From: Craspedostauros australis
Taxonomy: Eukaryota
DNA: 43,767 nucleotides
Direction: 5' to 3'
NCBI GenBank assembly: GCA_030167865.1
Contig: JALAGF010006491.1
Location: forward strand, 1-43,767
Position numbers and translations under genes: made by a program. The stretch's first letter is position 1; each line of letters starts with the position of its first letter. Shown here piece after piece: positions 1 to 43,767 of this stretch. The notes under the pieces are model-generated. The model was not told the DNA's origin, did not search any database, and was given only the letters and a program-made list of their open reading frames with translations.

Positions 1-2017
1 TGGGCAAAGGGCAGTGAAGAGCAGTCGGCAATGCACAACGAGCTGCGAATGGCATGCATCAGGGCAACAACAACCTCAATAACACTGACATCACAGCGGC
101 AAGGACAATACTCAGTGAGTTGGTGCATTCAGAGCCTTGTGGATGGCTGCGCATTGCGCCTGTGGAATGAACATCACAGTAGTCTTCAGAAGTTGTATAT
201 TTGGCTGATGGTCAATAGCAGAGCGTCTGGCTGGAAGCAACTGATGGGCAGAGAGCACAGCATGCAGTACAGATCTCATCAGTGTATGTCGCAATAGAGG
301 GAGAGCAGTGCATCCCGTCGAAAGCATGAAGGGCAACATCCGGCAGACACCAATGCACATACTAATCACTGGCACCACACAGAATGCAGAGTGCAGACTG
401 CTTCCTGAATCAACCAACTGATGAGAAGACTGCATTCAGCAAGATCCGGGAATATTGTTCTTGATCAACAAGTAGTAGGCAGTTTCCAGAAGAAGCAAAA
501 GGGCTTCCAACCACAGCCAATGAATCCATATACAGCTCAATATCGAGAAGAGTATCTGGCTTCAACTAGCTACTACTGGGTTAGTAGTTAGCACCACCAC
601 ATGGCGTTTGGCAACCAGTAGTGAAGCAATGAAGAACATTCAGAACAGCGAGGAGTATCCAACCACAACCAACAAGTCCACAGAAAAGATCCAACAGGAA
701 GCAACCAGCAGCAGACATAGGATCAAGCATCGAATATACTGCAAAGTAATTGTCAACAATCAAGAAACTACAAATCCCCAACACCAGAGTACCCAACAAA
801 GAAGATAGTGCATGCAGCAAAGTATCTCAAAACGGCCAACATATCACTCTGCATCATTTGGCAGAGAGCAGAGTTCACAGGGCACAGCTGCAGAGCCCGC
901 AGATCCTGCAGGGTACATGACAGAGAACATCCAACTGAGTTCTGTTGGCTACAACCAACGAATCAGCAGAGTATTCAGCAACAATCAGTTGGTCCAGTTT
1001 GAATTGTCATCACCTACATCAATGCCACTCATTGTTCGTTGTGCTCTAATTGATGTTGCTCCTCTGGCATCCCACGGAATGCTGTCTGATGCAGATGCGC
1101 ACCTGCACACACTACAGATTCTGCGTGGCTCAAATGTCAAACAGCATGAGCATCGTACGATCTACAATTCCATCCACAAAATCCATTCCAAACTGTCGCC
1201 GCTCCCAAACACACGAACAAACCAACACAAACGAACACAAATGAATGGGCAGACAAGTGATCACTCCGCACAACAAACAAATCCACAAGTCAGCAGCGCA
1301 AATCAACCAACAAACAAATGATCGAATCCACGAATGGCAGAACACACGGAATGAGCCAACTCCTGCACCAATAGATGCCATTCAAACATACGAGGCCGCT
1401 CTTCACATCCCAAGATCTTTCGCAGCAATGGCCAACTACTGTGCTCATCAGCTGGTCCCCCACAGCCGTCAATGCTGTCAATGCCATCAATGACTGACCA
1501 ACCAACCAAATCCTCCTGCATGCCCAGCAAGAAATGGTGGAATGCATGGTACCATCAATGCATTGAAGCCATCATGCCATACCAAAGGATGCCCACTGCA
1601 GCTAAATCACAAAGATCATCTGTGCCTGTGTTGTCCTTGAGAGTCCGTAACATTCCTTCCATGCTGCTACCACTGTCACACACATGAAAGGATTATCTGA
1701 GAACCTGATTGTGGGGTGCGTGGAGTGCGCAGGGTACCTCCTCGAGAAGCTCTGCAATGGCCATGCCGACGAGCAGTTCATGAAGAATGTCGCCAAGGAC
1801 CCAGGCATCCTCGTCTGCGTCATCAGGTTGATCTGCGCCAACCTCGATGCAGTTCTCGTCTTCTTGTCCATTCAATCGTGGAGGTCATGCGCTTCCAGTA
1901 CATGCACTGGCTTGGAGGTAAGTGTTGATGCACAACTGCAGTCGCAGCAACCCATCACCATCACTGTAGCAATTGCCCATCATGAGTTTGTGTGCTGCGC
2001 TTCAAATACTTGCACAC

Positions 2018-2067
2018 NNNNNNNNNNNNNNNNNNNNNNNNNNNNNNNNNNNNNNNNNNNNNNNNNN
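2018..2067. other. Assembly gap (50 N)
   Basis: Run of 50 N seen directly. Confidence 1.
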
Positions 2068-2141
2068 AACACAATCACACCTATTCTCTCCTTCTCCTTT
2101 TCTCTTCAATCCATACTATTCATCCATTCCACATCATCCTG

Positions 2142-2906
2142 ATGGGACCAAATGCAATGCAATACACAATCGCAGGGTTTCCAGACAACCTCTAGTTCCT
2201 CGTCACCACAGTCATGCAGCACACAACACACTGCACACTTCGCGCAGCACACAGCACACAGGCCTACTCACAAGAACTACTTTGCCTCAATCAACACCAA
2301 CTTCTGTCCATATGCCAGCATTGGCCCAACTGTCGCTACAATCATGTGCAAGCCAGGTGTTGATACCACCATATACCTCACCAATTTTCCTCACTTTGCA
2401 GGAGCATCCTTTTAGAACATGGAAGAGCCGCCAGATGCAGTGTTCCATGTGCTGAGAGCAGAATGAAGTGAGCCACTCCCAAGCACAAGGAGAACCAGCA
2501 GAAGAAGATCGCCATCGCCGCCTTCTCCTTCCCACCCCGCAAGATCAACATTGATACTGCCACCTCCTTCAACACCTTCAACATGGCCAAGGCTATCCTG
2601 CAACAGCTCAAGAGCAAAGGATGTGTTGTCGGTGGTGGCAACAGCATTGATAAAGCCACCAAGGAAGATATGCTGAAGGACATCCCGAAGGATATCATCA
2701 ACAACACCATCAACACTCTGAAAGCAATGCTCTCCTTTCCAGAGCTCAATTTTCCCACCACAGGGATCCAGGCAAGTACTATTCATGATGATGTTTTGAA
2801 TGCAAGCGAGATCCCAACTGCCTCCTCTTTGCCAATTCCGTCAACACTGCTAACCTACATCACAGACTCGCGGCCTACACGTACCCATCACCCGATTCTC
2901 TGTTGA
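2142..2906 (+). pseudogene. Degenerate coding fragment of unknown origin
   Basis: Coding-like tract ...KKIAIAAFSFPPRKINIDTATSFNTFNMAKAILQQLKSKG...DIPKDIINNTINTLKAMLSFPEL, preceded by stops and frame breaks. Many C-AAC codons fit CpG>CpA decay of C-GAC (D>N). Confidence 0.3.
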
Positions 2907-3565
2907 AATTCCCCATTTTCCCAACAGTAACGTGCTCCTGTAACGCTCAGGAGGGATCGATCCTACACTTGCCACATTGTCTGTGAGGGGGATTTTGCTA
3001 TTTCTGTCCTCTGTTCTGGTTCTGTTCTGTACGATCGGGAATTTCTGATGTCACACATTTCGACAAGGGTCATCAGTTTTTTTAGACTGAGAACTGCCTT
3101 TGCTGTGTACAGTAATGTGGCACCTGAGTTGCCCTCTCCTGTTTGCACACGTTCAAACCTCTCCTTTTGAGTTGCAAGCACCGAGTCCCAGAGTTCAATG
3201 TTTGAATGACCATCTGGGGGTGAATACATTGTGAATGACCAAGTTGTTGACTTGCTCATTGCTCAGATCAACGTCCCGGAACTTGGCACTGGTGAACTAT
3301 TGTAGAGCTTGTCAGCAATGCCCTCCATCACCTCTTCCATGACTTGGTCCACTGTTGTTTGTTTGGCGTCATTGGCTTCCATGTTTTGGTTTGGTGTGTT
3401 GCTGCCATGGGACTGTGCATGGAGACCAGAACCAGACCACCATCATTGCAGTTGGCAAAGCTGACACCAATGGGCAAGGATGAGGCTGGTGCTAGTGCGA
3501 CAGGCATCAATGAGATGAATCTGGAGGCAGTGGATGGTTGTTACAAGGAGAACAAAGGTGGAGCT

Positions 3566-3582
3566 GGGGGGGGGGGGGGGGG
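3566..3582 (+). repeat. G17 homopolymer
   Basis: 17 consecutive G seen directly. Confidence 0.9.
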
Positions 3583-6119
3583 AGTAGGTCTCAGCATGGG
3601 GCCTTGAATCACCATGGTCATGGGAGGGAGAAGCTTGTTGGCCATGGTAGAGAATGTGTGTGAGTCGGGCACATGAGTCGTCCTGATCAAGGTGGGGGAA
3701 AAAGATAGCCATGGATACAGTTCTGGCTGCCTCTGTTATCATCATGGTTTGGATCATTGTCTTGCTGGATTCTGTATTCTGGACATTCACTCTTTGTTGG
3801 TTGCTTGTGGTTGGCTCCTGAATTTGGTTTTGGTGTTGATGGGTAGGCTGTCTCTATGCTTGATGGGTGGATTCATGGGTATGGTGGGTATTGTCCTGAA
3901 GGGATCACTGTTGGAGTTGCGATGGAGCTGCGATGAATTTTTCTCTGCTGAGAGGGAAGGGAATGGCGTTTTTTCATCCCCTGGACGCCCGGGTGACCAC
4001 GGGTAACCCCTGAGTGTAAGTGTTGGTAGGAAGATACATGGAGAGGCCATTCAGATATTGGTGGGAGAGCAGAAGAATTGGGGACATCAGCATTTCCTTC
4101 CGTTGGTTCTCTCTTGGGCTTACTCGCACATGGGCATTTGGAGTGCCCTTCCGAGCATGTTTGGGTGTTTGTGTGAATGTGTTGATGTTTGTGCTTGCGA
4201 GTGTGTGATGTTGGATGTGGTGATGTGTATGGTCTGCATTGTTTGTTGGCATGAATGATCACAACATGACCTAGTCGGAGGGGTCGACAATCGCTTGGAC
4301 ATGCACAAACTACACCGGAACAAGAATACACGAAAAAGTCATACTCGTTCCCATTCAACAGTGCAGGTGAATGTGTGTGCGATGTTAGTATGACAAGATA
4401 ACAGTTGGCAAACAATCCTGGTCTATTCTACACAGACGATCAAAATCATGCGGAGTAGAATAGTAGGGCGCGAGTCGAGCCTGCAGCGCACATGATGTTG
4501 TGACGAATGTAGAAGAGTATGATACGAGATCGCTCAGCAAAAACGTGCGGTGCAAAAAAGAAAGAGAAAGCGAGAATCGAACCGAAGCAAAATAATATCG
4601 CGATTGTCCTTTCAGAGTGACCACAATGCATCGCTATGACGGAGCATACAAACTTCAAATACCGTCGATTGCATTCGCACTCCCACGACCAGTGTCGCAA
4701 ACACGCGCTTCGAGATGGATTGGCAAACGCTACGCTTCTGTAACCAAAACACATGCGAAAATCAGCTCTGATCTGAACCAGGTGGAATGAAGACGTCAAT
4801 TCGAACGTCTGTCCAACCATACGCAGCTTTGGCGATGTCACGCACCACGGAACATGTGACATCACACTGTACTTAACGAAATCAAGAACGACGTCATCGC
4901 AGGTTCGACTCCGAATAACGTCCATAACGTTAAAATGAGCACACATTCTTGTTCTCCATCAAGCTTCCCACCAAGCAAAACACAAAGAAAGCGAAAATCA
5001 GATAGAAATGGATTCAAGTTTGGTGACATGATCACCAAACAACCAACGTCTGTCCGCTTGCACCGTATTTTGCCTCTAAAACAGTAAATTGCCACCCTCA
5101 TAACTTTATAACGAAGGCCTGGACTCACCATCTAACACCTGTATCATGTTACCAGCATGATAAAGTATATAACTGTAGGCTTTGATTTTTATGAGGGGTC
5201 GTACAAGCTTGGGCCAAAATGCATTCTGGATGGACCGCACCGCTTTTCGCTCACACGGGTCTTATAGACAGAGGGGATGCAGACCTTTGGGTGCAAGCTA
5301 TTGTCATGTGCACCTGTTGCACAATGACTGTGCACATTTACTGATGTGGCGAAGTATGCACTGGGTGTGGTCTGTGTAAAGCGAACAGAGCACGCGTTGC
5401 ACACTCGGGCTTCACAAACGAGACGCGGAGAAAGTTTGGCACGATCACAACTTGACACGATCGCGATTTTGTGCAGTCACACTTCGACGCGATCGATCGC
5501 ATTCTCTTTCTCTGGCTTGTCCTTGTTCGTGCTACCCGAAGTTGGTTCTTGTGTTGCCAGGGGCCAGCAACCCGCCTCACCTCCACTGGTGGGCAAGTGA
5601 ACACCAGTGGGCAGGAACAGGATGAGATGCGATTCTGTTCCCACCAGTGCTCATGAGCGGCTTCGGTTCGCGGTAGCGCAAAAACAAAGAGCCCACCCTG
5701 TGAGGAATGTTGGCACGACCACGATCGATACAGTTTCAGCCTTCACACCTGCGCCAAACCGCTTGAAGGGCCGAAACTGTTTTGATCGGAGTAGTAGCTG
5801 AGGAGCCCACCCACGAAGACAAGTGGTGCACCTCCAGTACCCACCCGGGCAAGTCAACTTGTGGTCGGTGCTGTGCTATTTCCCAGCAGTGGACTCACCT
5901 GTTTTGGGCAAGGGCACTGCCTGGCTCGCTAGTGACAACAAGCAACTTAGAAATGCGTTGCGACTATGAAGCTAAATTGTGAGTAGGATTATGCACGGAT
6001 GTTGATTTGCTGGTTCGCTTTGCGTTCGCTTTGTCATCTAAAGTTTCTCCTCTTTTGGCTTGAATAGATCGCGTACCCATGTTGTCGACGTCACTGATCG
6101 GTAGGGCAGCCCAAACCAA

Positions 6120-6730
6120 TCATACCCCCTTCCAGGATTCGATTTGAATCAGGATGTTGTCCAGGGCGGTAGTTCTAGTCTGACGGAGATTCTGAGCCTG
6201 GATACCATATGATCCTACATGCTGAAGTTATGGCCATCTACTCTGCACTAGAAAAAAGCAGGTGTGTCCACACCATTCCAACCAAAACGAAAGTACATGC
6301 AGAAGCCCACAATCCACTGTCATGCTTGGTTGTTGAGGTGTATGTATGGTGAATAGCCATGCTTCAAGGAGCAGATGCATAGTGCTTCAGAAATTGCTCA
6401 TGTCAACAGCAGAGCATGCAACAAGTGCTTCTTTTGCAGTCAAATTGAAGCCATGCACCTCATTCTGTGCAAGCGCACTCTTCATTTCTTGCTCAATGCT
6501 TCAGCTGTCTTACACATGATTCTGACTGGCTTGCATGCTCAGGGTGCAAAGTGAATATGCTCCCAGGCACACAGATGACAGTCTCTATTGAGAGCTGCAG
6601 GTGGTGTATTGCTGACACACTCCTTGTTGTGATCCAGATTATGACCACACACCACAAATCCAACAAAGACAGATGCTTTCTCATGCCACTCTGTGCATTG
6701 GTCATCCCACATGCACTTCACCTTGGTTGC
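6120..6730. mobile_element. Short CpG-depleted island, probable old methylated TE remnant
   Basis: 3 CpG in 6181-6720 versus 6 CpG in the single 60-bp line 6781-6840. Edges are sharp; no TIR or TSD was identified. Confidence 0.4.
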
Positions 6731-7188
6731 GTTGTGACTGGACGGTCACAGAAACTTTGACTAGTACGAGACAAATGACTCGTTCGACTCTAAGACTCGC
6801 TCTTCGTGTCTGGAACTTTCGCGAAAGTCTTGTTTGTGTCCTTGTTCGAGATCTTGAAGATCTTTTCTGGGGGGTTGCGGACTGATGTCTGTGGTTGTGG
6901 ATACTGTTGTGGGCATCCTCAACCAGACGGAGGGGTCAGATCAGTTGGCGCCCTTGCCGTCCATCGCACCACGTCCTGCGCGGGATGCATGGTACGAGCC
7001 GGGCAATAGAGAAATACGACAAGAACAATCACCCAAGTGCTGCTACTACCGTACTCCTCGAGGGTTGCAAACATAGTTACTCTCCATACGACACATCCAA
7101 GTCCACGATGATGCAAATTCTGGGACGAACACGCCCGTGTTCCGTGGCAAATCGCCATCATACTTGTACCCGTACCCGTACTCGTACG

Positions 7189-8232
7189 ATGACGATGACG
7201 ATGACAATGATGGTGGTTGCTGCCATCATTGTCCTGGCTTGTCCAACATCGCTGGGCTTTCAGGCCCCACTGCCAGTCGCATCGAGGACCACGTCGCCCA
7301 CATCGGCAGGCAAGTCGCCCGGATTGTTCATGGCAGAGAAGAAGGGCAAGGATGAGCTCAGCAGCGAGTCTATTGCTCGCCAGATCAAGACGCTCAAGGA
7401 ATACAAACCGAAAACAGACATGACCTCTTTTCTGCTGAAGCAAGTCATCAACACGGCCAAGGATGACGACAACAAGTCGACGATGGAGACGACCGTCGCG
7501 ACCGCACAGCTCTTGATGGACCCCAAGCGCCAATCGAAGCTCAAGCGGGAGCTCAAGCAGACGTATCCCTTCCTGCCGGACAAAGTCATCGACACGGCCT
7601 TGGAATTCACGTCCAAGACATTCCAAGATCTTGCCCCGCAAACCATGCAGGAATTTCTGAAACCAGGCGGTTATGCGAAGTACAAGCCGAAGATCGTCGC
7701 GGAGGTGGTGAAGAAAATCATGCCATCCGTCGCCGATCTGCCGCTGTTGTCCGAGGCCGAGAAGAAAGAAATCGTGACCGCGATCGTCGACATCATCTTG
7801 GACTCCGTCTTCGCGGATGTCAAGAACTTGCTGGACGCGCCCGAAGTTCGGCTGGCGGTGCTCGAGCAGGAAATCCGCGACATCGAAGAGCATATGGAAT
7901 GGCAACGCCTGCTGCAGTATCGGGTGAAACGTCATCAGCGGGCCATCGCAGTCGTTGCGAGCGCGCTGGCGGTATCCTTGGTTGCGTACAGCCAGCGCAA
8001 TGCAGCAGTTGTTACTGCAATCAAATCTGGAGTATCGATGGTCTCCGCTGCCATTTTGTCGGTGGTGAATTTTCTGCTCCTCAAGATCAGGTGGGCTCTG
8101 GGCGTGCTGAAGACGGGATTCATCGTGGTCACGGGATGGATCGGCAGCCTGCTTCCAACATCAGCTTCGCAAGGAACTGCGCGCAAGGCCATCAATCAGA
8201 AAGGAAAGCGAGCATTGAAGCGCGCAAGGTGA
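7189..8232 (+). CDS. Putative plastid-targeted membrane protein of unknown function (~347 aa)
   Basis: Part of ORF 6895-8232. From ATG 7189: hydrophobic signal peptide (MTMTMTMMVVAAIIVLACPTSLG), then FQAP (ASAFAP-like), an S/T/R-rich transit peptide, a helical charged body and hydrophobic C-terminal segments (AIAVVASALAVSLVAYS; VSMVSAAILSVVNFLLL). The exact Met start is uncertain. Confidence 0.75.
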   Translation: MTMTMTMMVVAAIIVLACPTSLGFQAPLPVASRTTSPTSAGKSPGLFMAEKKGKDELSSESIARQIKTLKEYKPKTDMTSFLLKQVINTAKDDDNKSTMETTVATAQLLMDPKRQSKLKRELKQTYPFLPDKVIDTALEFTSKTFQDLAPQTMQEFLKPGGYAKYKPKIVAEVVKKIMPSVADLPLLSEAEKKEIVTAIVDIILDSVFADVKNLLDAPEVRLAVLEQEIRDIEEHMEWQRLLQYRVKRHQRAIAVVASALAVSLVAYSQRNAAVVTAIKSGVSMVSAAILSVVNFLLLKIRWALGVLKTGFIVVTGWIGSLLPTSASQGTARKAINQKGKRALKRAR

Positions 8233-8402
8233 ATGTGCATCGGTTGAGGCCTTTCAGTCTGCAGGAATGGACTGCTGCCGCATGTGGTGTTCTATCGCAC
8301 CAGCACCAATGGCCAGTAGAGTACCAAACGTTTACATAGTACTGTCAGTTTATGCTCTTATTCTGTGTGGAATATCATCTTTCGATGGCGATGATAATTC
8401 AT

Positions 8403-9722
8403 TCACCGTTGAACTTGCCCCCATTTGTGTTGCAATACTTGGCCAATTGGCATACCGCAGATCTGCCCGTGAACTTCGTTCGGTGTCATGGACGATCCTG
8501 TGTCAGGCGACTGGTCCCGCAGCAGATAGTACTCCCCGTATGGCAGCGCAGACTCAGCGACTTGTTCCTCTTCGAGACTTTTTTGTGATAAGAGCCCTGG
8601 ATCCTGCTTCAGTCGATCGCGAATGATATCCATCGAAAGATAAGATGGTGGATACGCAAAGTACACCAGCGATGCACGGTACGAAATGCGCGGAGAAACA
8701 ACGCGATGTTTCGGCGAAGGCCAAGTCACGATCGAGTCGTCGTGTGCTGGCGTCTCATGTCGACCTCTCGATCGTGGGAGAATCAAGCTCGTGATATCGC
8801 CGACATGGACAATGCAGCGCCATGAGTTGGTATCGACGTCGGCATCTGTCGGTGATTGCTCGTCGCTGGCCGGGACATCAATCCATCGCTGGCATGCGTG
8901 GCACCAGGTTTGCAAACCACCAATGTGATCTTGCCAAACAATGGTCAAGCTCCCCCAATCGGTGTGCGGCGAGCTACCGAGAACCGTTCTGTTGCGTATT
9001 GCATCCGTCTGAGCATCAGTCGTACTTGTACTTTTACTTTTACTTGCACTTGCGCTTCTATCATCAATGCCACCTTCACCACTTGTTCCAATCGCTCCAG
9101 GTTCATCCACCTGATGATAGTAAAAGATGCGAAGCAAGTCGAGGCAGTTTCCTGCTGCTGCTTCATTGCGACGCTGCCCCGGGGTGGAGCACAGCAGCGT
9201 CTCGGCCGGCCAATGCAACGCATTCTGTATTTGCAAGGCAATATGATGCATGCCTGCAAACCATTCATGATACACCGTCGATGCGTTCATGCTGTTCTTT
9301 GGCATGGATCGCGAATTGACCTCCAGCGATTCCTTCGGTTCCACGATCGAAGGGTCGCCACTCTCCGCGGAATCACCGCGGTACTCGATGCCATTCTCCG
9401 CAAAGTAGCTTCCCTTGTCTTCCCTCTCAAATGCCTGATGGATTGCCTCCCTCGTAGGCGAAGGAATGAAATCCATATCTTCGCCAGAATTTTCCAAGGA
9501 TGATTGGCATGGCGACGGCGACGGCGACGACGGTTGTGACTTTTTCAACGACACAGCCGTTGCAATTGGAGACCAGCCAAACTTCTTCAAGTTGGAGGCG
9601 AGCAATGCACTGCCGAGGTCACCTGGTGGATCCAACTCCGCGCATTGCGGCAGGTTGTTGCAGGTGCATCGGTGTGTCATAGTCAGCGTTATTACATTCG
9701 AGTAGAGTGTAGATCGTGCCAT
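8403..9722 (-). CDS. 2-oxoglutarate/Fe(II)-dependent dioxygenase (isopenicillin N synthase-like / DOXC fold)
   Basis: LLRIFYY, SSPHTDWGSLTIVWQD..GGLQ (HxD), VHVGD, PKHRVVSP (distal His) and RASLVYF (RxS 2OG-binding) occur in canonical order. Confidence 0.9.
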   Translation of the reverse strand: MARSTLYSNVITLTMTHRCTCNNLPQCAELDPPGDLGSALLASNLKKFGWSPIATAVSLKKSQPSSPSPSPCQSSLENSGEDMDFIPSPTREAIHQAFEREDKGSYFAENGIEYRGDSAESGDPSIVEPKESLEVNSRSMPKNSMNASTVYHEWFAGMHHIALQIQNALHWPAETLLCSTPGQRRNEAAAGNCLDLLRIFYYHQVDEPGAIGTSGEGGIDDRSASASKSKSTSTTDAQTDAIRNRTVLGSSPHTDWGSLTIVWQDHIGGLQTWCHACQRWIDVPASDEQSPTDADVDTNSWRCIVHVGDITSLILPRSRGRHETPAHDDSIVTWPSPKHRVVSPRISYRASLVYFAYPPSYLSMDIIRDRLKQDPGLLSQKSLEEEQVAESALPYGEYYLLRDQSPDTGSSMTPNEVHGQICGMPIGQVLQHKWGQVQR

Positions 9723-10208
9723 GCCTCGTACCTGTTGTGATCATCGAGAAGGGGGGACAGGAGCGGTCCCCTCCCCGAGGGTTGCTCTCCTGTTTGCTTC
9801 GCGACATGGAACACATCACCTCGACGACGGATCTGTTTCTTTCGTGTCGCGGATGACGTCACATGGCATCAGGTGGTGTCAAAGGCGTCCAACGAATCAT
9901 CCAAACACAACACACAAAAAGGTGATAACACAGGCAAGGAGACTAGCAATAGCGTGTACTCTGCTTGTATTGGCATGATAAATCGTATTATTCCAGTATG
10001 TATTCTACTTGTATGCTTGCATCATGGCATCATGATTAGCAAGAGAGCTGCATTCTGTTGCCTCGTACTCTTCGCTTCCCGCTTTCCTTGCATTCCAGTC
10101 TTCGCGGACGTGCTCGTAGATTGGTGTTGCGCTCCAAATCCGTCACGATGCGGCTTGCTCACAACCTTTCACCCATCCAACCATGTGTGTGCAAGGAACC
10201 AAATCTGT

Positions 10209-12551
10209 TTAGCAGCCTTCTGGGATGTTGAAGAACACCTCGGATCCAAAGTTGGTATTGTGCTGGGTTGTCTCGCCGTCGATCGTCACAGTGAAGCCGC
10301 TTCCATTAATGCCGTCTCCTTCGCTGTCGAAGAGATCAAGGTAGGTGCACTTGTCACGTGGAACGCACGCAGTGTACTCTGGGTACGCCGTGTTGGCACG
10401 GATGAAAGAAGCCTTGTTCCAGTACTCGACGTTGGAGTCTTGGGAATCGTACATCAGAAAGGAGGTTTGTTCCGGATAATCATCGGTGCGGAGTTTCAGC
10501 GTCACAGGGATGCAAGTACTTCCGCTGCCGCCGCCGCCACTGCCTCCGTCAGTTCCACCAGTGCCAGTGTTGGATCCGCAGAATTGGATATCGGTGAATT
10601 TTCCAAAGTTGTACTCTGCCTTGGTCTCGATCAGGTTGCCGTCGACCTTGACGGAATACTGGCCACCAGATCCGCTCATACCATCACCCCATTCATCGCC
10701 GATACGGATCGTGTAGCACTGGTCATTGGGAAGGCATCGGTTGATGACCTGTGGAGAGTTGTTGGGGTATGTGTCAGCCAGGACTTTTTCAATGACAACG
10801 CCACCGTTGGACAGATTCCAGCTTGTCTCGTCTCTGTTGTTTTGTGGTTGAATGAAAAGGGGAGTGCACGGATGAAAAGGTGGGAATTTGATTGATTGAT
10901 TGATTGAATCAGTGAGTGAATCAATGAGATTGGGAAGGTTGAGCACAATCGACAGCGACGTCGTTATTGCAAATAATCTGTGTTGTGTACAGGACTAGCG
11001 ACTTGAATTGTATCGGGAAGCGAACAGAGAAGGCGATGATCATGCTGCGAATAGTGCTGACATTGACGTCACAGGAACTTACCCATATTCATCGGTGGTG
11101 AATGTGAACTCCATCAACAGCTCGCCGGAGCTGCATGTGCCACTCTCGCCACCACCAGTGCCGCCGCCAGTGTTGTCATCGCCAGTGCCACCGCCAGTGC
11201 TGTCATCGCCAGTGTTGTCATCGCCAGTGCCACCACCTGCCGTTCCACACAGCTCAGATGGGACGTTCGTCATGGCGCATGCATTTTCCTGGATTTATGG
11301 ATGAGAGGATGACGACGGCGACAAGTACGCAATGATTGTTTCGCATACGTAGCCATACCAAACAAGCAAGCGGGCAAGCAAGCGAAGAGAAGGCAAAGGA
11401 ATGGAATGGTCAAAGTGAGTTGCCGTTCATTGGCCAAGCAAAGTGAAGCGAAAGTGGATGACAGGCACTGTGCGTAATCCCTATTCGACTGGTGCACGTA
11501 CCTTGATCCAATCGTATGTGTTGCTGACACGGGCGTAGATTCCAGGGTGTCGCTGCTGGGCACAGCCGATACCCCAAGACACGACGCCAACCTGAATACG
11601 TTGACCGCCCTCCGTCACGAAAGCGGGACCGCCGGAATCTCCTTGGCACGAGTCCTTGGTACCATGATGGACACCGTTCTTGAGATATCCAGCGCAGAAC
11701 TCCGCTGAATCAGTGACTTGACCGTCGTATCTGTCTTCGTCGTTGCACCAGTCGAAGTCGACTTGCTGGATCTCCAACTCCATCAAGACGTCCGATGCAA
11801 AACCACCGTGCGTTGTGTCTCCGAATCCAATCACCGTCATGGTCTGAGGATTTCCAGAGCTGTCTTTGCCTGGCACTCCATATTTGTCATTGAGCTTCAT
11901 CACCGGGGTGTTGGCTGGAGCTGGTTGGGACAGGCGAAACAACATGATGTCATTGATTTGGGTGGCGGCATAGTCCGGATACACTCTCTTGTCGTCGATC
12001 TCGCGAACTTTGGGACCTGTCTTGAGCTCAAATGCGTCCTGATCGTACGCACCGATGACGGCAGTGAGCCCCACTACTTCAGGTCCGTCGCAATGGGCGG
12101 CACTCAGGACGATGTCGCGCGTGATGAGTGATCCGCCACATCCCACGGCCCAATGGACGAATTCGGGGTACTCCCCCTGCGTTGCCTCGTTTCCACCAAC
12201 GATGTGAGTCTCGTAGTTGTTTGCCGTGATGGAGCCAGTGCGCTTCTTGTGGTTTGGCTTGGCGCCATGATCGTGCCTCTTGACGCCGCCGGTGGTCTTT
12301 GTCTTTGGTTTTGGGTTGTGCTCTGGATGGCCGGAAGGGTTGCTGCTGGTGCGCTTGGTGTGAACCTCCACAGTGTGACGTTGATGGTGAACGTCAGGTG
12401 CGTCAGCACCACGCCTGAGCGCGCGGCCCTGTTTGCCTTCATGCTCAAGCTTGTCTTCGTGGTTTCCGACAGAGGGAACGGACGATGCTTCGGCGACTGA
12501 AGCTGTTGCGACAACTGCGACGAGGATGGAAAGGGCCGAGGAGAGCTTCAT
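10209..12551 (-). CDS. Secreted trypsin-like serine protease (S1A) with two C-terminal tandem domains; 3 exons, 626 aa
   Basis: Exons 12551-11502, 11288-11083 and 10833-10209, joined by GT-AG introns (donors GTACGT, GTAAGT; acceptors CAG, CAG) that keep frame (WIK|ENAC; DEYG|DETSW). Signal peptide MKLSSALSILVAVVATASVAEA, basic propeptide, IVGG activation site, LSAAHC, DIMLFRL and DSCQGDSGGP (full triad, Asp189 trypsin pocket). Confidence 0.93.
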
Positions 12552-13362
12552 GATGTTTGTGCTTGTGTTGGCTTTTTGGTTTTTCTTGTTTTTTTTTTCG
12601 CTTTTCCTGGTATTGGTTGTGATTGTGGTTATGCTTGTGGTTATGCTTGTGATGGTGTTGCTGTGGATCAGTTGCGAGTCGAGATCGAAATTATGAGATG
12701 ATGGGATTGCTGGGATGATGACTTCAGAGATGACTCCGCACAACATCGCGCCGAACAACAGCTTCCATGTGGGCGTCTGCACAGAGACAACACGCAAAAC
12801 CATGATCGTTCCTCCCCGCTCGTTGGGGGCGAGCTATTCCTGCCTGGTATCCACACCATCGATGAACAGCCGTGTACCAGAGAGAGGCGATACTGGTGGA
12901 GATGGACATAGCGAATCTTTCCCCTTTCGTCAGCTTCGCGACATCCCATGTACGATCTAGTCGTTGGGTGACGATCAATTGATGCCAAATCCAAAAGGGC
13001 ACACAAGTACCACCCAAAGAGAGATGGGACACAGAGTACCATGGGGTAGTTGTTCCTACCTGTACCGCCATTTGCGCCAAGACCACCATAAAAACGATGC
13101 TGGCTTCTGATGCCTGTGTTGATGCCCATTTTGTTGTTGATACCAGTGGTCATCGCGAGCACGACTACGAGTACGACTACGCGACCAAACGACAACATGG
13201 CGCTCCAACATCAACCCAATCCCGTTGTCGAATTCCGTGTGACAAAAGGTGAAGAATACAATGATAAAAGCATTATGCCAACGGCTTTTGGTTCCATGAC
13301 CAATGATACTTCTCGTACTAAATGTTGTGGCTAAAAGTTTCAATGGCTCGTGGTTGTTCAGT

Positions 13363-13431
13363 GATCCACTGGAACTCATTGTTGCTCAAGGATCCACCAG
13401 AACTCGTTGTTGCCCAAGGATCCACCGGAAC
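13363..13431 (+). repeat. 28-bp minisatellite, ~2.5 copies
   Basis: GATCCACTGGAACTCATTGTTGCTCAAG / GATCCACCAGAACTCGTTGTTGCCCAAG / GATCCACCGGAAC starting at 13363, 13391 and 13419. Confidence 0.85.
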
Positions 13432-14908
13432 AACTTTGGCGAACGCAAGAAAATGCGATGCCAACAAAGAAAGACTGTACAGGAAAGACAACCAGAACCG
13501 GAGGTCACCACAGATCGAGACCACCTGCAATTGCTCGCTCCCACGCATGTCGGCAGCTGCATCGCAAGCTCCAACGTGCGAGCTATGCTGTCAACTTTGA
13601 CGCTAATGCCATCAGCGGACGAGACCAGTACCGCGGCTCGCACCACAGCTCGTCCTTGTGCCACCACCAGCGCGAATCAGATACGAGCCACACGTAGAGC
13701 ACACGATTGCGTGGTTCCGCGGATGTTGCCCACGACAGGGCGAGAGCAACATCAGACTTGGGGTGCGCCTCACTCTTGACTTAGTGGAGCTTGTCCATCT
13801 GCGCGCCGATCTCTTATGAGGCAATTAGCAGGGGGGCTGCACATGGAAGGCATCACAGCAAGCATGGGTTTGGAAACCTCGAGAGATAGAGCAAGAGAAA
13901 GCAAGATAGACGATGGCAGAGAAGTTTGGTCTCTCATGATCGCGACACTCCCGCAGGTCCTCTTGGCGGGGAACGGAATCTGGCCCGAGGCTCAACTGAA
14001 AGCTATTTTCGTGTGGTTGTACCCCAGAGGCCATTCGCAGCTGCACGGGTAGTCGCAGGCCATTCAAAACATCTATGGACACACGCACCTGTCCGTTTCC
14101 ATTCGGCATCGCCGGTTCCCTCTTCCCGGACTGTGTTCAAGAGACCCTACTGGACGACTTGCGAGGAGATTCGGTTCTGCAGATCACCCCGATCGTACAC
14201 ATACATTCATACCCTGCCGTGCTCGTGTGCGCACAATACCATGGCTCTTCTTCCCTCGCATATGCGCCGCACTCAGGTGTAGTGTACGCTATAATACCAT
14301 TCCACGAACATCGACATCGACTTCCGCTTCGAAGTTTGAAGCGTTGACAATGGAATCTGTGAGGGTGGGTTGGGGCGCTCAAGGTTTGATTGGAGTAGTT
14401 GGTTTCCATATCCCAAGATCGTGAAAGAGGATGATGCCCATCAGTACGGTACCGTAGTAGATACAATACGACCCACGTACGCGTACTGGGCGTGCTCATC
14501 GCTCATCGTGGTGACAGAATGCAGTGGCACAACAGCGCCACCCTACGACCTACACAAATCATCTGAAGCCAGTCCTGTATCGTACGATTGAATTGTTTTC
14601 GTGACGCTGTTGCGGGACACTCGCCAGCGTTGTGGCAACAAACCGAGTATCTTTGTTGGTCGACCAACAACACCCACACCCACACCCACATCAATCGATG
14701 CCGACAAGGAGCAGAAGACTCCGCCCACGGACTTACCTCCCTGGGACTGGATACTCGTAGACAGACAACGGAAGAAACGCTTGGTCGCTACCCACCAGAA
14801 AGAGAAGGAGAGAGAGAGAGAGAGAGGCATACTATTGCAATACGTGCGAGTAGTACTCTAGCTCGGCGCACATCAATTCTCGCTCCAGGTAGACACTGGT
14901 GGAATGCC

Positions 14909-17900
14909 ATGGCTGCACGAGCCATCGTAGGGACTTGCCAAACTGAGATGAGGCTCACGGCAAATGCGCAGATGGCCACGATGATGCAGAACAGTGTCAT
15001 GAGGGCAAGGAGTAGTCGTAAAACCACGACGCTGGTGAGCATGGCGCATGTTCAGGCAGCACTATCGACATCCCCTCTGCCTTCAGTTTCAGCACCAGCA
15101 CAGGACGTGCAGCATTGTTTGTCACACGGTTCGGAGAGCTACAGGCAGCTGCACACTGACGCAATCCACGTTCGGCAGATGCGACCATCCAGTACAGGCA
15201 CACGCCAATCCCAGGACATCAACATCAACCACCACAGGCGTTTCTCCGACATATTCACACTCGCAAGCCAAACGAATGGAGAGGAAAGTCACAGCGATTG
15301 TGACCACGACCACAACGCCAGGATCAACCACAGCCATCATTGCATCCACGATGGCGGCTCTATTCATCAGGGAAGGTCTCTTTGGCAGCATCGGCGCCGC
15401 CAACACCATCACTTTCATCACCAGCGCCGACACTACTCCATCTCAGTCCCGCCATTGGTGCCGTCACCATCGTCGTCACCATCTGCGATGTCAACGATCG
15501 AAGAGCTGCAGAGAATAAGGAATGAAGTATCGCAGCGACTGATGGACACTGATACGTACCCCGTTGGATCCATGTCCATCGATGACATTCAGGATGCAGA
15601 AGTGGCCCTTGACGTGTGGGTCTCAGACCCTCAAAGGAACACTGATGCTGCGGGACCACACAACAGCGCTGGCATGGACAGCGCAGATACAAGAGAGATC
15701 AAGGAAGAGGCAGAGAAGATGGGCTTGAAAATGTCCTTCATGATCCTGCAAAGGTTGATTGCTGAGCGAACTGCCGTTGTTGGTAACGTCGACGGCAAGG
15801 GCAACGGTGACGTCAGTAGCCGCAACAGCAGTAACGACAGTAGTCGCGACGCGTTGGATCCTGATGCCCACGATCGACTCTCCGTCGATCAACACCCCGA
15901 ACATCAGAATCAGAATCAGCATGACATCTACAGCTATCATCAGCAGACCATACGGCCCTACATCATCAACCGCGTGGTGGACAAGTGGCGACGATGCTGG
16001 CGAGATGGATTGGCCGACATCAAGCCCGATCAGATGCTCGCCATGCTAGAGCGATGTGAAACGGAGGGTCACATCCAGATGGATAATCGAACCTACACGC
16101 TGATTGTGGACGGCATGATATTGAAGGGCGATCCAATGGAAACGTCCATGGTCGCGCAATGGCTGTTGGATCGGCGCCTCCAATTAGCGCAAAATGACGA
16201 CACCAACGATGGCACGAATATGGGCGCAGGAGGTGACCAAGGCAATGTCGATGGCGACCATCTTTATCAACAATCCACCATGGTTCCAGATACAGCCTTC
16301 ATCACAACAGTGATGGATGCATGGGCCAACAGCGGGCAGATTGAGGCACCTGACATGGCAGAGACATTGTTGGACTTGATGCACAACCTCGGCGAGAGTG
16401 GGCATCTGCAGTCTCGCCCAAACGTCAAAAGCTATGCCGTATTGATGAAGGCATACTCGCTGAGCACGAATACACACCTGGAGAAGTGCTCGAAGCTGGA
16501 GGAGATTCTGTGGTCGATGGATAGTACCATCCTCGCAACAGAAATGCCCAAATCTTCGTTACTGCCCTCGCCGCCATCAATCACCAAAACCACGGCGGTG
16601 GTGCCTGATCGCATGTGCTGCATGTACGTTATCAATGCATGGGCCAATGCCAACACGCTCGACGGTGCCCAACGATCGTGGGAGCTTCTCCAGGGCATGA
16701 CTTGTGCATTCATGTCAGGCAACGATGCCATTAAGCCGCACTCATCTGACTTTGCCAGTGTCATGATGGCCTTTGCTCATCAGGGCGAACTTGAAAAAGT
16801 CGATACCATCCATAACCACCTCTACAGTTTGCACGTCGACACGCAGGACGACGACCATCATCTCGAATCCAGATGTGAGGCTGCAAGACTGCTCGCAGCC
16901 TGCAAATCTCGACAACCTCACATGGCGCAAGCTATCCTGGATGGCTGGATTGCAGAGGCTACAAATGAATGTAACGAAATCGAGACTCCGAATAGTTACC
17001 CCATGACAAGCCACATGCGGTTTGGAGACGATTCGGTAGACTTTGGAAAGCCTTCTCCGCCCCTGCCCATGCCACCATTCATCTGCTTCGTTCATGTGAT
17101 GTCCGCATGGAAAGAACAACAACGAGCTGACATGGTCGAGAATGTTCTTCGACGCATGATCGATCTTTCACAAACTGGACACGGTGATTTACTTCCGGAC
17201 AACCAATGCTTCAAACAAGCCATGAAGGCATGGCACGAAACGAGAGGTCGCCAGGGTGCCGATGCCCCATCCCGATGCGAAGATTTGCTGCGCACCGTTG
17301 AAGGCCTGTACTCCAAAACGGGCAACCCAGCCGTCAAGCCCAAACGCATCCTGTACGATTTGTGCTTCATGGCGTGGTCGCGGTCAACTCGGCATGACGC
17401 GACCATGCAGGCGCAGCGGTTGATGAATCATCTCGAAGAAAGAAACAGGAGTAGGAACGGAAAACAACACGACGACGACGACGACGACGGGCGCGAAATC
17501 GAGAATGAATTGTCGGAAATGATCCCTACTCGCTATGGTTATACATCCCTGATGTTGGCATGGAGGAACCACAAGGACCGCAATCAGAGGCGCGGGCACG
17601 GCCGTGGGCAATCACGCAGCCGATCTCAAGGCAGCACACAGAGCAATCGGAATGTCCTCATTGTGGAACGCCTGTTTGAAACATTGCAGCAACGATATGC
17701 GGAAGGCGACACCTTATGCAGTCCAGACCTGTACACGTACACGGTGCTCGCTCAGACCTACGCCGAAGACGGAGACCACCAGAAGATCCGCAACCTCATC
17801 GACACCATGTGGAGGAGCACAAGACAGCCGCCAAACTCAGAAGCTACGGACACACAAAATGCCGACGACCAACGTGACGCCGACGCCAAACAGGCCCGCT

Positions 17901-18469
17901 CGCATTCTGCCCGCCCCGATTCCAAAATCTACAACATTCTCTTGACCGCTTTGTCCAAATCAAGACACCCAGACGCACCCGCCCTCGCCGAAGATGTGAT
18001 TTGCGAAATGGAAAACGAGGCGCTGACGATCAATCGGCACACCGTCAACGCCATGATCACCGTATACACGAGGAGCGACCAGCGCGGCAAGCGCGGTAGC
18101 GACGAAGATGCATTAAACGATGCTGAAAAAGCAGAAGCGTGGCTGCGGAGGTTGGGCCAAATGCAAGCGACGGGCACAACGTTGCTGTATCAAAACATCA
18201 TTAATGCGTGGACAAAGAGCAACCACCCAGATGCGGCAAGACGGTCAGAGCTGATGCTGAACGAAATGCTGGAAGGCGTGCGTTCGAAGACTGTGCAGAA
18301 GCCGACGGACATGGGTGGTTACCGCAAGCTTCTGGTCGCCATATCCAAAAGCAAGATCCACAAGCGCAACAGGCAGGCAAAGGAGCTGCTGCATGCCATG
18401 GACAACCAAAGCGGTGGCAGTCCCAAGCGGGGCAAGGTGCCGTTCGATCTGCTGCCTGATCTGTCATGA
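14909..18469 (+). CDS. Pentatricopeptide-repeat (PPR) protein, probably organelle-targeted
   Basis: Single long ORF (track 14588-18469; first in-frame ATG 14909). Repeated PPR-like units: PDTAFITTVMDAWANSG, PNVKSYAVLMKAYS, PDRMCCMYVINAWANA, PDNQCFKQAMKAW, PTRYGYTSLMLAW, PDLYTYTVLAQTYAEDG, PDSKIYNILLTALSKS. R/S/H-rich N-terminus. The true start may be a later Met. Confidence 0.85.
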   Translation: MAARAIVGTCQTEMRLTANAQMATMMQNSVMRARSSRKTTTLVSMAHVQAALSTSPLPSVSAPAQDVQHCLSHGSESYRQLHTDAIHVRQMRPSSTGTRQSQDININHHRRFSDIFTLASQTNGEESHSDCDHDHNARINHSHHCIHDGGSIHQGRSLWQHRRRQHHHFHHQRRHYSISVPPLVPSPSSSPSAMSTIEELQRIRNEVSQRLMDTDTYPVGSMSIDDIQDAEVALDVWVSDPQRNTDAAGPHNSAGMDSADTREIKEEAEKMGLKMSFMILQRLIAERTAVVGNVDGKGNGDVSSRNSSNDSSRDALDPDAHDRLSVDQHPEHQNQNQHDIYSYHQQTIRPYIINRVVDKWRRCWRDGLADIKPDQMLAMLERCETEGHIQMDNRTYTLIVDGMILKGDPMETSMVAQWLLDRRLQLAQNDDTNDGTNMGAGGDQGNVDGDHLYQQSTMVPDTAFITTVMDAWANSGQIEAPDMAETLLDLMHNLGESGHLQSRPNVKSYAVLMKAYSLSTNTHLEKCSKLEEILWSMDSTILATEMPKSSLLPSPPSITKTTAVVPDRMCCMYVINAWANANTLDGAQRSWELLQGMTCAFMSGNDAIKPHSSDFASVMMAFAHQGELEKVDTIHNHLYSLHVDTQDDDHHLESRCEAARLLAACKSRQPHMAQAILDGWIAEATNECNEIETPNSYPMTSHMRFGDDSVDFGKPSPPLPMPPFICFVHVMSAWKEQQRADMVENVLRRMIDLSQTGHGDLLPDNQCFKQAMKAWHETRGRQGADAPSRCEDLLRTVEGLYSKTGNPAVKPKRILYDLCFMAWSRSTRHDATMQAQRLMNHLEERNRSRNGKQHDDDDDDGREIENELSEMIPTRYGYTSLMLAWRNHKDRNQRRGHGRGQSRSRSQGSTQSNRNVLIVERLFETLQQRYAEGDTLCSPDLYTYTVLAQTYAEDGDHQKIRNLIDTMWRSTRQPPNSEATDTQNADDQRDADAKQARSHSARPDSKIYNILLTALSKSRHPDAPALAEDVICEMENEALTINRHTVNAMITVYTRSDQRGKRGSDEDALNDAEKAEAWLRRLGQMQATGTTLLYQNIINAWTKSNHPDAARRSELMLNEMLEGVRSKTVQKPTDMGGYRKLLVAISKSKIHKRNRQAKELLHAMDNQSGGSPKRGKVPFDLLPDLS

Positions 18470-19347
18470 AGTACTTCATGAGTATTAACGTGAGTGGTTG
18501 CGACTATACTATTTCTCTCTCTCACTCACTCTCTAGAAAAAGAAAGAGATAGGTGCAATGGTAGCTCTGTAGCATCCTGGAAGGTAGGTATTCTGCGCAT
18601 GGTAGAGTCCTTGTACCAATAGAGTGGTAGACATCGTGCGGAGCTGGGGAGCCGATGAGAAAGATACCAATTGATTCAATCGACTTCAGGTATCCAAAGG
18701 TATCCGCCAGTTCAAGTTCGAACGTTACAAGTGCGTTAATGGACGACACCTTGGTTCGGTGACGTTACTCAAACTTTGTGCCATCCACGTTCTCCGACAC
18801 GACACCATCCCAATGCGCGTACTTGTACAAATACGTACTTCGGCACATCCCACCAACAACGATTGACAGCCATCCTGTTCTGTCAGTCGTCACCCATCGT
18901 GTCAACCGTTCACCAACACGGACTGCTTTCTCGCTCACTGATCAGGTTCAACGCACAGTCGTACTACGAGTGGATACGCCAACGCATCGCAATCGTAAGT
19001 ACGGTATCGGCATGTGGCCAAGAGTGGCTCAGCTATTCGGCTTGAACAACAATACTCCATTCCGCCCTGATTCGTCCCTCTGGTTGTCGTGAGTGAAGAG
19101 GAGATCTCGATCGGTGTGGTCGTTGGTCCTGTGGCAGTTGCACCCGCGTTGTTATCAATGTCGGTGTCACTGTCACTGTCGCTGTTGTCATCCTCTCCTT
19201 TTGTACGACTCATAGCCCTCGTATCCCACTCACCTCTCCATCACCCAACCCAACATCGCTCAACAACTGCCCAACAATTGCCACCATCATTCACTCGCCC
19301 ACACATCACAGCATCATCCAATCAACACCGTTTCAACATTCGCCATC

Positions 19348-20421
19348 ATGAAATTCACAACAGCATTCGGTCTTTTGGTTGCATTGAGCAACTCCATCGG
19401 CTCCTCAGCCTTCGTGGTCACCAACAACGGCAGACAGGTCTCCTCCACCCAGCGCAATACCTTGGTCACTGGTCCTGATGGAAAGGCCGCAGCATCCGCC
19501 GAGGAGGATCTCATGCTGACCATGCGGATCATTCTCGATCACGAGCAGCGATCCACCACTGTCTCGAAGGAGCAGTTCATCAGCCAGATGGAGGACCAGA
19601 ACAGCGAGGATTCGGCTAACGAGATCGACATCTCCATTCCATACGACGCCGCCGCCAAGTTGGCCTACGAAGCCAGCGACAAATCCATGGGATACGATGA
19701 TTTCAAGGCAAAGTACGAGGCCGACGCTGTCGAATTGGTGATTTCCAAGCAACCGGTCGACATCTCCATTCCGTACGATGCCGCCGCTAAACTTGCATAC
19801 GCCGCATCCGACAAGTCCATGGCATACCCAGCATTCAAGAAGCAGTACGAAGCCGATGCTGTCGCTCTCGTGGTCTCCAAGCAACCGATTGATATTTCCA
19901 TTCCATATGATGCCGCCGCCAAGCTCGCCTACGCCGCATCCGACAAGTCCATGGCATACCCAGCATTCAAGAAGCAATTCGAGGCTGATGCCGTTGAGTT
20001 GGTGATTTCCAAGCAGCCGGTCGACATCTCCATTCCATACGATGCCGCCGCCAAGCTCGCCTACGCCGCATCCGACAAGTCCATGGCGTACCCAGCCTTC
20101 AAGAAGCAGTACGAAGCTGATGCCGTTGAGTTGGTGGTTTCCAAACAACCGGTCGACATCTCCATTCCATACGACGCCGCCGCCAAGCTCGCCTACGCCG
20201 CATCTGATAAGTCCATGGCGTACCCAGCATTCAAGAAGCAGTATGAAGCCGATGCTGTCGCCCTCGTGGTCTCCAAGCAGCCAGTTGATATCTCCATTCC
20301 ATACGACGCCGCCGCCAAGCTCGCCTACGCCGCATCTGATAAGTCCATGGCGTACCCAGCCTTCAAAAAGCAGTACGAGGCCGATGCGGTCGCTTCGGTG
20401 ATCGCCAAGAAGGGCGAATAA
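19348..20421 (+). CDS. Plastid-targeted protein with six tandem 44-aa repeats (357 aa)
   Basis: Signal peptide plus SSA|FVV (ASAFAP-type) bipartite presequence, a short helical motif (AASAEEDLMLTMRIILDH), then 6 x DISIPYDAAAKLAYAASDKSMAYPAFKKQYEADAVELVISKQPV. Strong C-ending codon bias. Confidence 0.9.
   Translation: MKFTTAFGLLVALSNSIGSSAFVVTNNGRQVSSTQRNTLVTGPDGKAAASAEEDLMLTMRIILDHEQRSTTVSKEQFISQMEDQNSEDSANEIDISIPYDAAAKLAYEASDKSMGYDDFKAKYEADAVELVISKQPVDISIPYDAAAKLAYAASDKSMAYPAFKKQYEADAVALVVSKQPIDISIPYDAAAKLAYAASDKSMAYPAFKKQFEADAVELVISKQPVDISIPYDAAAKLAYAASDKSMAYPAFKKQYEADAVELVVSKQPVDISIPYDAAAKLAYAASDKSMAYPAFKKQYEADAVALVVSKQPVDISIPYDAAAKLAYAASDKSMAYPAFKKQYEADAVASVIAKKGE
19627..20418 (+). repeat. 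Coding tandem repeat, 6 x 132 bp
   Basis: Units start at 19627, 19759, 19891, 20023, 20155 and 20287. Differences among units 2-6 are mostly synonymous. Confidence 0.95.
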
Positions 20422-21299
20422 ACCTGTTGCAATACCACAAGGAGATGCATGCAGTCGCACAAACCATGGCACACACGTGGTGTCGGCCATCAGACGTGCT
20501 GTGCAGACACGGGAGCAGAGAGAAGAAGATACAGTACGTACTCGTACGTATGATACGATGGAATAAAACTCCCTGATCTTGCATGACGTAATATCTCCTA
20601 AGCAATATCTGGGAGCAGCTACCTCCGACCATCCCTTGCAAGAGTGCAATCTCGTAGAATACTCGTTGAAGATGCTCTTCCAAACGCTGCAATGCACGTA
20701 TGGTGCACATGGGAGGACCTATCTGAAAAAGAGCGCTGCTTCGATTGCGACAAGAGAATGAGACTGTTCTTGAACATGTCGGTCGTGGTGCTGCGGTCCC
20801 GATGATGTCCAGTGCGTCGCTCGTCTTTCAACACAGCCGTACCAGTACCCGCATGATTCTGCTCAACACATGAGAGACATTCAAAGAGCAGAGTCCGTGC
20901 ATCGATGTACATAATGTTAGGTAGGAGCATGGTGCACATTCCTTTCATTTGTCTTCTGAAGCTGCACATCGATCTGTCTTCGATTCTCCAGAAGATATCA
21001 TATCCATGACTAAATCACCAGACCATGTCTGGCCGATGTCCGTCGTTCGACATCCAACCAACCATCCCACAAAACAGAACTCCAATCGACAAAAGCGAGC
21101 AACAACCAACCCGAACAGTCGTGATGTGGGACGTGCGCGGATGTACGGATCTGTCGCGGTTGCAATCATCACCTTCACCTCCTGAGGTGGAATCTTGGAG
21201 TGTTCCACAAATCGGCATCAACACCAAGCGTTCGCGGCCATCATCAGGAATACTCTCTCTGGAGGAAATACTAACCTTCACCGACAGCGGCAGATTAGC

Positions 21300-22853
21300 A
21301 TGGGAAAGAAATCGAAGCGCATCCGGTCTGGCAACGACGCGCAGTCGCGTCCAGCACCCGGGCAGCTGAAGACGGAGGAAGAAACGAAGGACAGTCTGCG
21401 TTTCGAGGATCCCTTCGTGGACGAAGTCGAAGAGGAGGATTGCATGGATGACGATGCCGACGACGAGGACGCTGGCGGCGACGACGACGAAGATGCCGGT
21501 CAGACGGAGTACATCCAATCCTGGCATCCGTTGATGGGCAACACCGATGGTGACGAAACGCCAGAGCTGGAAATGGACCCCACGGCCTACAAAATGCATC
21601 ATTCGCTGACGCCCGATTGGCCGTCACTTTCGTTTGACTTTCTGCGCGATGATTACGGCGAATCGCGACAACGATTCCCGCACACGCTATGGGCGGCTGT
21701 GGGGACGCAGGCCAACACGCCAGAACAGAACCAGCTGACGATTATGCAACTGAGCGATCTGTCCAAGATCCCGCAGAGCGAGGAGGAGGACATACTGGGT
21801 GACGAATACGACAAGCCTGGCAAGGACGGCGACGATGACAGCTCCGATGAAGAGGAAGACGTGGATCTTGATCCAGTCGTGGAGCATTACCATCTTGAGC
21901 ATTACGGCGGTGTCAACCGAGTGCGCTGCATGCCGCAGCGATCTCACATCGTCGCAACGTGGTCCGATGCCAGCAAGGTCAATGTGTACAACGTCAAGTC
22001 AATTCTATCGCGTTTTTCTTCGTCGACGGCAGCAGCCGGTGGCAGAAAAGCTGCATCTACGATGGATGATGACGATGTTGACGATGATGGCAACGCCAAC
22101 AGCAACAACAGCAAGCGACCGTTCTTCACCCACGACGCAACTTCGGAGGGATACGCCATGGACTGGTCATCGACACAGGAAGGATCCTTGGTCACCGGCA
22201 ACTGCCATGGCACAATCAGCCTGTGGAAGCCTGATGGCGATGGCATGACCTCGTTCCAAGTCACTGACACATACACCGCCCAGGTGAATGGAAAGAACGC
22301 ATCGGTCGAAGACCTGCAATGGAGCCCAACCGAAACTACGGTCTTTGCCGCCGCAACCTGCGACGGCACGATCCAAGTATACGACACCCGAGCACCCGAC
22401 CGTCCCATGCTCAGCCCCAAAATCCACGATTGCGACGTAAATGTCATGAGTTGGAATCGGTTGGTCTCCAACCTCCTCGCCACCGGTTCGGACGACGGCA
22501 CATTAAGCGTGTGGGATTTGCGCACCTTCGGCAAAGCCGACAAGGCCACACCTCTCGCGCGATTCACTGCGCACAAGACACCCATCACATCCGTCGAATG
22601 GCATCCCACCGACGAAAGCATGCTGGGCGTCACCGACGATGTCGGTGCCTACGTCTACGATCTCAGCGTCGAAGAGGACGCGATGGCGCCTGCCAGCAAG
22701 AACGTCGCTGTGGCCGACATCCCACCGCAATTACTCTTCTGTCACGCCGGATCTAGGTTGTTCAAGGAACTGCACTGGCATCCGCAGATATCGAGCTGCA
22801 TGATGACCACGGCGCTGACAGGTTTCTCAGTCTTCATTCCATCCAATTTGTAA
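21300..22853 (+). CDS. GRWD1: Glutamate-rich WD40 repeat protein 1 / ribosome assembly protein RRB1
   Basis: MGKKSKR start, acidic N-terminus, LEMDPTAYKMHH..WPSLSFD (CAF1C/H4-binding-like domain), GTQA, H.GGVNRVR, EGYAMDWS, SVEDLQWSPTE, DVNVMSWN, PITSVEWHP, PPQLLFCHAG..KELHWHPQI. Confidence 0.9.
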   Translation: MGKKSKRIRSGNDAQSRPAPGQLKTEEETKDSLRFEDPFVDEVEEEDCMDDDADDEDAGGDDDEDAGQTEYIQSWHPLMGNTDGDETPELEMDPTAYKMHHSLTPDWPSLSFDFLRDDYGESRQRFPHTLWAAVGTQANTPEQNQLTIMQLSDLSKIPQSEEEDILGDEYDKPGKDGDDDSSDEEEDVDLDPVVEHYHLEHYGGVNRVRCMPQRSHIVATWSDASKVNVYNVKSILSRFSSSTAAAGGRKAASTMDDDDVDDDGNANSNNSKRPFFTHDATSEGYAMDWSSTQEGSLVTGNCHGTISLWKPDGDGMTSFQVTDTYTAQVNGKNASVEDLQWSPTETTVFAAATCDGTIQVYDTRAPDRPMLSPKIHDCDVNVMSWNRLVSNLLATGSDDGTLSVWDLRTFGKADKATPLARFTAHKTPITSVEWHPTDESMLGVTDDVGAYVYDLSVEEDAMAPASKNVAVADIPPQLLFCHAGSRLFKELHWHPQISSCMMTTALTGFSVFIPSNL

Positions 22854-23286
22854 GCTGGATAGGTGAATGAATGGACGCATGAATGTCGCATTAATGACGC
22901 ATTCATGGGCACATAGATGCAGGAGTGAATGATTACGAAACTCTGCGGATCAGACTTTAGCAGCGCATTATTTACGACTATATCTATACTCGATTCTGCC
23001 ATCAAGCAGTATTGTATCAAGTGGATGCGGAGCTGTTCTACTCCATACACTTCACAGTCATCACAGTGCAGCAGTATTCCACAGGAAAGCCAACACGTAT
23101 GGTGCAGCTCCAAACAAATTGAACAAGCCTTTGAACGATCAAGCCTGAGCCATGCGATTATACATGACTGTGTCCTGTCGTGAGAGTCCTTCCAATGTAC
23201 AGAAACTAATTCTATCTTACTCGCGCTGCATACCCTTATTCCCGCTGGACAACAGAGGAAGTCCCCGTGTCTCGAAAATTACGCGA

Positions 23287-26200
23287 TCAATCGCTGTCAT
23301 CTGGAATGATGTACTCCTCATAATCGCTGTCATCTTCGTATCTGTACATGTCTTCATCCACGTCCATCCTGCTGCTGCTGCGATCTTCATCGCTGTAGTC
23401 TTCGTCGTCGCTGTCTCCGTCGCTGTCTTCATCATTCATGCGAAATCCTTCCAACACGTTGTCAATGAGCTCCCATTGAATCTCTTGCTGGGTCTGTTCA
23501 CACAATTGCAAATGATAGATGATGCCGAACAGATCCTTCAGCGTCAGATCTTGGTCCTGTGTTGTGAAGTACCAATCTTGCACAATCTCGAACATGTCCT
23601 GCATTAGCTCCACCTCTTTTTCGCGCCCGTGGCGGCCATAGTACCCCATACCGTTACGGAGCTTGCGTCCCAAATCCATTCGCCGAGCCTCCTCTTCCGG
23701 GTCGAATGCCATGAACTCCGACATGTCAGGTCCCAACGTGGAGACGAAGGTGTCAGCACCGAAGGTTCCCACGGATTCTTGTTTGGAGTACACGGAATAA
23801 TCATCGCCGTCGTCACCGTTGTGGTTGCGACTGCCATAATCCTCATCAGCATCATCATCATCTTCCTCCTCCGTATCGAAACTCGCGCTCAGCGACGAGT
23901 ACTTGGAGTGCATGGTCTTGTTCAGAGTGTGCATCATTTTGTGGAGATGCTGCGATCTGTACTCCAGGGTCCCTTCGCTCGACATAGGAGTCGCCGTTGT
24001 TTCATCGCTGACGGTGGCATTCTCCAACGTCATTGCCACCATGTCATCGATGGGATCAACAATTCTGCTGTTAACCTCCACGACGTTCGGCATGACGATG
24101 TCGTTGATGAGATCCCAGTTGACGACAGCGGTGTTGACGGATTCCACGAGCTGCAGGTGCTCCCGGATGCACCGAGTGTCCTGTCGGGACAACCCGTAGT
24201 GGTTCTCAAACTTCTTCGCCGATTCGTCGTCTTCGTCTCCCAACAAGGCCGCGGTGACACCCCATCGCACCAAGAGCCGACGTTGTGAATCAGGCAACAT
24301 CGCATTGTGGTTGAACTGTGCCAGATCGTCCAAATTTTGCACAACTTGCATGTGCCGAATGAGATAGGCGATATCGACAGGAGCCTGTGCCATGTCCGTC
24401 GTTGCGGATGTCACGTCGTCCATGCTGATGAGGCTGATGTTTGCGCTGTGAGCAGCGATGCTCGCATCCGTGGCAACCTGAGCATTCACGTGCGTGGAAT
24501 GCCTTTGCAAGCCTTCCAACGTGGCAGCTGCCGCAGCCTTGGTTTCGGTTGCCTTCTCCAGCTTGGGCGTGAGCCGATGTTGCAATCTTGGGACGCTCTG
24601 CGATTTGCAACCGTCATCGTTGATTACTCTGCGGCGATGCGTCGACGTGACGGATGCCTGGTCATCGGCGATGGTGGGTGGCAGCTGAGGGCGTTGCGGC
24701 AATCTGGGTGGTGATTGTGGGAGCCTGACCTTTGGCTTCTTCTGTAAACCAGGGCTGTGTGATCTGCACATCGGCGGGCGTTGCAATCCGATGCTGGCCT
24801 GCCGTGTCGGTCGGTAGGATTGCGAAGGTTGGCGCGGTCGTGGCTGGATTGCGGTTCTGCGATTGGTCCTGTGGAAGTCCTGTGCCAGCGCCTTCAATTT
24901 TCGCGTGGATCCCATCCTGGGAGTTCGTTGGGATGGCGTTGGCGTTTGGTTCGGACTCGTTTTGGGCGCCTTGGCAGGTGTGAGCGTGCTGCCATCGACC
25001 TTGTTGGCTTCGTCGGACATGGCGTTGCTGTGGCTCTCCAGTTCCGAAGATGAAGTCGATGCGCGCCTGGCCTTGGCACTGATCTTCTTCGGCTTCTTTC
25101 GGTTGCTGATCAACTGTCTGGTTTTCAGCGCGCTCCTCAGGCTGTCCTTCGTGTTTCGGCTTGGCGACTCCTGGACCACCGAGTCCGCGGTCGCTTGTGC
25201 CATTGGTGGCGGTGGCGGTGCACTGACTTTGACAGGTGCGACCGCAGTGGTAGGGGCATTGGCGCCACTCGCAGCAGGAGTCTTTGATGATGCTCTGGGC
25301 GTCGGCGGCGAAGCTGGGGGCGGCAGGGACGCACCTGAAGACGGCAGCGAAAATCTTTCTTTCGGCGGCGAACCAGGTGTCCAATGTTTGTGCATGGATG
25401 TGCTGGGTAGCCCCGGCTTCCATTTCCTGCGATGCGACGACACCGAGTGCGCGCTGGGCGAATCGAACGGTGTGGACAGATCGAGAGATGGCTTGCGCAC
25501 GAGCGGTGATGCCGTGGCGGGTGGCGCGGAGGATGGCTGTTCAGATGTGCTCGGTGCCGATTCTTTCTTCTGCGAGGTTGGTTTAGTCTTCTTTTTCTTT
25601 TTGACTTTGCGCACCACCTTCTTGATGACCTTGCGAACGACACGTTTTCCATCTGGTGCCACCGTGGTCGTCGTGATCGTGGTGACGTCGTTGCCGTCCT
25701 TGTCCGTCGTGGTTGTCGAGACAGGTGGTTCGGGAGCCAGTGTCGGCACTTTGGGACGCCTCCCCCTCTTTTCTGTTTTGCTGGATTTCTTGTTCTTTTT
25801 GTGAGAGCTTGTCTTCGACCGCTTGGAGCTCGATTTGGGCTCTGACTTCGTTTGTGCTTCTACCTTTTCATCTTGCTGCCGATGTTCCTGTTGCTGTTTT
25901 GTGCTGGTGTCGTTGTTGCCGTCGTTCTCGTTGCCATCATCGTTGCCACTGTTCTGAGGAGCTGTATCATCTTTCGGACTGTGGCCATCGCTGCGAGGAT
26001 TCTTGCGATTGTCATCATCTACGGCGATGACCAGTGACGTTGCGAGACGCTGTTGCGAATTGTGATCAGGCACATGTTTGCGGGTTCCCACTTTGATCTC
26101 GGGCGATTGCATGGGCGAGAGCGGAGCAGGCATGGTGAAGGAATGCGACATTCCCTTGGGCATGCGTCGTGGGTGGTTGTTCCCAATGATGTGCGGGATG

Positions 26201-27810
26201 GGAGCGTTGGCAGCGCCTTTGCCTTTGCCATCGCTGTTGTTATTGTCGTCGTTGCTTTGGGAATCTTTGCCGACGATTCCCCAATCGTACGACGCAGAGG
26301 ATGCAGATTCGTGACAGTCCCCGGATACAGACGCGGTTCCGTTGCGATATTTGCGGATGATGGAGTCTGCAGCCTTCGGCTTGTTGCTCCTGCTGTTTTT
26401 GCCATTGCTCGGTGTGCCATTGCGGTTGCTGCTGCTACTGCGTCCCGCCTGGTTGGTCTTGTGAGATGGGCTGATGCTGGCATGTGCTTGTTCATCAACT
26501 TCTTTGCGCTTGGCGGCCATGCCAGAGAGCGATCTCGTACCACTTGCGCCGGATTTCCGTATTCTGGTGCGCAACGATGCATGCTCCGAAGATGCTGAGT
26601 TGACGGACGATGTGGAGGCGCTCTTACGGACGTTGCCAACCGCCTTTTCAAGCTTCTTGGTGAGGCTGGAGATGAGATTGCCACCACCACCCTGGTTGTG
26701 CCTGCTTCTGCGTGATCTGGATCCAGTGCTGCGTTCGTCTTCATTGTCGGGTGGGATGTACCTGTACTTCTTCTTGTTGTTGCGTGCCCCCGTGGAACTC
26801 CCCGCGCTGTTGCTGCTGCCGATACTGGCGATGCTGCCGCCCGCCTTCTTGCGATGCTTCTGGCCTGGTGACTTCTGCAACCACGAGGTGAGCTGCGCTG
26901 ATCGGATCGACCGTGTTCCATTGCTGTTGCTGTGGCCATTGCTGTGACCATTGCTGTGACCATTGCTGTGACCATTGCTGTGACCATTGCTGTGACCATT
27001 GCTATTGCCATTGATAGCCCCGCTGGCCTTTGGGTTTTCGTGAGTTGCATGAGCGCCTGCAGTGTTGCCATGAATTGCGTTTGCTTTCTTTCTCGTCTTT
27101 GTGTCCATGCTGCGCATTGCTTCCTTCCCAATGGCATTCCTCTTGATCTTTCCGCCTACAGAACCGGGTTGCTGGCGATGATTGTCAGTGCCAGTGTCAG
27201 TTTGAGCGCCAGTGCGATCCTGACTGTCGACCGTGCTGCTCTCATGAGTGCTCGTGCTGCTGCTGCCACCACCATCCGAGGCGGTATCCGGCTCCAGAAC
27301 GTACTCGTCGGAGTCCTGGTATCGAAGCCGCTGCCGTTCCTGCTGCTTCTGCTGGTGCGACGTCAATGCATGGTCACGATCCCCGGGATGATTGCCGTCT
27401 CCGATGGATGCCGGCTGATCCGCGTAGGAACCGAGCTTGGCGGCTGGCTTGTTGGCAGTGGGGGCACTGGTGCGGAAATGGAACTTTCGCAGCAGCGACG
27501 GGCGCGGCGATGTGGATTGCGTGGATGGCGATGCATCGTACTCGTAACGAGAGGTGCCGTTGGCCGTCCTGCCGCTCATTCCACCGTCTGCGATCTTCTT
27601 TGCGGAGGAAGGCAGCGATGCGGGGCTCTCCGCGTTGCCAAACGTGCTCCTCACTCTGAAGTTGCGGTTGCGGCCGTGATTCTGCTTGTGACTTTGTGTG
27701 TGCTTCTGGCTGTGGCTTAGCTCGTGGCTTAGGTTGTGGCTGCGGCTCTGATTCCTGGAGATCGGATCTGCGGTTGAACCTAATGGCGAGAACGTGGCGG
27801 CGTAGATCAT
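23287..27810 (-). CDS. Large, mostly disordered S/K/P-rich protein (1507 aa) with duplicated C-terminal helical motif and acidic tail
   Basis: 4.5-kb uninterrupted ORF with (NGHS)6, K-rich NLS-like runs (VVRKVKKKKK), P-rich segments and two copies of LxxxDxxxIxxHLQLxE...W[DE]LI near the C-terminus. No family recognised. Confidence 0.8.
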   Translation of the reverse strand: MIYAATFSPLGSTADPISRNQSRSHNLSHELSHSQKHTQSHKQNHGRNRNFRVRSTFGNAESPASLPSSAKKIADGGMSGRTANGTSRYEYDASPSTQSTSPRPSLLRKFHFRTSAPTANKPAAKLGSYADQPASIGDGNHPGDRDHALTSHQQKQQERQRLRYQDSDEYVLEPDTASDGGGSSSTSTHESSTVDSQDRTGAQTDTGTDNHRQQPGSVGGKIKRNAIGKEAMRSMDTKTRKKANAIHGNTAGAHATHENPKASGAINGNSNGHSNGHSNGHSNGHSNGHSNGHSNSNGTRSIRSAQLTSWLQKSPGQKHRKKAGGSIASIGSSNSAGSSTGARNNKKKYRYIPPDNEDERSTGSRSRRSRHNQGGGGNLISSLTKKLEKAVGNVRKSASTSSVNSASSEHASLRTRIRKSGASGTRSLSGMAAKRKEVDEQAHASISPSHKTNQAGRSSSSNRNGTPSNGKNSRSNKPKAADSIIRKYRNGTASVSGDCHESASSASYDWGIVGKDSQSNDDNNNSDGKGKGAANAPIPHIIGNNHPRRMPKGMSHSFTMPAPLSPMQSPEIKVGTRKHVPDHNSQQRLATSLVIAVDDDNRKNPRSDGHSPKDDTAPQNSGNDDGNENDGNNDTSTKQQQEHRQQDEKVEAQTKSEPKSSSKRSKTSSHKKNKKSSKTEKRGRRPKVPTLAPEPPVSTTTTDKDGNDVTTITTTTVAPDGKRVVRKVIKKVVRKVKKKKKTKPTSQKKESAPSTSEQPSSAPPATASPLVRKPSLDLSTPFDSPSAHSVSSHRRKWKPGLPSTSMHKHWTPGSPPKERFSLPSSGASLPPPASPPTPRASSKTPAASGANAPTTAVAPVKVSAPPPPPMAQATADSVVQESPSRNTKDSLRSALKTRQLISNRKKPKKISAKARRASTSSSELESHSNAMSDEANKVDGSTLTPAKAPKTSPNQTPTPSQRTPRMGSTRKLKALAQDFHRTNRRTAIQPRPRQPSQSYRPTRQASIGLQRPPMCRSHSPGLQKKPKVRLPQSPPRLPQRPQLPPTIADDQASVTSTHRRRVINDDGCKSQSVPRLQHRLTPKLEKATETKAAAAATLEGLQRHSTHVNAQVATDASIAAHSANISLISMDDVTSATTDMAQAPVDIAYLIRHMQVVQNLDDLAQFNHNAMLPDSQRRLLVRWGVTAALLGDEDDESAKKFENHYGLSRQDTRCIREHLQLVESVNTAVVNWDLINDIVMPNVVEVNSRIVDPIDDMVAMTLENATVSDETTATPMSSEGTLEYRSQHLHKMMHTLNKTMHSKYSSLSASFDTEEEDDDDADEDYGSRNHNGDDGDDYSVYSKQESVGTFGADTFVSTLGPDMSEFMAFDPEEEARRMDLGRKLRNGMGYYGRHGREKEVELMQDMFEIVQDWYFTTQDQDLTLKDLFGIIYHLQLCEQTQQEIQWELIDNVLEGFRMNDEDSDGDSDDEDYSDEDRSSSRMDVDEDMYRYEDDSDYEEYIIPDDSD
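26929..27003 (-). repeat. 12-bp coding tandem repeat, ~6 copies (NGHS)
   Basis: CCATTGCTGTGA units on the + strand, seen directly. Confidence 0.9.
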
Positions 27811-30800
27811 TACGGTACGAGAACGGGGATTGTGATGTCCGGATGCTCCTGCACACGAGTATCGATATTGCTTTCAATGTTGCGAGTGCTGCTGCTGCTG
27901 CTATAGCTGACGCTGTTGTTGATGATGAGACTCCTTGTTCTTCTGCCCCTTCGAATCTTGACGCCTTGGTATTGGTATGGCAGAGTACCAATAGGTCAAT
28001 CTCAACCAGCTCAACAAATAAGCAAAACAAGCAGAGTGGATCCGACCAAGGTCGGCGAAGGCTTATCGACCAAGCAAGAAAGAAAGGAAGCAAGAAAGGA
28101 AGCCGGGAACGAAGCGGTTGACTGCTTTGCGAGACGTGTCCGAGGAAGCCAGCGCGCGAATTTGCACGAATGAACAGCTCCCGAATTCTCGTCGATGCTT
28201 TGGCTGTTCGTTCCGGATGCTGCTCCAGCCGTTTGGCCCCTCGTCTGTTTCAAACGACGTCGATGCTCGGTGTGATCCTTTCCAGTTGCGGTGCAGTTGG
28301 CTTCAATTGCACAACGCGGAATGGCAACAGCGCGCTGATCCTGGTTTGCAGTATCAACTCGTACTCGTACTCGTGCACAGAGACACTGGATTCTTCTCCT
28401 GCCAACGCGGTGTGCGAGTGACAGTGTCCTCGAGTCTCAATCTTTTCGTGACAACTGGTTGAACGAACGAAGGAGAGGTGATGTGCCTTGGGCCTGTGGG
28501 TTCTGGCCTTGCGCTGATTCCTTGTGGGTGGTTGGAGGGTTGGATGAAGCGTGGGAGAGTTTGCATCCGCCAGCTTCTCCTGTCCAGAGAGACAGGGGAT
28601 CAGCGCCGTTGAGGCACAAGCGAACGCGGAGAACAACAAACTCTTGCCGCCGCTCTGATCCCTGTCTTGCTTGGTCCATTTCTCCCAACGACGGACTGCA
28701 CGCTCCACAACAACAACAGCAACAACGACAACGGTACCAGCAAAAATAGCAACAGCAACACTGACACCAACAGAAACGCAAACAAGGAGCATTCGTGACA
28801 CACACACAACACAAGCGCAAAAGAGCGAATCGACCAATGGTGGTTTTGTCCGTGTTGGCATCTCCACTTTATCTGTGCACTTTGCGTTTCACCCCAAATT
28901 CGTGTCGCACTCGGGTCTTACCACGATTTAACGCAACCCAGCATGTGTGTTCTTCGTGATTGGCACGATCAACGATTGGGGGTGGACGACACGCAATTCG
29001 AACCCGGCAAGACGTGCACAGTCTCATTAGAGGCCTATCGCATTTCACATTGGGAGTCCCACGGTACAAAATAACCTGATAATGACATTTTTAGAGGGGC
29101 AACATGCGAACTTCCCCCTCGGAAAGTGAAACTCGATTGCGTTTTAGGAGCCAAAAACACAATTGAGTTTCACATTGCAGTCCCGGCAATCCAACCTTCC
29201 ACGTGTTGGAACGAAACGAATGGCCAATCATTTCTCTTCATTTGCAGCAATGTTGAGTCGTCCTTGTCGTGACAAAGATATTTTTTTGAGATGCTAGTGA
29301 TGATGAAACTAGTATTCCGAATGAGAGGTGCATGGAGCGATAGAGAGCGATTAAGATGTCGAATATGCCTGTAAGCTTCACATATGATATCTGCGCGCAA
29401 ATATAAAAGGACCCCTTCATGATCCAGCTGAGGAATCTTTGCTCACATCCTATTTCACCCGATACAACATCCGCGGCGTGTTCCTGATGCTCTGAGGACT
29501 AGTGTAGTCAGATACGACCAGGGACTTCGACCAACGCGCATTTTGCATCTTTTGGAGATCCTGACTGCTATATCGGAAGTCGTTGTTGGTCTCCAACCAA
29601 CCCAACGCGCAATCGCAATAGTTCTGTGTAGACTGCATGGAGACCTTCTATTGGACAACAAACTGCTGATCCATCTCCATGATACAGTGATCAAGAGGTC
29701 TCTGTCATCGATATTTGCAACAGAGCCTTGAACAGGCTATGAATCAGCAGGGACAAAGTGCTTGCGCATATGTTACCGGACCTCTGTTAGTAGCAAAGTT
29801 GAGACAGAAGAGATGGCAGCGAAACTCTCAGAACACGAAGCTCCTAAGAGAAGAAAAAGGGATGTGCGTTGCGTGCAACTCAGACCACACCCATTAATGA
29901 TCCTATCAACCTTTGGTCTCAACAAGTAATGCGATAACATGCAAGGAGCATTCATATCAGAGCAGTCTAAACTAGAGCCCTATTCTACAGAAGAGAAGCC
30001 GATTCAGTCATGTTGGTCGTCTTTTCGTGTTGGTCACGAACTAGTCACGAGTACCAATGTGAAATTCGAACGTGAGTGCCACATGTGACATGAACACAGG
30101 GGTGTGAATGTGAAATGCGATAGGCCTCTATTTTCGACAACTCCGCGACATGTGTCAAAGATGCTCACCCACCAGCACAAAGGACTTGCGGGCGAGGTGC
30201 TTGCAGCGTGCCTTAGCGAACATCATGCAGAGCCCTAAGCTCGACGAGGATGAGAGACGAATGATCCTCTGTACTACTATAATGCTATTGTACATTGCTC
30301 TCACACGAGTATAAGTAGTTGTCGTTGTTCTGCCGTCGCTGTTTCTCGTCTTCGTTTCATCAGTTATACTGGCAATAGAGAGATGTATTTGCACGCGTAC
30401 GGCTACACTTATTGTATGGTACGATCGTGACGCATTCCAATCACAGCACCATCCTCCGACTCGTGCTCGTGGAATCGAGAAGCGTTCACATCCGCTGCGT
30501 GGTACACTTCGAGAGCAGGAGACGTGCACCATGACACTGCAAGATACTCCAAGATACTTCATCTCGGCTGGATGCTCGTCCCAAAAGTGACGCAATCCAG
30601 CATCACCAGCCGTTCGTTCGATGTCCCCAATCGTGGGTGGGGCTCATCGATTCCAATTGCGCTTGCATCGCACTCTGAGGTACGAATACGAGTATTGGCA
30701 GAATACTGGTAAAGCGGAGTAGCATGGTAGCGTAGTATGGTGGAGTGGAGCGGGGTGCACAGCAAGCACGTCGCTTCTGAATTTGCAAACTGGCGGTGTG

Positions 30801-31527
30801 TTCAACCATTGGCGCACTCCGACTGACACGAAATACTCCCACTCGTGGGCTTTTGGGAGTTTCATCACGCGGACTGACAACATCTGTCTGTTTGCCAAAA
30901 TTGGGAACCGAAAGTGGCGATGACCCACTCGACTGACACAACGAGAACGCCGAGCAACGGAAACTCCCCAGAAAAGGTATCTTCTTCGATCGAACTCCTT
31001 CCTTGTTTTCTCAATCCCACAAAGCAAGTGACGTCCAAGGAACAGTGCCCGAAACTGTATGCGGGCGTGGAGTGTGTCGGACTGGATCAATGATGTCAAT
31101 GCCTTTCCGCGAAGCGTAGACATCACAGGACAGAACAGCCTTCTTGAACTGTCGCATTTCCTCTCACCAGGTGTTCGTTGTATCCTCTGCGTGGATACGA
31201 ACTGGAGGCGGGAACATGGGTCGTAACACGATGAACACAAAATCCTGTGTGCCATCGCCAAGGTTCGCACATCACACACACGTTGCTTCGCACGCACACG
31301 CCCACAACATCTCCAGCCGCCTCCAACACACCGTTGCTGTCCATTGACTGCGCATCTTAGCTTGTTCTGATGCTGTTGCTGCAGATCCATCCATTCCTCA
31401 CCAAAGCTTCCCATAATTCAAGACTTTCCCACGTTTGAGGACATCAACCTACCAGAACACAACACACAGATACGTACACACACACACGCCCACGTGAACA
31501 CAACACACAGCCGCAACCACCATAACG

Positions 31528-32796
31528 ATGAATGTCCTTGCCTATCCACCGAACAACAGCATGGGTGGACAGCCAACTCCGCAATATCTCTATCAGCATC
31601 AACATCAACAACCACATCAGTTGCAGCAGCAACAGTTCCCACCGCAACAACATCAACATCAGCAACCACACCAGTCGCAGCAGTTGCAGCAATTGCAGGC
31701 GCCTTCGCAATTTCAGAACCCCCAACCACAGGCCGTGAACCAGCAGGGCTTCGGATCTCCAACCAAGAGCCATTCCAGGATCACCTTCGTGGCCAAGCAT
31801 GACTTTGTGGGCGACCGCTCGCGTGATCAGCTCGTCTTTCATGCCGGGGAGCTCATCCACGTGAGGCACAAGGATTGGCAGCGTCAGCAAAAGCAGCAAT
31901 TCGCCTGGATGGTCGGCAAACATCATGGGAAACGAGGTTGGTTCCCTCTGAACTACGTCACATCGTACGAGCAGTACAGCTTTGCCCTCCAGCAGCAGCA
32001 ACAACAGCGACAACACACCGGTGGTGCAGGCGCGATGATGTTGCCCACCATCATCCCCGATCCACCGAAGAGCATGCCGCCGCCCCCGCCTCCGCCGCCA
32101 CCAGCCGACGAGGAGATGTCCGTGGCAAGCAACAACACGGCACCCACCGTGTCGTACTCGCTATTCTCCTCTGGATCGACGCTCGCATCCTTCCCCGGCG
32201 GGCCGGCGGACCACCATCACTACGGGCACCATCAACAGCACCAACACCAGGAGTACCGCGAACCGGCCCCGCCCGCTGCGCACTACAGCGGGTCAGACTT
32301 CGATACGTCCGCGTCGCCGATCATGGGCGGCGCCGGCCAGGGTGCCATGACGAGCGCAGCCATGCCGCAGCAACCGTGGCAAGTCGATACAGTTGCGGCA
32401 GCTGCCAAGGAAAGCCTCTACACCCAGGGCTGGGCCGGCACGCCTTCCAGCTCCACCGCGCACGACGCCAACGATGCCAGCACCATCGATGCCTCAGGAA
32501 AACCGAAGAAGAAGGGCGCGGCAATTGGCAAGCGCATGAAGAAGTGGATGAAGAATGCCAGGGCGCCCAAGGACGACCGGCCCCACTGGCAGCAAGGGCA
32601 CCCCGTGGTGCAACAGCAGCAGCCCGTCGTGCAACAAGAGCCTATTCAGATGTACCAGCATGCCAACCCACAAGCCAGCCCATCAGCAGCTGCAAGTCCC
32701 GAAGTTGCCGCCCCTGCAAGCCAGCCGCAGGAGCGGCCCAAAGCGAAGGCGAAGAGCGGCAGGTTCCGTTACCCCGGACAAAACAAGCAGTCATGA
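31528..32796 (+). CDS. SH3-domain protein with Q-rich N-terminus and polyproline tract (422 aa)
   Basis: FVAKHDFVGDRSRDQLVFHAGELIHV...WMVGKHHGKRGWFPLNYV matches the SH3 consensus (ALYDY..ELSF..G..I.V..W..G...G.FP.NYV). PPPPPPPP follows downstream. Confidence 0.85.
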   Translation: MNVLAYPPNNSMGGQPTPQYLYQHQHQQPHQLQQQQFPPQQHQHQQPHQSQQLQQLQAPSQFQNPQPQAVNQQGFGSPTKSHSRITFVAKHDFVGDRSRDQLVFHAGELIHVRHKDWQRQQKQQFAWMVGKHHGKRGWFPLNYVTSYEQYSFALQQQQQQRQHTGGAGAMMLPTIIPDPPKSMPPPPPPPPPADEEMSVASNNTAPTVSYSLFSSGSTLASFPGGPADHHHYGHHQQHQHQEYREPAPPAAHYSGSDFDTSASPIMGGAGQGAMTSAAMPQQPWQVDTVAAAAKESLYTQGWAGTPSSSTAHDANDASTIDASGKPKKKGAAIGKRMKKWMKNARAPKDDRPHWQQGHPVVQQQQPVVQQEPIQMYQHANPQASPSAAASPEVAAPASQPQERPKAKAKSGRFRYPGQNKQS

Positions 32797-33041
32797 GGCG
32801 CATCATCCAATGCAATCCCAAATTGAACAACCGTTTGTATGCTTGATACTATTATTCCTAAGTTAAAACTATGATATGCCATGCACAAGGAGTAAACGTA
32901 AATATGCATGTGTATGAATTATGTAGGTACTCTCATGGTACTCTTCGGCCACGATACGACACGACTGTGTGCGCATGCTGCTTGTCCAAGGACAGCCCGT
33001 CACTGTCTCCGCCGTCGCCCTCTTGTCATCAGACGATACTC

Positions 33042-36000
33042 CTACCACCAACATTGCGGCAGAATCGAAGGAATCAATCCCACCAATACAACGATCCAGA
33101 TCGCGCTAACATTGCGGATGCGAACAGCGCTCCCACTTCCGTCCATCGTCGGCATATTCGTTTGGCTCGGAGTACCCGGAGTACCAGGAGGATCTGTGGC
33201 TGTCGGAGTCGTTGGCGTATCGGCTACCGGCATGGAAGTTGGCGCCACTGGGGATGCGACCGGGTCATCCGCGCTCAAGTCTACTGGTGGTGGAATGTCG
33301 AAGCCCAAAATCGAAATCACTGTGGCGCTTTCGATGTGGCCGATACTGTCCTCGCCACAATTCTTCAGCGCCGCGGTGTAGGCGGATTCGTCATCGCTGG
33401 AATCGAAGGCATCGTAGACGATGGCATGGAGGTTCACGCCATCCAGGGTGCGATTCGCCATCCCCGGCACGTACTCCAGATGCACATCGTAGTCGATTGT
33501 GCCAAGGTTGACACCAACTCGAGATGATTGCAACGCCGACAACTGCACCGTCCGAAGCATTACCTGAATGCTCTCAAGAATGATCTCGGGCACATTGACC
33601 GCAACGAACTTGGCGATGTGACCGGCCGTTGCCGATTCCAACGCGGATATCGAAGACTGATCGAGAATTTGGAATGGGTACAAAGCCATTTGCACAGACA
33701 CCAATGCCTGCTCAAGCACGGGTAACACCGGCGCTTTCGTCGGAGAATGCGAGGGTGTGCTCGTGGACGGCAACGTAGACGGTAATTCAGACGGTGTTCC
33801 AGTCGGGCGTGTTGATGGGAGCAATGTTGGTGTGGTTGTTGGTACGGCCGTCGGGCGACTCGTCGGCACAGCAGTTGGTCCGCTACTTGGTAAAGTGCTT
33901 GGTACGCTGCTTGGGACAGTGGTTGGTCCCTCCGAAGGGAGCGTTGATGGCTCCATACTTGGCTGATAGGTGGTATCGTTAGTTGGGCTGGAGCTTGGAA
34001 CCATGCTTGGAATGATGCTGGGAAGAACGCTTGGAAGAGTGCTTGGGATAGTACTTGGAAGAGCGCTTGGAATGATGCTTGGAATGATGCTTGGAATGAT
34101 GCTTGGGATAGTACTTGCAATAGTACTTGGAATAGTGCTTGGGTTGGTGGAAGTTCCGTTGGTCATGTTGGCATCAATGTTGATTGGTGGAGCATCGACT
34201 GTCCCGTTCAAGCCGTCTGTTGTGTTGGTGCTCGTTTCATTTCCGAACTCTGTGGTGGGGTTGAGAGATGGGCCGATGCTCGGCTGTGCGGTTGTCGCAT
34301 CCAACAACGCGCTGGGTTGGTTGGTGGCCGTACCAACCGTCACATTGCTGGTGGGTGCGTGACTTGGGCTGCTGGTCGTCTCGTTCGCTGAAATGGTTGT
34401 TGTGTTGATACTCGGGGCATCTGTTGGGTGGAGCGTCACATTCAACGTCCCCTTATGGGTTGGTCCATTCGTCGGACCATTTGTGGGACCATCTGATGGA
34501 TGACCTGTAGGATTGGTCGTTGGATCATTCGTTGGACCCTTCGTTGGACCATTCGTTGGATCATTCGTTGGGACTGCTGGCACGCCAGTATCGGGAATGT
34601 CTGTCGGTTGTCGAGATGGTACATTTGTGGAAACATGGGCGATACTCGGAGCATCTGTCTGCGTTGTATTCCGGGCGATGACGCTGGTTTCGGTGGGCGC
34701 CTCTGTCACGTTGCCAATGTTGGACGAGTTGCTGTCCAGCAATCTCGTTGTGTTCTGCCCGTCATTCATTCCCCTCGTGGGTGAATTCGTTGCCGTTGCG
34801 TTCGGATACGATGTCGGCAACTCTGTTGCCTCTATGGTATTCGCGGAAGTCGGTGGGAGCGTGTCTTTTGGGCTCGATGTTGGCTGGTCCGTTTGAAGAG
34901 TGTCGTTGCTGCTACTTGCTGTTGGAGCAGAGGTGGTGGTATTGGCAGCGGGTCTTGCTGTTGGGCTTGTTGTTGGTGACAGTGTGCTAACCGGCGCAGC
35001 TGTCGGAGCGACGGATTCGGCTGTCGGGCCGATTGAAGGCACGCCTGTGGGAAGCGCTGTTGTTGGCGCGGCAGTCGCAACTGCTGGTGTACTCGATGGA
35101 GATTGCGAAAGGCTCGACGACTGTGCGTTGCTGGCATCTGCTGGTTGATAGCATCCAGCAGTGATCATTCCATCGCCGAGACCTGCTGGGCAGAACACGC
35201 TGCATGGTTCACCGGCCTTGCAGCAAGAGCTGTACTCCACTCCACAAAAATTGAAGCACTCGCAGCTCGGATCTATCGCTTGCGCGATACTTGGTGGAAG
35301 ATGATCCTCCAACAAAGTGGGACACTCGGACTGGGTACCCATGGTGGAGGGACATGGGTTGGCAATGACCTGATCTAATTGGCAAGATGAGCCGTACGTG
35401 TTGTTTCCCAGGTACGTGCAGGAACAGGTAACACGATCTGCTTGATCATCGATGTACGTCACGGAACTTCCAGCCTTCGCACACACCGCATCACCCGATG
35501 CCGTGTTCGTAATCGTGCAGTACGGGCATCGGATATCGCCCTCTGTGCTGCCCGTGTCGCAATAGCACATGAAGTCTGTTTCATCGACAACTGGATCGTA
35601 GTTGGAACACTCCGTCACAGATCGGGAGAAATTGCCCAGCGGTTCCCCCTGCAGAAATGTCACGGTCGACGATGGTTCACCGGCGACACTTTCGAAGCTG
35701 CACGCGGGCTCTTGCCCAGCGCTTGAATCGCCGTCAACACGGCAACCCGCAACATTGACTTGATCCGCTGGGCATGCCCCCGTTGAGCAAGGTTCGTTGA
35801 ACTTGCAGCAGTTGGAGTAGGACGAGCCGCAGAAATTACTTCGCAGTTCGTGGCACGGAAACAGGAAGTAGAATTATCCGGAGATGGGAAGTGATAGCAA
35901 GGGCAATGGCAGTGGCATTGTCAGAGTTGTGCATGCATGGGCGGTGCAGATTGCGAAGGCACAAATTGCGCAGGCACAGATTGAACAAGCATATACTGCT

Positions 36001-36330
36001 GCCATCATGGCATCCCGACGTACTCGTTCAAACACACCAGTATGCTTGCTCTAAAAGCTCGATCAAGCCAACTCACAAGCAGTCGCAATCCTCCGTCACA
36101 TCCTGTGGGAGCTGCTGCACTCTCAATGGATTGCAAAGATCGGTGGACGATTGGAGAGTACATATCTGTTGTTCAGTCGCCGATGATGACGATGACGATG
36201 ACGGCATTGCTAGCATCGGTGTTGGTGTTGGTTGCGCATCTGGTAGGTGCGACGAAGCATCAGCTGCGGCCTCCGAAAAGAAAAGCAGCGCCTGTATTGC
36301 TGAGAGTGTCAGGGAATGGGCGAGCGTCAT
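33042..36330 (-). CDS. Secreted/cell-surface Cys-rich and mucin-like (P/T/S) protein, probably GPI- or membrane-anchored; 2 exons, 1016 aa
   Basis: Exon 1 36330-36077 (signal peptide MTLAHSLTLSAIQALLFFSEAAADA), intron GTGAGT...AAG 36076-35839, exon 2 35838-33042. Splicing restores CDC-F-NFCGSSYSNCC, matching the internal paralogous repeat CECFNFCGVEYSSCC. Long PT/PS stalk with many NxT/S sequons, a globular segment and a hydrophobic C-terminus (GSGSA..VSAIWIVVLVGLIPSIL). Confidence 0.85.
33994..34143 (-). repeat. Degenerate 12-bp coding repeat (PSxx)n, ~12 copies
   Basis: CTTGGAATGATG-like units encoding PSTI/PSII/PSAL/PSVL. A second (TNGP/TNDP)n array lies at ~34458-34572. Confidence 0.85.
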
Positions 36331-37774
36331 GATGGCTGTCAGATCAACGCCGTCCAACACTGAAACTTGTCCTTTGACCTTCGGTTCAATTGTAGAATGT
36401 GCTCGTTCCTCTTCGCACCAGCATCAGAACGTGACGGTATCTGCTTGATGCACCGCTCTGTGTACTTGTGACCTTGATCCCGAATGAGCTCTCTATCTCA
36501 GTGGAATGGAATCACATTGTGGCTTCGAGACGAAAGTTGCGCGTTGGGCATTGCGCGACGGCGTCCTTTCGAGTTCGACAAGCGATCAGCTGATTTGGTG
36601 CAGATGATGCGATTCTCGAAGCATGGAATTCCAACATGACGATCGAGTACTCTGCTAACGAAAGCACGCAACATGAAAGGAAGATAGTACTGCTCCCAGA
36701 GTGTTGCTGTTGCTGTTGACAACGATGGATGGCGGTTGGCATGCCTTGGTGTGATGAGGTGAATGTGGCCACGAGAAAACAAACCGGGAAACTGTCGCCA
36801 CTTTTTGCGTCACCCCCAAGACTGAGCACGAACGCCAACCGCGAAAAATGTGATGGTTTTCGGCAACTCCACACATTCCAAAAATTATACTCTGACGTTA
36901 TTGCCACTATGTCCGTTTGTACCGATCGGGCTGTTGCAAAATCGCTTCACCTTCTCCAACTTCATGTGTAACTCCATGTTTCTCTTCTCTCGACGCAGAT
37001 AATCCACCAGCCCGGCGACTAGATACTGCTTCGCGCCAAGTGGTGAGGCTCTGGGGCGGACAGCCATGCACCGGTGCATCTTCTTGATGGGAATCTGCGT
37101 GGACACCCGCGTCATAGGACCTGCAGATCTCGAGATGCTGCATGGTCCACCATCAACTGCTGAATATTTACATGCCTGTACTCGTGCTCATGCTTGCACT
37201 CGTATGGAATGCATTGAATGTACAAGCATGGCCTTGGCCATGGTCACGGATCATGATCTTCTTCATGGCGACATGCTCATGTATGGCACCAGAAAACGTT
37301 TCAAGATTGGCCAACTGCGGCGTTGGAAGCAGTGTTCCGTCCATCTTGCGGAGCGCAGCTGTTGCTAGCGTGTCCGCCCTCCTCATATCTACTGCGCAAC
37401 TATCGTGCTTCCTGGCTCACGAATCTGCATTGCGCCACCATCGCAAGTTGAACGCAGCGATTCAGTCGGCATTCCGAACCTCGTGTTGGCCTCGGGAGTT
37501 GCGCACGCGTATCGTAGAATGTATGGTGGCAGCATGTTTGTGCGCTTGGCAGTTGTCCCTGCTTCCAGCTCTGCGATGCCATCATCACCTCCCGGATGCG
37601 TCGATTGAGAAAAGCACTCATGGATCCATGCGGTAGTTCGTAGGCATGCATTTGAATCACTCAAGCAGTCCATCACTTGGCCTTTGTAGTCGTAGTCGTA
37701 CTCGTGCTCCGTACCCGTCCCCAGCCTTTGCCATCTCCGCCGTTGCCAGTACGGCTGCCATGGCTTTGCCCAAG

Positions 37775-38245
37775 TCAAATCAGCCAGCTTGGGCCAATTT
37801 CTTTCCACATGCTGTAGTCGTTCTCCGTGTAAGCGAACGCGGCAAGGAAGATCATTCCATTCACAGCGTAGGCCGCGAAGCAGACGAGGCACACGTCCTT
37901 CATGACGTACAGAATCCGGGCCAGGTACAGCGAGATAGCAAGCGATGCCGTCGCGCCGGCTCTGATGACGAGGAAGGGAAGGAAGGGCGCGAAGAGCATC
38001 AATCCGTAGAATATCAAGCCCAGACCAGCATTGGGCAGATCCAGAGCGTGGCCTTTGGGCACGATGCCCCAGTAGGACAGCAGGTGGGAGTACTTGGATG
38101 TCAGCACCTTGCTACATGATGCTCTGTCGGAAATGTCACATGCTGCCTTGTAGTGCGGCAGCGTCGCCGCCTTGTGCTCGACGTGCAGCGCGTAGCAGGA
38201 CACACCGATGCCCAGCACTGAGAGGTACGGGATCCAAGTAATCAT
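37775..38245 (-). CDS. VKORC1: Vitamin K epoxide reductase complex subunit 1-like
   Basis: LGIGVSCYALHVE, YKAACDISDRASCSKVLTSKYS (loop Cys pair), LDLPNAGLG..FY, SLYLA.IL and active-site CLVC followed by YAVN. Hydrophobic helices throughout. Likely ATG at 38245 within track ORF 37775-38326. Confidence 0.92.
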   Translation of the reverse strand: MITWIPYLSVLGIGVSCYALHVEHKAATLPHYKAACDISDRASCSKVLTSKYSHLLSYWGIVPKGHALDLPNAGLGLIFYGLMLFAPFLPFLVIRAGATASLAISLYLARILYVMKDVCLVCFAAYAVNGMIFLAAFAYTENDYSMWKEIGPSWLI

Positions 38246-38497
38246 TGTAGCAAGTTGCTCGTAGCTTGGTTCTTCGTAGCGTTGTGGTTGTATCGGTCCG
38301 TTGCTTTGGTTGCTGCTCCTGGACACTGGACGTGGATACGATCAGTTCTTTCGATGCAGGATGTGCGCAATGGATTGGAGAGTGTCTGGGTGCTCTGCTC
38401 TGCTCTGTTCTGCCAACGCTAGTGATCTCCTGTTTCTTTGTTCGATTGGGCTGCGGAAAGTGCGTGTTTTGCTGTTCAATGCAGATTATGACCATCC

Positions 38498-38797
38498 TGT
38501 TGGTGCAGTAGAGTCTGAGCGGAACAAAACCGCCGGAATGGAATCCGGACGGAGCAAGGACGCGAATGCCAACCACCGATGCAAATCAACGGCTGGGAGC
38601 CATCACCAACATCATGCCGCGCAGCACAAGGCAAACAGCAAGAAGATGGCGAACAAGAACAACAAGCAAACAAAAGCACACAAACTTGTGTAAACTATCT
38701 GATTACACCACCCACAACAATCTCACTTCTCTGCTTCTAGTCTATCTCTTCGGTTCATTGCCGGGTTGGGACTGTGGCAAGAGTTGTTGTTTCAACA
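38498..38797 (+). repeat. 5' LTR (300 bp, TGTTG...CAACA)
   Basis: The start is fixed by identity to 43753-43767. The end is inferred from the terminal inverted TGTTG/CAACA, 33 bp before the gag ATG. Confidence 0.85.
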
Positions 38798-38812
38798 TAG
38801 TTTACACAAGTT
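38798..38812 (+). promoter_or_regulatory. Primer-binding-site position (TAGTTTACACAAGTT), complementary to LTR 38683-38697
   Basis: Immediately follows the LTR terminal CA and does not begin with TGG. It is the exact reverse complement of AACTTGTGTAAACTA inside the LTR. Confidence 0.75.
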
Positions 38813-38830
38813 GCCCGCTCTATCCCTGCG

Positions 38831-41800
38831 ATGAGCAAAGAAACCAAGCCCAACCCGACAAAGCCCAAGGGCGGCGTTGGGAAGGCAAACAACCAACACA
38901 GACGTTATCCGACGCCCCGCAAGTCCACGTTCGCTGGCGCGTGCGACGCACTCGATGGGCGCATTTTTGACTGTTCAGCATCCCGCACAAAGCAGGTGCT
39001 CCAGTACACAAAGACTCTTGACGCCATTGTGATCTACGCTGGAACAACGTACAGCCCATACGTGCGAAAGGCCCTCGACAACATGGAGCCGACGACCTTC
39101 GATCCACCAGCTCGATACGCGAACGACGCGGACGACTACACCAAGGACCTCTGGAGGGCTCAATACAGGATGTATAGCGCACGAGTGGAGAACTACAGCA
39201 CCAAGATGATGGAGGTCTACGCCCTCATCCTCGGACAGTGCACCGACCTCATGCGCAGCCGCTTGACAGAGTCAACTGGGTTCGCAGCTGCCAAGTCGGC
39301 ACAAGACCCACTCAAGCTCCTTGAAGTCATCAAGAACGTGTCGTTCGATATCAACTCCAGTGAGAACATCGCCGTCACCATCTACAAGGCAATCAAGGCG
39401 TTCTACGCGATCCGCCAGACACCTCATCAGCCACTCCTTGAATACTACGAGACGTTCCTCTCACAGATCGAAGTCAACAAGAGCATTGATGCCAACCTTA
39501 CTGGACATGATGGCCTCAACGACATGGCCGTGGAGCTGTCGGCACACGATGAACTGACCGATGACAATCGGGCCAACATCCACGCGATCCGACGCGAGCG
39601 ATTCCTTGCAGTCGCATTCTTGGAGGGCGCCGACCAGGGACGCTACGGCAAGCTCGTCGAAACCCTTCACAATGACTACCTCCTGGGCAGCAACAACTAT
39701 CCAAGTGGCGTGACCGATGCATACAAAATGCTTGAGAACTTCCAGAACAACCCCAAGTACAACTCTGAACCTGGCGGTCCAAGCAACAAGGGCGCGGCCT
39801 TTGCCACCGTTAACGGCGCCAACAGCAAACCAGCAGGCACCGACGCCAGCACTCTCGTCACCGCAGGTGCGCCACACGGAGCCAACGATGAAGGAGATCA
39901 CAACTACCACAACTACGCGCTCAACCAGTCGCCCAATCCCATCCCGGACACATGGTGGCTGCTCGACAACCAGTCAACGGTCGACATCTTCGCTGATGGT
40001 GGATATCTCTACGACATCCACGAGGTCGATGAATACCTCACTGTTCACTGCAACGCCGGGACAGCAACCACCAACCTGATGGGCACTCTCCCAGGGTACG
40101 GCGCAGTGTGGTATCATCCTGACGGAGTGGCCAACATACTCTCGCTCAGCAACATCAAGGATCGTTTCCGCATCACGTTCGACAGCGCTGGTGACAACCG
40201 GTTCATCATCCACAAGCCGGACGGCACCACCAAGGCCTTCGAAGAGTCCAGCTCTGGCCTCTACTACCATGACACGACAGTGTACCGCGGATCTGTCCTG
40301 GTGACTACTGTAGCGGGTAACAAGTCTAAGTTCTCGTCTATCGATTACTCACGTGCTCAGCTTGCCCGTTCTGTCCAGCAGCGCATTGGTCGTCCGTCCA
40401 CTCGCAACTACATCAAGTATGTAAACAACAACATGATCCAGAACTGCCCCGTCACCAGTAAGGACATTCGCAATGCCGAGCTCATCTTCGGTCCTGATCT
40501 CGGATCACTCAAAGGCAAGACGGCTCGCACCACATCACCGCAAGTGCAAGCAGAAATCACTGCTTTGCCCTTCTCCATCCTGCGTCAGTATCAGGAAGTC
40601 ACACTCTCCGTGGACATCATGAAGGTGAACAAGATCCCATTCCTCGTCACCATTGCAAAGCACATCAAGCTTGGCACTGCTCACAAACTAGACTCCGAGT
40701 CTAGCACATCCATCACCAAGAGCATCATGATGATCGTGCGGGTCTACCAACAGCGTGGATTCAAGGTGGTCATGGTCCTCACCAACAACCAGTTCGAGCC
40801 CATCCGCGGCGCACTCGCAGCAGCAGGGACAGCGCTCAACGTCACAGCTCGTGACGAGCACGTCCCAGCAGTTGAGAGATACATTCGGACTATCAAAGAA
40901 CGCACCCGCAGCATGTACAACGCGCTGCCATTCAAGCAGTACCCGCCAGGCCTCCTCATTGAGATGGTATACACCGCTGTGTACTGGCTGAACATGTTCC
41001 CGCATCACGACGGGATCTCCAAGCGAATGAGTCCGGCTGAGATTGTGGTTGGACGCAAGCTTGACTTCCACAAGCACTGCAAGGCGGAATTTGGAACGTA
41101 CGTGCAGACGCACGAACAGCATGACAACAGCATGCATCCCAGAACCATCGCAGCACTTGCACTGCGACCATCTGGAAACGACCAGGGAAGCTACCACTTC
41201 TACAGCCTTCTCACCGGAAGGATCCTGCACCGTAACAACTGGACGGAGTTGCCGATGCCAGATGCTGTGATTAAACACGTTCACGATCTTGCCAAGCAGA
41301 AGAAAGGCCAGAATGACATCGTGTTCACAGATTCACACGACAACATCGTGATGTTGCCGACCATCGGTGCAACCAAGGACGATCCCAATGACGCAGATTA
41401 CGATCCAGATGACGAATCTGAGGCCAGCGAAGAGTCGCTTGATGCTGACATCGAGTCAGATGAGGATTCCAATGACGATGACTCGGACGGCGATGATGCC
41501 GATGATGATGATCCAAACGATGCGGACTACGATCCCGCTGATGAGTCGGAGGCCAGCGACGATCCGCTGGAGCTCTATGTCGGCGCAGAGGGCGGCAACG
41601 ATGATGATGATGAAGAGGAGGAGGAGGAGGAGGATGAGGAGGCGGATGACAGTGGCAGCGATGATGACAGCACCTTTGTCCCGAGTGACGCGGACGAGGA
41701 CGATCACGACGATGATCACGATCCTGATGCTGCTGGACTTGAGCAAGAGGAAGCCGGCGCACTCTTGCCCGCCAAAGAGACAATGGACCAGCCAGCCATT

Positions 41801-43767
41801 GATCCGCTGATCGCACCCATCCATGACGTCGTGCACGAGTTCGTCAACGAAATGCAAGCTCGGCCAGGTGGTCCCAATGATCCAGGAGTGGACGGCGCTG
41901 CCGATGAACAGGAACCGGAGCAGGAAGGACGCCGCACTCGTGGAGGACCGCGACCTGACTATGCCAGGCTGCACAACGTGGGCACCACCGACACAGGAGC
42001 CCATGCAACGATGGTGCAGGTGTCAACCAATGCGGAGGACAAAGTCTGCGATGAGAAGGTGGGATACACTCTTCTCACCGAGCAGATGAATTGGAAGAGA
42101 GGCCTCAAGCTGTTCAACGAACGCGGAGAGGATGCAATCAGCAAGGAGCTGAAGCAAGTGCATGACATGGAAGGATTTGAGCCAAAGCATTGGCATCAGC
42201 TCTCCAAGGACGAGCGTCGCAAGTCGCTGCGATACCTCATGTATCTGAAGGAGAAGCGCACCGGTCTCATCAAGGGACGGGGGTGTGCGGACGGCCGACC
42301 ACAGCGGCTGTACATGACCAAGGAGGAAACCAGCTCCCCCACCGTCTCCCTGCTCGGACTGATGCTCACATGCATTGTCGATGCACACGAAGGGAGAGAC
42401 GTTGCCACCGCCGACGTCCCCGGAGCATTCCTTCAGACCACTTTTGACAAAGGCGAGATCGTGCATGTCCTCATTGAAGGACGCATGGCTGAGCTACTTG
42501 CCAAGATCGCTCCTGATGTGTACAAGAAATACGTCAACCAGAAGCGAGGACAATCGTCCATCTACGTGCAGCTGACGAAGGCGCTGTACGGAACCCTCAA
42601 GGCCGCACTTCAGTGGTGGAAGGATCTGACGACCACCCTCGTGGAAGATGGATTCACCATCAACCCATACGATTGGTGCGTGGCCAACAAGGACGTCAAC
42701 GGCAGCCAATGTACTGTCGTCTGGCATGTCGACGACCTGAAGATCTCTCACAAGGACAGCTCGGTCGTCGACGATGTGCTCCAGATGCTCAGCGAGGCAT
42801 ATGGCAAGCACAGCCCGCTCGCTGTCACCAGAGGCAAGGTCCATGACTATCTTGGCATGCAACTGGACTTCTCCAATCCCGATCAGGTGCAGATTGGCAT
42901 GAGCGAGTACATCAATGGCATTCTCGAAGGAGTACCGGCAAACATGCATGGCAAAGCCACCACGCCAGCAGCTGAGCATCTGCTCGACATCAACGAGAAC
43001 AACCCAGTCAAGCTGGATCAGGAGACAGCCGATCTGTTCCACCACACCGTGGCCAAGCTGCTGTTTCTGTGCAAGCGTGCACGACCAGACCTGCAGACCG
43101 CAGTCGCATTCCTGTGCACTCGTGTCAAGGCACCTGACGAGGATGACTACAAGAAGCTCACCCGCGTTATCAAGTATCTCCGTTCCACCAAGGATATGAC
43201 TCTCACTCTTGGAGGGTCCTCGCTCGAGAATGTGCAGTGGTGGGTCGACGGATCCTTTGGCGTGCATGGCGACATGCGCAGCCACACTGGAGCACACATG
43301 TCCACCGGGGCCGGCACCATCTACGGCGTGTCGACCAAGCAGAAGCTGAACACCAAGAGCTCAACGGAAGCCGAGCTCGTTGCCGTGGACGACGTGATGC
43401 CGCAAGTGCTCTGGACTCGATACTTCCTCGAGGAGCAAGGCATCAAGGTGGAGCCAACCACCATCCATCAGGACAATCAAAGCACCATGTTGCTTGAGAA
43501 CAACGGCAGGGGCTCAAGCGGCAAGAAGACGCGTCATATCAGTATGCGCTATTTCTTCGTCAGCGACAGGATCAACAAAGGACAGATCTGTGTCAAATAC
43601 TGCCCGACCGACGACATGATCGGCGATTTCTTCACCAAGCCAGTGCAGGGATCCAAGTTCCGCAAGTTCCGTGATCTCATCCTCAACCGCACAGAAGCCA
43701 ATCCAACCAAGGCCAAGACCTACAAGCAGGCCCTCATTGGATCGAAGGAGTGTGTTGGTGCAGTAGA
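38831..43767 (+). CDS. Copia gag-pol polyprotein, single frame, >=1645 aa, no stop within window (absent from ORF track)
   Basis: Translated by hand from ATG 38831 (MSKETKPNP...). Gag: LILGQCT, DPLKLL, FLEGADQGRYGKL, NNYP. Protease: WLLDNQSTVDIF (D 39965). Integrase: GPDLGSLKGKT, VDIMKV (D 40613), EHVPAVERYIRTIKER (E 40874). RT: KGRGCADGRPQ, SSPTV, DVPGAFLQ, KALYG, WHVDDL (42722). RNase H: WVDGSF, SSTEAELVA, QDNQST, DMIGDFFTKP. Confidence 0.95.
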   Translation, partial: MSKETKPNPTKPKGGVGKANNQHRRYPTPRKSTFAGACDALDGRIFDCSASRTKQVLQYTKTLDAIVIYAGTTYSPYVRKALDNMEPTTFDPPARYANDADDYTKDLWRAQYRMYSARVENYSTKMMEVYALILGQCTDLMRSRLTESTGFAAAKSAQDPLKLLEVIKNVSFDINSSENIAVTIYKAIKAFYAIRQTPHQPLLEYYETFLSQIEVNKSIDANLTGHDGLNDMAVELSAHDELTDDNRANIHAIRRERFLAVAFLEGADQGRYGKLVETLHNDYLLGSNNYPSGVTDAYKMLENFQNNPKYNSEPGGPSNKGAAFATVNGANSKPAGTDASTLVTAGAPHGANDEGDHNYHNYALNQSPNPIPDTWWLLDNQSTVDIFADGGYLYDIHEVDEYLTVHCNAGTATTNLMGTLPGYGAVWYHPDGVANILSLSNIKDRFRITFDSAGDNRFIIHKPDGTTKAFEESSSGLYYHDTTVYRGSVLVTTVAGNKSKFSSIDYSRAQLARSVQQRIGRPSTRNYIKYVNNNMIQNCPVTSKDIRNAELIFGPDLGSLKGKTARTTSPQVQAEITALPFSILRQYQEVTLSVDIMKVNKIPFLVTIAKHIKLGTAHKLDSESSTSITKSIMMIVRVYQQRGFKVVMVLTNNQFEPIRGALAAAGTALNVTARDEHVPAVERYIRTIKERTRSMYNALPFKQYPPGLLIEMVYTAVYWLNMFPHHDGISKRMSPAEIVVGRKLDFHKHCKAEFGTYVQTHEQHDNSMHPRTIAALALRPSGNDQGSYHFYSLLTGRILHRNNWTELPMPDAVIKHVHDLAKQKKGQNDIVFTDSHDNIVMLPTIGATKDDPNDADYDPDDESEASEESLDADIESDEDSNDDDSDGDDADDDDPNDADYDPADESEASDDPLELYVGAEGGNDDDDEEEEEEEDEEADDSGSDDDSTFVPSDADEDDHDDDHDPDAAGLEQEEAGALLPAKETMDQPAIDPLIAPIHDVVHEFVNEMQARPGGPNDPGVDGAADEQEPEQEGRRTRGGPRPDYARLHNVGTTDTGAHATMVQVSTNAEDKVCDEKVGYTLLTEQMNWKRGLKLFNERGEDAISKELKQVHDMEGFEPKHWHQLSKDERRKSLRYLMYLKEKRTGLIKGRGCADGRPQRLYMTKEETSSPTVSLLGLMLTCIVDAHEGRDVATADVPGAFLQTTFDKGEIVHVLIEGRMAELLAKIAPDVYKKYVNQKRGQSSIYVQLTKALYGTLKAALQWWKDLTTTLVEDGFTINPYDWCVANKDVNGSQCTVVWHVDDLKISHKDSSVVDDVLQMLSEAYGKHSPLAVTRGKVHDYLGMQLDFSNPDQVQIGMSEYINGILEGVPANMHGKATTPAAEHLLDINENNPVKLDQETADLFHHTVAKLLFLCKRARPDLQTAVAFLCTRVKAPDEDDYKKLTRVIKYLRSTKDMTLTLGGSSLENVQWWVDGSFGVHGDMRSHTGAHMSTGAGTIYGVSTKQKLNTKSSTEAELVAVDDVMPQVLWTRYFLEEQGIKVEPTTIHQDNQSTMLLENNGRGSSGKKTRHISMRYFFVSDRINKGQICVKYCPTDDMIGDFFTKPVQGSKFRKFRDLILNRTEANPTKAKTYKQALIGSKECVGAV
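43744..43752 (+). promoter_or_regulatory. Polypurine tract (plus-strand primer)
   Basis: GAAGGAGTG directly abuts the 3' LTR start TGTTG at 43753. Confidence 0.7.
43753..43767 (+). repeat. Start of 3' LTR (truncated by window end)
   Basis: 15/15 identity to 38498-38512. Confidence 0.92.

Follow-up and report, generated by a model that had tools for sequence, protein, structure and literature searches.

To our knowledge, priming of reverse transcription by an element's own RNA has been proven only for Gypsy elements of the Tf1 type, the Tf1/sushi group. In Tf1, a U5-IR-like stem-loop lies between the two pairing arms. The initial 11 bases of the Tf1 RNA pair with the primer-binding site (PBS), and RNase H cuts between bases 11 and 12, as described in the available part of PMC7175516. 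For the Ty1/Copia superfamily, the accessible text of Neumann et al. 2019 (PMC6317226), citing Capy 2005, gives self-priming as a prediction for the plant TAR lineage, which includes Houba and Osr-1. Self-priming is not new for Copia as a whole, and the mechanism itself is known. A preliminary description of the DNA analyzed here had set out from the premise that characterized Ty1/Copia elements use tRNAs or half-tRNAs; this premise needs correcting, because self-priming of TAR elements had already been predicted (PMC6317226, same text).

The copia, Osser, Bryco and Bianca lineages are primed by half-tRNAs and have a PBS without the TGG of a tRNA 3' end, according to the same accessible text (PMC6317226). 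In the fungal GalEa Copia elements, a Conserved Hairpin Site takes the place of the PBS. This site forms a local palindrome, of which the last LTR base is a part; its authors found no complementary LTR segment and on that ground ruled out the Tf1 model (Donnart et al. 2017; PMC5445492). Copia-like elements of diatoms have been described as CoDi elements, 5.2 to 8.1 kb in length, with LTRs of 153 to 844 bp and TG/CA termini (Maumus et al. 2009; PMC2806351, available part). The main text of that paper, to the extent available, mentions neither primer binding nor tRNA, priming or PPT. Here, we describe a diatom Copia element in which the PBS is complementary to a segment of the element's own LTR, together with its relatives.

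An intact Ty1/Copia-type element in a diatom contig

The window, by which we mean the whole stretch of 43,767 nt that was analyzed, carries an intact Ty1/Copia-type LTR retrotransposon that reaches the window's end. Its parts are as follows.

38493..38497, + strand: candidate target-site duplication CATCC, by its position directly before the 5' LTR
38498..38797, + strand: 5' LTR, 300 bp, TGTTG...CAACA; start placed by identity with the 3' LTR, end by the inverted terminus and homology
38498..38682, + strand: putative U3, its boundary with R placed by an initiator-like motif
38748..38765, + strand: conserved U5 hairpin (RNAalifold), 38748-38754 pairing with 38760-38765, loop TCATT
38831..43767, + strand: uninterrupted gag-pol polyprotein ORF, running off the window end inside the 3' LTR; 1645 aa in the window
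42203..42934, + strand: Copia-type reverse transcriptase domain (Pfam RVT_2, residues 1125-1368)
43739..43752, + strand: putative polypurine-tract region GGATCGAAGGAGTG, purine-rich, directly before the 3' LTR
43753..43767, + strand: first 15 nt of the 3' LTR, identical to 38498-38512; the window end cuts off the rest

The 5' LTR starts at 38498, and is thus 300 bp long, because 38498-38512 and 43753-43767 agree at 15 of 15 positions and the 20 nt preceding them at 4 of 20. Its end at 38797 rests on the symmetry of TGTTG and CAACA and on four relatives. The preliminary description had put the LTR end at this base, a placement that a 3' LTR could have contradicted; it holds by homology, in that the LTRs of relatives end at CAACA just before the paired segment described below. 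A longer LTR, suggested by the open frame at 38301-38497, was rejected, as this stretch does not resemble the sequence that precedes the 3' LTR.

The reverse transcriptase assignment is clear, with an RVT_2 match at E = 8.2e-14 and 52.2 bits against a Pfam cut-off of 31.6. No Pfam match to an integrase was found in the polyprotein, with sub-segments tried at E values up to 1. For integrase and protease together, Pfam searches of the polyprotein sub-segments returned nothing credible, and comparison of the family profile with the PDB gave no match. At about residues 675-690, before the reverse transcriptase, lies the motif DEHVPxxERxIRTxKER, which we take to be integrase-like.

Other genes in the window are of ordinary eukaryotic kinds and encode PPR, WD40/RBBP4-like, trypsin and SH3 proteins. 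The best named relatives of the WD40 gene are all from diatoms (Cylindrotheca, Nitzschia, Pseudo-nitzschia, Epithemia and Mayamaea), at 53 to 61% identity, which makes the host a diatom. One named relative of the polyprotein bears the prefix CCRYP, which presumably stands for Cyclotella cryptica.

The primer-binding site is complementary to the element's own LTR

Within this element, 38683-38698 (AACTTGTGTAAACTAT) and 38797-38812 (ATAGTTTACACAAGTT) form a 16-nt inverted repeat that is 100% complementary, with the arms 98 nt apart. The features at and around the two arms are the following.

38679..38684, + strand: initiator-like CACA/AA, with a predicted transcription start at about 38682-38683; homologous to the CTCA of relatives
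38683..38698, + strand: 5' arm, proposed self-primer; 38683-38697 pairs with the PBS and 38698 with the last LTR base
38691..38693, + strand: TAA inside the 5' arm, by frame arithmetic the predicted polyprotein stop in the 3' LTR copy
38798..38812, + strand: putative 15-nt PBS, complementary to the element's own LTR, no TGG

The perfect reverse complement, first noticed in the preliminary description, was borne out by a repeat search and by reading of the sequence. The same is true of its statement that the PBS lacks TGG: the 15 nt past the LTR end start with TAG instead. It had further claimed that a primer ending at 38697 would begin its product at exactly the LTR terminus, and this follows from the sequence, in which such a primer would copy 38797..38793 (A, C, A, A, C) into a cDNA beginning TGTTG.

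As a control for chance, we made 1000 dinucleotide-preserving shuffles of 38498-38833 and recorded in each the longest perfect inverted repeat with a loop of 30 to 400 nt. These repeats measured 6 to 12 nt (12 nt in 3 of the 1000), versus the 16 nt observed. Throughout the 43.8-kb window there is one other perfect inverted repeat of at least 13 nt with a loop in this range, a 13-nt repeat at 11484/11744. Folded as RNA, 38683-38830 has a minimum free energy (MFE) of -43.9 kcal/mol, and the 16-bp stem closes the fold; shuffled versions average -27.9 (sd 3.4), which gives z = -4.74, and none of 200 was as stable. The U5 hairpin also appears in the single-sequence MFE fold of the window element, and each of its 7 pairs shows compensatory changes among 16 elements folded jointly with RNAalifold.

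The 5' arm is also predicted to overlap coding sequence in its 3' LTR copy. Within the LTR, the frame of the ORF at 38831 meets no stop codon between 38499 and the TAA at 38691-38693. If both LTRs are alike, the U3 of the 3' copy is therefore predicted, from the reading frame, to be the coding tail of the polyprotein as well, and the stop codon of that copy falls inside the primer segment. Among relatives, the pol stop and the 5' arm could both be placed in 31 loci, and in 18 of these they lie at most 24 nt apart. This doubling of U3 as pol coding tail, seen in the window and in many relatives, and a pol stop within the primer segment make the element unusually compact.

The pairing recurs in related elements

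At E <= 0.001, scoring of 8000 candidates yielded 1677 database relatives of the RT-RNase H part of the polyprotein; identity reaches 65% in the best of them, and they share the RVT_2 family with the window element. Many metagenomic Copia polyproteins show 38 to 65% identity to that of the window. An alignment of 39 relatives plus the query (A1) was used to scan metagenome contigs, and from 578 confirmed matches the best 80 were kept, corresponding to 77 loci. Many of these contigs show circular permutation or end in k-mer overlaps, so that the end of pol, the LTR, the PBS and the start of gag are contiguous in them. The LTR starts of relatives could be placed because the junction of GGAGTG with TGTT(G/A) is conserved; its distance upstream of the 5' arm is 90 to 393 nt in 26 of the 32 distinct relatives and 185 nt in the window.

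A blind search for inverted repeats found, across the loci, a perfect repeat of 13 to 17 nt just upstream of gag, with a loop of mostly 88 to 126 nt. Perfect PBS/LTR pairing of this length is present in 46 of the 77 metagenomic loci, that is, among the best 80 of the 578 matches. Genome contigs labelled as prokaryotic contributed 6 further loci. Two of these, L081 and L079, have the pairing, the arm sequence of L079 being new, and the total comes to 48 of 83 related loci and 34 distinct arm sequences. No relative was found in the viral contigs scanned. Members of the clade, with polyproteins that are 34 to 65% identical, occur in many environmental assemblies.

Among loci with a detectable gag start, 42 of 44 have the pairing. 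The two exceptions are L003, which begins inside gag with no upstream sequence, and L065, a 2.2-kb deleted copy with decayed arms, whose pairing can be made out by eye with substitutions and an indel. The pairing was found without a detected gag start in 4 loci, and neither was found in 29 of the 77. When at most 2 mismatches over 14 positions were allowed, a search for decayed pairing found none in the 31 loci that lack a perfect pairing. One locus, L078, has the LTR end and the PBS, and its sequence is cut about 98 nt upstream. In four contigs that start inside the 5' LTR (L010, L016, L037 and L039), the PBS pairs with the arm in the 3' LTR.

The repeat is also specific to this site: in 372 kb of loci, just 3 further perfect inverted repeats measure 13 nt or more (loop 30 to 400 nt), and all of them fall outside the part of their contig that matches the element. 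The arms of the 48 loci contain neither a G:U pair nor a mismatch. The 3' arm always stands directly after the conserved LTR end CAACA and, where the 5' arm is followed by T, also takes in the final A of CAACA. In L010, L017, L022 and L039, the 3' LTR ends at CAACA and is followed by unrelated flank, whereas the 5' copy runs into the paired segment; the paired segment is therefore at the true PBS position. None of the 33 distinct elements has TGG at the start of the PBS. The arms average 14% GC, and their sequence is not conserved between lineages.

The two arms co-vary

There are 33 distinct arm sequences including that of the window, to which L079 adds one. That these 34 different sequences are all perfectly paired means that the pairing co-varies. 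For example, fully compensated differences separate closely related arms at one position in L011/L019, at three in L024/L028 and at three in L005/L022. A 14-nt PBS matches its own LTR at 13 to 14 of 14 positions. Against the LTRs belonging to the remaining 32 elements, the mean falls to 8.5 of 14, and 13 of 14 is reached in just 6 of 1056 pairings of a PBS with a foreign LTR.

Co-variation was also measured in a MAFFT alignment (A2) of 29 contiguous elements, from which 4 elements with arms in different LTR copies and duplicate arm sequences were left out. A2 mis-registers the 5' arm in about 12 of its 29 rows, so that counts taken from it understate the pairing. Even so, 83.3% of cells in the 15-pair stem are paired, versus 53.6% after shuffling. 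Double-sided changes number 132 versus 51 in shuffled alignments, and 14 of the 15 pairs show them. The covariation score is 0.662 versus 0.190, and 0 of 500 shuffles reach the observed pairing or covariation. Sliding the partners against each other leaves 36 to 52% paired. RNAalifold, run on 16 rows with similar loop lengths, recovered the long stem independently. Whether the PBS and the LTR segment co-vary among related elements had been set beforehand as a test of the reading, and with 48 of 83 loci, 34 sequences and 0 of 500 shuffles, the outcome is strongly positive.

The 5' arm begins at an initiator-like motif

A primer taken from the 5' end of the RNA requires that the arm coincide with the start of transcription, and a short motif at the first paired base is conserved. 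The pairing starts at the A of a conserved CTCA, or 1 nt after it, in 30 of 33 elements. When the elements are anchored on this A, T occupies -2 in 28 of 33 and C occupies -3 in 27 of 33; these two positions are the independent ones, the A at 0 and the C at -1 being partly fixed by the choice of anchor. Kadono et al. 2015 proposed TCAH(+1)W as an initiator-like motif of diatoms, with CACA at one mapped start (PMC4686930, available part), and the oomycete initiator is TCATTCC, with A at +1 (PMC4368664). In our elements, the H of TCAH(+1)W coincides with the first base of the arm in 19 of 33, and in 27 of 33 the two are at most 1 nt apart. A match to T/YCAHW is absent in 5 of 33, including the window, where the motif reads CACA/AA and the T is missing.

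When a TATA box was sought 15 to 60 nt upstream of the arm, the 33 elements yielded a single weak match; sequence further upstream is not conserved, and the promoter looks TATA-less from its sequence. Transcription is predicted, on the strength of the initiator-like motif, to start at about 38682-38683. The motif is indirect evidence, and it agrees with the start near 38683 that the preliminary description had proposed. The sequence of contig L017 begins 15 nt, and that of L054 26 nt, upstream of the 5' arm; if these were transcripts, the start would be further upstream. The contig ends carry no poly(A) or poly(T), and no contig is recognizable as a transcript.

Alternative explanations of the pairing

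The stem could be a structural RNA element rather than a primer, an R-U5 panhandle that serves packaging, dimerisation, translation control or 5'-3' cyclisation through the arm in the 3' LTR, with some other RNA as the primer. Such a role has precedent in the long-range pairings near the PBS of other retroelements, as in the Ty1 RNA structure (available part of PMC3592414). Moreover, the stem and the U5 hairpin are both conserved structures, and structure by itself is no proof of priming. The location of the stem argues otherwise. A primer must anneal directly 3' of the LTR, which is the exact place of the 3' arm, and because the stem occupies the PBS, a purely structural stem would leave the element with no visible primer site. 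Nor does any common host primer fit, since the PBS sequence varies between lineages and TGG is missing from all 33. Finally, the 48 loci without a G:U pair or a mismatch show a stricter complementarity than a structural helix needs, one that is expected if the PBS is re-copied. We therefore regard a solely structural role as improbable.

Were a host tRNA, or a fragment from inside one, the primer, as in copia, Ty5 and Osser/Bianca-type elements, the match to the element's own LTR would be a secondary matter. Such priming is the usual arrangement, in that most Ty1/Copia elements use tRNA-Met or half-tRNAs according to the accessible text of PMC6317226. A tRNA would, however, hold the PBS constant, whereas here the PBS differ almost wholly from one another (the cross mean of 8.5 of 14 given above) and each matches its own LTR. 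The arms, at 14% GC, are unlike tRNA stems. We consider a tRNA primer highly unlikely because TGG heads none of the 33 PBS, the PBS changes from lineage to lineage and the arms are AT-rich. A search with ARAGORN found no tRNA gene in the window or in loci L001-L077.

The probability is negligible that the inverted repeat arose by chance or through misassembly and lacks a function: short inverted repeats do occur in any sequence, and the window has its one other 13-nt example, but this reading is refuted by the shuffles (0 of 1000 reach 13 nt), by recurrence of the same layout in 48 of 83 independent contigs with 34 sequences, by the near absence of off-site repeats from 372 kb of loci, by co-variation and by the matching of each PBS to its own rather than a foreign LTR.

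Proposed mechanism of self-priming

The pairing lies exactly at the LTR/PBS junction, it is conserved and co-varies across the clade, and no PBS of the TGG type occurs. We infer the transcription start, the RNase H cut and priming itself. As judged from sequence comparison, this diatom Copia element very probably primes its own reverse transcription in the manner of Tf1, and the self-priming reading advanced in the preliminary description gains strong support from the comparative evidence that the pairing is conserved and co-varies across relatives.

In the mechanism that we propose, transcription would start at the initiator-like CA, at about 38682-38683. The first 15 to 16 nt of the RNA (38683-38697/8; 14 to 16 nt across the clade) would then fold back across R-U5 onto 38798-38812, with the conserved U5 hairpin sitting between the folded-back arms. 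The element's RNase H would cut after 38697, where the duplex ends on its 3' side, and the freed 3'-OH would be extended into the LTR end to give TGTTG... If the cycle proceeds as in Tf1, the PBS of the new copy would be re-copied from the primer, and both arms would be rewritten jointly in each cycle. Re-copying of the PBS from the primer, if true, would explain why the arms are hypervariable between lineages yet perfectly paired in intact copies. Regeneration of the PBS from the retained primer was reportedly described by Atwood-Moore in 2006.

With moderate confidence, we extend this proposal to a widespread clade of diatom Copia elements that may have given up tRNA primers, with the first 14 to 16 nt of the element's own transcript acting as primer and the PBS re-copied in each cycle. 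For a large clade of diatom Copia elements, self-priming appears not to have been reported before; no report of self-priming in diatoms was found in the full-text literature searched, a body that leaves most subscription journals and Repbase reports outside it.

Implications

If the proposal is true, these elements would join Tf1/sushi and plant TAR as the third lineage with self-priming. The trait would either have arisen independently in them or be left over from an ancestral hairpin-priming state, which has been a matter of speculation for LTR elements (PMC3601003). A diverse clade of diatom Copia elements with the Tf1 signature would show the strategy to be widespread or recurrent, and its 34 different primer/PBS pairs amount to a natural experiment.

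There are practical consequences as well. Annotation pipelines that require a PBS complementary to a tRNA would drop such elements, and the Copia content of diatoms may be under-counted; an example of a tRNA-PBS filter is the use of LTRdigest on Cyclotella cryptica (PMC7466962, available part). In mammals, tRNA-derived fragments target the tRNA-type PBS, as stated in the accessible part of PMC7472051. Self-primed elements, if such they are, would presumably escape silencing by tRNA fragments.

Comparison with known systems

The window element resembles the half-tRNA-primed lineages in being a member of the Copia superfamily with a PBS that lacks TGG. In those lineages the PBS is constant and matches the interior of a tRNA, whereas here it varies and tracks the element's own LTR. 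With GalEa it shares the combination of a Copia element apparently without a tRNA-type PBS and a conserved structure at the PBS position, but the partner of the PBS is a segment inside the LTR, about 100 nt upstream. By its features, rather than by clustering of reverse transcriptases, the element can be likened to CoDi: the host is a diatom, the element is Copia-like with a single ORF, about 5.5 kb long, and it has a 300-bp LTR with TG/CA termini, both lengths falling inside the ranges published for CoDi. Plant TAR elements likewise belong to the Copia superfamily and have a self-complementary PBS predicted from sequence; the host here is a diatom, and the two are set side by side by description, not by sequence.

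A further parallel is with Tf1 and Tf2 of Schizosaccharomyces pombe and the Tf1/sushi group. As in these elements, the PBS immediately follows the 5' LTR and has its complement in the element's own RNA, which in the window means the RNA from its predicted start, and probably not in a tRNA. As in Tf1, moreover, a stem-loop, here the U5 hairpin, lies between the arms. Several differences set the window element apart. Tf1 belongs to Ty3/Gypsy, whereas the reverse transcriptase here is of the Copia type (RVT_2). The Tf1 duplex of 11 nt was shown by experiment; the duplex described here spans 13 to 17 nt, is known from sequence and is measured from a putative start. Finally, unlike in Tf1, the U3 of the window element and of many relatives appears to double as the coding tail of pol.

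Coding sequence reaching into the LTR

The polyprotein (gag-pol) frame of the Copia element (38831..43767, +) runs into the 3' LTR, where it is open from 43753 onward to the end of the window. If the two LTRs are alike, the corresponding sequence of the 5' LTR copy (38499-38693) gives the full extent of this reading frame: it is open across the entire U3 and ends at a TAA (38691-38693) within the primer arm, the stretch at 38683-38698 proposed to act as self-primer. The promoter region therefore overlaps coding sequence; U3 is promoter and coding sequence at once. Among the related loci in which both the pol stop and the arm could be placed, the two lie no more than 24 nt apart in 18 of 31. 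The junction between the polypurine tract and the 3' LTR, CAGGAGTG|TGTTG (43739-43757), is itself located within the pol coding tail, and its nucleotide sequence is near-invariant (26 of 32 distinct relatives).

Context and possible decay of the proposed primer arm

Immediately 3' of the primer arm is a short motif conserved in the window and its relatives:

38699-38706, CTGGTTTA-like motif, present here as CTGATTAC

This motif could be the context of a cleavage site, or a polyadenylation or R element. The LTR and the layout of arm and primer-binding site (PBS) are retained in a 2.2-kb internally deleted relative (L065, positions 1580-1710). Its PBS differs from its own arm by substitutions and one indel, a mismatch consistent with decay following loss of autonomy.

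Other features of the window

Elsewhere the window carries the following features:

19625-20452, 132-nt unit repeated five times in tandem, copies 71-85% identical
23287-27810 (-), 1507-aa ORF
33042-35570 (-), 842-aa ORF
33826-34154, extended stretch of repeats with a 12-nt period (GCTTGG-type), lying in the 842-aa ORF

The tandem array sits within overlapping ORFs on both strands. A Pfam search assigned no family to the 1507-aa ORF at E <= 0.001 and gave no match for the 842-aa ORF, which probably encodes a repetitive low-complexity protein. An assembly gap (run of N) at about 2018-2068 gave an artefact in the inverted-repeat search.

Copia sequences in prokaryote-labelled assemblies

Diatom-type Copia sequences (L078-L083) were also present on contigs that carry the labels of bacterial or cyanobacterial MAGs. 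The contig of L083, which is GC-rich, 42 kb long and bears the label Rhizobacter, has a partial copy at its end. These occurrences probably stem from eukaryotic contamination of the bins or from their chimeric assembly.
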